Translations under genes and position numbers: made by a program | Shown here: in pieces, positions 1 to 64,000 of the stretch | Numbering within the stretch: the first letter of the stretch is position 1 | Layout of the letters: each line of letters opens with the position of its first letter | Notes under the pieces: generated by a model | What the model saw: the letters and a program-made list of their open reading frames with translations, nothing else | Told to the model about the DNA's origin: nothing | Databases searched by the model: none | NCBI GenBank assembly: GCA_965203905.1 | Contig: CBDBDQ010000005.1 | Span: forward strand, 6,176,001 to 6,240,000 | Source of the DNA: Spirochaetia bacterium | GTDB taxonomy: Bacteria; Spirochaetota; Spirochaetia; SZUA-6; Bin103 | DNA length: 64,000 nucleotides | Direction of reading: 5' to 3'

Positions 1-2387
1 GAGCCCCCGCCCGCCAGCACGCGCCGCGGCAGAGAACCGCCGGCGGCCGGGGCCGAACGGGAGGCGCCGCTGCGCACCCGGAACCGGGCCGTGTAGTAGC
101 TGCCCAGCACGAAGGCAACCGCCGCCAGCTGGCCGATGCAGGTCTGCCAGGTGGGGTAGATCCCGAACCAGTTCCCCAGCCAGTAGGGCATTGCCAGGCC
201 GACGATCGGCGTCACCGGCACCCAGAGCACCGCCTGCATCACGTGCACGGTACTCCCCACCAGGGTGATCAGCACGGTTCCGATCAGGACCCCGGTAACC
301 ACCAGCATCTTCTTGTGCGGCAGCTTCTTCTCCAGGTGCAGGGTGAGCACACCCACGGCGGCCACCGCGGCACCGCCGAGCAGCACGCCCGCCAGCACCG
401 TGTCGGCGCCGGCGCGCAGGAACAGGGCTTGCAGGAACAGCGCCGTCTCGAATCCCTCCCGGTACACGCTGACGAAGCCCAGCAGGGCGAAGCCGATCGC
501 CTGGCCGGCGACGCCAGCCAGCAGGGTCCGCTTGTGACCGTGGAACCGGGCGATCCAGCCGCTCCAGTACACCTTGTGAAAGAACCAGTTGGTGATCAGC
601 AGCAGCACGGCGATGGCCACCAGGGACACGATCGCCTCCAGCCGCTCCCCCAGCATCCGGAAGCTGTGCACCAGCAGGCGCGCGGCCACGCCGGTGGCCG
701 CGGAGGCGACCAGCGCCGCCGCCGCCCCCAGGTACAGCGGCCGGCGGAACACGGCGGCCGCCCCCACCAGGCTGGCGACCAGTGCCGCGAGGATCACCAC
801 CGCCTCCAGCCCCTCGCGGAACACGATCAGCGCGGCGTTTACCGCCACCGCGACCGGGGCGGCGTCGCGTGACAGCACCCCCTGCGCCTGCAGCAGGGCG
901 CTGCGCAGCTCGCCGGCCGCCGCCAGGTACCGGGGAAACGGCGCCTGCGCCGCGATGACGGTCGCCAGTCCCGCGCTGCGCTGCGCACCGGACCAGAACA
1001 GGCCGTCGATGCGCGCCGCCAGCGGCGGATCCAGCGCCAGCAGGGACAGCTCCGGACCGGCGTCGAACAGCCCGTAAGCCTGGATCCGGGTGCGCTCGGC
1101 CACCTCCCATTCGGCGTTGCGCACCGCGCCGTCCACGTTGTCGAGGAGCTGTCCGATGACCGTGAACACCGAGTCGCCGTCGATGGTCCCCGAGGTGCCC
1201 AGGGTGGCGGCCACGATCGCCTGGCCCGCAGCGCTGAGCTCGCGTACCCGCGGCACCGGGCCCAGGTGGGTCACGTGGTCGCTGAGCTCCTCCAGCAGCC
1301 GTTCCAGTTGCTCGGCCTTGGCGGCGTCCACCGCGGCAATGCGAGGCGCGAGCTCGGACGCGCCCAGCACCGCCTGCTCCAGGAACACCACCGCTTCCTG
1401 GTACTCGGCGGCAATGGTGATACGGCCGTCGCGCACCCCGTCGCGGTACTCGATGGCCGCCAGGTCGAGGAACAACTGCAGCAGGCTCGCGCGCCGCGCC
1501 AGTTCCGCGGCCGGGAGCTCGACCGCCTGGTAGCCCTTCCACAGCCGCAGCACCTCGGAGGCGCCGTTCCGCACGCCGCCGAAATCGGCCGCCAGCGCCG
1601 CTGCGGTGAGGTCCTCCACGGCCGCGCCCAGCTCGGCGCGCGTGGTACTGCCCAACTTGGCGCGGTAATCGTCCCCCAGGATCATCAGGTAGGAGGAGAT
1701 CAGACCGGCGCTCTCGGCGGCGCGGGAGACCAGGCTGCGCTCCGCCGCCTGCAGTGCGCGCGTGGCCGCATAGTGGAGGCGTGCATGGTAGGTGTCGTCC
1801 AGGTCGTCGCGGACGATAGCCGTGGCCGCCTCCGGCGCCAGCTCGCCGCCCGCCATGCGCCGCACCGCCTGTGCCGCCGCCGAGTGCACCATTGTCACGC
1901 GCGTGGACTGCCGGTACTCGCGCAAGGCCAACCATTCCTCGGCCTCCGCGGCGGCGCCGGCCTCGGTCGCCCTGACCGCCCCCGCGTGAGCGCCGGCCGC
2001 CAGGGATCCGAGCACCCGCCCGCGGGCCAGCGCACGGCGCGCCGGCTCAGGGCCGTCGAGCAGAGTCAGGGCGTGCAACTCACCGGCGATCACGCGGTCG
2101 GCCTCAGGTGCTACGGCGGCGAGCGCGCCGCTTATCGGCTGATAGCCGGTGACGGCTCCCGCCGCGTGCTCAGCCGCCGTCACCGTGTCTCCACGCTCCG
2201 CCGCGGCCAGCATCGCCAGCAACTCGCCGCGCAGGCTGCCCGCAACCTGCCACAGCACCGTGGACTCAGTGGCCTCCGTGCCGCCAGCGGGCGTCCGGCG
2301 GTCGGCCTCCGCGTACGCCATGCAGACAACGACTACGCCCGCGGTGACCGCGAGTATCGTGTGACGCAACCAACCGTTAATGACCAT
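1..2387 (-). CDS. FTR1/EfeU-family iron permease with large N-terminal extracytoplasmic domain (3' end runs off window)
   Basis: Minus-strand frame from ATG 2387 (MVINGWLRHTILAVTAGVVVVCMAYA, signal-peptide-like). Two REGxE motifs, LIVFREGLEA (~800-830) and SVYREGFETA (~440-470), in a hydrophobic C-terminal region. Missing from ORF track because no stop lies inside the window. Confidence 0.88.
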   Translation of the reverse strand, partial: MVINGWLRHTILAVTAGVVVVCMAYAEADRRTPAGGTEATESTVLWQVAGSLRGELLAMLAAAERGDTVTAAEHAAGAVTGYQPISGALAAVAPEADRVIAGELHALTLLDGPEPARRALARGRVLGSLAAGAHAGAVRATEAGAAAEAEEWLALREYRQSTRVTMVHSAAAQAVRRMAGGELAPEAATAIVRDDLDDTYHARLHYAATRALQAAERSLVSRAAESAGLISSYLMILGDDYRAKLGSTTRAELGAAVEDLTAAALAADFGGVRNGASEVLRLWKGYQAVELPAAELARRASLLQLFLDLAAIEYRDGVRDGRITIAAEYQEAVVFLEQAVLGASELAPRIAAVDAAKAEQLERLLEELSDHVTHLGPVPRVRELSAAGQAIVAATLGTSGTIDGDSVFTVIGQLLDNVDGAVRNAEWEVAERTRIQAYGLFDAGPELSLLALDPPLAARIDGLFWSGAQRSAGLATVIAAQAPFPRYLAAAGELRSALLQAQGVLSRDAAPVAVAVNAALIVFREGLEAVVILAALVASLVGAAAVFRRPLYLGAAAALVASAATGVAARLLVHSFRMLGERLEAIVSLVAIAVLLLITNWFFHKVYWSGWIARFHGHKRTLLAGVAGQAIGFALLGFVSVYREGFETALFLQALFLRAGADTVLAGVLLGGAAVAAVGVLTLHLEKKLPHKKMLVVTGVLIGTVLITLVGSTVHVMQAVLWVPVTPIVGLAMPYWLGNWFGIYPTWQTCIGQLAAVAFVLGSYYTARFRVRSGASRSAPAAGGSLPRRVLAGGG

Positions 2388-2452
2388 TAAAGCGCTTAAG
2401 CAATAAGAACACACTTGCTGCCGGAATACAACCCTGCAGCAAAAGAAAGTGC

Positions 2453-2518
2453 TTGACATAGCCATTTATAACTTTAATAATCCTTAATGTTATCTATTTA
2501 ACTTTCCTTAACAGGAGG
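2453..2518 (+). promoter_or_regulatory. Sigma70-type promoter, overlapping palindrome and RBS of imelysin gene
   Basis: TTGACA 2453-2458, 17 bp spacer, AATAAT 2476-2481; imperfect palindrome ATAACTTTAA-N6-TTAATGTTAT 2468-2493; AGGAGG 2513-2518. AT-rich island in GC-rich DNA. Confidence 0.6.
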
Positions 2519-2519
2519 T

Positions 2520-3644
2520 ATGGACGAGATCATGTTCATACGAATCAGCCCCCATCGACCACGACGCCCCGCTCTGGCGCGCGGCGTGGCACCGCTGGCA
2601 GTCTTGCTCGTGCTGGCCGCAGCCCAGGTGTTGAGCGCCTCTCCGGCGGGCGAGCAGACCGACGCCAACCTGCTCCCGATCAAGGAGTACACGCTCGCCA
2701 ACGCCGGTGACATGCAGGCCGCCACCGCCGTCCTGCGCGCGTTGGCCGCCGACTACCGGGAGTTGCTGGCCGCCCACGACTTCGACTACGCGGCCGCCTG
2801 GAAGGCGCGGCCCAAAGACCTGCAACTGTTGCTGGCTGCCGGGCGCGACGCCTGGGTGGACGCCAGCACGGCCTACGAGCTGAGCGAAGGGATCATCGCC
2901 GGAGTCCCGTCCCTCGCCTACTACGACGTGTGGATCGACGCCGGGCCATCCGGCGCCGAGGATCCGGCCGAGGCCCTGGACTGGACGCTCACGGTGGGCG
3001 AGGATCGGGTGATGGAGAGCCCCGGCAATCTGTTCCACCACCTCACCGAACCGGTGTTGTGGGGCACCAAGGCGGAGTGGAGCGGAGCCCGCGTCGACAT
3101 GGACGGTGACGGGAAGTTCGGCGCCGTCGGCGACGCACTGCCGGAAGTGGACATGTTCGTGGCGGTTGCAGGCGCCATCGACGACGCCGCGGCCGAGATG
3201 AACGCGGCGGTGGACGGCTGGGACCCCAACCTGAGCGACGTGTTCACCGCGCTGGTGGTGATGGTGCCGACCATGAACGAGTACTTCGGACAGTGGAAGG
3301 ACTCACGTTACGTGGCCGGCGCCGCCTCGGAGGAGGCCAGCTTCATCGCCGTGAGCCGCCTGTTCGACATCAACGGCATCCTCACCGGGCTCGACGTGGC
3401 TTACCAGCATGTCACCTCGCTGGTGGCGGAGCGCGATGCGTCCCTCGATGCCCGGATTCGAGCCGGATTCGAGCAGTTGCTGGCGTACGTAGGCGATCTC
3501 TACGAGCAGGAGCGTGCCGGGCGCCAGTTCACGGCGGTGGAGGCCGACCTGTTCGGCACCGAGGCGCAAGAGCTGGCAACCACCCTGGCAGCGCTGCTGG
3601 CGCGCGCCGCAGAGCTGCTCGAGATCACCCTGGACCTGGCGTAG
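2520..3644 (+). CDS. Imelysin/EfeO-like extracytoplasmic iron-binding protein
   Basis: Signal peptide, acidic helical protein (ARDAW-like GRDAWVDASTAYELSEGIIAGVPSL, PGNLFH), divergent from FTR1 permease. Confidence 0.7.
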   Translation: MDEIMFIRISPHRPRRPALARGVAPLAVLLVLAAAQVLSASPAGEQTDANLLPIKEYTLANAGDMQAATAVLRALAADYRELLAAHDFDYAAAWKARPKDLQLLLAAGRDAWVDASTAYELSEGIIAGVPSLAYYDVWIDAGPSGAEDPAEALDWTLTVGEDRVMESPGNLFHHLTEPVLWGTKAEWSGARVDMDGDGKFGAVGDALPEVDMFVAVAGAIDDAAAEMNAAVDGWDPNLSDVFTALVVMVPTMNEYFGQWKDSRYVAGAASEEASFIAVSRLFDINGILTGLDVAYQHVTSLVAERDASLDARIRAGFEQLLAYVGDLYEQERAGRQFTAVEADLFGTEAQELATTLAALLARAAELLEITLDLA

Positions 3645-3646
3645 AT

Positions 3647-3850
3647 ATGGCGAACACGGAAACAGCCGAGACGCCGCAGGACTGTCGCTGCACCAAGAGC
3701 GGTGCCGAGATGCTGGCGTGTGCGTGCCGGAGTCCCGAACGCGGGGAGGCTGGAGAGCGCCTCGCCGAGCCGGAAGCCGCTCCCCGCGAAACGGCCGCGC
3801 ACCAGAGCCGTGCCGCGCACAGCCCGACGCCTGCTGACATGGGGCGCTAA
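3647..3850 (+). CDS. Small hypothetical protein (67 aa) with two CxC motifs
   Basis: ATG 2 nt after the imelysin stop; MANTETAETPQDCRCTKSGAEMLACACRS. May be a gene remnant. Confidence 0.3.
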   Translation: MANTETAETPQDCRCTKSGAEMLACACRSPERGEAGERLAEPEAAPRETAAHQSRAAHSPTPADMGR

Positions 3851-3970
3851 CTCGGATCCAACCGGCGGCGACCGGTACGCCTGGTGGGGGCGGCGCACCC
3901 TCATCCGGGCACCGGTCCGCCACCCGTTGCCCGGGCCGGCACGCCAACGGTCCGTGCTATGGTTCCGGCG

Positions 3971-4798
3971 ATGGACCCACGGTTGGCGACCAACCGCCGG
4001 AACTGGAACCAGCGCGTGCCGGTGCATGCGGCCTCTACCTTCTACGACCTGGCCGGCTTCAAGGCCGGCCGGATCTCGCTCAACGAGATCGAACGCCGGG
4101 AAGTGGGCCCCGTCGCCGGCAAGAGCCTGCTCCACCTGCAGTGCCACTTCGGGATGGACACGATGTCGTGGAGCCGGCTCGGGGCGCGTGCCACCGGCGC
4201 CGATTTCTCCACCGCCGCGATCGACCTGGCGCGCGAGCTGAGCGCGGAGCTGGAGCTGGACACCCGCTTCATCTGCAGCGACGTGTACGAGCTGCCGCGG
4301 GTGCTCGACGAGCGGTTCGACATCGTCTACACCGCCTCGGGGGTGCTGGTATGGCTGCCCGACCTCGGCGCCTGGGCCGACGTCGTCGCCCGCTTCGTGA
4401 AACCCGGCGGCACCTTCTACCTGCTGGAGGGGCATCCCCTGTGCCACATCTTCGCCGACGACGCTGACCTGGACGGCTCCGAGCTGCGCGTCCGCAACCC
4501 CTACTTTGCCGATCCCGCGGGCACCTTCTACGGCGGCGACGGCTACAGCTACGCGGGCGACGAGACGATCCCCTCCCCCAGCTACGAGTGGCACCACAGC
4601 ATGGCGGAGATCGTGAACGCCTTGCTGGCCGCCGGGCTGCGTCTCGAGTTCCTGCACGAGTTCCCCTTCAGCAACTACCGCGCGCTGCCGGGAATGACGC
4701 GGGACGATGACGGCTGGTGGCGGCTGCGGGAGCACAACGACTCGATACCGCAGATGTTCTCGCTGCGGGCAACCAGGGAACGGCGCGCGGATGGCTGA
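3971..4798 (+). CDS. Class I SAM-dependent methyltransferase
   Basis: NRRNWNQRVPVH N-terminus; LLHLQCHFGMDT motif I variant; FDIVYT; VKPGG. Confidence 0.88.
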   Translation: MDPRLATNRRNWNQRVPVHAASTFYDLAGFKAGRISLNEIERREVGPVAGKSLLHLQCHFGMDTMSWSRLGARATGADFSTAAIDLARELSAELELDTRFICSDVYELPRVLDERFDIVYTASGVLVWLPDLGAWADVVARFVKPGGTFYLLEGHPLCHIFADDADLDGSELRVRNPYFADPAGTFYGGDGYSYAGDETIPSPSYEWHHSMAEIVNALLAAGLRLEFLHEFPFSNYRALPGMTRDDDGWWRLREHNDSIPQMFSLRATRERRADG

Positions 4799-4834
4799 CC
4801 ACGCGCCCGCGTGGCGCGTCCGGCCGGCGCCGGG

Positions 4835-6013
4835 TCAGCGGAAGTCGTAGGCCGCGGTGGTGTTGGCGGTGATGAACTCCCAGTCGTAGGTCACGCCGAG
4901 TCCCGCTCCGTCGGGCACCGGCACGCAGCCGTCGGCGCCGACCGCCTGCGGCTGGTCGCTGTAGCCGCAGGTGTAGACCGGCGGCACCATGTTGGCCATG
5001 CCCGGGGCCATCAGTGCGAGCTCGTAGAGATGCGTATTGCGCAGCGCCGACCCCACCGCGCGGTGCGCCGGGCCGCAGGCATGCACCTGGAGGTCGAGTC
5101 CGAACGCCTCGCTGAGATGAGCGATCTTCATCACACCGGTGATGCCCAGGTCGTACTCCGGGTCGGCATGGATCATGTCGCAGCCGCCGCCGAGCAGGAA
5201 CGCGGCCTTCTGCTCCAGCGTGCGCACGTGCTCGGTGATCAGCAGCGGCGTGTCCAGCCGCTCGCGTAGCCGGCGGTGGCCCTCCAGCGCGATGCTGGCG
5301 TCACGATAGGGATCCTCGTACCAGAAGCACCCTATCTCGTCGCACACGCGGCCCACCGCCAGGGCGTCGTTCCAGGTGCGCAACTGGCAGGCGGGATCCA
5401 GCATGATGCGCCAGTCGTCGTCCACGCGCGCGCGCACTCCCCTCAGGTTGGCGATCTCGCGCGCCACGTCGCCGTCGTTCCAGCCGTGGATCTTGAACCC
5501 GTGAAAGCCCGCGGCCTGGCACTCGGCGGCGAAATCCGCGAACGCTTGCGGCGTATCCAGGCCGCCAGGGGCCTCCTGGCCGTGGTAGGTGCTGGCGTAG
5601 GTCGGCAACCGGCTCTTGAAGCCGCCCAGCAGCCGCGACACCGAGGTTCCCAGCCGCTTGCCGGCCAGGTCCCACAGCGCGATGTCCAGGACCCCGTGGC
5701 CCATGTGGTCGTAGGCCCGGATCTCGCGCTTGAGGTCGTCGTAGATCAGCTCCCGGCTGTCCGGGTCGCGGCCCAGCAGCAGCGGCGCCAGCATCGCCGC
5801 CTGGGCCAGCGACGCCGGCGTTCCGACCCAGTGGGTGACGTACTCGCCGGCGGCGCCGTCGTCGCACCGGATGCGCACGGCGAAGCGCCGCGAGGTGAAC
5901 GTGCTGCCCTTGACGAACGCCATGTTGCCGATGCCGGCGGCGGCCTGCTCCAGGCCGATATCCGGCGTGTCGAACGAGAATTCCCTGATCTCTACGCGGT
6001 CGATGAGACTCAT
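4835..6013 (-). CDS. Mandelate racemase/muconate lactonizing enzyme (enolase superfamily)
   Basis: LDIALWDLAGK, FKIH, MLD, WYEDP, ITEH metal ligands; start taken at MSLIDRVEIREF. Confidence 0.88.
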   Translation of the reverse strand: MSLIDRVEIREFSFDTPDIGLEQAAAGIGNMAFVKGSTFTSRRFAVRIRCDDGAAGEYVTHWVGTPASLAQAAMLAPLLLGRDPDSRELIYDDLKREIRAYDHMGHGVLDIALWDLAGKRLGTSVSRLLGGFKSRLPTYASTYHGQEAPGGLDTPQAFADFAAECQAAGFHGFKIHGWNDGDVAREIANLRGVRARVDDDWRIMLDPACQLRTWNDALAVGRVCDEIGCFWYEDPYRDASIALEGHRRLRERLDTPLLITEHVRTLEQKAAFLLGGGCDMIHADPEYDLGITGVMKIAHLSEAFGLDLQVHACGPAHRAVGSALRNTHLYELALMAPGMANMVPPVYTCGYSDQPQAVGADGCVPVPDGAGLGVTYDWEFITANTTAAYDFR

Positions 6014-6122
6014 GATCCTGAGCCGGAGCATGCACCGCGGCTCGGCGTCGAGTAAAGGAGATGCAGACGGCGACGCCAGCCGGGTGCTTTCTTGACCCGG
6101 AAACAGTAAGCTTTGCCACGCC

Positions 6123-7748
6123 ATGAGCATCGCGGGCGTCGACGCCCCTTCCCCTACCCGCGCCCGTACGCTGCGTGAGCTGCTGCACCGGGGCGACACC
6201 TTCCTGCACCTGGTGGAGATGGTCACCTCGCGCGGCCTGCTCACCGACCGGGCGGGGAAACGGGTCCTGTCGCTGGCGCGCGAGCTGGTCCATCACCCGG
6301 AAATCCATGCCTTGTCCATCACCGACAACCCCGGCGGCCACGCCATGTTCGGCGCCGACGCCCTCGGCACCGACCTGATCTCGCGCGGCCAGGAGGTGGT
6401 GATCCATCTCTCCTGCAAGGACTGGAACCGCAACGCGCTGGAGAGCCGCGGCTGGCAGCTCGCCAGTCTCGGCTTCGACAACATACTCGCCCTGTCCGGC
6501 GACTACCCGGTGAGCGGCTACCAGGGCCAGGCCAGCCCCGTGTTCGACACCGACTCGGTCGGGCTGCTGCGCATGTTCTCGGACATGAACGCCGGCCTGC
6601 GCGCGGGCAAGCGCACCCTCACCGCGACGCGCTTCTTCCTCGGGGCGGTGGTCAACAACCACAAGCGCCACGAGCGCGAGGTGATGCCGCAGTACTTCAA
6701 GCTGGCCAAGAAGATCGCCAACGGCGCGCGCTTCATCATCAGCCAGATCGGCTGGGACGCCCGCAAGCAGGACGAGCTGCTGCGCTACCTGGCGCTGCAC
6801 GACCTGCAGGTCCCGGTGATCGCCAACGCCTACGTGCTGAGCCGCCCGGCGGCGCGCTTCTTCGCCAGCGGCAAGATCCCCGGGGTGGTGGTGCTGCCGG
6901 AGCTGCTGGAGCTGGCCGAGAAGCACGGGGCATCGCCGGACAAGGGCAAGGCGTTCTTCCTGGAGCTGGCCGCCAAACAGGTTGCGATCTCCCGCGGGCT
7001 GGGCTACCGCGGGGTCTACCTGGGCGGCCTGACGCGCTACCGGGACATCGACCGCGTGCTGCAGATCGCCGCCGGCTTCGGCGGCGACGACTGGCGCCAG
7101 TTCGCCGCCGAGGTGCACTTCCACTTCCCGGACGAGTTCTATTACTTCGAGCCGGGCGACCTGCCGGGGACCAGCAGCAGCGAGGTCAGTCGTGACTACC
7201 TCGCGTCGCGGCAGCCGGAAGCCCGGCGCGAGCTGCAGCGCGCGGTACCGCTGGGCTACAAGCTGAGCCGCCGCGTGCACGATGCCGTCTTCACGCCCGA
7301 CACTCCGGGATTCGCTGCCGGCCGCACGGTGGCGCGCGCCGTGGACAACGCGGGACCGCGCGCCCGCAAGCTGTTCCACGCCCTGGAGCATTCCTCCAAG
7401 TCGCTGGTGTATGATTGCCGCGATTGCGGCGACTGCTCGCTGCCCGACATCGCCTACCTGTGCCCCGAGTCGCAGTGCGTCAAGAACCAGCGCAACGGCC
7501 CGTGCGGCGGCACCCGGGAGGGCAAGTGCGAGGTGGGCGAAAAGGAGTGCATCTGGGCGCGCGCCTACGACCGGCTCAAGGCGTACGGCGAGGAGCAGGA
7601 GCTGCTCGACGGCCCCGCGATCATCAAGAACGGTGCCCTGCAGGGCACCAGCGCCTGGGTCAACACCTACCTGGAGCGCGACCACTTTGCGAGCGGCAGG
7701 CCCACCGAGCCGGGCCTGCCGCCGGCCAAGGACCAGACAACTCAATGA
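6123..7748 (+). CDS. metF: Methylenetetrahydrofolate reductase with fused C-terminal MetV-like Cys-rich domain
   Basis: SITDNPGG, HLSCKDWNR, ILALSGDYP, KKIANGARFIISQ; C-terminal CRDCGDC...CPESQCVKNQRNGPCGG...CEV...CIW (MTHFR_C). Confidence 0.88.
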   Translation: MSIAGVDAPSPTRARTLRELLHRGDTFLHLVEMVTSRGLLTDRAGKRVLSLARELVHHPEIHALSITDNPGGHAMFGADALGTDLISRGQEVVIHLSCKDWNRNALESRGWQLASLGFDNILALSGDYPVSGYQGQASPVFDTDSVGLLRMFSDMNAGLRAGKRTLTATRFFLGAVVNNHKRHEREVMPQYFKLAKKIANGARFIISQIGWDARKQDELLRYLALHDLQVPVIANAYVLSRPAARFFASGKIPGVVVLPELLELAEKHGASPDKGKAFFLELAAKQVAISRGLGYRGVYLGGLTRYRDIDRVLQIAAGFGGDDWRQFAAEVHFHFPDEFYYFEPGDLPGTSSSEVSRDYLASRQPEARRELQRAVPLGYKLSRRVHDAVFTPDTPGFAAGRTVARAVDNAGPRARKLFHALEHSSKSLVYDCRDCGDCSLPDIAYLCPESQCVKNQRNGPCGGTREGKCEVGEKECIWARAYDRLKAYGEEQELLDGPAIIKNGALQGTSAWVNTYLERDHFASGRPTEPGLPPAKDQTTQ

Positions 7749-8782
7749 GCGACACCTTCAGAGTAATCGGCGAGAACATACACACCACGCGCGTGCTGCG
7801 CCGCAAGGGCAAACGGATCAGCGACCTGGGCGACGGTACCCAGGCGGTCAACTACCGCACCAGGTCCGGCGAATTGCGCTACCTGCCCATCCCCGAGGAG
7901 TTCAAGAAGACCCAGGACTACGAAGAGGGCCGCGTCAAGCACGTGCAGATCGCCGTGCGCGGCGCCATGGACGGCGGCGAGCGGGCCGCCGAGGGCCTGC
8001 GCTACCTGCACCGACTGGCGGAGCGGCAGGAGGATGCCGGCGCCCACTTCCTGGACCTCAACGTCGACGAGATCTCCCTGCACCTGGAGCAGCAGCAGGG
8101 GGCCATGCGCTGGCTGGTGAACGCCATGATGCGGGCCAGCCGGCTGCCGCTGTCGATCGACTCCTCCAACGTCGACATCATCCGCGCCGGCCTGGAAGCG
8201 TGGAACGACGGCCCCGCTCCGGGCGGCCGGGGCCTTCTCAACTCCGCCTCCCTGGAGCGCCTCGACGCCCTCGACCTGGCGCGCGAGCACGACGTGCAGG
8301 TGATCGTCACCGCGGCCGGCGAGTCCGGAATGCCGAACGACACCGACGAACGGGTGGCCAACGCGTCGCGAGTGGTGGATGCGGCGCTGGCCCGGGGAAT
8401 CCCGGCGGGTGACATCTACGTCGACCCGCTGGTGTTTCCCATCGCGGTGGACCAGACCTTCGGCAACCATTGTCTCGAGGCAATCCGTGCATTGCGCAAC
8501 CGGTATGGTGCGGAGATCCACATCACCGGCGGCTTCAGCAACGTCTCCTTCGGGATGCCGGCACGGCGCCTGATCAACGACGTGTTCCTGCGCCTGGCGA
8601 TCGACGCCGGCGCCGACAGCGGCATCCTCGACCCGGTCACCAGCCACATCGACGGCGTCCTCGGCCTGGACCGCACGACCCGACCCTACCGGCTGGCCGA
8701 AGATCTCCTGCTGGGCAACGACCAGTACTGCGCGACGTTCATCCGCGCCCACCGCAAGGGGGAACTGATCAGCAATGACTGA
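7745..8782 (+). CDS. Pterin-binding methyltetrahydrofolate:corrinoid methyltransferase (AcsE/MeTr-like)
   Basis: VIGENIHTT, FLDLNVD, PLSIDSSN, LLNS, YVDPLVFPI, GFSNVSFGMP; ATGA overlap with metF. Confidence 0.85.
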   Translation: MSDTFRVIGENIHTTRVLRRKGKRISDLGDGTQAVNYRTRSGELRYLPIPEEFKKTQDYEEGRVKHVQIAVRGAMDGGERAAEGLRYLHRLAERQEDAGAHFLDLNVDEISLHLEQQQGAMRWLVNAMMRASRLPLSIDSSNVDIIRAGLEAWNDGPAPGGRGLLNSASLERLDALDLAREHDVQVIVTAAGESGMPNDTDERVANASRVVDAALARGIPAGDIYVDPLVFPIAVDQTFGNHCLEAIRALRNRYGAEIHITGGFSNVSFGMPARRLINDVFLRLAIDAGADSGILDPVTSHIDGVLGLDRTTRPYRLAEDLLLGNDQYCATFIRAHRKGELISND

Positions 8783-9059
8783 GTACCAGGTGCTCGCCTG
8801 GCGCGGCATCCCGGCCCAGGTGCGGGTCTCCGCCGCGGGCAAACGCATCTCCGGCCAGCTTCCGCCCCGCTACCAGGAAGAGATCGACCGCGTCGCCATG
8901 GAGGAAGGGCTCTACGGATCGGACGACTACCTGGAGCAGTGGAAATGGGGCCCGCGCACGCAACGAGCCGGGGACCCGCAGCAGGTGCTCGACGCCGTGA
9001 TCGCCGAACTGGTCGCCGACTGGGACCGCCGGTTATTCGGCGAGCCCGGCCCCGATTGA
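8775..9059 (+). CDS. 'Virulence factor' (PF13769-like) small protein
   Basis: WRGIPAQV...LPPRYQEEIDRVAM...GSDDYLEQW pattern; this family is commonly found next to folate/corrinoid methyltransferase genes. Confidence 0.78.
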   Translation: MTEYQVLAWRGIPAQVRVSAAGKRISGQLPPRYQEEIDRVAMEEGLYGSDDYLEQWKWGPRTQRAGDPQQVLDAVIAELVADWDRRLFGEPGPD

Positions 9060-11366
9060 ATCCAGCCGCTGCCGAATGGTAGCGGCTTCCTCGGCGGCGG
9101 CAGCGGCTCCCGCGGCGTCGCCGGCCTCCGTTCGCACGGTGGCAACGCTGCTGAGCCTGGCGGCGAGCTCACCCATCGTGTGCGGCGTCTCGCCCAACAC
9201 TTCCACCCAGCGCCGGAACAGCGAGAGAGACTCTTCCCACGCGGCCGCAGCCTGCTCGCGATCGGTGTCCCGCATTGCGCCGCCGAGGTCCGCAAGACTC
9301 GTCGCAAGGTCGGCCAGCGCCTCGGGCGTCTCCCCGAAGTCCGCAATCCGGCGGCGAAGCGCGACCGCCTCCTCATACGCCGCCACGCTTGCCGACAGAT
9401 TTCCGGCCTCCCGTTGGCCCATCCCGACACTCGCCAGGCTGACCGACAGGTCACGGAGCGTTGCCGGCGATGGACCCAACCCGTTCAGCAGTCGGCGAGC
9501 AAGAGTTGCGGACTCGTCGTATGCGTCCACGCTCCCTGCCGAGTCGCCGGTCTCGTGCCGGAGCCGCCCCACGCATTTCAGGCTGCTTGAGAGATCGCGC
9601 AGGGCCTGCGCTGTCTCGCCTTGCGAGATCAGGAGACGCCTGTGCAGCTTGAGCGCTTCCTCATGGGAAGCCAGGCTCGCCGCCAAGTCCCCCGCCACCT
9701 GCTGCACGAATCCGGCGTGGTCCAGAGAAACCGCGACCTCACGCAGGCTCTCCGGCGTCTCATCCATCGCCAGTGCTCGCTGGCGCAGGCCGAGAGCTTC
9801 CTGAAATGCCGCCGCGGCGCCCGTTACGTCGTGTCCTTCCAGGTGCGCGTTCCCCAGTCCAGTGAGGCTCGTGGAAAAGCCCCGCAACGTGCCGAGCGTC
9901 TCGCCGGTGGCTCCCATCAATCGACGATTGAGATCCACGGCCTCCTCGAATGCCGCCCGCGCCCGCGCGTGGTCTCCGCCTTCGAGCAGCCCGTTTCCGG
10001 CATTGTTGAGGAGGGCCGCCAACCGACGATCCCCCGCCGGGGACGGCTCCGTCTTTGCGAGCAGGCGACGACAGCAGGTAAGCGCCTCTTCGTGAGCCGC
10101 CCTGCTGCGGGCCAGATCGCCGCTACAGCGAGTCACCCTCCCCAGGCCGTCCAACGAGGCGACGAGGTCCGAAAGCGCCTGCGGAACCTCGCCGACCAGC
10201 TCCATCAGTCTGCGGCACAACGCGACGGCCTCTCCGTAGGCCGCTGCCGCACCCGCCAAGTCGCCGCGCGCGTGTCGCACCTCAGCCACACGCCACAGGC
10301 CTGCTTCCGTATCGCCCAGCGTCTGGGGCGTCTCGCCTTCTGTCTGCAGCAGCCGCCTGCGTATGGCAAGGGACTCCCCATAGGCGGCGTCACTGCCGTC
10401 CAGGTCACCGGTCTCCTGACGCAGGCTCCCGGCCAGCGCGAGGCTGGACGCCAGCTCGCGCTGCAATGGCGGAAGCGCATCGGCGTTGCCAGCCAACGAG
10501 CGCCGGAGCTGAATTGCTTCCCCTACGTGATCCAGTGCCGCGGCGATGTCACCGTCCGCACGCCGTGCCCTGCACAGCCACTCCAGTGCCTCCGCGGAGA
10601 GGCGGACCGACAGCGGTCGCAGCGTGGCTACGGCTTCTCGCGCCAGCTCGGTCGCCTGCCCGGCTTCGCCTTTGGCGAGCAATGCGTCGATTTGCCGAAA
10701 CTGCATCCTTCCCGGCGACGCCGGCTCATCAGCCGTCGCGCGCAGATCACGTGCCAGATCCGCCCCTTCGCCGTTACCGGCGGGCGACGCCACGAGTGGC
10801 GGCGGCAGCTCCATGACCACCGAACGAATCGACCACACGTCGGGCGCGGCAACGCGTGCCCGTGGTTTGATGGCAATGGGTGCGACCATCATCAGGCCAC
10901 CCTGGAGGTGGCGCCCCAAGGCGTCGCGCCGCTCGTTGAGCAGCAACAGGAGCTTGTCCCACGCCGCCGTCCACGGACCCGGCTGGTCTGCCAACCCTGA
11001 GGACCATGAAGACGGCGCATGGGGCAGGGCACGGTGGCCGCCATTTTCGGACCAGTCGGCACGAACCGCTTCGACCCAGACCAGTCCCTGCGCCGCCATC
11101 GCGGGCTCGAACAGCACCTGCAACAGTGAGCCCAACTCGTCCGGGGCAGTCGGCACCAACACCTGGACGGCACGGCTCCTGAACCTCAGGAGATGCTCGA
11201 TCCGTGTGCGAACCGTTGCGGCAACCTGCGGCGATTGGCAGAACAGAAAGCCGAGCCAGAATCCATTTGCCCACTCAATCTGCCGGCGAAGCCGCTGCCA
11301 CTGCGCCATGCCGACACTATCCAGCGCCGCAACTCGATCGTCGTTCTGCGCGGCAGGCGCTAGCAA
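9033..11366 (-). CDS. Tetratricopeptide repeat protein with N-terminal degenerate NTPase-like domain
   Basis: About 11 long (~48 aa) TPR-like repeats (RDLSVSL..G...GD..A...YEE..ALRRR); N-terminal LLNERRD...APDVWSIRS motif. Confidence 0.82.
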   Translation of the reverse strand: MLAPAAQNDDRVAALDSVGMAQWQRLRRQIEWANGFWLGFLFCQSPQVAATVRTRIEHLLRFRSRAVQVLVPTAPDELGSLLQVLFEPAMAAQGLVWVEAVRADWSENGGHRALPHAPSSWSSGLADQPGPWTAAWDKLLLLLNERRDALGRHLQGGLMMVAPIAIKPRARVAAPDVWSIRSVVMELPPPLVASPAGNGEGADLARDLRATADEPASPGRMQFRQIDALLAKGEAGQATELAREAVATLRPLSVRLSAEALEWLCRARRADGDIAAALDHVGEAIQLRRSLAGNADALPPLQRELASSLALAGSLRQETGDLDGSDAAYGESLAIRRRLLQTEGETPQTLGDTEAGLWRVAEVRHARGDLAGAAAAYGEAVALCRRLMELVGEVPQALSDLVASLDGLGRVTRCSGDLARSRAAHEEALTCCRRLLAKTEPSPAGDRRLAALLNNAGNGLLEGGDHARARAAFEEAVDLNRRLMGATGETLGTLRGFSTSLTGLGNAHLEGHDVTGAAAAFQEALGLRQRALAMDETPESLREVAVSLDHAGFVQQVAGDLAASLASHEEALKLHRRLLISQGETAQALRDLSSSLKCVGRLRHETGDSAGSVDAYDESATLARRLLNGLGPSPATLRDLSVSLASVGMGQREAGNLSASVAAYEEAVALRRRIADFGETPEALADLATSLADLGGAMRDTDREQAAAAWEESLSLFRRWVEVLGETPHTMGELAARLSSVATVRTEAGDAAGAAAAAEEAATIRQRLDSIGAGLAE

Positions 11367-12681
11367 GGACTACTCCGTTCTTGAATCAGCCTCACCTGTG
11401 CCTTGACCTGGTCCGCGATCAACGGATGAATATCATACCACTCGTCCCCGTTCCGATAACAAAGGGCAAGATGTGTGTCGAGGAACCGCGCCAGGACCGG
11501 CAAGCGGTCGGCACTTGACAATGAAATCTGATGAGTCGCGAAATCTCGGCCAACCACAAGGCCTCGTCATTGGCAACTGGAAGAAACTCCGTGCGTAGCT
11601 GGTCGATGGCCGCTTCGACCGTAGTGGCCGGCACCGGTAACCGCTGAGCTAGGGTCAACACGCCGCCCACGAGTCGCAGCAAGTCGCGCAAGTGCCCGCC
11701 GCTAGAGCAGATCAAGCGATCGAGCGCAGCCTGATCGGCCAACAGTCTGCGCCAGTCGCCGCGGGCCGCAACCACCCGTTCGATAGTCCGGTAGCTGCGT
11801 TCGATCCTGGTGCCAGCCTGGTCACGCAACTTGAATGCCGGCAACACCTTCACCCCGCCCGGTTCATACAGTGACCCAAGATTACCGTAGCTCACCTTGA
11901 GGTGTGGCGGGACAGTATAGATCACATGCCATCCAGGAAAGTGCAACTTATCGGCGTGGCTGACGAACAGGTGCTCGACCGAGCTTTGGACTTCCTGTGC
12001 ATTCACCGTAGTTCCACGAATATGTTCAATCGAGTCCAACAGCAAGACCAATTCGACGGGGGTGCTCTTGCGCCTCTCGATTGCCTCCGTGCACTTCTCG
12101 AAGTAGTCGTGCACCTCGTTCATCAGAGTGCCCAAGTGCCCGGCCATTCGTTGCTGCACGAGCTTCTTGAAATCGGGATCGGTCTTCAGGCTTGCCTTGA
12201 TCGACGCCGACACGCCGAGCGCGCCGGCCTTCACTTCCGAAATCTCTATCTTACCAGCGAACAGTCGTATCAGCCGGTCTCCCCAGCTCTGCTTCAGGCC
12301 GTCGTCCAAGAACCCCCGCCGACCGAGTTCCTCGTTCAGCGCTCCGCAGACAGCGAGCAGGAAGTCGGTCACGTCGAGCGGTGTCGACAGGTTCAGGTAC
12401 TGCTCCATATCGCACAACAGCACGATATAGTGGGTGGACTCCAGGCGGTGTTTCAGACGCCTGAGTTCTGTGCTCTTGCCAGTGCCGCGGAACCCCGACA
12501 GGAGCTGTACGCTTTCGCCGTGCGTCCACGAGATCGCCCGCGCCAACGCGTCCACCGGATCGAATCTGACCAGTTCAGGATCTTGATACAGTGGCACATA
12601 GCGCGGATCCTCGGGATCAAGAGGTGTTGCGCTCACCTGCCGAAAGAACTCACCGAGGAATGCGTATTCTTCACGTCTCAT
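11360..12681 (-). pseudogene. P-loop AAA+/STAND-like ATPase with a single frameshift near the 3' end
   Basis: Walker A GFRGTGKS, Walker B LLLDSIE, SGGHLRDLLRL. The family-type tail LCYRNGDEWYDIHPLI lies in another frame (ORF 11360-11557); shift at ~11540 (..ATT TCG CGA CTC vs GCG ACT CAT). Could be a sequencing error. Confidence 0.75.
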
Positions 12682-12693
12682 ACGGGGTTCGGT

Positions 12694-13779
12694 TCAAGGA
12701 CGACTCAGAAATTCCACCAGCTTGGTCTTGCGTTTGGCGTGGGCCAGGTCGAGGGCGGTTCGGCCGCCGGCGTCGCGCTTCTCCAGGCTGACACCGCGTT
12801 CCACCAGCAGGCGCACCAGCGGGACGCCGGCACCCGAGTTCACCGCCACGTGAAGGGCGGTCTCGCCGTTCTTGCTCCGCACCTCGTCGGGATCACAGCC
12901 GTGGTCCAGGAACCAGGTGACGCCCTTGAGGCTGCGCATGTTGACCGCGCAGCCCAGCGGGTTGTAGCCGCCGTGGTGCTCGGTGCCGCGGGTGCCGTTC
13001 ATGTCGACGGCGCCGTGGCGCAGCAGCAGGTCCAGGACGCCGAACTGGCCGTCGCAGGCGAGGTGGTTGACGGTATCGTCGTCGCCGAGGCGGCCGCCGC
13101 GCTGCAGCAGCAGTTCCACGATTCCGACGTTGTCGGACCAGCAGGCGTAATCCAACGCGGAGGACGGCTCGGCGCCATGGTCGAGCAGCAGCTCAGCAGT
13201 GGCGACCCGCTCCTCCTCGGTGCCGGCCACGGAACGTGCGCAGTACTGCAGCGGGAGCCACGCCCCGTCGCGTGAGTCGGCGTCGGCCCGCACGGCAGCA
13301 CCATCGGCCCCGGCCAGGACCGCCGCCAGATCCCCGTGTCGCGCCAGCACGGCCGCGGTGTACAGGTCCGGCTCGCGCGGCGCGTGCTCCAGCAGCAGCG
13401 GCAGGAACTCGGTGCAGCCGAACGCCGCCACCGCCACGGCGCTGTGCAGGTTCCAGGTACCACGCAGCATCGGGTCGGCGCCACGTTCCAGCAGTAGCTG
13501 CACGGTGGCGGTATGCCCGGGCGTCTTGGGCATGGTCTTCTTGTGCTCCACGGCGCGATGCAGCGGCCGATAGCGATGCCCCGTCGGTGCCAGCACGTTG
13601 ACGTCCGCTCCCTCGTCGATGAGAAACGCCACCACCTCGGGCTGACCGCCGAAGCAGGCGTTCATCAGCACCGACCAGTGACGCGAGATTTCCGCGTCCT
13701 GCGTGACTGCCACGCGTACGCTGTCGAGATCGCCTGCGTGCGCCGCCGCCGCAGCCCGTTGCGCCAACTTTCTGTCCAT
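12694..13779 (-). CDS. Ankyrin repeat protein
   Basis: [32 protein letters not shown]; start MDRKLAQ with GGGAG RBS. Confidence 0.9.
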
Positions 13780-13789
13780 TCGATTCTCC

Positions 13790-13870
13790 CACAACGCGCG
13801 ATCCCGTGCGCCTCGTACCAGTGTAGCTCCACCGTCCGGACGCTGCCACTAGGGACGCATCGTACATTCG
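13790..13870 (-). pseudogene. 3' remnant of small conserved 'ELHWYEAHG' protein
   Basis: [18 protein letters not shown]; paralogous to the remnant at 16045-16260. Confidence 0.5.
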
Positions 13871-13908
13871 TTGCAGGCCGGCCAGCCGCTCGGTCCGTCG
13901 AGTTCAGG

Positions 13909-14073
13909 TTAGTGCAGCCCTGGACGCGGCCGGTGCCGGTGTCGACGTCGATGCGGCGGAAGGCGCGGTCGGAGGCGGTGCCCGGCAGCAGCTTGATGTC
14001 GCCGGCCACCGGCACTGCCAGCCCGGCGCCGCGGTAGAACAGCAGGTCGCGGATCGGGAGGGTCCAGCCGGTG
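13909..14073 (-). repeat. Duplicated 3' end of fhs (copy of 16305-16470)
   Basis: Direct alignment by eye shows 7 substitutions and 1 indel over ~165 nt, including the stop codon. Confidence 0.92.
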
Positions 14074-14225
14074 CACGTCGGCTCCCGCGTCGATCAGGAA
14101 CGCGGCTACCTCGGCCCGGCCGGCGAAGCAGGCGTTCATCAGCACCGACCAGTGGCGGGCCACCTCGGCGTCTTTTTCACGGCGGCTCGCACACCGCCCA
14201 TTTCACCGGCATTCGCGGCCGTTTA
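14074..14225 (-). pseudogene. Fragment of a second copy of the ankyrin gene
   Basis: [47 protein letters not shown] matches residues ~13-60 of the intact ankyrin; frameshifted. Confidence 0.8.
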
Positions 14226-14429
14226 CAGGCTGGCGCATCACGCGGCCTACCAACTGCGTCATGGCCCGTCTTGCGGGGTAACTGTTGGCAACCAGCAATA
14301 ATGGGACAGTGTGAGAGGCGAGAGATCATGGGTCGGCTGGAGGTCTCGAAAGCTCCCTGAGGGCGCTGTTGTGCCGTCTTCATCGTTCGATCGTCTGGGC
14401 TTTCATCTCTTTTCTGCGTCGTGGGCCCT

Positions 14430-15377
14430 TCATTGGCGCAAGCGCCTCAGCGCGCGCAGCGCGCGCAGCGTGATCCATCGGTTCGGTTCTCCGGGAGCAC
14501 CGGCGATCTCCTCGTAGAGGGTGTCCTTGTGCCGCACATCTAGGCGCCAGCGTCCGTCAGGAAGCTGATGGCTTTCAATTGTCTCGATGGCTTCTGCCAG
14601 GCGCGGATCGTCCTTGAAGCCCGCATTCACCGCATATTCAAGGCCCCGCAGGACATCGTAGTGCCACAACGGAGGAAAGGCGAGGCGCCTCCAACTTTCG
14701 TCGATGACACCACCCGTGGAGAGCCGTCGGAGGAGGTACCGCTCTAGCAGATACTCTTCGCCACGCTCGCGGGCTTCCGTGACGGCCGAGTCTTTCCCGA
14801 AGGACTGCTCGTGTGCGAGCAAGCCCTCCAAGACGCAGATAGTCGTATGGAATGAGGAGCGCACGGAGCCGCGGAGCGCCTCACAGTTCCACCCACCATC
14901 CTCGAGCTGCTCGCTGAGCAGAAGATCCGCTAAACGGACGCTCGGTTTCCCAAAGTAGGCGCCGAGCGCCACGACGCGCCCGTTGATGCAGGGCTCTTCC
15001 TCCCCCTCAAAGAACGGAGAGTCTCCGTGCCACGGGCCCCAGGTCACGCTCGAGTGCACTAGCTCGATCGCGTGTCGAGTGCGATCGCTTTCAGGATCCA
15101 CGCCGAGATCACGCAGGTAGAGGAGGGTGTACAGGTTCGTCCACCAGAACGGGTGCGCTTCTCCATCGCCCCACTGCCCGTCTGGGCGCTGCTCCTCGAG
15201 CAGCCGTCGACCCCATCCCTCATGTGCCACGCGGGCACGCTCGGCGGCGACGTTATCGGCGTCGACGTCGGCTATATCTTGGAGGACTTGCCAGCGGATG
15301 GAGGGGTCTGAGTCAAGAAGCCAATCCAGCACCGAGGGGGCGGGGGGCAACGCCGTAGTGATTGTGTCGCGCCCCAT
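14430..15377 (-). CDS. Prenyltransferase/squalene-cyclase-repeat (alpha/alpha barrel) protein
   Basis: WLLDSDPSIRWQV, QRPDGQW, QLEDGGWNC, SSFHTT, WHYDVLRGL, QLPDGRW, NRWITLRALR. Confidence 0.75.
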   Translation of the reverse strand: MGRDTITTALPPAPSVLDWLLDSDPSIRWQVLQDIADVDADNVAAERARVAHEGWGRRLLEEQRPDGQWGDGEAHPFWWTNLYTLLYLRDLGVDPESDRTRHAIELVHSSVTWGPWHGDSPFFEGEEEPCINGRVVALGAYFGKPSVRLADLLLSEQLEDGGWNCEALRGSVRSSFHTTICVLEGLLAHEQSFGKDSAVTEARERGEEYLLERYLLRRLSTGGVIDESWRRLAFPPLWHYDVLRGLEYAVNAGFKDDPRLAEAIETIESHQLPDGRWRLDVRHKDTLYEEIAGAPGEPNRWITLRALRALRRLRQ

Positions 15378-15571
15378 TAGTCGAATCTCTCCGTTGTACG
15401 CAATCCGCTTGGCATGGCCGCGATGTAGGCCTGCATGGGTGCGTCGCCGTCGGCCTTCGCGATCTGGTGGTTGCCGCCCGCTAGGAGCTTGACGCCACCG
15501 CCCGTCCGCTCGGTGGACCTCATGGGGGCCTTCGTCGATTTGTTGGTCGTCTTGCGAGGCATTGCGTTCAC
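15377..15571 (-). pseudogene. Truncated DUF1801-family gene (N-terminus only)
   Basis: VKLLAGGNHQIAKADGDAPMQAYIAAMP is the usual start of this family; the ORF stops right afterwards. Confidence 0.6.
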
Positions 15572-15619
15572 TCCAATCTGCGTATCGGCGGGAGACCTAA
15601 CTTTAATTTCAGAAGCTAG

Positions 15620-15990
15620 TCACACGGCCCTGAACCCCTTGCTCCTTGGAACTGAGTGCTGTGCATCATAGTCTACTGCCTCCCGCAGCAACGCCTCAAC
15701 ATCGGTTTCGTTAGTCCCGTCGCCTTCGCGGATGTCTATCACCCGAAGCTTGTTTCCGCAAAGCCGGAGTCGAAGACATTGTTCGGATCGGAGAGCTTCG
15801 CTCCATGAAGAAAGGAAAGCTTCACCTTATCTTTTGAAGGCGTTGACGTTGGCGTACATCCCCTCGTGCGACCAGACAGGAGGCCCCCTCAACTTCCAAT
15901 CTTCTACAACTTCGGGGTCGACCTCGTGGATGATCCTGCGGACGATTGGGGTGGTTCTGAAACCTGCGAGGCCTTCTCTGACGATCCGAT
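15620..15990 (-). pseudogene. Frameshifted DUF1801/YdhG-like gene
   Basis: RRIIHEVDPEVVEDWK..PVWSHEG / DKVKLSFLHGAKLSDP / GNKLRVIDIREGD..EALLREAV across three frames. Confidence 0.7.
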
Positions 15991-15999
15991 AGCGATGAG

Positions 16000-16035
16000 C
16001 GCAGCGGCAGCCCGCTGCGCCAGCTTCCTGTCCAT
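16000..16035 (-). repeat. First 12 codons of the second ankyrin copy ([12 protein letters not shown])
   Basis: Same peptide as the start at 13779, with its own GGAGG RBS. Confidence 0.75.
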
Positions 16036-16044
16036 TCGTACCTC

Positions 16045-16260
16045 CGCCAGCTCGTACCTTGGTGCCGTGAGCTTCGTGCCAGCGTAATGCCACCGTACGG
16101 ACCCTGCCACCGGGGAGACGAATCAGCGCAGTCCCCTTCGGCACTGGCTGGCGCCCGCGTCATAACTCTCGCTCCCAGAAGGGCAGTACCCGCATGCCAA
16201 GGGCATTCGCGACGGTTCCGCCGCGGCGATCTCACCCCGAATCTCGAACCGTTCCGGCAC
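16045..16260 (-). pseudogene. Degenerate small 'ELHWYEAHG'-family gene
   Basis: VPERFEIRGEI... and KGTALIRLPGGRVRTVALRWHEAHG in shifted frames. Confidence 0.55.
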
Positions 16261-16304
16261 TCAATGGGCAGCGACGGGACCGCGCGCGCCGCGGGCAAGC
16301 TGCG

Positions 16305-18086
16305 TTAGTGCAGCCCCTGGACACGGCCGGTGGCGGTGTCGACATCGATGCGGCGGAAGGCGGGGTCGGAGGCGGTGCCCGGCAGCAGCTTGATGTCGCC
16401 GGCCACCGGCACCGCCAGCCCGGCGCCGCGGTAGAGCAGCAGGTCGCGGATCGGGAGAGTCCAGCCGGTGGGCCTGCCCTTCAGCGCCGGGTCGTGGCTC
16501 AGGCTGAGCTGGGTCTTCACCATGCAGGTGCCCAGATTCGCCAGCTCGGAGTCCTGCTCCACCGCCTCGAGCTTGGCCCGGGCCTGCGGCTGATAGCTCA
16601 CCCCGGCGCCGCCGTAGACCTCGCGGGTGATGCGCTCGATCCGCTCGCGCTGCGGCACCGCTTCGTCGTACAGGAAGCGGAACCGGGACGGCTGCGCGCA
16701 CGCCGCCACCACCGCCTCGGCCAGCTCCCGCGCGCCGGCGCCGCCGTGGCGCCAGTGGCGGCTCACCACGCAGGGCGCTCCGGTGCCCGCCACCGCGTCG
16801 CGGATCACCGCCACCTCCTCCTCGGTGTCGGTGTGGAAGTGGTTGATGCAGACCACCGGCGCCACGCCACTCGTGCGCACCGTATCCAGGTGCGCCAGCA
16901 GGTTCTCCACGCCGCGCTCCACCAGTCCGGTGTCCTGCTCGGTGTAGGCGCGGTCCAGCGGCCGCCCGGGCGCCACCCGCGGACCGCCGCCGTGCATCTT
17001 CAGCGCCCGGATCGTGCACACCACCACCGAGCAGTCGGGTACCAGGCCGCTCATCCGGCACTTCAGGTTCCAGAACTTCTCGAAGCCGATGTCGGCGCCG
17101 AAGCCGCTCTCGGTGACGTGGTAGTCGGCCAGCTTGAGTCCCACCCGGTCGGCGATGATCGAGGACTGGCCGATGGCGATGTTGGCGAACGGCCCGGCGT
17201 GCACCAGCACCGGCTGTCCCTCGATGGTCTGCATCAGGTTGGGGTTGATCGCCTTGGCCATGATCGCGGCCATGGCGCCGTCCACCTCCAGGTCCGCGGT
17301 GGTGATCGGGCTGCCGTTCTTGGCGTAGGCTACCACCATGCGTCCCAGGCGGGCGCGCAGATCCGCCAGGTCGGTGGCCACCGCCAGAATCGCCATCACT
17401 TCCGACGACACCGAGATCTGGAACCCGCTCTGCATCATCAGCCCGTCCATCTTGCCGCCGAGGCCGATGATGATCTCGCGCAGCGCCTGGGCGCTGAAGT
17501 CGATGGCCCAGCCGATGGCGACGTTGCGGGAGTCGATGTTGAGGCGCTGCAGCTTCCTTCGGGCCAGGGTCTTGTCGCCGTAGTTGGCCTCGTGCTGGAG
17601 GCGGCTGGTGAGCGCCACCATCGCCAGGTTGTGGGCGTTGGTGATGGCATCGATGTCGCCGGTGAGGCCGAGGCTGAGGTCGGCGAGCGGGATGCATTGC
17701 GCCAGGCCGCCGCCGGCGGCGGAGCCCTTGATGTTGAAGGTGGGACCGCCCGACGGCTGGCGGATGGCGCCGATCACGCGCTTGCCGATGGCCGCCAGGC
17801 CCTCCACCAGGCCCATGGTGGTGGTGGTCTTGCCCTCGCCAAGCGGCGTCGGCGTGATCGCGGTCACGTTTACGTACTTGCCGTCCGGCCGCTGTGCCAG
17901 CCGTTCCAGGATGCGCGCGTAGTCCAGCTTGCCGACGTGGTGGCCATGGGGCAGCACCTCTTCCGGCTGCAACGCCAGCTCGGCTCCGAGCTGCTGCACC
18001 CGCTTCATGTGCGGCTCCGCGGCAGCGCTGATCTGCCAGTCGGCCATGGTCGTGGGATCGAGTGAAGTGAGATCGGAAATGCTCAT
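16305..18086 (-). CDS. fhs: Formate--tetrahydrofolate ligase
   Basis: [57 protein letters not shown]; real start [11 protein letters not shown]. Confidence 0.97.
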
Positions 18087-18176
18087 TGCTCGGGCCCACC
18101 ATAGCAGATCGCGGGACCCGGAGCAGGCACCGCACGGGCTTTTGACCGCCGGCTGCGGAGCGGGCACTATCCCTGC

Positions 18177-19334
18177 GTGCAACTTCACTTGGTAGGCGGC
18201 TTTCTGGGCAGCGGCAAGACCACGGCGATCGCCAGCGCCTGCGAGCTGCTGCGCAGCCGCGGCCGGCTGCCGGCGGTGGTGACCAACGACCAGGGCGAGG
18301 TGCTGGTGGACACGCGGCTGCTGGCGGGCGCCGGCATCCCCACCGCGGAGGTGGTCGGGGGCTGTTTCTGCTGCCGCTACCCGGAGCTGGTGGAGCGCAT
18401 CGCGGCCCTGGCGGCGGCGGGCGCCGAGCACCTGTTCGCCGAGGCGGCGGGCTCCTGCGTGGACCTCGTGCGTACCGTGCTCAACCCGTTGCTGCGGCGG
18501 CGCGAGGTGGAGCTGGAGGCGGTGACCCTGTCGGTGCTGGCCGACGCGCGCCTGCTGGCCGACTACCTCGCGGGCCGCCCGCTGCCGTGGTCCCTGCCCG
18601 CCCTGCACTACCTGTTCGAGCGCCAGTTGGCGGAGGCGTCGCTGCTGGTGGCCACCAAGGTCGACCTGCTGGCGGCCACGGCGGGGGAGCGCGAGCAGCT
18701 CGCGGCGACGTTGCGGTCCGGCTTTCCGCGCCAGCGGCTCCTGCTGCAGGACTCGCGCACCGCGGCGGGCGTCGCCGGCTGGCTCGACCGGCTGGAGCTG
18801 GATTCGCGGGTCGCCGCGCGCGGCGACGCCCCCGCGCTGGCGCCCGGTGTGGAGGTCGACTACGAGAGATATGGAGCCGCCGAGGCCGCCCTGGCCTGGA
18901 ACGACCGGGAAGTCGAGTTGAGCGGCGTCGACGGGCGCGCCACGGAAGCGGCCCGGGCGGTGATCGACGGCGTGGCGGCCGCGCTGCAACGGCGCCGCGC
19001 CGCGATCGGGCACCTCAAGTTCCTGATCCGCGACCACTATCGCGACGCCAAGGTGAGCATCACGGGTCCCGACCTGCCGCGGCGCGACGCGCACGGGGCA
19101 ACCTGGCACGACCAGCTCCCGCCACTCACCGGGGACCGGGTGACCTTGATCGTGAACGCCCGCGTCGAAATGGAAGCCGCCGACCTGGAACGGCTCATCG
19201 ACACGGCGGTGGCCGATGCCGCGTCGAGTCTTGGACCTGGCGAGGCAAGCGCGGCGATACAGGTACGCACCCGAAGCCGCTCGGCGTTCCATCCCGCTTA
19301 CCCGGAGCCGGTTCATCTCGTCAGGCAGCGTTAG
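18177..19334 (+). CDS. CobW/COG0523-like G3E GTPase metallochaperone
   Basis: [39 protein letters not shown]. Confidence 0.85.
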
Positions 19335-19427
19335 CTTCTCAGCCTCCCGGCCAAGACGCCACTTGAAACGAAGCAAGATTATAGGGTGCACTTGCTGGAC
19401 ACCGTCTGGCCAACTCAGGAGGATGGC

Positions 19428-20584
19428 GTGAAGCGCATACACGTACGTGAAATCGGACCGATCGTCGATGCTCGAGTCGAGTTTGGGGACCTCACGGTAT
19501 TCGTCGGTCCACAAGCCACCGGAAAAAGCATTTTCTTCAACTCCTGAAATTGGCTGTGGACAAGTCAGTGATCCACGATCAACTGCAGCGATTCGGAATC
19601 GATTGGAACGACAAGCGAGACGGCTTTCTGGAGGTCTACTTCGGAGAAGGGATGGCCAAGTTGTGGTCGGAAGGCGACAGCAAGCTGTTCGCAGATGACC
19701 AGGAGGTCGAGTTTGCGCGCTACGCGGGTCGTCGTCCCCCACGATCGGTCGAGAAAGTGTCATACATTCCCGCCCAGCGCGTGCTCAGTTTCCGTGATGG
19801 CATCACGAGACCATTCACCGACTACCGGTCGGGGATCCCTACGTACTCCGCGCGTTCAGCGATCACATCCACCAGTTGGTGCAAAGCGAGTTCAGTCGCT
19901 CCACCGGAATATTCCCGCACAAAGGACACTTGAGTCTCGCCTTGATCCGACCACTGGAACAGCACGTCTTTGGTGGTTTCCGACTCGAGATGGAACAGGC
20001 GAAGTATCAGCGTCGTATCGTCTTTGCGGCGACGCTCCGGAACCTCGCTTCCATTCCTGGTCTGGTCGGCCGGACAAAGGGAATTCGTGCCGTTGTTGAT
20101 GGGTCTCTACCCACTCCTTCCTCCATCGGCCCCGTCGCGCGACGGTACCGTGACGTGGGTCGTGATAGAGGAGCCGGAGATGGGTCTGCACCCGAATGGG
20201 GTTGCTGCCGTACTCAATCTCGTATTGAAGTTGCTGGCAAGCGACTACCGAGTGTGCATCTCCACCCACTCGCCACATGTGCTCGACATCGTGTGGGCGC
20301 TTCGCTTCTTCCAGGAGCATGGTGCACAGCCGGCCGACGTTCTGGAGCTACTTGGTTTGAGGTCCAGCGCGGGTACCCGGGAACTTGCCGAGTGCGTACT
20401 GAAACGCACACTCCGGGTGCACTATTTCTCCCAGGCCGGTCACGTAAGGGACATTTCCAACCTGGATCCGTCCGCCGACAGCCTCGACGAATCCGGCTGG
20501 GGGGGCTTGACGGGAGGGTCCGGCAGAGTTGGCGATCTCGTAGCCCACGTAGCCGCCCGAAGGCAGCCCGTCGAGCGTTCGTGA
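19428..20584 (+). pseudogene. AAA_21/AAA_15-type ABC-like ATPase with multiple frameshifts
   Basis: GTG start after GGAGG; [53 protein letters not shown] spread over four segments (shifts ~19535, ~19835, ~20030). Confidence 0.82.
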
Positions 20585-20765
20585 GTTTCCAGACCGCCGT
20601 GCAAGCGGCTTCCGCTGCAGTAGCTGGCGCGTACCGACCCGGCAAGCAGGCTCTTCCGGGCCAGCACCGTTCGCTCGTGACTTGTGCCGATTCGCGCCGA
20701 CTGACCGGTAGCGTCAACCTGGATGCAGCATTGCAGGCAAGTCTCCCGAACGCACCACGATGGGC
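20581..20765 (+). pseudogene. Truncated partner gene of the AAA_21 ATPase
   Basis: GTGA overlap with the ATPase stop; GKQAL...LTGSVNLDAAL...PNAPRW, then low-information sequence. Confidence 0.5.
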
Positions 20766-20901
20766 ATCAATGCAAACTCACCTCAGCGCCGCCGCCTCAA
20801 CCAGAGCGGTCTGGGCATGCCACGGCGCCGGCTCACGCTGCCATGATCCGCCGGACGCGCCGCCCTCATATCGGTCGGCGTTCCACGTTATGATGGCGGG
20901 C

Positions 20902-21519
20902 ATGGCAGACTCCCACGAGAGCAAGTACTGCGACAAGCGGCAGGGCTTCTGGCGCGACACGTTCGGTGCCGCGTTGCCCTATGGCGAGTACCTCGCGTCC
21001 GGACCGGAGAACCACCGCAAGCGGTGGCAGACGATGGATCAACGGGTGCAGGTGGACGCCGCGCAGCGGCGGCGCCTCGGCCAGTTCACGCGGCGCATGA
21101 ACCTGTTGTGCTACAGCGGCATCTGGTGCGGCGACTGCGTACGCCAGGGGCCGATCCTGCACCACCTTGCGGCCGCCGCCAATGAGGCCGGCGGCACCCA
21201 GGTGGTGGACCTGCGCTTCGCCGAGCGCGTCGACGACAGCGAGTTGGCCGACGAGCTGCGCATTCTCGGCGCGCTGCGGGTACCGGTGACCGTGTGTCTT
21301 TCGGAGGACTTCTTCGAGGTGGGGCGCACCGGCGACCGGATGCTGGTGACCTACCGCCGCAAGGCGCAGCGCGAGCTCGGTGCGGCCTGCGACGTGGGCC
21401 TGGTGCCGCCTCCCGAGGCAGAGGTCGCCACCGAGGTGGAACAGTGGCTCGACCACCTGGAGCGCATGCAGTGGATGCTGCGCCTGGCGCCGATGCTACG
21501 CGCGCGCCACGGCGACTGA
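20902..21519 (+). CDS. Thioredoxin-family protein (Thioredoxin_9-like)
   Basis: WCGDC motif, RVP cis-Pro loop, LSEDFFEV. Confidence 0.82.
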   Translation: MADSHESKYCDKRQGFWRDTFGAALPYGEYLASGPENHRKRWQTMDQRVQVDAAQRRRLGQFTRRMNLLCYSGIWCGDCVRQGPILHHLAAAANEAGGTQVVDLRFAERVDDSELADELRILGALRVPVTVCLSEDFFEVGRTGDRMLVTYRRKAQRELGAACDVGLVPPPEAEVATEVEQWLDHLERMQWMLRLAPMLRARHGD

Positions 21520-21527
21520 GGCCGCGG

Positions 21528-22460
21528 ATGGAGAAGCGCCCGCTTCCGGGCGACACGCTGGAGCGGCGGCTGCGAGCCGGCCGCCGCGACCAGCTCTACC
21601 AGTTCCTGCTGGATTTCGGCGGGATCCGCGGCGCCATCCTGCACGCCACGCGGGTGGTAGCGGAAATGCGGGCCAACCATCGGCTCGGGCCGCTGGAAAC
21701 CCTGGTGCTGGGGCAGGCGTACGTGGCGGCGGGGCTGATGACGGTCAATCTGAAGTCACCGGAGAGCCTGACCATCAAGGTCGACTGTTCGGGGCCGATC
21801 GGCGGCCTGACGGTAGACGGCAACGCGTTCGGCGAGGTGCGTGGCTACTTGGCGCAGGACCCGATTCCAGTGGCGGCAGACGGCGCGGTGCCGCGGCTGC
21901 AGGACCTGTTCGGAACCGGCACACTGGCGGTGACCAAGCATCTGCGGGATGGCGCACAGCCCTTCACCGGGGTCGTCGAGATGCGTTACGGCAGCCTCGC
22001 CGAGGATCTCTCCTACTACTTCGCCACCTCGGAGCAGACGCCCAGTGCCCTGAGCCTGAGCGTGGCCTTCGACGCCGCCGGTGAGCTGACCGGGGCCGGG
22101 GGCGTGTTCCTGCAGGCCCTGCCCGCCGCCCGTGCCGACCAGGTACAGGACGTGGAACGGCTGCTGCGGCGCCTGCACTCGATCGGCGCCGCCTTCGCCG
22201 CGGGAGAAGAACCGCGGGCGTTGCTGGAGCGCGCCTTCGGCGCCCACGAGCCGGTCATCATCGCCCGCCGCCGGGTGGTGTTCATGTGCCATTGCAGTGC
22301 GCAACGGTTCCGCGGCCACCTCGGCGCCCTGCCCCGTGCCGAGCTGCAGGACATGCTGGACCGGGGCCCGCTGCCGGTGGAGACCACCTGTCTCTACTGC
22401 AACACCAGCTATCGCTTCGATCGCGAACAGATCGTCGAGCTGCTCTCCGCTTCCGGTTGA
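21528..22460 (+). CDS. hslO: Hsp33 redox-regulated chaperone
   Basis: GPIGGL, GEVRGY, YYFATSEQTPS, GAGGVFLQALP, zinc motif CHCS...CLYC. Confidence 0.93.
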   Translation: MEKRPLPGDTLERRLRAGRRDQLYQFLLDFGGIRGAILHATRVVAEMRANHRLGPLETLVLGQAYVAAGLMTVNLKSPESLTIKVDCSGPIGGLTVDGNAFGEVRGYLAQDPIPVAADGAVPRLQDLFGTGTLAVTKHLRDGAQPFTGVVEMRYGSLAEDLSYYFATSEQTPSALSLSVAFDAAGELTGAGGVFLQALPAARADQVQDVERLLRRLHSIGAAFAAGEEPRALLERAFGAHEPVIIARRRVVFMCHCSAQRFRGHLGALPRAELQDMLDRGPLPVETTCLYCNTSYRFDREQIVELLSASG

Positions 22461-22605
22461 ACCGGCCGTTACCGTACGGCCCGGGTGCGATACACCAGCG
22501 GGAGATGCTCGTCGTCCTCGAGCAGGTCTCCCTTCTCCAGCCGCGCTACCACCGCCGGCGGAGCGGGGTGCCCCCCACCCCTGCCGCGAGCTACTATGGC
22601 CGCGG

Positions 22606-24693
22606 ATGAAGCTGTTCAGTCCGCTGGAGCTGGAGCGTGCCCGGGAGCGCATACGGACGCCGGAGTTTCTGCCCGCGTGGCAGCGCCTGCAGGCTGACAC
22701 CGAGGAGTTTCTGGCTCTGGACCTGGAGCCGCCGGCGGCGGCCGCGGGCTACTATCATGACTACTTCTGCCCCCAGCATGCCGTCGAGCTGCACTTCGAT
22801 CCGCGCCGGCCGCGGCAGCACCGCTGTCCGGTCGACGGGCGCCTGCTGGAGGGCGGCCGCTACGATGCCGCCTGGCGCTTCTGCGCCAACCTGCTGCTGA
22901 GCCGCATGGCGTTGCTCCTGGGGCTGCGCTGGCGGCTGGATGGCGACCCGCGCTGCCTGCAGCGCGGCGCAGAGATTCTGACCGGATACGCCCGCCACTA
23001 CCCGCGCCATGCTCCCGGCGCTTATCACACCGACTTCGGCGCCGGGCGCGGCAAGGCGACCTATCAGTCGCTGGACGAGGCCAATCTGATCGTGCGTCTG
23101 GCACGCTGCTACGACCTGCTGGCGGAAGGCATGGATGCCGGCAGCCGCCGCCTGGTGGAAGACGATCTGCTGGCTCCGGCAGTCGCACACCTCTACGAGC
23201 AGCGCTTCCGGCGGCTGCACAACATCGAGTGCTGGCACATCGCGGCGCTGCTGGCCGCCGCCACCCTTACCGGCAACGCCGCGATCGAGGAGGAGGTGCT
23301 GCACGGCGAATTCGGATTCCAGCACCAGATCGACGCCGGGGTCCGTGACGACGGGCTGTGGTGGGAGGGCTCCTCCAGCTACCACTACTACACCGTGGCG
23401 GCGCTGCTGACGACGGCGGCGTTGCGCTACGCGCGGGACCCGGGCTGGAGTGCCCCGGAGCGGCTGCGCGCCATGCTGGCGGCGCCCCTGACGCTGGTGC
23501 TGCCGGACGGGCGGCTCCCGGCGACCAACGACTGCTGGGCCTCCTCGTCGCTGTTCGGCGAAGTGTGTCACGGCGTACCGCCCGCCGCCGCCCTCTACGA
23601 GATGGCGGCCGGCTGGTGGCCGCGGCCCGCGTTCTCCGGGCTGCTCGCCGCGGTCTACCGGCGGGCACCGCGCGACAGCGCGGAGGCGCTGCTGCACGGT
23701 CCGGATCGAGTGCCCGCCAACGGCGCCCTGGACCGCCCGCGATCGGGCCTGCTGCCGGCGTCGGGATATGCCGTGTTGCGCAGCGCCGAACCGCTGGCGC
23801 AGCAGTCGCTGCTGCTGCTCAAGTACGGCCCCCACGGCGGCTCCCACGGCCATCCCGACAAGCTGGCCATCCTGCTCTACGCGGGCGGTACGCCGGCGGC
23901 GCTCGACCTCGGCTCCCAGGGCTACGGCATCGACCTGCACCGCAACTGGTACCGCCAGACTGCCAGCCACAACACGGTCATGGTCGCGGGCCGGCCGCAG
24001 CCGCCGGCGGCCGGAGAGCTGCGCCACTTCGGACCGCCGCCGGAAGCGGCTGGCGCCAGCCCCGACGCGGCCGCCGTGACCATCGCCGACGCATCCGTCG
24101 CCTGGTCCGGCAGCGAAGTCGGGGAGTACGACGGTGTGACCATGCGCCGGGTGGTGGCGTGGCGCGCGCCATACTTCGTCGACTGCTTCGCGGTACGCTG
24201 TCCGGAGCCGTTGCGCATCGACTGGCTGCTGCACGTCCACGGCGCGTTGCGGCAGCTGCCGCAGGCGGAGCGGACCGCCGCCGGCTGCCCCGAGCTGCCG
24301 CGCGGACCGGGCTGGGAGCACATCGACGCCCGCTGGACCGGGGTTGCGCCGGCCGCCACGGCGGTACGCTGGTCGCTCGACGCCGGCGGCCTGGATCTGA
24401 TGCTGCCGGACGAAGCGGGGACCGACCTCACCGTCGGTGAGGCTCCGTCGAACCCGGCGAGCGAACGCCTGCAGGTGCTCATTCGCACCCGCACGGCGCG
24501 CTGCACCCGCTTCGTGGCGGTCCTGTGTCCGACCCCGGCAGAGGCCGGTGTGACCGCGGTGCGGCACCTGGGGGCGGACCACCGCGCCGACCTGGAGGTG
24601 GTCGCCGGCGACCGCGTCGACCACTGGCGGCTGCCGGCGACCGACCACGCCGCCGGCGCGGCGCTGGTGCCGATCATGACCGGAGGTGAATGA
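22606..24693 (+). CDS. Heparinase II/III-family polysaccharide lyase (alginate-lyase-like)
   Basis: QSLDEA, HNIECW, DGLWWEGSSSYHYY, GGSHGHPDKL, WYRQTASHNT. Confidence 0.82.
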   Translation: MKLFSPLELERARERIRTPEFLPAWQRLQADTEEFLALDLEPPAAAAGYYHDYFCPQHAVELHFDPRRPRQHRCPVDGRLLEGGRYDAAWRFCANLLLSRMALLLGLRWRLDGDPRCLQRGAEILTGYARHYPRHAPGAYHTDFGAGRGKATYQSLDEANLIVRLARCYDLLAEGMDAGSRRLVEDDLLAPAVAHLYEQRFRRLHNIECWHIAALLAAATLTGNAAIEEEVLHGEFGFQHQIDAGVRDDGLWWEGSSSYHYYTVAALLTTAALRYARDPGWSAPERLRAMLAAPLTLVLPDGRLPATNDCWASSSLFGEVCHGVPPAAALYEMAAGWWPRPAFSGLLAAVYRRAPRDSAEALLHGPDRVPANGALDRPRSGLLPASGYAVLRSAEPLAQQSLLLLKYGPHGGSHGHPDKLAILLYAGGTPAALDLGSQGYGIDLHRNWYRQTASHNTVMVAGRPQPPAAGELRHFGPPPEAAGASPDAAAVTIADASVAWSGSEVGEYDGVTMRRVVAWRAPYFVDCFAVRCPEPLRIDWLLHVHGALRQLPQAERTAAGCPELPRGPGWEHIDARWTGVAPAATAVRWSLDAGGLDLMLPDEAGTDLTVGEAPSNPASERLQVLIRTRTARCTRFVAVLCPTPAEAGVTAVRHLGADHRADLEVVAGDRVDHWRLPATDHAAGAALVPIMTGGE

Positions 24694-25790
24694 TGCAGCA
24701 GCAACCAGTGACGCTGCGGGGCCTGTTCTTCTGGGAGGGAAGCGGCCTGCAACTGGGGCGGGCCAATCCCTACGGCGCCCTGCTGGCGGCGGCACTGCGC
24801 CGTTACGGGGTCGAGTTGGACGAGGGCGACTACGAGTTCAGCCGCTCCTGGCTGGAGCAGTCGCGCGCCACCTACGAGGTACTGCATCTCAACTGGCTGG
24901 ACCGGTTCTACGCCGGGTTCAATGAACCGCACGACCTGGAGCGGGCCGTCGAACGCTACGCCGACTTCACCGACAAGCTGATTCACGCCCGGCGCCTCGG
25001 CTATCGCCTGGTGTGGACCATCCACAACCTGTACCCCCACGAACGCCGCTATCCCCAGCTCGATCGCCTGGTGAACGCCCTGGTGGCCCGCGAGGCCGAC
25101 CACGTCATCGCCCACTGCCGTTACGCCGCCGAGACCATCGAAGAACTGTGCGATCCGCCGCGGCGGGTACACGTGATCCCACACGGCAACTACCTGGAAG
25201 TGTTCCCCGATCGGGTCAGCCCGGCCGCGGCCCGCGACCGGCTGCAGGTCACCGCCGACCGCTTCGTCTACCTGTTCTTCGGCAACGCGCGCGGTTACAA
25301 GGGGGTGGCGGAGCTGGTGGACACCTTCCGCCGCGTGGCGGCCGACGACTCCGTGCTGCTGCTGGTGCTCCGCGAAAACGCCCGCAGCCCCGGCCTGATC
25401 GGGCAGCTCCGCAGCGCCGCGGAGGGTGATTCACGCATCCGGATCCATGCCTCGCGCTTCTTCGAAGTGGGAGAGTTCCAGTACTTCCTGAACGCCGCCG
25501 ACGTGGTGGTGCTGCCGTTCTCGGCGGTGCTGACCTCCGGCTCGGCGATCCAGGCGCTGGGCTTCGGCAAGCCGCTGATCGTGCCGCGCCTCGGCTGTCT
25601 GCCCGAGCTGGTCGCGGGAGGCAGCGGCCTGCTCTACGATCCCGACGCCCCCGAAGGCCTCGCCGCCGCCCTGCACGAGGCGCGTTCGCTGGACCTCGAC
25701 GCCGCCCGTGCCGCCGCCCTGACACGCACCCGCGAACTGGACTGGGACCCGATCGCCGCACGCATCGCCGCCCTCTATCGCGACACGTGA
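24690..25790 (+). CDS. Glycosyltransferase family 4
   Basis: WTIHNLYPHE, IPHGNY, FFG..RGYKG, ADVVVLPF...TSGS...ALGFGKP. Confidence 0.88.
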   Translation: MMQQQPVTLRGLFFWEGSGLQLGRANPYGALLAAALRRYGVELDEGDYEFSRSWLEQSRATYEVLHLNWLDRFYAGFNEPHDLERAVERYADFTDKLIHARRLGYRLVWTIHNLYPHERRYPQLDRLVNALVAREADHVIAHCRYAAETIEELCDPPRRVHVIPHGNYLEVFPDRVSPAAARDRLQVTADRFVYLFFGNARGYKGVAELVDTFRRVAADDSVLLLVLRENARSPGLIGQLRSAAEGDSRIRIHASRFFEVGEFQYFLNAADVVVLPFSAVLTSGSAIQALGFGKPLIVPRLGCLPELVAGGSGLLYDPDAPEGLAAALHEARSLDLDAARAAALTRTRELDWDPIAARIAALYRDT

Positions 25791-25994
25791 CCGGGGCTGA
25801 CAGAAGCGCGGAGCGGGTGCGGAACGGCCACGGCGCACCACGGTTCGCAGGCGGCGCGGCCGGTTGTCGTCGGTCCCGCATTCGCGGCATGCTGGGGGTG
25901 TCGGGCGGGTCGGCCAGCGGCCACCCCGGCGAATTCCTCCCGCAATGACAATCCTGCTCCAAGCGACAATGCCGATACTGCCGTTCAGGTTGCG

Positions 25995-26999
25995 GTGCGA
26001 GCGCTGACCGCAACCACCGCCGGCGCCACCCTGGCGCTGATCTTCGTGGGCAGTCTGGTCACCAGCACCGGGTCGGGCCTGGCGGTGCCGGACTGGCCGC
26101 TCTCCTACGGGACCCTGTTCCCGCCGATGGTGGGCGGGATCCTGTACGAGCACTCCCACCGGATGGTGGCGGCCGCAGTCGGTCTGCTGGTCGTGGTGCA
26201 GGCGCTGGTGTTCACCTGGCGGGAACCGCGCCGCTGGCTGCGGGTCCTGGCCTGGGTCGCAGTGGCGTCCATCATCGTGCAGGGCACGCTGGGCGGCCTG
26301 ACCGTGCTGCTGCTGCTGCCCACGCCGATATCGATGACCCACGCGGTGCTGGCCCAGAGCCTGTTCCTGCTGCTGATCGTCATCGCCTATGCCCATTCGC
26401 GCGAGTGGCGGCGGCGCGCGGCACAGCCGCACGCCGCGCGGGCGCGCACCACGGTCGTGCTGCTGCCCGTCGTGGTGTTCCTGCAGTTGCTGATCGGCGC
26501 GCTGATGCGTCACACGGAGTCGGGGCTCGCGATCCCCGACTTCCCGCTCATGGGCGGCCAGTTGGTCCCGCTCTTCAACGAGCGGATGCTGAACACAATC
26601 AACGGAGCACGCTTTCAGTTGCTGCTGGAACCGGTCTCCATGAACCAGGTGGTAGTCCACTTCCTCCACCGCCTCGGGGCGGCGGCCACCGCCGCCGTGG
26701 TGATCGCCGCCAACCTGGACCTGCGGCGGCGTCCCGCCTACCGCGCGGTCCGGCGGATGCTGACCTGGGTCAACTGGATGGTACTGGTGCAGGGGACGCT
26801 CGGTGCCTTGACGGTGCTCACCGTACGGTCGCCGCTGGTAGCGAGCCTCCACGTCCTGGTGGGTGCGGCGCTGTTCGCCGCAACGTTGCTGTGCCTGCTG
26901 AGGTGCCTGCCGCTGCCCACCGGCAGCGCCGCGACCGCGTCTCCGGCGGCCGGCGTACGGCCGCGAGTAAGCCGCGGCACCGCCCCCGGCGCATCCTGA
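25995..26999 (+). CDS. ctaA: Heme A synthase (COX15/CtaA)
   Basis: SGLAVPDWP, EHSHR, QGTLGG, HFLHR; about 8 TM helices. Confidence 0.9.
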   Translation: MRALTATTAGATLALIFVGSLVTSTGSGLAVPDWPLSYGTLFPPMVGGILYEHSHRMVAAAVGLLVVVQALVFTWREPRRWLRVLAWVAVASIIVQGTLGGLTVLLLLPTPISMTHAVLAQSLFLLLIVIAYAHSREWRRRAAQPHAARARTTVVLLPVVVFLQLLIGALMRHTESGLAIPDFPLMGGQLVPLFNERMLNTINGARFQLLLEPVSMNQVVVHFLHRLGAAATAAVVIAANLDLRRRPAYRAVRRMLTWVNWMVLVQGTLGALTVLTVRSPLVASLHVLVGAALFAATLLCLLRCLPLPTGSAATASPAAGVRPRVSRGTAPGAS

Positions 27000-27001
27000 C
27001 C

Positions 27002-27892
27002 GTGCCCGTTCGTGCCCGGGCGCGCGGCCGCGCCTTCTTCTCGCTGATCAAGGGGCGCATCGCGCTCCTGGTGGCGGCGACCACCGCCCTGGGCTACTGG
27101 GCCGCGGCCGGCAGCGCCAGGATCGACGCCGTCCTCGTTGCCGTGGTCGTCGGTACTGCACTGCTGAGCGCCGGCGCCGGCGTGCTCAACAACGTGCTGG
27201 AGCGGGAGGTGGACGCGCGCATGGCTCGTACCCGCGGGCGGGCATTGCCGCAGGGCACGGTACGGCCACCGGCCGCGACCTGGTTCGGCGTGGCGCTGAC
27301 CGCGGCCGGCACTGCGCTGCTGCTGTGGCGCGGCGGAGCGCTGCCGGCCCTGATCGGCCTGCTCGCGGCCGCGCTCTACCTGTTCGTGTACACGCCGCTG
27401 AAGCGGCACTCTTGGCTCAACACGACGCTCGGCGCCATTCCCGGCGCCCTGCCGCCGCTCATCGGCTGGACCGCCGCCGACCCGGCCGGTGGCGGGCTGG
27501 GGCCGGGAGCCTGGATCCTGTTCGCGATCCTGTTCCTGTGGCAGCACCCCCACTTCTACGCCATCGCGTGGACGCTGCGCGACGAGTACCGCGCGGCCGG
27601 ACTACGCATGGCCGGCGCGGTCGGTACGAGCGGTAATTTTCTGGCGGTCCAGGTGATCCTGTTTCTGGTCGTCCTGATCCCGGTATCGCTGCTGCTGACG
27701 GCGGTGGGGGTTGCCGGCGCTTGGTACGCGGCGGGGTGCGTCCTGGCGGGAGTTCTGTACCTGGCCGCCGGAATCCGATTCGCGCAGCGGCGCGACCGCG
27801 GCAGCTCGCGCCTGTTGTTGCGCGCCTCGGTCCTCTACCTGCCGGCGGTGCTGGCGTTCCTGGTCGCGGATCTCAGCCTGGTTCCTTCGTGA
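27002..27892 (+). CDS. ctaB: Protoheme IX farnesyltransferase (heme O synthase)
   Basis: NNVLEREVDARMARTRGR, YTPLKR, GAIPGALPPLIGW, WQHPHF. Confidence 0.93.
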   Translation: MPVRARARGRAFFSLIKGRIALLVAATTALGYWAAAGSARIDAVLVAVVVGTALLSAGAGVLNNVLEREVDARMARTRGRALPQGTVRPPAATWFGVALTAAGTALLLWRGGALPALIGLLAAALYLFVYTPLKRHSWLNTTLGAIPGALPPLIGWTAADPAGGGLGPGAWILFAILFLWQHPHFYAIAWTLRDEYRAAGLRMAGAVGTSGNFLAVQVILFLVVLIPVSLLLTAVGVAGAWYAAGCVLAGVLYLAAGIRFAQRRDRGSSRLLLRASVLYLPAVLAFLVADLSLVPS

Positions 27893-27911
27893 CCCCGCGG
27901 CGCCGCGGTAC

Positions 27912-28919
27912 TCAGCGCGGCGGCGCCAGTACCACGGCGGAGCGCACGGTATCGAGCACCGTCTCGGTAATCACCCCTTCGGTGCCCGCGACCTGGTTGA
28001 CGGCGCCGTCGAGCAGTACCGCCTCTACGTGGCGCACCAGGCCCAGGTGCGGCGCCGCCAGGCGCTCGAAGCGCAACTCCTCGGTGCCGTTCGCGGTCTC
28101 CAGCGTGAGCGCATGGCCGTCCAGCGGGTCGGCCGTCACGCGGCCGTGCTCGCCGGCGACGAAGAACCGGTCGACGTCGCGGGTGCTGTGGAAGTCGCCG
28201 ACCACGCTGCACAGCGCGCCCGACTCCATCCGCAGCACGGCACAGCCGATCTGCTCCACCTCGAGGTCGCGATCGAAGCGCGTGGCTACCCCGTGCGCCG
28301 CCGCGACCGGTCCCAGCAGCCATACCAGCAGGTCGATCCGGTGGCTGCAGATGTCCACGAAGCCCCCGCCGCCGGCGAGCGCGGGATCGTCCCGCCATTT
28401 TCGGGTACCTGCCAGGCGCCGGCCGGCGACGTCACCCCACGAGACGTCAACCGCCCCCAGCAGGGGTCGCCCGACCGCACCTTCGGCCAGCAGCGCGCGC
28501 AGCCGCAGGACGTGCGGCCAGAAGCGGCGGTAGTACGCCACGAACAACTCCACTCCCGCGGCCGCGCACGCCGCCACCATTGCGCGGCCCTCGGCGGCGT
28601 TCATCGCCATCGGCTTCTCCACTAGCACGTGCTTGCCGGCCGCCGCCGCGGCGAGCACGTACTCCAGGTGGGAGCTGGGCGGCGTCGCCACGTAGACGAC
28701 GTCCACGGCCGCGTCGTCGATCACCCGGCGCGCATCGTCGCTCCACCTGGCAACTCCGTGGCGGCGGGCAAAGTCCTGCGCCGCGGCGCCGTCGCGCCGC
28801 ATCACCAGCACCATGTCGCTGCGCGGCGCGTGGGCGATGGCCGGACCACTCTTGTGCTCCACCACGTCACCGCAACCGACGACGCCCCAGCCCAGGCGCG
28901 CCGGCCGTACCATCCCCAT
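27912..28919 (-). CDS. Gfo/Idh/MocA oxidoreductase
   Basis: WGVVGCG, VYVATPP, VLVEKPMA, AYYRR, GGG..DICSHRID. Confidence 0.92.
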   Translation of the reverse strand: MGMVRPARLGWGVVGCGDVVEHKSGPAIAHAPRSDMVLVMRRDGAAAQDFARRHGVARWSDDARRVIDDAAVDVVYVATPPSSHLEYVLAAAAAGKHVLVEKPMAMNAAEGRAMVAACAAAGVELFVAYYRRFWPHVLRLRALLAEGAVGRPLLGAVDVSWGDVAGRRLAGTRKWRDDPALAGGGGFVDICSHRIDLLVWLLGPVAAAHGVATRFDRDLEVEQIGCAVLRMESGALCSVVGDFHSTRDVDRFFVAGEHGRVTADPLDGHALTLETANGTEELRFERLAAPHLGLVRHVEAVLLDGAVNQVAGTEGVITETVLDTVRSAVVLAPPR

Positions 28920-30604
28920 CAGATACCTTTCGCCAGCGTGTCGAGCACCGCGGCCGGATCGCCCGTCACCTGAATGGTGAGCACCGCACGGCCGCCGGCG
29001 ACCAGCGCCTGCCGGTCGCCGAGCGCCTGGGCCTGCTTCAGCACGTCGAAGCTGAGCGCCGCGGCCGGCTCCCCGGCCCGGTCCGGGATCGGCAGGTCGG
29101 GAACGCTGGCGGTGACGATCTGCAGGCAGCGGCCACGCCCGGCGTCGCCCTTGTGCAATTGCCCGGTGGAGTGCAGGAACCGCGGGCCGTAGCCGCTGGT
29201 GGTAGCCAGGCAGGTGCGCGCGCGCGCCGCTCCGCGCAAACCCTGCAGCGCGGCGTCGGTCTCCGCGGTCGGCGGCACGTAGGCCTGCAGCGCCAGGTAG
29301 GAGCCGGCCGGCGCCGCGTCCAGGAAGCCGGCCAGCGCCTGCGCCGGCGTGCTGCCGCGCACTTCGCCGTAGAGCGCCAATCCGTCTCCCCGCAGCGCCG
29401 GCTCCTCGGCAGGCAGGCGGCCCTCCGCCTGGTAGGCGGCCACCATCTGCCGCGCCTGCACCTTGGCCGCCTCCACGTTCGGCTGGTCGAACGGGTTTAT
29501 GCCCAGCAGCGCGCCGGCGACGGCGGTCGCCATCTCCCAGACGAAGAACTGCGCCGCCACGTCGTAACGATCCTCAAGCTGCAGCGTGACCAGCGGCTGG
29601 TCCGCAGCGCGCAGTCCTTGCGCGAGGTCCGCCGTGGCCTGATCCGCACCGTGGCGCAGCCACACGAACAGCCGGTCGGCGCCATACTCCCCTGCGGATG
29701 CCGGCGGCTCGCCGACCACCGGCACGATGCCGCTGCCCTCCTTGCCGGTGCTCTCGGCGATGAGCTGCTCCACCCAGTCGCCGAAGCTCGCCAGCTCGGC
29801 GCCGCACAGCAGGGTCAGCTTGTCGCGCCCGGCCGCGGCCGCGGTGCCCAGGACGATCCCCAGTCGCAGCGCCACGTTGTCGTCGTCACCGGCCGGCCGC
29901 TCCGCCGCGGCACCGGCGGCCGCCTGCCGGCCACGGCGCAGCAGGGTGCGCAGGTCCAGCCCCAACAGTGCCGCCGGCACCAGCCCGAATACGCTGAGCG
30001 CGGAGTAGCGGCCGCCGATCGTCGGGTCACCCAGAAACGTGCGGCGGAACGCATACTGGGCGGCGGTGTCCGCGAGGCCGCTGCCCGGATCGGTGATCGC
30101 CACGAAGTGCTCGCCCGCCGCTGCCCTTCCCAGCTCGTCCGCCACCCGGTTGTAGCAGTACTTGAACAGGGAGAACGTCTCCACGGTGCCGCCCGACTTG
30201 GTGGACACCAGAAACAGCGTGCGACGCAGGTCGAGCGGTGCCACGCACGCGGCCACGGCACAGGGATCGGTGCTGTCCAGCACCGCCAGGCGCAAGCCGT
30301 CCGGCTGTGGGCCGAAGGTGCGCGCCAGCACCTCCGGGGCGAGACTGGATCCGCCCATTCCCAGCAGCAGCACGTCGCGGTACCCCTCGCCGCGGACCGT
30401 GGCGGCGAAGCGCCCCAGGTCGGCAATCTCCGGCTCCATGCGGTCGGCGATGTCGAGCCAGCCGAGGCGGTCACTGATCTCGGTAGGATCCGGCTTCCAG
30501 ACGCGGTGATCGCGGGCCTGGATGCGCCGCATCAGACCCTCGTCATCAGCGCGGACGAGAGCTCGCCGCACCGGCTCACGCAACGGGCCGAGGTGCAGTT
30601 TCAT
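28919..30604 (-). CDS. pgi: Glucose-6-phosphate isomerase (type found in Tal-Pgi fusions, here stand-alone)
   Basis: RLGWL, GMGGSSLAPE, STKSGGTVET, IGGRYSALS, EQLIAESTGK, INPFDQPNVE, GPRFLHSTGQLHKG. Confidence 0.9.
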   Translation of the reverse strand: MKLHLGPLREPVRRALVRADDEGLMRRIQARDHRVWKPDPTEISDRLGWLDIADRMEPEIADLGRFAATVRGEGYRDVLLLGMGGSSLAPEVLARTFGPQPDGLRLAVLDSTDPCAVAACVAPLDLRRTLFLVSTKSGGTVETFSLFKYCYNRVADELGRAAAGEHFVAITDPGSGLADTAAQYAFRRTFLGDPTIGGRYSALSVFGLVPAALLGLDLRTLLRRGRQAAAGAAAERPAGDDDNVALRLGIVLGTAAAAGRDKLTLLCGAELASFGDWVEQLIAESTGKEGSGIVPVVGEPPASAGEYGADRLFVWLRHGADQATADLAQGLRAADQPLVTLQLEDRYDVAAQFFVWEMATAVAGALLGINPFDQPNVEAAKVQARQMVAAYQAEGRLPAEEPALRGDGLALYGEVRGSTPAQALAGFLDAAPAGSYLALQAYVPPTAETDAALQGLRGAARARTCLATTSGYGPRFLHSTGQLHKGDAGRGRCLQIVTASVPDLPIPDRAGEPAAALSFDVLKQAQALGDRQALVAGGRAVLTIQVTGDPAAVLDTLAKGI

Positions 30605-30615
30605 CGGCGGCGCGC

Positions 30616-31530
30616 TCACTCGGGTGCACCTTCCCCGGCGCCGTGCACGTTGCCGGAGGCGGTGGGCCGTTCGCTCTGGCCCCACGGCATCGGCATGCTC
30701 GGCAGCTCCCGGTGGTGGTCGCCGCGCGGCGGCTTGGGCAAGGAACGGAACTCGCGCAGCATGCGCGCCAGTTGCGTTGACGCCTCGCGCACCACCCGCT
30801 CGCCCTTCTCCTTGCTGCCCAGCGTGGCCTGACCGAGAACGCCAGAGTCGCTGTACGAGGCGGTCCACGAGATCTTGGTGCCCGGTCCGTGCGCGAACAG
30901 GTCGGTGTACTGGAAATCGGACCCGTGGCGATGGTAGGCGATCTCGCCGTCGACGATGCGATCCTTGCGCACGTTGTCCTCGTCGAGGAACAGGTAGACC
31001 GAGGTCTCCAGCTCGCAGGCGTGGGCGATGCCGCCGGGGAAGCGGCTCTCGCGCCAGCTCGGCATGAATGCGGGATCCACCGCCAGCAGATGCCACCAGT
31101 TGCAGGCGATGCACTCGGCGTCGGTCTCCAGGTTCACGCGCCGCGCCGCCAGGTCGAGGTTGGGGGCGTTCGAGCCGTGCCCGTTGAGGAACACGATCTT
31201 CTTGAAGCCGTGATACGCCAGGCTGGCGCCGATGTCGACGATGCACTTGATGAAGTGCTCCCAGTGGATGTTGGTGGTGCCGGGAAAATCCATCACGTGG
31301 GCGGCGTAGCCGTGCACGAACGGATGCATCACCAGCACCTCGTCGGGGATCTGGCGCGCCGCCGCCTCGGCGATGCCGCGCGGACACACCACGTCCACGT
31401 CGAGCGGCAGGTGCGGGCCGTGCTGCTCGGTGGACCCCACCGGGCACACCACCACCCGGTTGGCGGCCACCGCGTCATTGATCTCGGGCCAGGTCAGCTT
31501 CTCGTATCTCCAAGGCTCAGCGCGTGGCAT
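30616..31530 (-). CDS. Creatininase-family amidohydrolase
   Basis: PVGSTEQHGPHLPLDVD, FPGT, NGHGSN, HACELETS. Confidence 0.92.
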   Translation of the reverse strand: MPRAEPWRYEKLTWPEINDAVAANRVVVCPVGSTEQHGPHLPLDVDVVCPRGIAEAAARQIPDEVLVMHPFVHGYAAHVMDFPGTTNIHWEHFIKCIVDIGASLAYHGFKKIVFLNGHGSNAPNLDLAARRVNLETDAECIACNWWHLLAVDPAFMPSWRESRFPGGIAHACELETSVYLFLDEDNVRKDRIVDGEIAYHRHGSDFQYTDLFAHGPGTKISWTASYSDSGVLGQATLGSKEKGERVVREASTQLARMLREFRSLPKPPRGDHHRELPSMPMPWGQSERPTASGNVHGAGEGAPE

Positions 31531-31679
31531 TCATTTCCTCCTGTCCGGCGGCCAGCTCCGCCAGCTCCACCCAATGTCCCGCGGCGGACGACCGCAGGGC
31601 GGCCTCCATCGTCTCCTGCACGTGCAGCCCGGCGCCCAGGTCGGGGTCGGCCGACGCGCAGCGGTCTTCGCGCCGCCAT
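31517..31679 (-). pseudogene. Internally deleted Gfo/Idh/MocA oxidoreductase ghost
   Basis: MAARRPLRVG (Rossmann start) joined out of frame to PDLGAGLHVQETMEAALRSSAAGHWVEL (typical C-terminus); both ends overlap the neighbouring genes. Confidence 0.65.
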
Positions 31680-32482
31680 CACTCCCCGACGTCGCAGACC
31701 CGGTAGGCCTGTTCCAGGGACGCCAGCAGGTTACCGCGGGGCTTGAACTCGTGACCCAGGAAAAGGCTGTAGTCGGAGTCCGCGATGGCGCTGCAGATGC
31801 CGCGGTAGTTGAGCTCCTGGGTGTCGTCCAGCTCCTCGCGTCCCGGGTTGCCGGCGGTATGGAAGTGGCCGATGTGCGGCAGCGCGCGACGGATGGCGCG
31901 GATCACGTCGCCCTCCATGATCTGCATGTGGTAGATGTCGAACAGCAGCTTCACGCGCGGGCTGTCGACCATCTCGCACAGTGCCACGCCCCAGTCGCTG
32001 CGGTCGCACAGGTAGCCGGGATGGTCGACGCGGCTGTTGAGCAGCTCCACGTTGAGGTTGACGCCGCGTTCCTCGGCGTACGGAGCGATGCGGCGCAGCA
32101 CGCGGGCGCACTCGACCATCCCCTCCAGGTCGCTCTGGCCGTGGAGCCGGTTGCCGGAGAAGACGATCAGGCCCGGCACCCCGTGCTGCGCCGCCAGCTC
32201 GACGGAGTCGCGCAGCTCGGCCTCGATCCGGGGATGGTTGGCCGGATTGTTGCAGCCGTCCGGCAGCGACGCATGGCCCATGATGCTGGCCAGCACCAGC
32301 CCCTGCTCCGCCGCCAGCGCGGCCACCTCTTCCACGCTGAACTCGTCTTCCACCGGGCCGCCGCTGCGGCCCCACATCTCCACGGCCCGGTAGCCGATGC
32401 GGGCAGCTTCGCGGCACAGCTCCGCCAGGGACGAAAACTGTGGCTGGAAGATGGGGAAACAGAACGATTGCTTGATCCTCAC
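31679..32482 (-). CDS. Hydroxypyruvate isomerase-family TIM barrel protein
   Basis: AVEMW, VELLNSRVDHPGY, KLLFDIYHMQIMEGD, HFHTAGNPGR.E; GTG start VRIKQSF. Confidence 0.9.
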   Translation of the reverse strand: MRIKQSFCFPIFQPQFSSLAELCREAARIGYRAVEMWGRSGGPVEDEFSVEEVAALAAEQGLVLASIMGHASLPDGCNNPANHPRIEAELRDSVELAAQHGVPGLIVFSGNRLHGQSDLEGMVECARVLRRIAPYAEERGVNLNVELLNSRVDHPGYLCDRSDWGVALCEMVDSPRVKLLFDIYHMQIMEGDVIRAIRRALPHIGHFHTAGNPGREELDDTQELNYRGICSAIADSDYSLFLGHEFKPRGNLLASLEQAYRVCDVGE

Positions 32483-32593
32483 GGCGCCATCATACCCCGG
32501 ATCCCGCCACCTGGGGCAGCGCGCGACAGACCCCGCAGCCCCCCGGCCGCGCCAGGCCACCCGGTTTGACCCGCGGCCGGCAGACGCTGAACA

Positions 32594-33742
32594 ATGCGTA
32601 GCGGAGGGGAAACCATTCGCATTGGCGTCATCTGCGGCGGGCAGTCCGCCGAACACGACATCTCCCTGCGTTCCGCGCGCGCCGTGGCCGCGGCGCTCGA
32701 CGGCACCCACGAAGTGGTGCTCATCTACATCCAGCCCGACGGCACTTGGCGGCTGGCGGACCCGCGGCGGTTCATCGCGCATGCCACGGCGACCCGGGAT
32801 GCACCGCCGCGGCTGAGCGGCGGCCCGCTGACCCTCAGCGGCGGCGCCGCGTCTGCCGCGCCACCGCCCGCCTTGGACCACGCCGCCGCCCGACTCGTGG
32901 ATCTGGCCAGCGGTACCCCTTCGCCGCCGCTGGACGTCGTGTTCCCGGTGCTGCACGGCCCGTTCGGAGAAGATGGCACCGTGCAGGGACTGCTGGAGTT
33001 GGCGGGCGTGCCCTACGTGGGCGCGGGGGTGCTCGGCTCCGCCGTGGCCATGGACAAGGAGGTGACCAAGCGGCTGCTGCGCGACGCCGGCATCGCCAGC
33101 GCCCGCTTCCGCGCCCTGCGCGGTCCGCTGCAGGCGGCCGCCGCGGAGCGGATCTGCGCCGACCTGGGCCTGCCGCTGTTCGTCAAGCCGGCCAACCTCG
33201 GCTCTTCGGTGGGCGTGAGCAAGGTCGCCGCCTGCCGCGACCTCCCCGCGGCCGTAGCGGCGGCACTGCGCCACGACCGCAAGGTCCTGGTTGAGGAGTA
33301 CGTCGACGGTCGCGAGCTGGAGGTGTCGGTGCTCGGCAACGACCGCCGCGCGGCCTCACTGGCCGGCGAGATCGTCACCGGGAAGGCACACGAGTTCTAC
33401 AGCTACACCGCCAAGTACCTCGATGCCGATGGCGCCGAGCTGCTCATCCCCGCGCCGCTGTCCGACGCCGAACAACAGCGGGCGCGCGACCTGGCGTGCC
33501 GGGTGTGCGAAGTGCTGGAGGTGGAAGGGATGGCGCGCGTCGACTTTTTTCTGCGCTCTTCCGCCACCGCGCAGGGACAGCCCGACCTGTTGGTCAACGA
33601 GGTCAACACCATCCCCGGCTTCACCGAGATCAGCATGTACGGGAAGCTGTGGGAAGCCAGCGGCGTGCCGTTCGCGGAGCTCCTGCACCGGCTCCTCGAC
33701 CTCGCCGTCGAGCGCCACCGCAACCGCTCGCGGTTGCAGTGA
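32594..33742 (+). CDS. ddl: D-alanine--D-alanine ligase
   Basis: GGQSAEHDISLRS, LHGPFGEDG, MDK, KPANLGSSVG, FYSYTAKY, NEVNTIPGFT. Confidence 0.96.
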   Translation: MRSGGETIRIGVICGGQSAEHDISLRSARAVAAALDGTHEVVLIYIQPDGTWRLADPRRFIAHATATRDAPPRLSGGPLTLSGGAASAAPPPALDHAAARLVDLASGTPSPPLDVVFPVLHGPFGEDGTVQGLLELAGVPYVGAGVLGSAVAMDKEVTKRLLRDAGIASARFRALRGPLQAAAAERICADLGLPLFVKPANLGSSVGVSKVAACRDLPAAVAAALRHDRKVLVEEYVDGRELEVSVLGNDRRAASLAGEIVTGKAHEFYSYTAKYLDADGAELLIPAPLSDAEQQRARDLACRVCEVLEVEGMARVDFFLRSSATAQGQPDLLVNEVNTIPGFTEISMYGKLWEASGVPFAELLHRLLDLAVERHRNRSRLQ

Positions 33743-33835
33743 GCTCCACCGGCGCGGCAGCGCCCATCCTGCTCTGGTTCCGGCACGACCTGCGGCTGAC
33801 CGGCCACCGGCCCTGGATCGAGCTTCCGGCCCCGT
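33739..33835 (+). pseudogene. 5' remnant of DNA photolyase/cryptochrome
   Basis: GTGA overlap with the ddl stop; reads VSSTGAAAPILLWFRHDLRLTGH, the WFRxDLRL signature; rest of gene absent. Confidence 0.7.
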
Positions 33836-33838
33836 GGT

Positions 33839-34597
33839 ATGAACCTGCAAGTGAAGGACTACACTGCGGCAACCTACGGCGATCGGATCGCGGAGCGCTA
33901 CGACCGCATGCATCCCGACGGCCCCGCCACGCAGGCGATGGTGGACGTGCTGGCCGGGCTGGCTGCCGGCGGGCGTGCCTTGGAGTTGGGCATTGGCACC
34001 GGCCGCGTGGCGCTGCCCCTGGCGGCACGCGGCATCGAGGTGCATGGCATCGACGCCTCCCGCGCCATGGTGGCGAAGCTGCACGCCAAGCCGGGAGGCG
34101 CAGCCATGCCGGTCACCATCGGTGACTTCGCCGAGTTCCAGCTCCACGGCAAGTTCAGCCTGGTATTCGTCGTCTTCAATACGTTCTTCGGCCTCGTCAC
34201 CCAGGACGCGCAGGTACAGTGCTTCAGCCACGTTGCCTCCCATCTGGGCCCCGGCGGGGTGTTCCTGATCGAGGCGTTCGTACCCGATCCGGGCCGCTTC
34301 ACCCGCGGCCAAAGCCTGGGATTGACCCGTGTCGAAGCGGACCAGGTAGAACTGGACGTCGCGGCACATGACCCGTTGACGCAACGCATCCACTCTCAGC
34401 ACGTGATCTTCACCGACTCGGGGACGCGCCTGTACCCGGTGCAGCTGCGCTACGCCTGGCCCTCCGAGCTGGACCTGATGGCCCGCCTCGCCGGGCTGCG
34501 CCTGCGTGAACGCTGGAGCGACTGGAGCGGCGCACCGTTCATGGCCGCCAGCAGCAGCCACATTTCCCTCTACGAACCTGACCCGCAGCGGGACTGA
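33839..34597 (+). CDS. Class I SAM-dependent methyltransferase
   Basis: YGDRIAERYD, ALELGIGTGRVA, GIDAS, FNTFF, HLGPGG, RYAWPSELDLMARLAG. Confidence 0.9.
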   Translation: MNLQVKDYTAATYGDRIAERYDRMHPDGPATQAMVDVLAGLAAGGRALELGIGTGRVALPLAARGIEVHGIDASRAMVAKLHAKPGGAAMPVTIGDFAEFQLHGKFSLVFVVFNTFFGLVTQDAQVQCFSHVASHLGPGGVFLIEAFVPDPGRFTRGQSLGLTRVEADQVELDVAAHDPLTQRIHSQHVIFTDSGTRLYPVQLRYAWPSELDLMARLAGLRLRERWSDWSGAPFMAASSSHISLYEPDPQRD

Positions 34598-34601
34598 GAC
34601 C

Positions 34602-35456
34602 CTGACCCGGCTCGACTGCGAACAATCACTCGACCTGGAGAGCACGCTGTTCAGCGGGCAGGCCTTTCGCTGGCGCCGCGTAGGAGGTTGCTACCAGGGC
34701 GTGGTCTTCCAGAATCTCGTCACGCTGCGGCCGACCGGCGCCGGCGTGGAATTCGCCACGCATCCCGACAGCGCAGTTCGCATCGCGCCGCTGCTGGCGG
34801 ACTACCTGTCCCTCGACACTGACCTGGCGCGGATCTACGGCTCCCTTTCCGCCGACAGTCGTCTGGCTGCCGCCCTCCCCCGTCATCGGGGAATGCGCGT
34901 GCTGCGCCAGGACCCCTGGGAGTGTCTGATCTGCTTCCTGTGCACTGCCGCCTCCAATATCCCGCGCATCACCCGCAACATCGAATCGATCTGCCGAGCA
35001 TACGGACGGCCGCTGCAAGAACGAACTGCGACGCGGCACAGCTTTCCCACGCCTGAGCAGTTGGCGGCAGCCGGCGAGGTCGAGCTCCGGGCACTCGGGC
35101 TCGGCTACCGGGCGGCCTACCTGACGTCGGTGGCGCGCAGCATCGCTGCCGGCGACCTCGATCTGTACGCACTGCGGGATGCGCCGTACCAGGCGGCGCT
35201 GGATGCGCTGCTGTCGCTCCACGGGGTCGGCGACAAGGTGGCCAACTGCGTGCTGCTGTTCGCGCTGGATAAGCCCGCCGCATTCCCCGTGGACACCCAC
35301 GTCGCGCAGCGCCTGCGCGAGTGGTATCCCGCCTGCGCACGGCTGAAACCGGTGCAGATGCGGGCCTGGGCCCAGGATCACTTCGGTCCTCACGCCGGCT
35401 ACGCCAACCACTACCTGTTCCACGACCGGCGACTCGCGCGCGACCGGCGAATATGA
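34602..35456 (+). CDS. 8-oxoguanine DNA glycosylase (Ogg1-like HhH-GPD); start uncertain (CTG 34602 or GTG 34506)
   Basis: TLFSGQAFRW, RVLRQDPWECL, NIPRI, GLGYRA, GVGDKVANC, FPVDTH. Confidence 0.88.
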   Translation: MTRLDCEQSLDLESTLFSGQAFRWRRVGGCYQGVVFQNLVTLRPTGAGVEFATHPDSAVRIAPLLADYLSLDTDLARIYGSLSADSRLAAALPRHRGMRVLRQDPWECLICFLCTAASNIPRITRNIESICRAYGRPLQERTATRHSFPTPEQLAAAGEVELRALGLGYRAAYLTSVARSIAAGDLDLYALRDAPYQAALDALLSLHGVGDKVANCVLLFALDKPAAFPVDTHVAQRLREWYPACARLKPVQMRAWAQDHFGPHAGYANHYLFHDRRLARDRRI

Positions 35457-35504
35457 ATCAGGCGCCGTGAAGCCACTTTCGCCAGGGCACGATAAATCAT
35501 TTTA

Positions 35505-35635
35505 CAATAGGTAAATCGATGCGCACGCCGTCCGGGTAGCGGCGCTGTGTCCACGCCGACTTGCCGGTGCCGCAGCGGATCGAACAGGTAGTAGCTCTGC
35601 GCGGGAGGATCGAAAAATCGATCTACAAACGCCAT
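35505..35635 (-). pseudogene. 5' remnant of AAA_14/DUF4143-type ATPase
   Basis: MAFVDRFFDPPAQSYYLFDP, then after a 1-nt shift GTGKSAWTQRRYPDGVRIDL; ends there. Confidence 0.6.
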
Positions 35636-35643
35636 ATTGAGTC

Positions 35644-36468
35644 TCAATGTGGCGCTAACGTATCCATTTTGTAACCGAATCCGGGGCTCAGCGGACGGCG
35701 CGTTCGTTGAACGAGGAGACCGAGCGCCTGGCAGAAATCCTCCTGGTGCAGACGCCTCGTGCGGCCATCCGCGCCCAGGTAGCGGTCGTAGCGTTCGACC
35801 ACGAGGTAGGGGCGTCCCGCAACCGAGCGCGGCTCCACCGCCGCTACGGAGAGTCCAAGCTCGGCGGCAAGTCGCATCGCAAACGCTTCGTTCTCCACGG
35901 CCGCGGGAAAACGGTCGAGCGCCGGCTTGAGAATGTGGGTAGTCGGTTGCCCGGGCGCCGGTATTCCAACCTGATCTCCGACGAGGACGACCGGCATCTT
36001 CGATTGCGCCCCGGCGAGGGACAGTCTCAACCGTCTCCCCGCGCCGGCCAGGAAGGGGTGCGTCGGCAGGGAGTCCAGAAGATCGATCATGCCCTCATCG
36101 GACAACGCCTTGGTCTGGTCCCGCGGCTCGTGCAGCGGTGGCGTCTCTCCTTTCGGCCACAGCGTCAGCGCACCCGCGACCTCGCCGCCGAGCCGCTCCA
36201 GCAGTCCGAATTCGTTGTCCGGCGAGACTCCCAGGACACGGGCAACCGCGTCGCGCTGTGCACCCTCGGGGAGAAGGCCTTCGAAGAACGGCCGGCACAG
36301 ACGGCGCCGGAACGGCTCCCGGCGTTTCGGCAGCGAGCAGGAGAGCGCCGGCGAGTCGTCCCGCGCCAGCCATTCCTCGGCGTAGGTGAACTGCATCTGA
36401 CCATCGCGATCGAGAGCGAGCGATCCGACTACCGCCCCCTCCCACCGCACCGTCAGGGCGCGCGTCAC
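35644..36468 (-). pseudogene. hipA: HipA toxin, C-terminally truncated
   Basis: HipA N-domain (FFEGLLPEG), P-loop SLAGAQSK, THILKP, ENE, VERYDR, HQEDFCQALG; similarity stops there, and no GNxDxHxKN catalytic loop is present. Confidence 0.85.
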
Positions 36469-36695
36469 TGCCGCACCGGCTCGCCGTCAGCGCCCGGAGG
36501 CGGCTCGATCCTGAGCGTGCATCCCAGCGCCTCGAGTACGGCCAGCACCTTGCCGAGTTGGGCGGTCGGTTTACCGCGCTCCACCTCGACCAGAAAGCGC
36601 ACGCCGACGCCCGCGGCCGCCGCCAACTGATCCTGACGCAGCCCCTGAGCGCGCCGCGTGCCGCGAACGAGCTGTCCAATCTGCTTCGGGCTCAT
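36465..36695 (-). CDS. hipB: HipB-like XRE antitoxin (y4mF type)
   Basis: RRAQGLRQDQLAAAAGVGVRFLVEVERGKPT; GTGA overlap with hipA. Confidence 0.88.
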   Translation of the reverse strand: MSPKQIGQLVRGTRRAQGLRQDQLAAAAGVGVRFLVEVERGKPTAQLGKVLAVLEALGCTLRIEPPPGADGEPVRQ

Positions 36696-36702
36696 GCCTT
36701 GC

Positions 36703-36773
36703 CTTTCCCGAGCGGGAAAGATACGACCGATTGGCCCGATCGACAACCGAATTGTCCTGATCGGGACAATTCG
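36703..36773. promoter_or_regulatory. Palindromic operators upstream of hipB
   Basis: CTTTCCCG-AG-CGGGAAAG 36703-36720, degenerate GCCCGATCGAC ~36734, CGAATTGTCC-TGATCG-GGACAATTCG 36748-36773; shared core CCCGATCGGG. Confidence 0.72.
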
Positions 36774-36832
36774 AGGGAACGGACAGGCGGCTTGATCATT
36801 GACTCACTCGACCGGGAGCCGCCATGCAGCTG

Positions 36833-37453
36833 CTACATGGCGAGGAGTTGCTTGATGCGCATGAGGCGGGTGATGTTGCCGCGCTCCAGCTCCTCCAGCT
36901 TGGAGGAGATCATGCGGATGGTCTCGGCCTGCTGCGGGATGAGGACGTACTCCAGGGCGTTGACGCGGCGGCGGGTCTTCTCGATCTCGTCGGCGACCAG
37001 CTCGATGGTTTTTTCTGCCTCGGCCAGCTTCACCAGGCGTTCCAACACCTCTTTGAGCTTGACGATGGCCTGATCGAGTTCGACCACGGTGCCGTCGGTG
37101 CCGTAGGAGAGCAGGTTGCCCTCGATGGCGAACGAGAACACGGGCACGCGCACGTTCATGATCAGCTTTTCGGTCATGGTCAGCTCGGCCTCGCACTCCG
37201 GGAACGCCAGCGCGCTGCGGTACACCTCCGCCGGCATCGAAGCCGAGGCCACGATGAACTGCTGGAACAGCTCGCCGAGTTCGCTGTCCACCTGGCTGCG
37301 CAGCACCGCGTAGTCCTGCACGATGCCGGTGAAGTCCTTCAGCAGCCCCTCCAGCTTGTCCTTCAGCAGCTTGTGGCCGCGCTGCGCAAACTGCTGCTTC
37401 TTCTTCATGCGCAGCAGCTCCATGCGGTTGGGACTGACGGCGACGGTGGCCAT
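36833..37453 (-). CDS. atpD: V/A-type ATP synthase subunit D
   Basis: PNRMEL, RGHKLLKDK, EIEKTRRRVNALE. Confidence 0.95.
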   Translation of the reverse strand: MATVAVSPNRMELLRMKKKQQFAQRGHKLLKDKLEGLLKDFTGIVQDYAVLRSQVDSELGELFQQFIVASASMPAEVYRSALAFPECEAELTMTEKLIMNVRVPVFSFAIEGNLLSYGTDGTVVELDQAIVKLKEVLERLVKLAEAEKTIELVADEIEKTRRRVNALEYVLIPQQAETIRMISSKLEELERGNITRLMRIKQLLAM

Positions 37454-37463
37454 CGTATCGCGC

Positions 37464-38860
37464 CTAGGCGGGCTCGGCGACCGGAGCCGCCTGCGCGGTG
37501 CCCAGGTACTTGTCGATCAGCTCGGTGTCGATGCGGGTCAGCTCCGAACGCGGCAGCAGCTCCAGCAACTGCCAGCCGATGTTCAGCGTGTCCTCGATGC
37601 TGCGGTTCTCGTAGAACCCCTGGTTCACGAAGCGCTGCTCGAACTGGTCGGCGAAGGTGGCGTACTGGCGGTCGATCGGGGTCAGCGCCGCCTCGCCCAG
37701 CACCACCGCCAGCTCGCGCGCGTCACCGCCGCGGGCGTAGGCCGCGAACAACTGGTTGGCCACTCCCGAGTGATCCTCGCGCGTGCTGCCCTCGCCGATG
37801 CCCTTCTGCATCAGCCGCGACAGCGACGGCAGCACGTCGATCGGCGGCTCCAGCCCCTTGCGGTGCAGCGAGCGGCTCAGGATCACCTGTCCCTCGGTGA
37901 TGTACCCGGTCAGGTCGGGGATCGGGTGGGTCTTGTCATCCTCCGGCATGCTGAGGATCGGCACCTGGGTGATCGACCCGCGCTTGCCCTTGATGCGCCC
38001 GGCCCGCTCGTAGATCAGGGACAGGTCGGTGTACATGTAGCCCGGATAGGCGCGCCGTCCCGGCACCTCCTTGCGCGCCGAGGAAATCTCGCGCAGGGCG
38101 TCGCAGTAGTTGGTCATGTCGGTGAGGATCACCAGCACGTGCATGTCGCAGTCGAACGCCAGGTACTCCGCGGTGGTGAGCGCCACGCGCGGGATCGAGA
38201 TGCGCTCGATCACCGGGTCGTCGGCCAGGTTGATGAACAGCACTGCCCGCTCGATCGCGCCGGTGCGCCGAAAATCCTCCATGAAGAAGTTGGCTTCCTC
38301 GAAGGTGATGCCCATCGCCGCGAACACCACCGCGAACGGCTCCTCGCCGTGCAGCGTCCGTGCCTGGCGCGCGATCTGTGCCGCCAGCTCGGAGTGCGGC
38401 AATCCGGACCCGGAAAAAATCGGCAGTTTCTGGCCCCGTACCAGGGTCAGGTTGCCGTCGATGGCCGAAATCCCGGTCTGGATGAACTCCTCGGGAAAGT
38501 CGCGCGCATAAGGATTGATCGGCGAGCCGTTGATGTCGCGGAGCTGTTCCGGAATCACGTCGCCGGCGTCGTCCAGCGGTTCGCCGATGCCGTTCAGAAT
38601 CCGTCCCAGCATCTCGCGCGACACCCGGGCCATCATCCGCTGGCCGGTGAAGCGCACCGTCGCCAGGCTGGTGGCGATCCCCTGCGGCGCCTCGAACAAC
38701 TGCACCATGGCGCGTCCTGCCGCCGCCTCCAGCACCTGGCCACGCCGCACCGAGCCGTCAGGCAATTCGATGTCGGCCAACTCGCCGTAGGTGACGTCCT
38801 CCACTTCTTCCACGATCATCAGCGGCCCATCCAGGCCGCGCGCACTGCGGTATTCCTTGA

Positions 38861-38864
<4 letters not shown>
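37464..38864 (-). CDS. atpB: V/A-type ATP synthase subunit B
   Basis: [51 protein letters not shown]. Confidence 0.97.
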
Positions 38865-40657
<1,793 letters not shown>

Positions 40658-40679
40658 GCTGCTCACACCTTCCTTGTCG

Positions 40680-41069
40680 CTAGGTTGTCGTTGTCGCGGC
40701 AGTCGACTCCGCCTGGCGCTGCCGGGCCTGGCCCAGCAGGTCGATGCCGATGGCGCGTTCCACGGCCAGACGGATCTTCTCGAAACCGATGCCCCGGGCG
40801 CCGGATTGATCGGGCACGATGATCACGGCCGGCACGGTGCCGGTGCGCAGGCGGCTGATGGTGTCCAGGATCGGCTCCGCCAGCGCCTCGGTGATGAAGA
40901 TGATCGCGTACCTGCCGCCGGCCAGCAGCTCGCGCAGCGTGGTCAGGGCCTGTTCGCTGGTAGCCGCGGGATAGGCGTGCACGCCGCCCGCGGCGAAGCC
41001 ACGCACCGTGGAGCTGTCGCCGATCATGGCGATGTAATAGGTGGCGGATGCCGGTGACCGGTCGGACAT
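40680..41069 (-). CDS. atpF: V/A-type ATP synthase subunit F
   Basis: IAMIGD..TVRGF..GG, YAIIFITE, VERAIGIDL. Confidence 0.9.
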   Translation of the reverse strand: MSDRSPASATYYIAMIGDSSTVRGFAAGGVHAYPAATSEQALTTLRELLAGGRYAIIFITEALAEPILDTISRLRTGTVPAVIIVPDQSGARGIGFEKIRLAVERAIGIDLLGQARQRQAESTAATTTT

Positions 41070-41079
41070 CGATCTCGTC

Positions 41080-42150
41080 CTACGCCGCCAGCGTTGCCTG
41101 TGCCTGGCCCATGAACGGGCCGCCCACGCGGGCGTCGATGGTCGCCTCCGCGACTCCCTTCAGCTTGGCGAGACAGATCAGGCGCAGGGCGTCCAGGTCG
41201 GCCCGCTTCTTGCGCAGGTAGTACACCGCGAACGCGAACGAGGGCGGTGCCATCCGCCAGGCGGCGATGCGGCGGTCGACCTGTTCCTGCTGCAGGCGCA
41301 CCGCGGCCCCGATCTCGGCGCCCTCGGCAATGCCGGTCAGCAGGGCGCGCAGCACGCCGCTGTAGCTGGCCAGCCGGCCACCCCACTCGGCCGGTGCCGC
41401 GGCGTACAGCTCTTCCAGGTCGGCCTGCCCCGGCAACTCCAGCAGGCCGTGGCGCACCACCTCCCAGGGCAGCCCGGCGGCGGCGCCGCGGGCCAGCAGC
41501 TCGCCGGCCGCGATGGCGCCGTGATCGGCATAGGCGGCCCCCACCTCGGGAGCCGCCGCCGTCGCGGTGGCGGTCTGGAACAGGTGGCCGAGACGGTCGA
41601 TCGCCAGTTCCAGCACCTGGCCGTTGCGGCCGGCGGCGTAGAATGCGCCCAGCGCCCGCTCCAGGATACGGGCCAGCGCGCGGCTGGCGCGGTCGGTGTC
41701 GCCGGCGGAGGTGAGCGTTCCCTCGCCGGCCACCGCGGCACGAATGGCCGCCACATTGCGGGTACCGGGCGGTCCGTAGCAGGCAGCCTCGTCGGCTGGT
41801 GCGATGGCGTCGGCGCCGTCCGCCGCCGAGCGCTGCGCATCCATGCGCAGGGCCACCTTCAGGTTGTACAGATCGCGCGCTACCAGCAGCAGCTCGCGCA
41901 GCGCCGGCTCCGGCGCGTAGCGCTCGATCAGCGACCGCAGATCCTCCTGCTCGGCGGCAATGGCCCGCTCCAGGGCGGCTTCGTCGAAGTCGGGAGCGAA
42001 GCTCCTCAGAAACGGCGAATCAGGATAGATCTGGACCAGCTCCGCCACCGACTGCATCCCCACCAGGGCGCGCAGGCGGGCGCCGTCGATCAGCTCGCCC
42101 TCGCGGCTGCGGATCAGCCCGTAGAGGTAGTTGTAGTCGCTCTCCGGCAC
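41080..42150 (-). CDS. atpC: V/A-type ATP synthase subunit C
   Basis: YNYLYGLIRSRE, DLYNLKVALR, LRLICLAK; lies between E and F; GTG start with GGGGAG RBS. Confidence 0.85.
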   Translation of the reverse strand: MPESDYNYLYGLIRSREGELIDGARLRALVGMQSVAELVQIYPDSPFLRSFAPDFDEAALERAIAAEQEDLRSLIERYAPEPALRELLLVARDLYNLKVALRMDAQRSAADGADAIAPADEAACYGPPGTRNVAAIRAAVAGEGTLTSAGDTDRASRALARILERALGAFYAAGRNGQVLELAIDRLGHLFQTATATAAAPEVGAAYADHGAIAAGELLARGAAAGLPWEVVRHGLLELPGQADLEELYAAAPAEWGGRLASYSGVLRALLTGIAEGAEIGAAVRLQQEQVDRRIAAWRMAPPSFAFAVYYLRKKRADLDALRLICLAKLKGVAEATIDARVGGPFMGQAQATLAA

Positions 42151-42161
42151 CCGGACTCCCC

Positions 42162-42728
42162 TCAGTCGGCGGGGAACAGGGCGGCGCTGACCTCGATCTC
42201 GGCGTCGGCCGCCAGGGCGCGGAACTCCTCGTCCAGGGAGCAGTTCAACCGCGTCGTCCCGCGGTCGATCACGAAACCCGCCCGGAAGCGGCCCGCCTCG
42301 TCCGCGAGCTGGACCCCGTGCGCAGCAAGCAGCTCCTTGAAACTGCTTGTGAACCGGTCGCGTTCGCGCGCCGCCACCACGATCCGGTCGCCCCGTTGTG
42401 CGTGGGCGCTCAACTGGCGTTCCAGCCATGCGCGGTAGCCGGCCTCTTCGGTGACCTGCTGCCACGCCCGTTCATACACTTCGTCCAGCAGCTGGCGCTT
42501 GCGGGTGTGCAGCTTGCGGCGCTGCTCCAGCCGCGTGGTCGACAGCTCCTGCTGGACCGCTTCCTCCGCCTGGCGCCGGCCGCGGCGGCGGCGCTCCTCG
42601 GCCTCGCGCTCCAGCTCCGCGGTACCCTTGTTCAAGTCCGCGTCGTAGCGTTCCTGGGCCTCGCTCAGAAGCTGTTCGCCGGCGTTGCGGGCCGCTGCCA
42701 GGATCTGGTCGACGATGTTCTCGGCCAT
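42162..42728 (-). CDS. atpE: V/A-type ATP synthase subunit E
   Basis: Coiled-coil N-half, AGFVI...LNCSLD, ALF ending. Confidence 0.88.
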   Translation of the reverse strand: MAENIVDQILAAARNAGEQLLSEAQERYDADLNKGTAELEREAEERRRRGRRQAEEAVQQELSTTRLEQRRKLHTRKRQLLDEVYERAWQQVTEEAGYRAWLERQLSAHAQRGDRIVVAARERDRFTSSFKELLAAHGVQLADEAGRFRAGFVIDRGTTRLNCSLDEEFRALAADAEIEVSAALFPAD

Positions 42729-42741
42729 GGTACCGGCCGCG

Positions 42742-43224
42742 TTACAGTACGATGACCACCATCAGGATGATGATCGTCGCTATCAGGGCGAACAGCCCGA
42801 AGGTCTCTACCAGCACCGGCATGATGACCGCGCGTCCGAAGGCGTCGGGCTTCTTCGCCACCACGCCCATGGACGACACCGCCACCTTGCCCTGCCAGAT
42901 GGCAGAGATGAGCTCCCCGAACATGGCCGGCACACAGGCGGCAAAGATCGCCAGTCCCGATGCCAGCTCCAGGTCCAGCATGCGGGCCGAGCTGAAGCCT
43001 TCCACCTTGACCAGCACCAGGATCGCTACCACGAGCCCGTAGATCGACTGCGTGGCAGGCAGCGCCTGCAGGATCAGCATCGATCCGAACTTGTCCGGAT
43101 CCTCCGAGATCACCCCGCCGGCCATCTCCCCGGCCAGACCGACACCGACCGACGAGCCGTAGGCGGCGAGGCCCGCCGCGAGCCCTCCGCCGAGGATCGC
43201 GATGGCGAATCCAATCGAAAACAT
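42742..43224 (-). CDS. atpK: V/A-type ATP synthase subunit K (4-TM proteolipid)
   Basis: GSSVGVG, LPATQSIYG, WQG, LVETFG; strong GGAGGAG RBS. Confidence 0.95.
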   Translation of the reverse strand: MFSIGFAIAILGGGLAAGLAAYGSSVGVGLAGEMAGGVISEDPDKFGSMLILQALPATQSIYGLVVAILVLVKVEGFSSARMLDLELASGLAIFAACVPAMFGELISAIWQGKVAVSSMGVVAKKPDAFGRAVIMPVLVETFGLFALIATIIILMVVIVL

Positions 43225-43352
43225 GGTTGTCTACTCCTCCCTATGGGTCGGCACGGTCACTCCGTGACACGGAAGACGATGAAAAATCGATGCCCAGGCA
43301 TCGCCCGTTGGCCAGCATCCTCGGTCACTCCACGGCCTTGCTGCGCTCACAG

Positions 43353-45374
43353 CTATTGCTGCTCGCCATCGGCCCGCCTGAAAAACCGGCCGGTGCGCTG
43401 GAACGGCGTAAACGCCCTCCCCCCTTCCGGGTAATAGCGCTGAAACGATTCCAGATAGTTCAGCCGCAATGAATGTACGAAGGCCCCCAACATCGACAGG
43501 ACCAGGTTGAGCAGGTGAAAGAATACGAATATCACCGCGCCGATGAGGGCGGCGATCACCACCAGCACCACCGAGCCGCCCCCGCCGAGGAACAGTCCCC
43601 CGATCACCTGTGCCACGAAGGCGATGAACGCCGAGGTCATGTTGAGGATCGCCAGCCGCATGTAGGAGAGGGCGTCGGAAAAGAATCCGACCAGCCCGTA
43701 GTAGCCGACGATGCCGTACAGCGACACCACGCCTGCGAGCAACCGGGCCACCAGGTTCTTGCTGTTGCGGCCGGCGAACAGCACGATGGTCACCGCGCCC
43801 GCCGCCGCCAGGATGGCCCCCACGAGGCGCAGGGCCGGCTGTCCGAGGAATATCCCGCCGATCGCCAGCAACCCGCCGACCAGCAGCACCAGCCAGGCCA
43901 GGTTGTCGCAGATGGCGCCCGTACGGTCACCGCGCTTGAGCAGGTTGACGAAGCCGGCGGTGATGGACGCGAGCTGGAACACGATGCCCACCCCCACGGC
44001 GACGCCGATGAGTGGGATGATGTCGCGTGTCGGATTGATCAGCGGCAGCAGACCGAGGAACTTGCCGCCGCCTCCCGTGCCGGGAGAAAACCCGAAGAAG
44101 CTCCAGGTGAGGACTCCCACCACCAGGGTAGCGACTCCCGTGTACACGAACATGGTCAGAAACAGGCGCGTCTCGCCGGCCGACTGGAAGCGCCGCCGCA
44201 GCCAGCTCGCCAGCAGGATCTGCAGCACGCCGTAACCGAAGTCGCCCAGGGCAATGGCGTAGAACACGGTCATGGCCACCGCCACGAAGGGAGTGGGGTC
44301 GATCCCGAAGTAATTCGGCAGCCCGTACATGGTGATCAGGGTCTGGAACGGCTCCACCAGCCTGCGGTTGCTGAGCTTCACCGGCGGCCGGTCATCCGCC
44401 GCGGGCGCCGACAGCCGGTAGCGAATCTGGGGATGGCCGGCCAGCAACGCTTCCAGGGCACCGCGCCGGGTGGTTTCCACCCAGCCGACGATCACCGCGG
44501 CATGGCGCGAGTAGAAGATGCGCCCGCGGGCGTCCAGACTGCGGCGGCGGCTCTCGTACTCGTCGGCCGCCGCCTGCAGCGCCCGGCGCCGCTGCCGGGC
44601 CTCGTCGGCGAAGGCCGCGGCCAGCTCCGCGCGCCGGCGCTCCAACTCGTCGCCGCGCGTGCGCGCACTCTCCAGGGCGGCGGCGGCGGAGCTGTCCAAC
44701 CGGGGCAGCTCCACCTCCTCGGCCCGCACCTGACGCAGCGCGGTGCCCACCGCGTCGAGGTCTTCCGGCAGCGAGACGACCACGGCATACGCCACCTTGG
44801 CGGCCGCCCCGACCGGTGCCAGCCGAAGATGACCGCCGCGCGCGTTCAACAATGTCTCGAGCTGCTCGACGGCGGCCAGCGGAACCCGTACCGGAGTCAG
44901 GGCGGCATAGCTGCCGCGACCGACGGCGGCCAACTCCACTCCCAGCTCGGCCCACGGTGTGAGGGTGGCGATGCGCTCACGGAGGCCCTCAAGCTCGGCC
45001 ACCAGCGCCTCGTAGTCGGCCAGACGCGCCTCCAGCTCGGCGCGATAGGCGAGCACGTCGACGGAGTTCACGAGAGCGGCGAACTCCGCCTCGTCGACCG
45101 CCGGCGGGGACCCGAAGAAATCCTCCAGCATGCTCGCCTTGTGGGGCGCGAAGCGCTGGAACAGGTCGAGGATCCAGCGCGCCGCCGCCAGGTGACCGTC
45201 CACCTCCGAGGTGTCGGGCGCGTCGCGCTGCTCCCACTGTGCCAGCTCCTCGGGAAGGCCGTCGTGCACGTCGTCCACGTGCAGCAACGCGGCCCGCTCC
45301 AGTGAGCGCAGCAGGTCGGTGATGGCGTCCCGCGGCGCTACCAGCTCGGCCTTGGTGAGATCTGCTATCGCCAT
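43353..45374 (-). CDS. atpI: V/A-type ATP synthase subunit I
   Basis: PPVKLSN, YGLPNY..IDPT, GDFGYG, SDALSYMRL, HSLRLNYLESF. Confidence 0.95.
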   Translation of the reverse strand: MAIADLTKAELVAPRDAITDLLRSLERAALLHVDDVHDGLPEELAQWEQRDAPDTSEVDGHLAAARWILDLFQRFAPHKASMLEDFFGSPPAVDEAEFAALVNSVDVLAYRAELEARLADYEALVAELEGLRERIATLTPWAELGVELAAVGRGSYAALTPVRVPLAAVEQLETLLNARGGHLRLAPVGAAAKVAYAVVVSLPEDLDAVGTALRQVRAEEVELPRLDSSAAAALESARTRGDELERRRAELAAAFADEARQRRRALQAAADEYESRRRSLDARGRIFYSRHAAVIVGWVETTRRGALEALLAGHPQIRYRLSAPAADDRPPVKLSNRRLVEPFQTLITMYGLPNYFGIDPTPFVAVAMTVFYAIALGDFGYGVLQILLASWLRRRFQSAGETRLFLTMFVYTGVATLVVGVLTWSFFGFSPGTGGGGKFLGLLPLINPTRDIIPLIGVAVGVGIVFQLASITAGFVNLLKRGDRTGAICDNLAWLVLLVGGLLAIGGIFLGQPALRLVGAILAAAGAVTIVLFAGRNSKNLVARLLAGVVSLYGIVGYYGLVGFFSDALSYMRLAILNMTSAFIAFVAQVIGGLFLGGGGSVVLVVIAALIGAVIFVFFHLLNLVLSMLGAFVHSLRLNYLESFQRYYPEGGRAFTPFQRTGRFFRRADGEQQ

Positions 45375-45465
45375 CGGTACCGCCGCCGCATCACACGACC
45401 CGAGGGTTGCGGCGAAACCGCGTGGGAGACAACTCGAATAGCGGGCATCTTCGGGACTGGTCAGC

Positions 45466-45774
45466 CTATCTCTGGTGCAGTTTTTCGAGCAGGGCGGCCA
45501 CTGCCGCATCGCGGTTGGCGGCAGCACCGCGATCGAGTCGTTCCAACTCGCGGGCGCCCGCTTCGTGCACGCGTTCCTTCTCAGCGGCCAGGTCGTGGTG
45601 CAACTCGTCTCGATACCGTTGCAGCTCTTCGTCGACGGCGGCCAGACGTTCCTTACGCTGGCTGTCCAGATCGGTACGGCAGCGCGCCATCAGGTCGGCG
45701 GCACGCTGGCGGTACTGTGCCTCGATCTGCTCCGCTTCCGCCTCGGCGTTCTTCACGTCCTTCAGGACATCCAT
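45466..45774 (-). CDS. V/A-type ATP synthase subunit G/H (peripheral stalk)
   Basis: 102-aa charged coiled coil (MDVLKDVKNAEAEAEQI), first gene of the operon. Confidence 0.75.
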   Translation of the reverse strand: MDVLKDVKNAEAEAEQIEAQYRQRAADLMARCRTDLDSQRKERLAAVDEELQRYRDELHHDLAAEKERVHEAGARELERLDRGAAANRDAAVAALLEKLHQR

Positions 45775-46053
45775 AGAGCGGTCTGCTCCCCCTGCTCAGG
45801 TGCCGGCCAGCGGCACGTTCAGTTAGGCCCGGCGAAGCCCCTCGCCCGCCGGGTTCGGCCGGGGGCGCGATCCCGCCGCCATGCCATCGTGCGAGCGCGC
45901 GCACCATACCTCGTTCCCGAGGAGCCCTGAGGCGCGCTGGCGAGGATTCTCGTGGGGATGCAAGTATAGTCGCAACCCGCGCGACACCTGTCAACACTTC
46001 TTTTCAGTTCCACGCCGCTCCGGCTCTCCCCGGCCGGGCCAGCGAGACGCGCG

Positions 46054-46737
46054 TCACCAGCTCACGGTCAGGACTTGCCGTTCCCGCTGCGCCGCATAAC
46101 GTGCCAGGGGAATGGTCACCGTTACCTGGCGCCCGTCTTCGCTCAGCACGCCCTCGCTGCGATCCCGGATCGGGCGTGGAGCTTCCACTACAAAGCTGAC
46201 GACATGGTCCCCGAACAGCATGTAGAGCAGCTCACGGGCACCGGCGTCCAACGCCGGGTCATCCGCGGCAATCCCGAGCACCAGCGCGAACGTGGCCGGA
46301 TCGCCGTCCTCCAGCCGCGGCTGCAAGTCGGCGAAGCTGGGCAGCTCGGCAAGCTTCCGCACCCGGTCGAAGTGCAACGTGGCACTGACCACCACGGCAT
46401 CCTCACCGTCGTCGCGCCGGTATTCGGTAAGCTCCAGCCCCTCCACCGCCGCGGTCGCCGCGCGGAAGTCGCGCTCGGAAATGGGTAGCGGCAGCGCTCC
46501 CGGCGCCGCCGCATTGCCGAGCTCCGCCATTGCCGGATCGAGTCGATAAACCAGTTGCAGATCGCCGGATCCATCTTCATTGAACACGAACCGGGATTCG
46601 ATGCTGACACAGGCACCCAGGGCGACCACCAGCGCCACGACCACGAGCAGCCGGCCGCTGCGCCAGGCTGCGCCGGGGGGGCGCCATACCCGCCGCCGCG
46701 GCGTCCGTGACGCACGACCGGGTAACGCCAACCTCAT
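46054..46737 (-). CDS. Hypothetical lipoprotein
   Basis: Lipobox LVVALGAC followed by ..FNEDGSG; ATGA overlap with the upstream exonuclease. Confidence 0.68.
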   Translation of the reverse strand: MRLALPGRASRTPRRRVWRPPGAAWRSGRLLVVVALVVALGACVSIESRFVFNEDGSGDLQLVYRLDPAMAELGNAAAPGALPLPISERDFRAATAAVEGLELTEYRRDDGEDAVVVSATLHFDRVRKLAELPSFADLQPRLEDGDPATFALVLGIAADDPALDAGARELLYMLFGDHVVSFVVEAPRPIRDRSEGVLSEDGRQVTVTIPLARYAAQRERQVLTVSW

Positions 46738-47522
46738 CGGCTGCCCCGGGCGCGTGTCCCGGGGGCGCCGCGGGCCCGGCCCGAGACACGCGCCGGGCCG
46801 GCGCCGCCGCTGCCGTCCGCGAGTTCCATCAGCGCGTGCCGCGGGCAACCCATGGCCCGGTAGATCTCGCGACAGACCCAGGCATCGGTGGCGGCGTAGC
46901 GCTGCTGTCGCTGGCTCAGGCTCGGTGCCGCCCAGTTCGAGGTCTGCGCGCCCTTGGTAATTCGAATCCCCAGGTAGGCCGCCGCCAGGCCGCGCAGGCT
47001 CAGGGGAGCGCAGCCCGCGGCGCGGGCCACGGGAACCAGGTCCGCCACCGGGCGCGCCGTTACGCCCCAGTGCTCGCGCAGCTCGCGCACTTCGTCGGCC
47101 GGACCCTGCCCGACCTTGATCACGTCATCGGATTCCAGGAGTTCGCGCAGTGCCGCTGAAGGACCGTGTTCCGGATCGATGCGGAACAGACACGCCAGTT
47201 CCGCGGTCGCCAGCTGCACCAAGGCGATGGGATGGCGCTCACCGCGCCGAAACGACGGGCGCGATTCGGTGTCGAAGCCCAGTACGCGGCGGCCTCCAAG
47301 CCCCGCCGCGGCGTGCAGGGCGGCGCAGGCGGGCGCAGCCGCCGTGGACTCCACCACCTCGATGCGGCCGGCGAAAGCGCCGACGGGAAGGGCGTTGATT
47401 TCCGCCTTGGACAGCGCGCGACCGCTCGTGCCGGGTGCTGCGACGGGGCGCCGCCCGAGTTTCCGAGGGCGTTCCCCCTCCCGCTCCCGCGGCAGCGGGC
47501 CGCGTTGCCTAGTGGCGGACAC
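46734..47522 (-). CDS. 3'-5' exonuclease (DEDDy, WRN/RNase D-like)
   Basis: LGFDTESRPSF, ALVQLA, KVG, SNWAAPSLS..QQRYAATDAW. Confidence 0.9.
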   Translation of the reverse strand: MSATRQRGPLPREREGERPRKLGRRPVAAPGTSGRALSKAEINALPVGAFAGRIEVVESTAAAPACAALHAAAGLGGRRVLGFDTESRPSFRRGERHPIALVQLATAELACLFRIDPEHGPSAALRELLESDDVIKVGQGPADEVRELREHWGVTARPVADLVPVARAAGCAPLSLRGLAAAYLGIRITKGAQTSNWAAPSLSQRQQRYAATDAWVCREIYRAMGCPRHALMELADGSGGAGPARVSGRARGAPGTRARGSR

Positions 47523-47636
47523 CGTCCGGAAATCCTCGCGCCGCGTTCCCGGATAGCGCGTCCCGGTCAGTTCGTGAGGTCCTGTCGCGACCGCTCGAAT
47601 TAGCCAATAGTTCTTGCTATGGTATAGAATTGACCA

Positions 47637-47710
47637 TGGGCGGTACTGGACTCGAACCAGTGACCCCTAGCGTGTCGAGCTAGTGCTCTAGCCAACTGAG
47701 CTAACCGCCC
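47637..47710 (-). tRNA. tRNA-Val (GAC), CCA not encoded
   Basis: GGGCGGTTAGCTCAGTTGGCTAGAGCA-CTAGC-TCGACAC-GCTAG-GGGTC-ACTGGTTCGAGTCCAGT-ACCGCCC-A; complete cloverleaf. Confidence 0.96.
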
Positions 47711-47820
47711 GGTCTGTACCCTTACGGTGCACCGCCTCGCGCGCCGCCGTCAATACCCGGACCCGGCGGTCTCCGCGCGGGGCTCGCGGCACTCGATGAC
47801 GAGATTCCATCGCCACAGCG

Positions 47821-47849
47821 TTGACCGACGGCGCGGAACGCCCTATCCT
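47821..47849 (+). promoter_or_regulatory. Putative sigma70 promoter for RRM gene
   Basis: TTGACC-17 bp-TATCCT. Confidence 0.5.
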
Positions 47850-48020
47850 TACGCCCTAAGGATAGTTCACTCCCTCCCACCGCGCCGATCGCGGCCCCCA
47901 GGGGCACGGAGACGCAGTACCTGTTTGGCCGACATACCCTGCCGTCATTCAAGACTGACTGCCTCCCGTAGTCGCCGTACGCAGGGAGATGGAGATGGAG
48001 TGGACCGGGAGAAGAAGGAA

Positions 48021-48287
48021 ATGAACAAGAAGCTATTCGTCGGTGGCCTGCCCTATGCGGTCACGGATGATCGCCTGGAAGAGGTTTTCGCCGCCCACGG
48101 TACCGTGGAGTCGGCGCGCGTCGTGACGGACAAGTTCACCGGACAGTCGCGCGGATTCGGATTCGTGGAAATGAGTTCGCCAGCGGAGGCTTCCGCGGCG
48201 GTTACCGCGCTCAACGAAACCGATCTCGACGGCCGCACGATTACCGTGGCCGAGGCGCGTCCGCGGGAGGATCGTTCGCGTTGGTAG
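48021..48287 (+). CDS. RNA-binding protein (single RRM)
   Basis: RNP2 LFVGGL, RNP1 RGFGFVEM; AAGGA RBS. Confidence 0.95.
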   Translation: MNKKLFVGGLPYAVTDDRLEEVFAAHGTVESARVVTDKFTGQSRGFGFVEMSSPAEASAAVTALNETDLDGRTITVAEARPREDRSRW

Positions 48288-48491
48288 CGCGCCGCCGGTA
48301 CGGGTCCGTACCGGACGGCGAGCCTGGCACTAGCAGCCAGGCCACGACGGTCGCCTGACGGCGCCGGTCCTGGCGCGGTAAGCGCGGGCCATCCCGCACA
48401 CCGGTTGCCGGGGTCGGCGTCCCGGTATAGGATTGCCACGTCGCCTCAAGCCCGGCCGCGGGTGGTGGTGGCGGCGGGAGGAGAGCGTCGT

Positions 48492-49586
48492 ATGGAAACG
48501 GCGGGCTACGGCGAGCCGGTCAGCGCGGCCCGCCGTGAGCACCTCACCGGGCATCACGGCCAACCTGCAGGGAGTGGGCAGCCTGCAGACAGTGAGCACC
48601 TCATCGGACGCCGCAAGGCGGCCATACTTCTCGTACTGCTTGGTTCCGAGCTTGCCTCGGACATCTTCAAGCACCTCGACGACGAAGAAATAGAGCAGCT
48701 TTCCCTGGAAATCGCGCAGCTGGATGCGATCGCGCCGGAGGATCAGGTTCGGGCCCTGGCGGAATTCCAGGAGTTGATGCTGGAACGCGACCCGGCACCC
48801 AGCCGTGGCGGCATGGATTATGCGCGCGGTGTCCTGGAACGGTCGCTCGGCGCCGACAAGGCGGACGCGGTTGTCGACCGTGTCGCCCGCATCCTGCGCC
48901 CGCGGCCGTTCGGCTTCATGCGCCGCAGTGATCCGGAGCAGCTCCTCTCGTTCCTGCGTGACGAACATCCTCAGACCATCGCACTGATTCTGGCGTATCT
49001 GGATCCCGGCGTTGCGGCCGCTCTCCTGGCGAGTCTGCCCTACGCCATGCAGGGCGACGTGGCGCGGCGCATTGCCACTCTGGATCTGGCCGCGCCGGAG
49101 GTCGTGCACGAGGTAGAGCGCGTGCTGCAGCACAAGCTGGCACGTTCCTCGCCGCCGGCTGCCGCCACCGAGCGCGCTGCCTCGGGAGGCGTCGAGGCCA
49201 TGGTGAAGATCTTCCACCTCATGGACCGCAGCACCGAGCAGAGCGTGATCGACGCCCTGGAGCAGGAGGATCCCGAACTGGCTCAGGAAGTCAAACAGCG
49301 GTTGTTCGGGTTCGAGGACTTGCTGCTACTCGACGACCAGGCGCTGCAAGCGGTGTTGCGGGAAGTGAGCCGGCAGGAGTTGGCGGCTGCTCTGAAGGCG
49401 GTGGACGCCGAGATCCTGGAGCGGGTGGTACGCAACATGTCCAAACGTGGCGCGGCGCTGCTGCGCGATGCCATGGAGCATCTGGGACCGATCCGTCTCG
49501 GCGAAGTGGAGGAAGCACAGCGCAGAGTGGCTGGCGTGATTCGCAGCCTTCAGCAGCGGGGCGAGATCGCCATCAATCACCGGTAG
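48492..49586 (+). CDS. fliG: Flagellar motor switch protein FliG (orphan)
   Basis: GRRKAAILL, GGMDYAR, EHPQTIALIL, GGVE, FEDL, RNMSKRGA, GPIRL.EVEEAQ. Confidence 0.93.
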   Translation: METAGYGEPVSAARREHLTGHHGQPAGSGQPADSEHLIGRRKAAILLVLLGSELASDIFKHLDDEEIEQLSLEIAQLDAIAPEDQVRALAEFQELMLERDPAPSRGGMDYARGVLERSLGADKADAVVDRVARILRPRPFGFMRRSDPEQLLSFLRDEHPQTIALILAYLDPGVAAALLASLPYAMQGDVARRIATLDLAAPEVVHEVERVLQHKLARSSPPAAATERAASGGVEAMVKIFHLMDRSTEQSVIDALEQEDPELAQEVKQRLFGFEDLLLLDDQALQAVLREVSRQELAAALKAVDAEILERVVRNMSKRGAALLRDAMEHLGPIRLGEVEEAQRRVAGVIRSLQQRGEIAINHR

Positions 49587-49651
49587 GAACCGTCCAACCG
49601 TTCCACGGCGCGTTGACCCCGCATCCGCGGTCCCGTAGCTTAGAAGATGAG

Positions 49652-50482
49652 ATGGCTGCGTGTTTACCTGTTACCCGCTTGGTCCGTCGCACGCGCGCGC
49701 CCATGGGGGCACTGTGCGCCGCCCTCTTGGCATGGCTGCCGGCGGCGGCGAGCGCCAACCCGACATCGGAGCAGGCGGCCACGGCTGCGGGCGAGACCTC
49801 GTTCGCCGTCGTGGAGCTGTTCACCTCCCAGGGCTGCAACAGCTGTCCGCGTGCCGAACAGGCGCTTGCGCGGCTCGGGGAGCAGACCCGGGGCATGCCG
49901 GTGTTCCCCATCGAGTGGCACGTGGAGTACTGGGACTATCTCGGCTGGCCCGACCCCTACGCGCTGCCCGAGGCCGAGCGCCGGCAGCGTAACTACGGCC
50001 GCGCGCTGCACAGCCGCATCTTTACTCCACAACTGGTTATCAACGGACGCCAAGTGGTGCGGCCCGCCCAGGACTATTCCCTGGTGCACTCCGCTGCCCT
50101 GGCGGCAGTCGGTTCGGCGCCGGTGGCGGCAGACGGACTACCGGCCGTCGTGCTCACCGTGCCGGTGCATGACGACCGCTCCATGCAGATCGAGTATCGG
50201 GTCACCGACGTTCCGGCCGGCTGCGCCCTCACGGTCGTCGCGGTAGAGACCGGTCTCGAGAACTTCGTACCGCGGGGCGAGAACCGCGGCCGTACCCTGC
50301 GCCACCACAACGTGGTGCGTGGCTTCGTCACGGTGGATCTCGCCGCCGTAGCGGACCAGTCCGGGCAGCTCCGGATCGATCTGCCGCCGGAAGTGGCACG
50401 CGAGGCCAGCAGCATCATCGGCTACGTACAGGAACGCGGCAGCCTGCAAATCATCGCGGCGGCGCAGGCAACACCCGCCTGA
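49652..50482 (+). CDS. DUF1223 secreted thioredoxin-fold protein
   Basis: VELFTSQGCNSCP, HVEYWDYLGW.DP, TPQLVING, RGENRG..L.H.NVVR. Confidence 0.88.
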   Translation: MAACLPVTRLVRRTRAPMGALCAALLAWLPAAASANPTSEQAATAAGETSFAVVELFTSQGCNSCPRAEQALARLGEQTRGMPVFPIEWHVEYWDYLGWPDPYALPEAERRQRNYGRALHSRIFTPQLVINGRQVVRPAQDYSLVHSAALAAVGSAPVAADGLPAVVLTVPVHDDRSMQIEYRVTDVPAGCALTVVAVETGLENFVPRGENRGRTLRHHNVVRGFVTVDLAAVADQSGQLRIDLPPEVAREASSIIGYVQERGSLQIIAAAQATPA

Positions 50483-50490
50483 TCTGCGAA

Positions 50491-51357
50491 GTGAGCGCTC
50501 ACTATGCCCCCTGCGTCCGCTGGCGCCGGGCTGGATGCGTGCGGCTGGCCCTGCTGGTGCTGGCCGTGCTCGCGGCAGCCGCTGGCGCGGTACACGGCCG
50601 CGGACAGCGCAACGCAGACCGGGTAGAACCCGGCGCCGCGTTCGCGCAGCCGACGGGAGAGGCCAGCGCCCGTTTCGCCGGGCTGGTGGTAGATGCCGTC
50701 GGGATGCCCATTGCGGACGTGTACGTCGCCATGTGCGCGAGCGCCTGTTGGCCGGCACGCACCGATGCCGAGGGCCGTTTCCTGTACGAGGAGCTTCCGG
50801 TCGAACGGTACGCACTCGACGTCAGGGGCGACACGGTACCCGAACGTGCACTCACTTCGGTGGTGTTTCCCGTGAAACTGGTGGCCGGCGACCAGGAGCT
50901 GGGCACGCCGATCCAATTGCAGGAAGCAGTATCGGTGCCGGCGTGGGACGGCGTCGGGCCGGCGCGGTTCGCCGGTCTGAGCCTGATTCCGTCTGCGCCG
51001 GTGGACCTGGGCATGCTGGACCGAGCCGGCGGCGGCGCCATCGGGGGGGCGCAGGTACCGCCGTCGGGCTGGCCAAGCTATCGCCTGGCGGTGGACCAGG
51101 TCCGGTACCGTCCGCTGGCGATGTGGGCGCTGCGACCATTCGGGGCGCGCGCCGGTCAGCTCCTGGAGGTACGTGCCGCCGTGCCGGCGCAAGCTCTCGA
51201 GTCCGGTATGGAAATGGCGTTCTTCGGCGTGGATCCGGTTACGGGAGCCGCCGAGTTGTTGGGACCGGCAGTGCCCGTCGGAGACGAGGTGGGCACGGCG
51301 GCCGGGAGCGGCATAGAGACGCTCACGTGGATCATCCTGGCGGCCCCCCAGCGTTAG
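50491..51357 (+). CDS. Secreted protein with carboxypeptidase-regulatory-like domain
   Basis: Signal peptide; G.VVDA.G.PI..V.V.....TDAEGRF...LP...Y pattern. Confidence 0.6.
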   Translation: MSAHYAPCVRWRRAGCVRLALLVLAVLAAAAGAVHGRGQRNADRVEPGAAFAQPTGEASARFAGLVVDAVGMPIADVYVAMCASACWPARTDAEGRFLYEELPVERYALDVRGDTVPERALTSVVFPVKLVAGDQELGTPIQLQEAVSVPAWDGVGPARFAGLSLIPSAPVDLGMLDRAGGGAIGGAQVPPSGWPSYRLAVDQVRYRPLAMWALRPFGARAGQLLEVRAAVPAQALESGMEMAFFGVDPVTGAAELLGPAVPVGDEVGTAAGSGIETLTWIILAAPQR

Positions 51358-51470
51358 CAGCCTGTGCATCCCGGCTGGCCGCGTTGGTTTCGCACCGCGG
51401 CGTGGGCGCAGCCGGTCCGCTGCGGCACCGGGTTGAGTTGGCCGCCAGCGCTGCAATACACTCCGCCGTC

Positions 51471-52520
51471 ATGAGCCAACTCCGGCCTGAACGCATCCGC
51501 CCGCGGGGTGCGTGGTCGCTTCTGCCGTTCGGTCTGGTCCTGTCACTCGCCGCCTGCGCGTCGGGTGAGCAGCAGCCGAAGCTTGACGACGGTCTTTACG
51601 CGGAGCTGAAGACCACTCACGGCCCCATCTACCTGCGGCTGGAGTATGAACGGGTCCCGCTTACGGTCGCCAACTTCGTCGGCCTCGCCGAGGGCACCAT
51701 CGAGTTCCAGAACCGGGATGCCGAGCGCTACTACGACGGTCTCACCTTCCATCGCGTCATCGCCGACTTCATGATTCAGGGGGGGGACCCGCGCGGCGAC
51801 GGCACCGGCGGCCCCGGCTATTCGTTCCCCGACGAGATAGTCCCGGAGCTGACCCACGACGGTCCCGGGGTGCTGTCGATGGCCAACTCGGGCCCCAATA
51901 CCAACGGCAGCCAGTTCTTCATCACCCACGCGGCGACCCCCTGGCTGGATGGCCGCCATACCGTCTTCGGCCGCGTCGTGCACGGCCAGGAAGTGGTCAA
52001 CGCGGTAGGCCAGGGGGACGTCATCGAAGAACTCAACATCCTCCGCATCGGATCCGGCGCCGAGGCGTACGTGGTCGACCAGGCCCGTTTCGACGCGCTG
52101 CTGGAGCAGGTGGGAGGCCGCTCGCAGCGGGCGGCCGCCGAGGAGCGTTCCGCCGCGGAACAGATCATCACCGCCAACTGGCCCGATGCCGTGGCTACCG
52201 AATCGGGCTTGCGCTACGTGATCACCGCGGCCGGCACCGGCACCGAAAAGCCGCAGACCGGGCAGAACGTGATCGTGCATTACACCGGCAAGCTGCTCGA
52301 CGGCACCGTCTTCGACAGCTCCCACGCCCGCGGCAGCCCGGCCCGGTTCACCATCGGGCAGCTCATCGCGGGCGTGGACGAAGCGTTGCTGGATATGGTG
52401 GAAGGCGAGAAGCGTACCGTGATCATCCCTCCGGAGCTCGCCTACGGGAGCCGTGGTGTGCCCGGAGTTATTCCTCCCAATTCTTTTCTGGTGTTTGAAT
52501 TAGAGCTCTTGTCCGAGTAA
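51471..52520 (+). CDS. Cyclophilin-FKBP fused peptidyl-prolyl isomerase lipoprotein
   Basis: Lipobox LAAC; FHRVIADFMIQGGDP, NGSQFFIT (cyclophilin); VHYTGKLLDGTVFDSS, IPPELAYG (FKBP). Confidence 0.93.
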   Translation: MSQLRPERIRPRGAWSLLPFGLVLSLAACASGEQQPKLDDGLYAELKTTHGPIYLRLEYERVPLTVANFVGLAEGTIEFQNRDAERYYDGLTFHRVIADFMIQGGDPRGDGTGGPGYSFPDEIVPELTHDGPGVLSMANSGPNTNGSQFFITHAATPWLDGRHTVFGRVVHGQEVVNAVGQGDVIEELNILRIGSGAEAYVVDQARFDALLEQVGGRSQRAAAEERSAAEQIITANWPDAVATESGLRYVITAAGTGTEKPQTGQNVIVHYTGKLLDGTVFDSSHARGSPARFTIGQLIAGVDEALLDMVEGEKRTVIIPPELAYGSRGVPGVIPPNSFLVFELELLSE

Positions 52521-52535
52521 CCGCTCGGGACCGGA

Positions 52536-52868
52536 ATGGGCCAGAAGCGCGAGAACACCGGGTTTGTCTGTGCCTGCTGCGGCTACCGGGTTGAGCCGGT
52601 GGACACCGGCAGCTACCGGAATCATTGCCCGCGCTGCCTGTACTCCCGGCACGTCGATGTGCGCCCGGGTGATCGCGCAAGTGCCTGCGGCGGCCTCATG
52701 GTGCCGATCGGGATCCGGCACGCGGGGAAAAAGGGCTGGCAACTGGTCCACCGTTGTGAGAAGTGCGGTGCCACCAGCGCCAACCGCGTTGCCGGCGGCA
52801 GGCGCCAGCCGGACACCGTCGCGGCTCTCGCCAAGCTGAGCGTAGAGTCTCCTCCGGCCGACGGGTAA
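52536..52868 (+). CDS. RNHCP domain zinc-binding protein
   Basis: FVCACCG, YRNHCPRCLYSRHVD..PGDRA, HRCEKCG. Confidence 0.9.
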   Translation: MGQKRENTGFVCACCGYRVEPVDTGSYRNHCPRCLYSRHVDVRPGDRASACGGLMVPIGIRHAGKKGWQLVHRCEKCGATSANRVAGGRRQPDTVAALAKLSVESPPADG

Positions 52869-52944
52869 TCACGTTGAACAGGAAGCTGAACAGGTTGTCC
52901 TATTTTCGCCTTGACCCATCACGAAAACAACTCGCAAAAAGGGT

Positions 52945-53156
52945 TTGACAGACTTCAAGCGGTCTGTGATTATAGCGCGCGGATCTGGGCGAGCAGCCGT
53001 GCCGGCATGCGTGTGCGCCCGCCTTACCGGGTAGATTCACCTACCGGGTGACACACGCCTGTCAAAACAGGTAAGCTCGGCGATCTGGCAACTCTCCGAG
53101 AATGCGCGTGACTATCGCGGCGATGTCAACGCGCGTCAAATTGACGGAGGAGGAGT
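52945..53156 (+). promoter_or_regulatory. Promoter and long structured leader of the giant lipoprotein gene
   Basis: TTGACA 52945-52950, TGTGATTAT extended -10-like element, ACAGAC-N8-GTCTGT palindrome, hairpins, GGAGGAG RBS. Confidence 0.55.
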
Positions 53157-53157
53157 A

Positions 53158-56100
53158 ATGAACAATATAAGTCTCGAAATGGAAGCACCAACCGCAAGCT
53201 CGTTCGCTGCTGTTCGGCAGTCTAATCCCTACACGTTGTCCCTCACTCCGACTCGCCCGCGTCCGCGATTCGGGCGACTCCGCGTCTTTCTAGTATCGGC
53301 ATGCGCGATCGTTGCTACAGCGTGCGCTTCGCTGAGTGCACCCGGCAACGGCGACGAGGAACCGATCACCCAGGCCGACCTGGACGCGGTCAGGAGCGAA
53401 GCCGACCAGGCGATGGCCGCCGCCAAGGCAGCCGAAGCCGCCTTGAGCGAGGCGCAGGCCGCCGCCGATGCGGAGGTGCGCGCGGCGCAGGCTGAAGCGG
53501 AGCAGGCGCGAGCCGAGGCTTCCGCCGCCCAGGCCGACGCCCAGGAGGCGCTGGCCGATGCCCAGGAGGCGCTGGCCGATGCCACCGTCGCCCAGCAGGA
53601 CGCCGCTCGGGCGCGCGCCGCCGAGAGCGAGGCGATGGCCAAGGTCGATGCCATGATGATGGCGGCCCACCATCCCTCCGAGGTGATGATCTCGCCCGAC
53701 ATGCTCGACATCAGCCTGTTGGACCTGGATCAGGCGCAGGCATCGCTCGCCGGCCGGGATTCGATATACATCTCTTCGATCAGCTATGACGGAGCCATGT
53801 ACTCCGCCCTGCTCAAGTACGAGGGGGGCACTACCGCCACCGTCGAAGCGGTCTTCGGGGCGAGCGGCAAGCTCATTCCCGACACCGTCGGCCTCGGTAT
53901 GACCGAACTCTCGGTGCTTGCGCCCGACAAGGTGGTCGTCTCCAACGTCGAGGTTGGAGGCGTGGGCTACTCAGGCGAACTGCAGTACGTCGGCGGCAAC
54001 CGGCTGCAAGTTGCCGGAATCCGCCGGGTCGCTCTGCCGCCCACCGCGGCCGAGCAGATCGCCGCTCTCGAAGCGGAACTGGCCGCTGCCCAGGCTGCGG
54101 CCGACGCGGCCATGGCAGACGCCGACGCAGCCATGGCAGACGCCGACGCCGCGATGGCAGACAAGGCGGCCGCGATGGCGGACGCCGAGGCGGCGATGGC
54201 AGACGCCGAGGCCGCGCGAGCCGCCGCTGATGCATCGGCCGCGGAGGCCGAAGCGGCAATGGCCAAGGTCGATGCCATGATGATGGCGGCGCACCATCCC
54301 GCGGAGGTGATGGTCTCCGCCTCCATGCTCGATCCGAGCCAGGCGAACATCGACAACGCCCAGGTTTCCCTTGCCGGGCCGGACTCGATTTACATCTCCA
54401 ACATCCTGTACGCCGGCGTGCCCTACTCCGCGTTGCTCAAGTACACCGGCGGTACCTCCGCCACGGTCGAAGCGGTCTACGGGCCGATGGGCAAGTTGAT
54501 CCCCGACTCCGTGGGGCTGTCCCAGACCGAGCTGGCGTTCGTACCGCCGGCATCGCTCGCCGTCTCCAACGTCGAGGTGGGCGGGGTCGGCTACTCCGGC
54601 ACCCTGGAGTACGCCGGCGGCAACCAGCTGCGGGTCACCGGCATCCGCCGGGTGACGCTGCCGCCGACCGCCGCGGAAGCGGCCCAGGCGGCGGCGGCGG
54701 CGGCAATTGCTCAGGCCGAGGCCGACGCGGCAGCGGCGGTGAGCGCAGCACAGGCTGCGGCCGACGCGGCGGTCAGCGCCGCTGAAGCGGAGGCCGAGGC
54801 CGCCATGGCGGACATGGCAGCCGCGATGGCGGACGCCGACGCGGCGATGGCCGCGGCCAGCACCGCTGAAGCGGAGGCTGCGGCGGCGCAGGCCAAGGTC
54901 GACGCCATGATGATGGATGCCTACCAGCCGTCCGAGGTAATGGTGTCCGCGGCCATGCTCGATCCGAGCCTGGCCAACATCGACAACGTTCAGGTCTCCC
55001 TGGCCGGGCCGGACGCCATCTACATCTCCAACATCATGTACGACGGCGCGCCCTACTCGGCACTGCTCAGATACCGCGGCGGAACGTCCGCCACGGTGGA
55101 GGCGGTCTACGGGCCGATGGGCAAGCTGATCCCCGACTCCGTGGGGCTGTCCCAGACCGAGCTGGCGTTCGTAGCGCCGGCATCGCTGGCCGTCGAAAAC
55201 GTCGAAGTGGGCGGCGTCGGCTACTCCGGTACCCTGGAGTACGCTGGCGGAAACCAACTGCGCGTGACCGGCATCCGCCGGGTAGACCTCCCGCTCACGG
55301 CGGCGGAGATGGCCGAGGCGGAAAATGACCAACTGAAGGCGACGATCGCCGAACAATCCGATCAGATCGCCGCGCTCGAGGCGGCCCTGGCGGAAGCCGA
55401 GGCGGCGACCGCGGCGGCCATGGCCGAAGGCGAGGCGGCAACCGCGGCAGCAATGGCCGAAGCCGCGGCCGCGATGGCCGACGCTGAAGCGGCAATGGCC
55501 GAGGCCACGGCAGCACAGGCCAAGGTCGACACCATGATGATGGCGGCTCACCAGCCCTCCGAGGTGATGGTCTCCGCCGCCATGCTCGACCCGAGCCTGG
55601 CCAACATCGACAACGCCCAGGTCTCCCTGGCCGGGCCGGACTCGATCTACATCTCCAACATCATGTACGACGGTGTGCCCTACTCGGCACTGCTCAAGTA
55701 CAGCGGCGGCACCTCCGCCACCGTCGAGGCGGTCTACGGGCCGATGGGCAAGCTGATCCCCGACTCCGTGGGGCTGTCCCAGACCGAGCTGGAATTCGTG
55801 GCACCCGCATCCCTCGCCGTCTCCAACGTCGAGGTGGGCGGGGTCGGCTACTCCGGTACCCTGGAGTACGCTGGCGGCAACCAGCTGCGAGTCACCGGCA
55901 TCCGCCGGGTGACGCTGCCGCCGACCGAAGCGGAAGCAGCCGCGGCGGCGATCGCACAGGCCGAGGCCGACGCGGCAGCGGCGGTGAACGCGGCACAGGC
56001 TGCCACCGATGCGGCCATGGCCGACGCCGAGGCGGCGCACGCGGCAGCGGATGCGGCGATGGCCGACGCCGACGCGGCGATGGCCGGGGCCGACGCGGCG

Positions 56101-59100
56101 GCGGCTGACGCCGAGGCCGCACGGGCTGAGGCCGCGGCGGCGCAGGCGGAAGCCAGCGCAGCACAGGCCGAGGTCGACGCCATGATGATGGCGGCTCACC
56201 AGCCCTCCGAGGTGATGGTCTCCGCCGCCATGCTCGACCCGAGCCTGGCCAACATCGACAACGCCCAGGTCTCCCTGGCCGGGCCGGACTCGATCTACAT
56301 CTCCAACATCATGTACGACGGTGTGCCCTACTCGGCACTGCTCAAGTACAGCGGCGGCACCTCCGCCACCGTCGAGGCGGTCTACGGGCCGATGGGCAAG
56401 CTGATCCCCGACTCCGTGGGGCTGTCCCAGACCGGGCTGGAATTCGTGGCACCCGCATCCCTCGCCGTCTCCAACGTCGAGGTGGGCGGGGTCGGCTACT
56501 CCGGTACCCTGGAGTACGCCGGCGGCAACCAGCTGCGAGTCACCGGCATCCGCCGGGTGACGCTGCCGCCGACCGAAGCGGAAGCAGCCGCGGCGGCGAT
56601 CGCACAGGCCGAGGCCGACGCGGCAGCGGCGGTGAACGCGGCACAGGCTGCCACCGATGCGGCCATGGCCGACGCCGAGGCGGCGCACGCGGCAGCGGAT
56701 GCGGCGATGGCCGACGCCGACGCGGCGATGGCCGGGGCCGACGCGGCGGCGGCTGACGCCGAGGCCGCACGGGCTGAGGCCGCAGCGGCGCAGGCCCAGG
56801 TCGACGCCATGATGATGGCGGCCTACCAGCCCTCCGAGGTGATGGTCTCCGCCGCCATGCTCGATCCGAGCCTGGCCAACATCGACAACGCCCAGGTCTC
56901 CCTGGCCGGGCCGGACTCGATCTACATCTCCAACATCATGTACGCCGGCGTGCCCTACTCGGCACTGCTGAAGTACAGCGGCGGCACCTCCGCCACCGTG
57001 GAAGCGGTCTACGGACCGATGGGCAAGCTGATCCCCGACTCCGTCGGCCTGTCTCAGGTCGAACTGGACTTCGTGGCTCCCGCATCCCTCAACGTGTCCA
57101 ACGTCGAGGTGGGCGGGGTCGGCTACTCCGGCACCCTGGAGTACGCCGGCGGCAACCAGTTGCGGGTCACCGGCATCCGCCGGGTCACGCTGCCGCCGAC
57201 CGCAGAAGAAGCGGCCGCGGCGGCGATCGGCGAGGCCGAGGCTGACGCGGCAGCGGCGGTTAGCGCAGCACAGGCTGACGCCGATGCGGCCATGGCTGAC
57301 GCCGAGGCAGCGCAGGCGGCAACTGATGCGGCGATGGCCGACGCCGAAGCGGCGGCGGCTGACGCCGAGGCCGCACGGGCTGAGGCCGCGGCGGCGCAGG
57401 CGGAAGCCAGCGCAGCACAGGCCCAGGTCGACGCCATGATGATGGCGGCCTACCAGCCCTCCGAGGTCATGGTCTCCGCCGCCATGCTTGATCCGAGCCT
57501 GGCCAACATCGACAACGCCCAGGTCTCCCTGGCCGGGCCGGACTCGATCTACATCTCCAACATCAGGTACGCCGGCGCGCCCTACTCGGCACTGCTGAAG
57601 TACAGCGGCGGCACCTCCGCCACCGTGGAAGCGGTCTACGGACCGATGGGCAAGCTGATCCCCGACTCCGTCGGCCTGTCTCAGGTCGAGTTGGAGTTCG
57701 TGGCTCCCGCATCCCTCAACGTCTCCAACGTCGAGGTGGGCGGGGTCGGCTACTCCGGTACCCTGGAGTACGCCGGCGGCAACCAGTTGCGAGTCACCGG
57801 CATCCGCCGGGTCACCCTGCCGCCGACCGAGGCGGAAGCCGCGCAGGCTGCCGCGGCGGCAGCGATTGCGCAGGCCGAGGCCGACGCGGCAGCGGCGGTG
57901 AGCGACGCACAGGCTGACGCCGACGCAGCGGTCGGCGAAGCACAAGCTGCTGCCGATATGGCGGTCAGCGAAGCCCAGGCGGCTGCCGACATGGCGGTCA
58001 GCGAGGCACAGGCTGCTGCTGACGCGGCGGTCAGCGCCGCGATGGCTGACGCCGAGGCGGCGCAGGCCAAGGTCGACGCGATGATGGCAGCGGCCTATCA
58101 GCCTTCCGAGGTGATGGTCTCCGCCGCCATGCTCGATCCGAGCCTGGCCAACATCGACAACGCCCAGGTCTCCCTGGCCGGGCCGGACTCGATCTACATC
58201 TCCAACATCAGGTACGCCGGCGCGCCGTATTCGGCACTGCTGAAGTACAGCGGCGGCACCTCCGCCACCATCGAGGCGGTCTACGGACCGATGGGCAAGC
58301 TGATCCCCGACTCCGTCGGCCTGTCTCAGGTCGAGCTGGAGTTCGTGGCTCCCGCATCCCTCAACGTCTCCAACGTCGAGGTGGGCGGGGTCGGCTACTC
58401 CGGCACCCTGGAGTACGCCGGCGGCAACCAGTTGCGGGTCACCGGCATCCGCCAGGTCACCTTGCCGCCGACCGCGGAAGAAGCGGCCGCGGCGGCGATC
58501 GCCGAGGCCGAGGCCGACGCCGCAGCGGCGGTGAGCGCAGCCCAGGCTGACGCGGCAGCAGCGGTGAGCGCGGCCCAGGCCGCTGCCGATGCTGCCATGG
58601 CCGACGCCGACGCCGCTCAGGCCTCGGCGGATGCGGCGATGGCCGACGCCGACGCGGCGATGGCTGACGCCGACGCCGCCAGGGCTGAGGCGGATGCGGC
58701 GCAGGCCAAGGTCGATGAGATGATGATGGCGGCCTATCAGCCCTCCGAGGTGATGGTCTCCGCCGCCATGCTCGATCCGAGCCTGGCCAACATCGACAAC
58801 GCCCAGGTCTCCCTGGCCGGACCGGATTCGATCTACATCTCCAACATCAGCTACGCCGGCGCGCCCTACTCGGCGTTGCTCAAATACAGCGGCGGCACCT
58901 CCGCCACCATCGAGGCGGTCTACGGACCGATGGGCAAGCTGATCCCCGACTCCGTCGGCCTGTCTCAGGTCGAGCTGGAGTTCGTGGCTCCCGCATCCCT
59001 CGCCGTCTCCAACGTCGAGGTGGGCGGAGTCGGCTACTCCGGTACCCTGGAGTACGCTGGCGGCAACCAGCTGCGGGTCACCGGCATCCGCCGGGTCACC

Positions 59101-60843
59101 CTGCCGCCGACCGCGGCGGAAGCGGCACAGGCCGCCGCAGCGGCGGCGATCGCGCAGGCCGAGTCTGACGCGGCCGCGGCAGTTGCACAGGCCGAGGCCG
59201 ATGCGGCTGCGGCGGTGAGCGACGCGCAGGCCGCCGCGGCTGCGGCGATGGCCGAAGCCGAAGCCGCGCAAGCCGCTGCCGACGCGGCACAGGCGGCCGC
59301 GGACGCCGCTGCCGCCGAGGCCGCGGCGGCACAGGCCAAGGTCGACGAGATGATGGCCGCTGCCCACCAGCCTTCCGAGGTGATGATCTCGGCCGCGATG
59401 CTCGACCCGGGCAAGGCAAGCCTGGATCAGGTACAGGTCTCCCTGGCCGGTCCGGACGCCATCTACATCTCCAACATCATGTACGACGGCATGCCCTACT
59501 CGGCACTGCTCAAGTACAGTGGCGGCACCTCCGCCACGGTGGAGGCGGTCTATGGGGCTTCCGGCAAGCTGATTCCCGACTCCGTGGGTCTGTCGCAGGT
59601 CGAGCTGGCCTTCGTGGCACCCGCGTCGGTCGAGATCACCAACGTGGAAGTTGGTGGAGTGGGTTACGCCGGCACCCTGGAGTACGCCGGTGGCAACCAG
59701 TTGCGGGTCACCGGCATCCGCCAGGTCACCCTGCCGCCGACCGAAGCCGAGTTGGCGCGAGCGGAAGCGGCCGCGGCCATGGCCGATGCCGAGCAGGCAA
59801 AGGATGCCGCGGCGGCGGCGATGGCGGACGCCGATGCGGCAAACGCGATGGTCGCCGAGCTGAATGCCCAAATCAAGAAGCTCACGGACGGTATCCCGCT
59901 GGTGGGTATCAATCCGGGCCTGCTTGATCTGCAAGACGCGCGGCTCACCATCGCCGGACCCGATTCGATCTACCTCTCCGGCATCCAGTACGCCGGCAAG
60001 GATGTCTCGACGCGGATCCGCTACTCACAGGGCACGGGCACCGCGGAAGCGGTCTTCGAGTCCACCTCCTCTCTGGCGGACGTGCTGAACATGCACGCCG
60101 CACAGGTCGAACTCGCGGGCGACGCCCTGGTGGTGTCCAACGTGGGCATCCGCGGGCGGGCGCATACCTTGACCTTGACCTTCAACGACGAGGGCCGGGT
60201 CGACATTTCCGCGCGGGACGACGGCTGGGCCGTCAGGACCGTCGGCGAGCTGCGCCGCGACAAGCTGATCACCGAAGGCACGTACCTGGTGAACGGCTTT
60301 GCCGGGGGCAGGCCGCTGCCGAACGAAGGTGCTTGGAGCGAAAGCGGCGGCTCCGTCGTACAGACCGATTCCGGCGCCAGTCACGCCAAGTACACGATCC
60401 CCGCGTCGCAGTCCGGCTCGGAACTGCTGTTCGGAGTTACCGCCAGTGCCGGAGAAGGCAGCCACAAGGTGGGCTTCGGCCTGCACCTGCTTGCCTCCGA
60501 TACCCCGGAATCCGGAAACACCTGGAACTACGGACGTTCGTACCTGATCTGGGCGACCCGGGATCCGTTCTACGACACCGACGCGACTCACCTGCAGTTC
60601 TACGAGTCACGTGACAACAACACCCTGACCTGGCTTGCGAGCCGCCGTATCAACCAGTCGCTGAGTGCGCCGCTGACGCTGGAGGCTCTCTACCAGAACA
60701 ACGGCATCGTGACGCTGCTGGTAGGCGGTGAGGAACAGCTCAGCCTGAACATCGGGACCGAGATCTCCGCGGGCGACAGCATCGCGTTGCGCTCCCTCGG
60801 TGGTCCGGTCGAGTTCACCCAGGTCTACGTCACCGCGCGCTGA
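53158..60843 (+). CDS. Giant tandem-repeat putative lipoprotein (2561 aa)
   Basis: Basic N-region, hydrophobic stretch and IVATAC lipobox-like site; 10 near-identical ~130-aa beta-rich domains plus 1 divergent copy, separated by Ala-rich coiled-coil linkers; unique C-terminal beta domain. Confidence 0.9.
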   Translation: MNNISLEMEAPTASSFAAVRQSNPYTLSLTPTRPRPRFGRLRVFLVSACAIVATACASLSAPGNGDEEPITQADLDAVRSEADQAMAAAKAAEAALSEAQAAADAEVRAAQAEAEQARAEASAAQADAQEALADAQEALADATVAQQDAARARAAESEAMAKVDAMMMAAHHPSEVMISPDMLDISLLDLDQAQASLAGRDSIYISSISYDGAMYSALLKYEGGTTATVEAVFGASGKLIPDTVGLGMTELSVLAPDKVVVSNVEVGGVGYSGELQYVGGNRLQVAGIRRVALPPTAAEQIAALEAELAAAQAAADAAMADADAAMADADAAMADKAAAMADAEAAMADAEAARAAADASAAEAEAAMAKVDAMMMAAHHPAEVMVSASMLDPSQANIDNAQVSLAGPDSIYISNILYAGVPYSALLKYTGGTSATVEAVYGPMGKLIPDSVGLSQTELAFVPPASLAVSNVEVGGVGYSGTLEYAGGNQLRVTGIRRVTLPPTAAEAAQAAAAAAIAQAEADAAAAVSAAQAAADAAVSAAEAEAEAAMADMAAAMADADAAMAAASTAEAEAAAAQAKVDAMMMDAYQPSEVMVSAAMLDPSLANIDNVQVSLAGPDAIYISNIMYDGAPYSALLRYRGGTSATVEAVYGPMGKLIPDSVGLSQTELAFVAPASLAVENVEVGGVGYSGTLEYAGGNQLRVTGIRRVDLPLTAAEMAEAENDQLKATIAEQSDQIAALEAALAEAEAATAAAMAEGEAATAAAMAEAAAAMADAEAAMAEATAAQAKVDTMMMAAHQPSEVMVSAAMLDPSLANIDNAQVSLAGPDSIYISNIMYDGVPYSALLKYSGGTSATVEAVYGPMGKLIPDSVGLSQTELEFVAPASLAVSNVEVGGVGYSGTLEYAGGNQLRVTGIRRVTLPPTEAEAAAAAIAQAEADAAAAVNAAQAATDAAMADAEAAHAAADAAMADADAAMAGADAAAADAEAARAEAAAAQAEASAAQAEVDAMMMAAHQPSEVMVSAAMLDPSLANIDNAQVSLAGPDSIYISNIMYDGVPYSALLKYSGGTSATVEAVYGPMGKLIPDSVGLSQTGLEFVAPASLAVSNVEVGGVGYSGTLEYAGGNQLRVTGIRRVTLPPTEAEAAAAAIAQAEADAAAAVNAAQAATDAAMADAEAAHAAADAAMADADAAMAGADAAAADAEAARAEAAAAQAQVDAMMMAAYQPSEVMVSAAMLDPSLANIDNAQVSLAGPDSIYISNIMYAGVPYSALLKYSGGTSATVEAVYGPMGKLIPDSVGLSQVELDFVAPASLNVSNVEVGGVGYSGTLEYAGGNQLRVTGIRRVTLPPTAEEAAAAAIGEAEADAAAAVSAAQADADAAMADAEAAQAATDAAMADAEAAAADAEAARAEAAAAQAEASAAQAQVDAMMMAAYQPSEVMVSAAMLDPSLANIDNAQVSLAGPDSIYISNIRYAGAPYSALLKYSGGTSATVEAVYGPMGKLIPDSVGLSQVELEFVAPASLNVSNVEVGGVGYSGTLEYAGGNQLRVTGIRRVTLPPTEAEAAQAAAAAAIAQAEADAAAAVSDAQADADAAVGEAQAAADMAVSEAQAAADMAVSEAQAAADAAVSAAMADAEAAQAKVDAMMAAAYQPSEVMVSAAMLDPSLANIDNAQVSLAGPDSIYISNIRYAGAPYSALLKYSGGTSATIEAVYGPMGKLIPDSVGLSQVELEFVAPASLNVSNVEVGGVGYSGTLEYAGGNQLRVTGIRQVTLPPTAEEAAAAAIAEAEADAAAAVSAAQADAAAAVSAAQAAADAAMADADAAQASADAAMADADAAMADADAARAEADAAQAKVDEMMMAAYQPSEVMVSAAMLDPSLANIDNAQVSLAGPDSIYISNISYAGAPYSALLKYSGGTSATIEAVYGPMGKLIPDSVGLSQVELEFVAPASLAVSNVEVGGVGYSGTLEYAGGNQLRVTGIRRVTLPPTAAEAAQAAAAAAIAQAESDAAAAVAQAEADAAAAVSDAQAAAAAAMAEAEAAQAAADAAQAAADAAAAEAAAAQAKVDEMMAAAHQPSEVMISAAMLDPGKASLDQVQVSLAGPDAIYISNIMYDGMPYSALLKYSGGTSATVEAVYGASGKLIPDSVGLSQVELAFVAPASVEITNVEVGGVGYAGTLEYAGGNQLRVTGIRQVTLPPTEAELARAEAAAAMADAEQAKDAAAAAMADADAANAMVAELNAQIKKLTDGIPLVGINPGLLDLQDARLTIAGPDSIYLSGIQYAGKDVSTRIRYSQGTGTAEAVFESTSSLADVLNMHAAQVELAGDALVVSNVGIRGRAHTLTLTFNDEGRVDISARDDGWAVRTVGELRRDKLITEGTYLVNGFAGGRPLPNEGAWSESGGSVVQTDSGASHAKYTIPASQSGSELLFGVTASAGEGSHKVGFGLHLLASDTPESGNTWNYGRSYLIWATRDPFYDTDATHLQFYESRDNNTLTWLASRRINQSLSAPLTLEALYQNNGIVTLLVGGEEQLSLNIGTEISAGDSIALRSLGGPVEFTQVYVTAR
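53660..60200 (+). repeat. Intragenic tandem repeat, period ~625-650 bp, 10 copies plus 1 degenerate
   Basis: Units begin near 53670, 54295, 54920, 55550, 56200, 56825, 57450, 58095, 58735, 59365 and (divergent) 59895. Confidence 0.93.
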
Positions 60844-60855
60844 GCGCACGGCGAC

Positions 60856-60894
60856 CGGTAGCGTGATCCTCCCTCACGGCGGATCACGCTACCG
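60856..60894 (+). terminator. Strong stem-loop after giant gene
   Basis: Perfect 14-bp inverted repeat CGGTAGCGTGATCC / GGATCACGCTACCG; no clear U-tract. Confidence 0.65.
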
Positions 60895-60910
60895 AAGTTG
60901 CCACCCCTCT

Positions 60911-60939
60911 TTATCCACAGGTTGTCCACTTTATCCACA
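60911..60939 (+). promoter_or_regulatory. Cluster of three co-oriented DnaA boxes
   Basis: TTATCCACA 60911-60919, TTGTCCACT 60922-60930, TTATCCACA 60931-60939. Confidence 0.8.
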
Positions 60940-61035
60940 AGCGTCACACGAGTCAGCGTTGAGCGAAGCTGCCTCACACTGGCGTGTGAAGAATCGTCAT
61001 CGGCTCTGCTTGCAAGGCTGCCGGGAGGCAATTGC

Positions 61036-61863
61036 ATGAGTACCCGCTACCTGAGCGAGGATCAGGTCGCCTTCTTCTGGGAACATGGCTATCTGCGCAT
61101 GGAGCAGGTGTTTACGCCCGACGAGATGGACGAGCTGGACACGGAGATGGACCGCCTCATGGTGGAGTGGGCCAACTACGCCGCGGGCTGGAGCGGAGAC
61201 TGGCGCAAGGTGTACATGGACGAGGAGACCGAGAAGCAGTCCAAGTTGATCGCCATGCACGATCTCTGGTACTACTCCGCGGCCTGGACCCGCGCGGTGC
61301 TGAACCCGAACCTGGCAGCCGCGATGAGCGACCTGCTGGGATCGGATGTCGAGTTGCATCATGCCACCATGCACGTCAAGCCGCCGGAGACCGGGCACCC
61401 GTTCCCCATGCACCAGGACAACGCGTTCTACGCCCACCGGACCGACCGCTTCATCGACACACTGGTGCACCTGGATGACACCAACGCGGAGAACGGCGAG
61501 ATCCGCTTCCTCGACGGTTCGCACAAGCTGGGGCCGCTGGACCACATCCGGCGCACGGCGAGCGGCGAGAAGTGCACCCCGCACCTGCCCACCGACGAGT
61601 GGCACCTGGAGGACACCGTGGCGGTGCCGGCCCGGCGCGGCGACGTGGTCTGCTTCAACCTGTACACGGTGCACGGCTCCTACCTGAATCGCACGGCGCG
61701 CGCCCGGCGCATGGTGCGGGTGGGTTACCGCGATCCGCGCAACGAGCAGATCGGCGGCCAGAGCAGCGAGCGGGCCCCGTGGATGGTGGCCGGACAGCGC
61801 CGCCGCGATCCCGGCATGGAGCTGTACGACACCCAGAGCAGTCCCCTGGACCGCGACCGCTGA
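61036..61863 (+). CDS. Phytanoyl-CoA dioxygenase (PhyH) family Fe/2OG oxygenase
   Basis: FFWEHGYL, KPP, HQD, ENG.I.FLDGSHK, GDVVCF...VHGS..N. Confidence 0.92.
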   Translation: MSTRYLSEDQVAFFWEHGYLRMEQVFTPDEMDELDTEMDRLMVEWANYAAGWSGDWRKVYMDEETEKQSKLIAMHDLWYYSAAWTRAVLNPNLAAAMSDLLGSDVELHHATMHVKPPETGHPFPMHQDNAFYAHRTDRFIDTLVHLDDTNAENGEIRFLDGSHKLGPLDHIRRTASGEKCTPHLPTDEWHLEDTVAVPARRGDVVCFNLYTVHGSYLNRTARARRMVRVGYRDPRNEQIGGQSSERAPWMVAGQRRRDPGMELYDTQSSPLDRDR

Positions 61864-61936
61864 GCACGGCGGCCGGCCGCGGGGCTACCCCCGACCGGAG
61901 ACGGCTACCCCGTCGGGGCCGCGCATGCCACGGTGC

Positions 61937-63346
61937 TCAGCCCGCCGGCGCGAGCTGGATCTTGAAGGTATAGGCGTGGTCGCCCTTCAGGCGGCGCGGC
62001 ACCTTGATGCGCAGCCCCGCGTCCGAGCGCTGCCAGCGCAGTTCACCGGGCACTCCCAGGGCGCTGACCGACCGTACCTCGTCCTCGTAGAACAGGCGGA
62101 ACGCCTTGACCGTGAGGGCATCGCCCGGGCGTCCCAGGCAGATGGCGTACACCGCGTCGTCCCTGGTGGTGAAACGGACGTCCTCGGCGGTGAAACGCGG
62201 CTCGCTCTTCTCGGTGAAGTGGCCGCTGCCCTCCGGCTTGGTGGGCCCTTCGCCGTAGGACACCCACGGCGTGGTACCGAAGATCGCTTCGCCATTGACC
62301 TCCAGCCAGCGGCCGATGCCGCGCAGACACTCCACCGCCGGTGCCGGAATGGTGCCGTCGGGACGCGGACCGACGTTGAGCAGCAGGTGCCCGTTCTTGC
62401 TGACCCGGTCCACCAGGTTGTGCACCAGGCGTTCCACCGACTTGTAGCCGGCATCCTCGACGTACGACCACACGCCGTGAGCATCGACCGTGGTGTCGGT
62501 CAGCCAGACGTGGTTGGTCAGATCCCACATGCGGCCCAGTTCCAGGTCTGCCACGCCAGTCATCGGCGGCAGGTTGAACCAGCCCTTGGGTATCTCCTTG
62601 AAGGTCACCACCACGTCCCTGCCCCACTCCCGCTCCTTGTTGTAGTAGTAGGCCAGGAACCGCTTGCGGCGCTGCTCGCGGATGAAGCCGAGCCCGAAGT
62701 CGAACCAGATCAGGTCGGGCCGGTAGCCGTCGATCACCTCGTAGAGCTTGCCCTCCCAACGGTCCAGAAACCACTCGTCCGGGCGCTCGGCGGCGCCGTG
62801 CGGGCCGGTGTACAGGTCGCGATAGCGGGGGTCCGCGCAATCGTAGCGCGAGTCGTGGGTGGGGAACATGTACCAGTTCTGGGCGTGGTGGAAGGTGGCG
62901 GCGAATTTCATCCCCCGGGCGCGAATCGCCGCCGCCAGCTCGCCGGTGACGTCCCGTTTCGGACCCATCCGCGCGGCGTTCCAGGAGTTGATGCGCGAGT
63001 CCCACATGGAGAACCCGTCGTGGTGTTCCGCTACCGGACCGGCGAAGCGCGCACCGGAAGCCGCGAACAGCTCCGCCCACTCGTCGGCATCGAACTTCTC
63101 CGCGGTAAACCGTTCGATCAGTTCCTTGTAGCCACACTGTTCCGGCGCACCGAAGGTCTCGCTGTGGTAGCGGTACTCCGGCCGTTCCGGGTCGTACATG
63201 TGCCTGGGATACCAGGTGCCGTTGGTACCGTACGCCGCCACCGAGTAGGGACCCCAGTGCGTATAGATGCCGTACTTGGCCTCCAGAAACCAGCGCGGCG
63301 TCGGATGAGTCGCCAGAGACGACCAGGTTGGTTGGTACTCGCCCAT
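61937..63346 (-). CDS. Alpha-L-fucosidase (GH29)
   Basis: WFLEAKYGIYTHWG, AEHHDGF, PDLIWFD nucleophile, VSKNGHLLLNVGP, GEAIFGTTPW; AAGGAGG RBS. Confidence 0.93.
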   Translation of the reverse strand: MGEYQPTWSSLATHPTPRWFLEAKYGIYTHWGPYSVAAYGTNGTWYPRHMYDPERPEYRYHSETFGAPEQCGYKELIERFTAEKFDADEWAELFAASGARFAGPVAEHHDGFSMWDSRINSWNAARMGPKRDVTGELAAAIRARGMKFAATFHHAQNWYMFPTHDSRYDCADPRYRDLYTGPHGAAERPDEWFLDRWEGKLYEVIDGYRPDLIWFDFGLGFIREQRRKRFLAYYYNKEREWGRDVVVTFKEIPKGWFNLPPMTGVADLELGRMWDLTNHVWLTDTTVDAHGVWSYVEDAGYKSVERLVHNLVDRVSKNGHLLLNVGPRPDGTIPAPAVECLRGIGRWLEVNGEAIFGTTPWVSYGEGPTKPEGSGHFTEKSEPRFTAEDVRFTTRDDAVYAICLGRPGDALTVKAFRLFYEDEVRSVSALGVPGELRWQRSDAGLRIKVPRRLKGDHAYTFKIQLAPAG

Positions 63347-63408
63347 GACTCTATCTGTTTCCTCCTTGAAACAGTGTGGTTGGCTGTCCTGTCGGTGCAG
63401 GCGGTTGG

Positions 63409-63765
63409 TTACAGGTCGATGATCAGCCGCCCGGCGGCGAAGCGTGCCGGGTAGCGACGCACGCGCACGTTGGGGGTCGCGAGCGCGCTGCCGTCGCTGA
63501 GACGAAACGCCCAGCCGTGCCACGGGCACTGCAGCACCGCCTCGCGACCGGTAAACACGGGGCGCCCCGACTCCAGACGGGCGCAGGCCTGCTCCCGCAC
63601 GCGTCCCGACGACAACGCGGCGCCCTGGTGTGGGCACTGGTCGCGCAGTGCGTGCAGCCGCCCGCCGCGGTGCACCACCACCAGCGCCCGGTTGCCCGCC
63701 TGCACGCGGCGCATGCTGCCCTCCGGAAACGCGTCCTCCGGACCTACGTCTACCGGCGTGGCCAC
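63409..63765 (-). CDS. Rieske [2Fe-2S] ferredoxin
   Basis: CPHQGA...CPWHGW. Confidence 0.92.
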   Translation of the reverse strand: MATPVDVGPEDAFPEGSMRRVQAGNRALVVVHRGGRLHALRDQCPHQGAALSSGRVREQACARLESGRPVFTGREAVLQCPWHGWAFRLSDGSALATPNVRVRRYPARFAAGRLIIDL

Positions 63766-63807
63766 AGGCCTCCCCGACCGCGGACCGTCGCTGCGCGCGA
63801 GGTACGG

Positions 63808-64000
63808 CTACCCGGCACGCTCGAAGTCGTAGAATGCGCGGGCGTTGTCGGCGACCACGGCGCGGCGCAATGGCGTGTCTCCCAATGCCTGCAGCGCACG
63901 GTCGGGGGCGTCGAAGTCCCAGTGCGGGTAGTCGGTGGCGAACATCAGGAAGTCGTCGCGCCCGAGCATGGCGATGACCTGGCGCAGGTGCTGCGGGTCT
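63808..64000 (-). CDS. Amidohydrolase_2 family protein (3' end only)
   Basis: LMFATDYPHWDFD...ADNARAFY then TAG at 63808; 5' part lies outside the window. Confidence 0.85.
   Translation of the reverse strand, partial: DPQHLRQVIAMLGRDDFLMFATDYPHWDFDAPDRALQALGDTPLRRAVVADNARAFYDFERAG

Follow-up and report, generated by a model that had tools for sequence, protein, structure and literature searches.

A widespread two-gene module of a P-loop ATPase and a repeat-carrying partner, a candidate bipartite STAND-like switch, with a decaying copy in a Spirochaetia genome

A gene pair encoding a P-loop ATPase and a partner protein, the latter composed of a conserved N-terminal domain (N-domain) and a repeat array, was found in the window (the whole 64,000-nt stretch of Spirochaetia DNA analyzed here), and it represented a real, conserved, and widespread module. 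This judgement rested on three observations: (i) 133 of the 140 loci retrieved had an N-domain ORF directly after the ATPase gene (46/60 by BLAST and then 77/80 in the earlier counts), (ii) L051 and L087 carried both as a single fused reading frame, and separate genes encoded them in the other 131 pairs, and (iii) ATPase and N-domain distances were correlated (r = 0.83 over 43 loci, reached by 0 of 999 permutations). The coupled pair described by an earlier note on this DNA was thus conserved among homologues. As the most likely reading, we give about an even chance to the locus being a two-gene bipartite STAND-like switch, in which one protein supplies the nucleotide-binding module and the other the sensor. 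If so, a large family would divide an NLR/STAND-type machine into two proteins, switch and sensor, joined by a domain described in no library, and it would be a simple system for studying in-trans sensor control of a nucleotide-binding module.

No paper on the ATPase plus N-domain pair was found in the literature, and no characterized system matched it, in keeping with the lack of an assigned function stated in the earlier note. The 2026 STAND census looked for a sensor or effector domain on the same protein when choosing its clades and dropped C-terminal regions shorter than 400 aa, so split forms would be apt to go unnoticed there; the ATPase clade may still be listed in the supplementary tables of that census.

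The ATPase and its partner in the window

The ~440-aa P-loop ATPase read earlier from the letters was recovered on the minus strand at 12681..11360 as a ~439-aa AAA_16-type protein once 1 nt was repaired (Table 1). A 420-aa ORF (12681..11419, minus strand) in the ORF listing contained GFRGTGKS, LLLDSIE, and SGGHLR; Walker A (GFRGTGKST), Walker B (LLLDSIEH), and the further motif SGGHLRDLL all lay before the frameshift. WYDIHPL was located in a 65-aa ORF of another frame (11557..11360, minus strand), which corresponded to residues 381–438 of the intact 439-aa homologue P0001 at 91% identity, and the part before the frameshift had 95% identity to P0001 over 91% of the query. Residues G63, G66, G68, K69, S70, T71, D216, and E219 were invariant among 18 homologues, and by motif reading W415, Y416, H419, P420, and L421 were also invariant among homologues. 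The ATPase family carried a GGHPRDLL/GGHLRDLL motif, read as GxP-like, and a W(Y/F)..HP(L/V)I end; SGGHLRDLL was typical of the window clade, and GGHPRDLL occurred in the paralogue L076.

Table 1. Features of the gene pair and its upstream neighbor (positions in the window)
Feature	Position	Strand	Remark
Ankyrin-repeat gene	12694..13794	-	Pfam Ank_2 2.1e-35; 12 nt upstream of ATPase gene, co-directional
ATPase gene, part before frameshift	11537..12681	-	Residues 1 to ~382 of ~439-aa protein
1-nt deletion, one G of CGCGG, shifting the ATPase frame	11536..11537	-	DNA alignment with L001
ATPase gene, out-of-frame end: last ~58 codons and stop	11360..11536	-	Presumed winged-helix end with FLDTHLALCYRNGDEWYDIHPL
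Partner start and conserved N-domain (residues ~20–205)	10752..11366	-	Alignment A3, 47 sequences
48-nt in-frame insertion within N-domain	10996..11043	-	Copy of ~57-nt dispersed repeat
TPR-like repeat array and stop codon of partner	9033..10694	-	About 12 units of ~48 aa

Pfam AAA_16 matched the window ATPase at E 7.3e-8 (33.5 bits; Pfam cut-off, 32.6), and NACHT (E 0.023), nSTAND_NTPase5 (E 0.0013), and ATPase_2 (E 0.026) fell below their own Pfam cut-offs. This marginal AAA_16 score together with the motifs supported the STAND-like assignment of the ATPase, which stood at that level. The defining features of STAND NTPases were reportedly set out by Leipe et al. in 2004. Mean column identity of the ATPase across phyla was 68%, a high value for an immune sensor, and its conservation was far above that of the partner. 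PDB sequence searches for relatives of the ATPase and the N-domain gave nothing below E 0.01, and an NCBIfam search gave no match for the window proteins; PADLOC models at E ≤ 0.001 gave no family for five ATPases (including those of the window, L057, L076, and P0023), and there was none for the N-domain. No effector or output domain was detected in either window protein by Pfam, PADLOC, or NCBIfam, consistent with the earlier failure to see a nuclease, TIR, or other effector.

The repaired ATPase stop TAG (11362–11360) overlapped the TTG start of the partner (11366–11364) by 7 nt, as expected from the earlier reading, and the partner ORF (11366..9033, minus strand) encoded 777 aa. The N-domain was about 170–190 aa long; no Walker A was present in partner residues 1–225, which bore out its description as an N-domain devoid of that motif, and no Pfam family covered the N-domain in 47 members even at E ≤ 10. 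The clusters of the homologue P0130 were either unnamed or TPR. A profile search (E ≤ 1e-3) placed at least 2257 cluster representatives at 50% identity in the N-domain family, with members in Myxococcota, Acidobacteriota, Proteobacteria, Actinomycetota, Planctomycetota, and Cyanobacteriota. The majority of its near-invariant positions were aromatic or proline (W27, F32, W87, W126, P165, and W168), and the near-invariant polar residues N134, R137, and D166 lay inside the NERR and PDLW motifs; no enzyme family resembling the N-domain was found.

Partner residues ~305–777 displayed 10 regular 48-aa repeats with a spacing of 46–48 aa, and ~2 degenerate repeats came in addition, close to the 11 or so TPRs counted earlier, and the Pfam matches TPR_10 (1.6e-18), TPR_12 (5.1e-14), and TPR_2 (2.9e-8) identified them as TPRs. 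The window-type repeat was matched by 73 of 101 partner tails; tails were shorter than 60 aa in 5 of 105 partners, which had little beyond the N-domain, and seven tails exceeded 800 aa. Across the family the array was TPR in the window and WD40 in cyanobacterial relatives (partners on Nostoc, Calothrix, and Acaryochloris plasmids), rarely consisted of other modules, and was sometimes missing altogether, leaving stand-alone N-domain partners; the tails of L053 and L055 were Metallophos+NACHT.

Distribution, neighborhood, and origin of the pair

The gap between the ends of the ATPase and N-domain models had a median of 1 nt (IQR −25..33). The source genome harbored a second, intact pair that was 28% identical and had an 8-nt stop/start overlap. 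Large myxobacterial genomes contained 1–7 ATPase matches each, and four of the five genomes examined had about 2–5 distinct copies. Similar pairs in myxobacteria and cyanobacteria, as mentioned in the earlier note, existed in both groups, the cyanobacterial ones being more distant. Intact natural pairs occurred, for instance, in Sorangium cellulosum So0157-2, Cystobacter fuscus, Trinickia mobilis, and Methyloversatilis. A search for longer ATPase proteins yielded no ATPase–TPR fusions and only 8 ABC-ATPase fusions, and no conserved third gene was present, the upstream and downstream genes being unrelated across loci.

In the window, GC was 0.576–0.602 in 500-nt segments starting at 11250 to 12250, compared to 0.672–0.704 over 9000–10999 and 0.704–0.720 over 12750–13749, and the ATPase gene was less GC-rich than its flanks, just as had been noticed. 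GC3 was 0.72 for the ATPase gene and 0.76 for the partner gene, compared to 0.81–0.94 in six neighboring genes. Among relatives, 4 of 41 genomes had the ATPase, each of them from the same genus, and 0 of 200 further genomes from the phylum had it; this patchiness together with the low GC3 indicated that the module at the window was horizontally acquired. The pair was flanked by the ankyrin gene and one-carbon metabolism genes. The ankyrin gene, which was upstream of the pair in L001 only among 60 loci and present in 3/3 same-genus loci examined, is a lineage-specific companion outside the conserved pair. A promoter/terminator scan gave one promoter-like and four terminator-like sites, and shuffles gave as many; Rfam gave no match over 8000–21500, and of the two tRNA genes in the window neither was at the island.

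A candidate bipartite switch and its alternatives

In the proposed STAND-like switch, the first gene would encode a stand-alone ATPase of the nucleotide-binding/oligomerization type, with P-loop and helical domains and a winged-helix end, and the second its translationally coupled partner, with the family-specific N-domain and a variable repeat array. The N-domain would dock the partner on the ATPase, at the position of the arm between NTPase module and sensor in one-piece STANDs; the repeats would bind a ligand, probably a protein, and a bound ligand would govern how the ATPase exchanges nucleotide and assembles. The likeliest candidate use of such a module is a role in conflict or immunity. 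Counted against the switch were the marginal AAA_16 score, the lack of a PDB relative by sequence, the lack of an effector, the high ATPase conservation, the mostly housekeeping neighbors, the lack of copies in phage genomes and viral contigs, and a partner gene still open in a congener devoid of the ATPase (see below).

The module was compared with known systems. It shared with one-piece STAND/NLR-like NTPases (MalT, AfsR, Avs, bacterial NACHT, and Apaf-1-like) an AAA_16-type P-loop module, a putative GxP-like helical motif and a putative His-containing C-terminal end (both by motif reading), and variable TPR/WD40 repeat arrays, and the fused L051 and L087 recreated the one-piece order of nucleotide-binding module, linker domain, and repeats; it differed from them in that the sensor was on a separate protein in 131/133 pairs, the linker position was taken by a domain without known family, and an N-terminal effector and a DNA-binding domain were both missing. 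The Avs/NLR models of PADLOC matched neither ATPase nor partner, and the module showed no defense-system model match and little defense-island placement. Septu PtuA/PtuB, PD-T4-4, HEC-01, and PARIS are also two-gene ATPase-centered operons; in contrast, the window ATPase was not ABC-type and matched none of their models, no nuclease was present, and the usual partner was the N-domain-repeat protein. According to Kaur et al. (2020), iSTAND ternary systems comprise MoxR, vWA, and an inactive STAND and carry effector or EAD domains; what the present module would have in common with these is the pairing of an active AAA+ ATPase and a putatively degenerate STAND-type partner, in bacteria whose lifestyles are complex, but the MoxR and vWA genes that define those systems and the effector/EAD domains that they carry were missing at the window locus. 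A scan of 20 upstream genes gave one DUF58/vWA gene (at L059) and no MoxR, and an EAD1 gene was found only at L030. MADS (mad1–mad8), which requires MAD6, MAD7, and MAD8, was suggested by a weak mad8 match of the ATPase (E 0.0083) and by the location of some relatives near a methylase; membership was rejected. The mad8 match covered the P-loop region only, and no other mad genes were in the window. The mad3/mad8 matches among neighbors were most likely ABC-transporter ATPases.

A more specific architecture, in which the N-domain is a degenerate ATPase core without Walker A/B that forms a pseudo-heterodimer with the active ATPase, like paired sensor/helper NLRs, was considered unlikely: hhalign of the N-domain against the ATPase family was collinear, and its E values of 0.083, 0.47, and 0.13 were not significant (reversed control, E 0.49), so that the inactive-ATPase N-domain inferred in the earlier note was not supported. 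Under this architecture, the conserved NERR arginine would perhaps be donated to the active site of the active ATPase, and one constant, highly conserved 'helper' ATPase would serve interchangeable sensor proteins, the whole being unlikely to the same degree. If true, this architecture would have been overlooked, since STAND censuses expect a sensor and an effector within one polypeptide.

A defense role of the module was weakly supported, by a Type III restriction-modification clade, rare PtuA/HEC-01A-like fusions, and cyanobacterial plasmid copies next to NB-ARC/TIR genes. Its specific form, a system against phages or mobile elements with the TPR partner as the sensor of a phage protein and an ATPase that assembles and triggers growth arrest or recruits an effector encoded elsewhere, appeared possible though doubtful. 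Seven of the 46 paired loci had the partner gene overlapping a ~1100-aa Type III-type methylase gene by 4 nt, with Fic, ResIII helicase, Schlafen/AlbA_2, and ParA genes after the methylase; eight long metagenomic proteins had the ATPase fused to PtuA- or HEC-01A-like ABC ATPases; the gene adjoining L057 was PD-T4-4_A-like (E 2.3e-102); the pair adjoined NB-ARC and TIR genes on Acaryochloris plasmid pMB06 and a CHAT gene plus an IS6 element on Acidisarcina pACPOL1; and the patchy distribution, repeated loss, and several ATPase copies in large myxobacterial genomes would fit as well. However, a rough binomial test (8/140 loci; published null, 0.0153; P = 0.0015) overstated the case, since the seven methylase loci were one clade, which also accounted for all seven clear defense-type genes among the 87 nearest neighbors. 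The second set of 80 loci gave no new locus with defense markers beside the pair (the sole match, L125, was the same place as L057), nearest neighbors were mostly housekeeping and the genes upstream of pairs were of unrelated housekeeping types, 50,697 phage records and the viral contigs yielded no copy, no effector was present, and the ATPase was highly conserved. The PADLOC check proposed in the earlier note also went against a defense-system match, no model fitting either protein; the defense-island enrichment that the note proposed to look for was weak and confined mainly to one clade.

The high ATPase conservation across phyla, the housekeeping neighborhoods, and the missing effector would fit a non-immune ATPase plus TPR adaptor acting in assembly, in a chaperone-like manner, or as a regulatory switch on host proteins. 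ATPase-adaptor modules of this sort are frequent in bacteria that combine large genomes and complex lifestyles, the partner was under purifying selection and stayed open without the ATPase in one congener (see below), and some partners had little beyond the N-domain. This was nonetheless judged quite unlikely in view of the very patchy distribution with horizontal spread, repeated decay in one genus, variable repeat arrays, several divergent copies per genome, fusions to defense-type ABC ATPases, and no conserved third gene pointing to a client pathway. It would be very improbable that the output lies in the N-domain, acting as an enzyme or toxin that the ATPase restrains or activates and the repeats only tune: the N-domain was the sole constant part of the partner, occurred alone, and had near-invariant polar residues in NERR and PDLW, but its near-invariant positions were mostly of the kind found in a structural or interface domain, and it was unlike any enzyme family. 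Chance adjacency or an assembly artefact, suggested by the broken ATPase frame and by the source assembly (a metagenome-type genome with an estimated contamination of 7.9%), was refuted and kept practically no probability given the pairing, fusions, and correlated distances above and the synteny and exact contig matches below.

Decay of the copy in the window

The window copy is decaying, which went unseen in the earlier note, and its module is probably no longer working, as judged from the frameshifted ATPase gene, the repeat insertion in the N-domain, and the ATPase loss in congeners; the window thereby contributes a natural series of decay states inside one genus. Compared to L001, CGCGGAC had become CGCGAC at ~11536/11537 (DNA alignment), and intact ATPase homologues were 439 aa in a single frame without interruption. 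Two public runs reproduced the deletion: a contig of X13 (record 9, over the whole stretch) and one of X14 (record 21, over 11386–11750) had 0 gaps and 0 other letters relative to the window; X1 record 6 was left out as support because it stopped at 11536, too near the site. A programmed frameshift was rejected on reading the sequence, there being no slippery site and the relatives being in one frame.

Synteny of the locus was kept in three congeners, and the ATPase gene was deleted in two congeners. In G009 the partner gene was still open without the ATPase gene, and partner dN/dS was 0.26–0.34 (purifying selection), so the partner may have a role independent of the ATPase. The 48-nt insertion was missing from three same-genus orthologues and all 46 other N-domains, and it folded no better than shuffles (z 0.42). 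The ~57-nt dispersed repeat had 32 matches in its own genome, the copy at the insertion included. A depth spike and loose ends were also observed at the insertion.

Conservation of the pair and its two proteins

The P-loop ATPase and its N-domain partner are a conserved unit. Among 8000 candidates scored, 495 ATPase homologues were found at E ≤ 1e-3, and the best 120 of them (328–486 aa) had only 'hypothetical protein' as source names. Homologous loci came from two scans of one-genome-per-species contigs (60 and 80 loci; L057 and L125 were the same place fetched twice), and the ORF directly 3′ of the ATPase gene carried the N-domain, the conserved N-terminal domain of the partner, in 46/60 loci by BLAST and 77/80 by HMM. 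A uniform HMM recount placed the N-domain directly downstream in 133/140 loci, with a median gap of 1 nt between model ends (IQR −25 to 33); the seven misses included L057/L125, where another kind of partner followed, and two loci (L113 and L119) whose next ~6 kb contained no N-domain. ATPase and N-domain were joined in one frame in L051 and L087, both from Actinomycetes MAGs. Pairwise distances of the two proteins were correlated across 43 loci (r = 0.83; 0/999 permutations as high), which shows co-inheritance and not binding, because kin share history. The window's own genome harbored a second, intact pair (L076, G000:C5:6611676-6614903) about 427 kb from the window pair: its ATPase was 28% identical to that of the window, its stop and start overlapped by 8 nt, its partner had a very regular 40-aa repeat array, and pairs of this type were also present in four congeners. 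Five large myxobacterial genomes had one to seven ATPase matches each, with about two to five distinct copies in four of the five.

Against Pfam, the ATPase scored 33.5 bits with AAA_16, just over the cut-off of 32.6, and its matches to AAA_22, nSTAND_NTPase5, and NACHT were each under their own cut-offs. Walker A (GxRGxGKST) and Walker B (hhhhDSxEH) were invariant in 18 homologues, in which mean column identity across phyla was 68%. The ATPase further displayed SGGHLRDLL, which reads GGHPRDLL in the paralogue L076, and an invariant C-terminal EWY..HPL; these may be likened to the GxP motif and the winged-helix His motif of STAND proteins. Its first ~55 residues were conserved and matched by no separate domain model; in our view they belong to the nucleotide-binding module. 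No solved relative of the ATPase was found in the PDB by sequence.

The N-domain (~170–190 aa) had near-invariant W27, F32, W87, W126, N134, R137, P165, D166, and W168. No Pfam family was consistent across 47 members even at E ≤ 10, no PADLOC model or PDB relative was found, and its Atlas neighbours were unnamed or TPR clusters only. Searched with the N-domain profile, 1.84 billion representatives gave 2257, 1324, and 380 matches at E ≤ 1e-3, 1e-10, and 1e-30, respectively, and the domain was N-terminal in 150/150 matches listed (proteins of 178–866 aa). As read from the alignment, hydrophobic runs take turns with amphipathic stretches along the consensus, a pattern resembling that of five beta-alpha units. 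Profile comparison with the ATPase was not significant (E 0.083 and 0.47; 0.13 with the ATPase insert removed; reversed control 0.49); the best alignment, itself of non-significant E, was collinear, with EWA.GFWLGF aligned at the Walker A strand to EWT.GESVQLLSGF, and GGLV.AAPP..KPR aligned to HVVYTVPPYLKVR, a possible likeness that we treat as a lead only.

The tail of the partner varied in kind and length, the N-domain being its sole constant part. The window partner had 10 repeat units spaced 46–48 aa plus about two degenerate ones, and this repeat type was matched by 73/101 partner tails. Beyond the N-domain, 105 complete partners had a median of 401 aa (five under 60 aa and seven over 800 aa), and the L053 and L055 partners carried Metallophos and NACHT in place of this repeat type. 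Plasmids of Nostoc, Calothrix, and Acaryochloris carried distant homologues of the ATPase (E about 1e-43), followed by WD40 proteins whose N-termini matched the N-domain core (E 2e-5, 8e-7, and 3e-4). The Calothrix plasmid locus (L163, 5875–13181) had two tandem ATPase paralogues ahead of its WD40 partner, the second being a frame of 699 aa in which the ATPase occupies residues 43–442.

Proposed working, genomic context, and known systems

The earlier note proposed a split NLR/STAND-like pair, and the module was likened here, from sequence, to STAND/NLR proteins in its working. A bipartite switch, with ATPase and sensor on two proteins, has in our judgement an even chance of being correct; what was observed is two translationally coupled genes, inherited together and now and then fused, with one constant ATPase whose catalytic motifs are intact. 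The N-domain would dock the partner onto the ATPase, in the place taken in one-piece STANDs by an arm that keeps the nucleotide-binding module shut; such an arm is reported for MalT (PMC4381067). The repeats would bind a ligand, and this would allow nucleotides to be exchanged and the ATPase to assemble. As output, the N-domain itself, the domains added in some partners, or an effector whose gene lies elsewhere may serve.

A dedicated anti-phage role is possible and on balance doubtful, and a non-immune adaptor role is improbable; the context as a whole leans towards conflict systems, short of establishing defence. In a gammaproteobacterial methylase clade (L011, L015, L017, and L048 with L072–L074), the pair headed an island of a Type III-type methylase (~1100 aa), Fic, two small genes, a ResIII helicase (~1100 aa), a Schlafen/AlbA_2-HATPase_c_4 gene, and ParA; methylase and partner genes overlapped by 4 nt, and paralogous methylases elsewhere in these genomes were without the pair. 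PADLOC (E ≤ 1e-5) applied to 87 nearest neighbours from 46 loci gave seven Type III methylases, all from this one clade, and in a tblastn marker check of all 140 loci, marker genes adjoined the pair in no additional locus; the other matches were Metallophos/NACHT-like stretches in L026 and, within the partner gene, in L121. Plasmid copies of the pair adjoined NB-ARC, TIR, and CHAT genes. At L057, the gene 3′ of the ATPase was PD-T4-4_A-like (2.3e-102), PD-T4-4 being reported as a nuclease-NTPase defence pair. Among proteins longer than the ATPase, a search gave eight metagenomic ones (P0288–P0295, 847–1062 aa, without the N-domain) in which the entire ATPase was fused to an ABC-type ATPase scoring as HEC-01A (1.6e-51) or PtuA (1e-48 to 1e-65). 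Neither 50,697 phage records nor the viral contig collection yielded a relative. The 20 upstream co-directional genes scanned were mutually unrelated (among them ABC permease, JmjC, radical SAM, sigma factor, aminotransferase, CLC channel, AMP-binding enzyme, FG-GAP, DUF58/vWA, helicase, and one EAD1 protein), and the ankyrin gene, as a companion of the pair, was confined to this genus and L001, the closest public locus. Three mad3 and three mad8 matches among neighbours were most likely ABC-transporter ATPases. The EAD1 (effector-associated domain 1) protein, of 540 aa (L030:103-1725), overlapped the ATPase gene start in one Polyangiales MAG, where neither ATPase nor partner bore a second EAD1.

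Unlike usual STAND/NLR proteins, the module had neither a sensor in cis nor an effector. Its score against the sequence models was marginal, and it was therefore not filed as a confirmed STAND member. The iSTAND ternary system, as far as its available description goes, has MoxR and vWA, and the pair, with neither, was ruled out as such; MADS was likewise rejected on the accessible part of its description. The pair was not in PADLOC 2.0, and the available portions of the literature, including Aravind-group papers and the 2026 STAND census, gave no description of it, although the census supplementary tables may list the ATPase clade.

The window locus and its decay in the genus

The window copy is a decaying example of the pair. 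The co-directional ankyrin, ATPase, and partner genes were flanked on both sides by one-carbon metabolism genes: (i) MTHFR-like, pterin-binding, and PF13769 genes and (ii) formate-tetrahydrofolate ligase. After 1-nt repair, the ATPase stop and partner start overlapped by 7 nt; GC was 0.576–0.602 across the ATPase gene vs 0.67–0.72 on either side, and GC3 of the pair was 0.72 and 0.76 vs 0.81–0.94 in six neighbouring genes. The ORFs, the frame-repaired overlap, and the lower ATPase GC reported in the earlier note were right at all checkable points.

Features of the window locus
Feature	Position	Strand	Remark
Ankyrin-repeat gene	13794..12694	minus	
P-loop ATPase gene	12681..11360	minus	420-aa ORF and 65-aa ORF in another frame
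ATPase stop	11362-11360	minus	after repair
ATPase frameshift	~11536/11537	minus	one G gone from CGCGG
Partner gene	11366..9033	minus	777 aa; TTG start 11366-11364
In-frame insertion	10996-11043		48 nt, inside N-domain
Dispersed repeat copy	~10999-11057		~57 nt
Junction copies	13590-14172; ~15900-16400		ligase 3′ end/ankyrin gene 5′ end
Insert ORF	15377..14430		315 aa
Ligase-matching ORF	16305-19763	minus	1152 aa
Overlapping ORF	18105-19334	plus	GC3 0.91
PDC-M56A-like gene	19335-20584	plus	Walker A piece 19335-19547

The ATPase frameshift, located by DNA alignment with L001, is real. Intact homologues were 439 aa, with ...AEISRTHQISL... running on into the second frame of the window. Contigs of two public sequencing runs matched the window with 0 gaps and 0 differences (X13 record 9 over all of 11000–12700 and X14 record 21 over 11386–11750), which rules out that the assembled genome has a consensus error here. 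Both runs belong to one study, and X13 is possibly the source sample itself; their agreement therefore does not amount to support from an independent study. The in-frame insertion of the partner gene was not present in three same-genus orthologues nor in 46/46 other aligned N-domains. It belonged to a dispersed repeat with 32 matches in the window's genome (this copy counted), three and four copies in two congeners, and none in three other relatives; it showed no hairpin above chance level.

The module was acquired horizontally at the base of the genus and is now being lost. Run against the genomes of 40 relatives, the ATPase profile (E ≤ 1e-20) matched three only, all of the same genus, and the ATPase was found in 0/200 other genomes sampled across the phylum (each at least 85% complete). 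Gene order was identical in these three: pterin-binding and PF13769, then, on the other strand, partner, ATPase, ankyrin, and formate-tetrahydrofolate ligase. The ATPase was an intact 442-aa frame in G008, only residues 1–64 and 385–442 were left in G006, and only residues 369–442 in G009; the partner was whole in G009 (769 aa) and broken in G006 (379-aa open frame, residues 345–492 gone). The dN/dS values of the partner (0.26–0.34), ankyrin (0.18–0.23), and PF13769 (0.15–0.32) genes imply that the lesions are recent or that the partner is of some use without the ATPase.

The ligase–ankyrin junction was duplicated (stretches of 86 nt at 95%, 55 nt at 78%, and 109 nt at 80%), and the copies flanked a ~2.4-kb insert whose ORF had weak squalene-cyclase-like matches and no match in three congeners' loci, where the ligase–ankyrin spacing was 51–410 nt. 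The ligase match of the 1152-aa ORF was confined to residues 574–1151; the plus-strand ORF that overlaps its 5′ half, with its 11-residue loop motif and high GC3, is probably the real gene there. A second decayed gene of defence type lies some 7 kb away from the pair: an ABC-type ATPase gene (19335-20584) that was PDC-M56A-like (a PADLOC candidate; its last 204 aa matched at E 1.4e-64) and broken across at least three frames.
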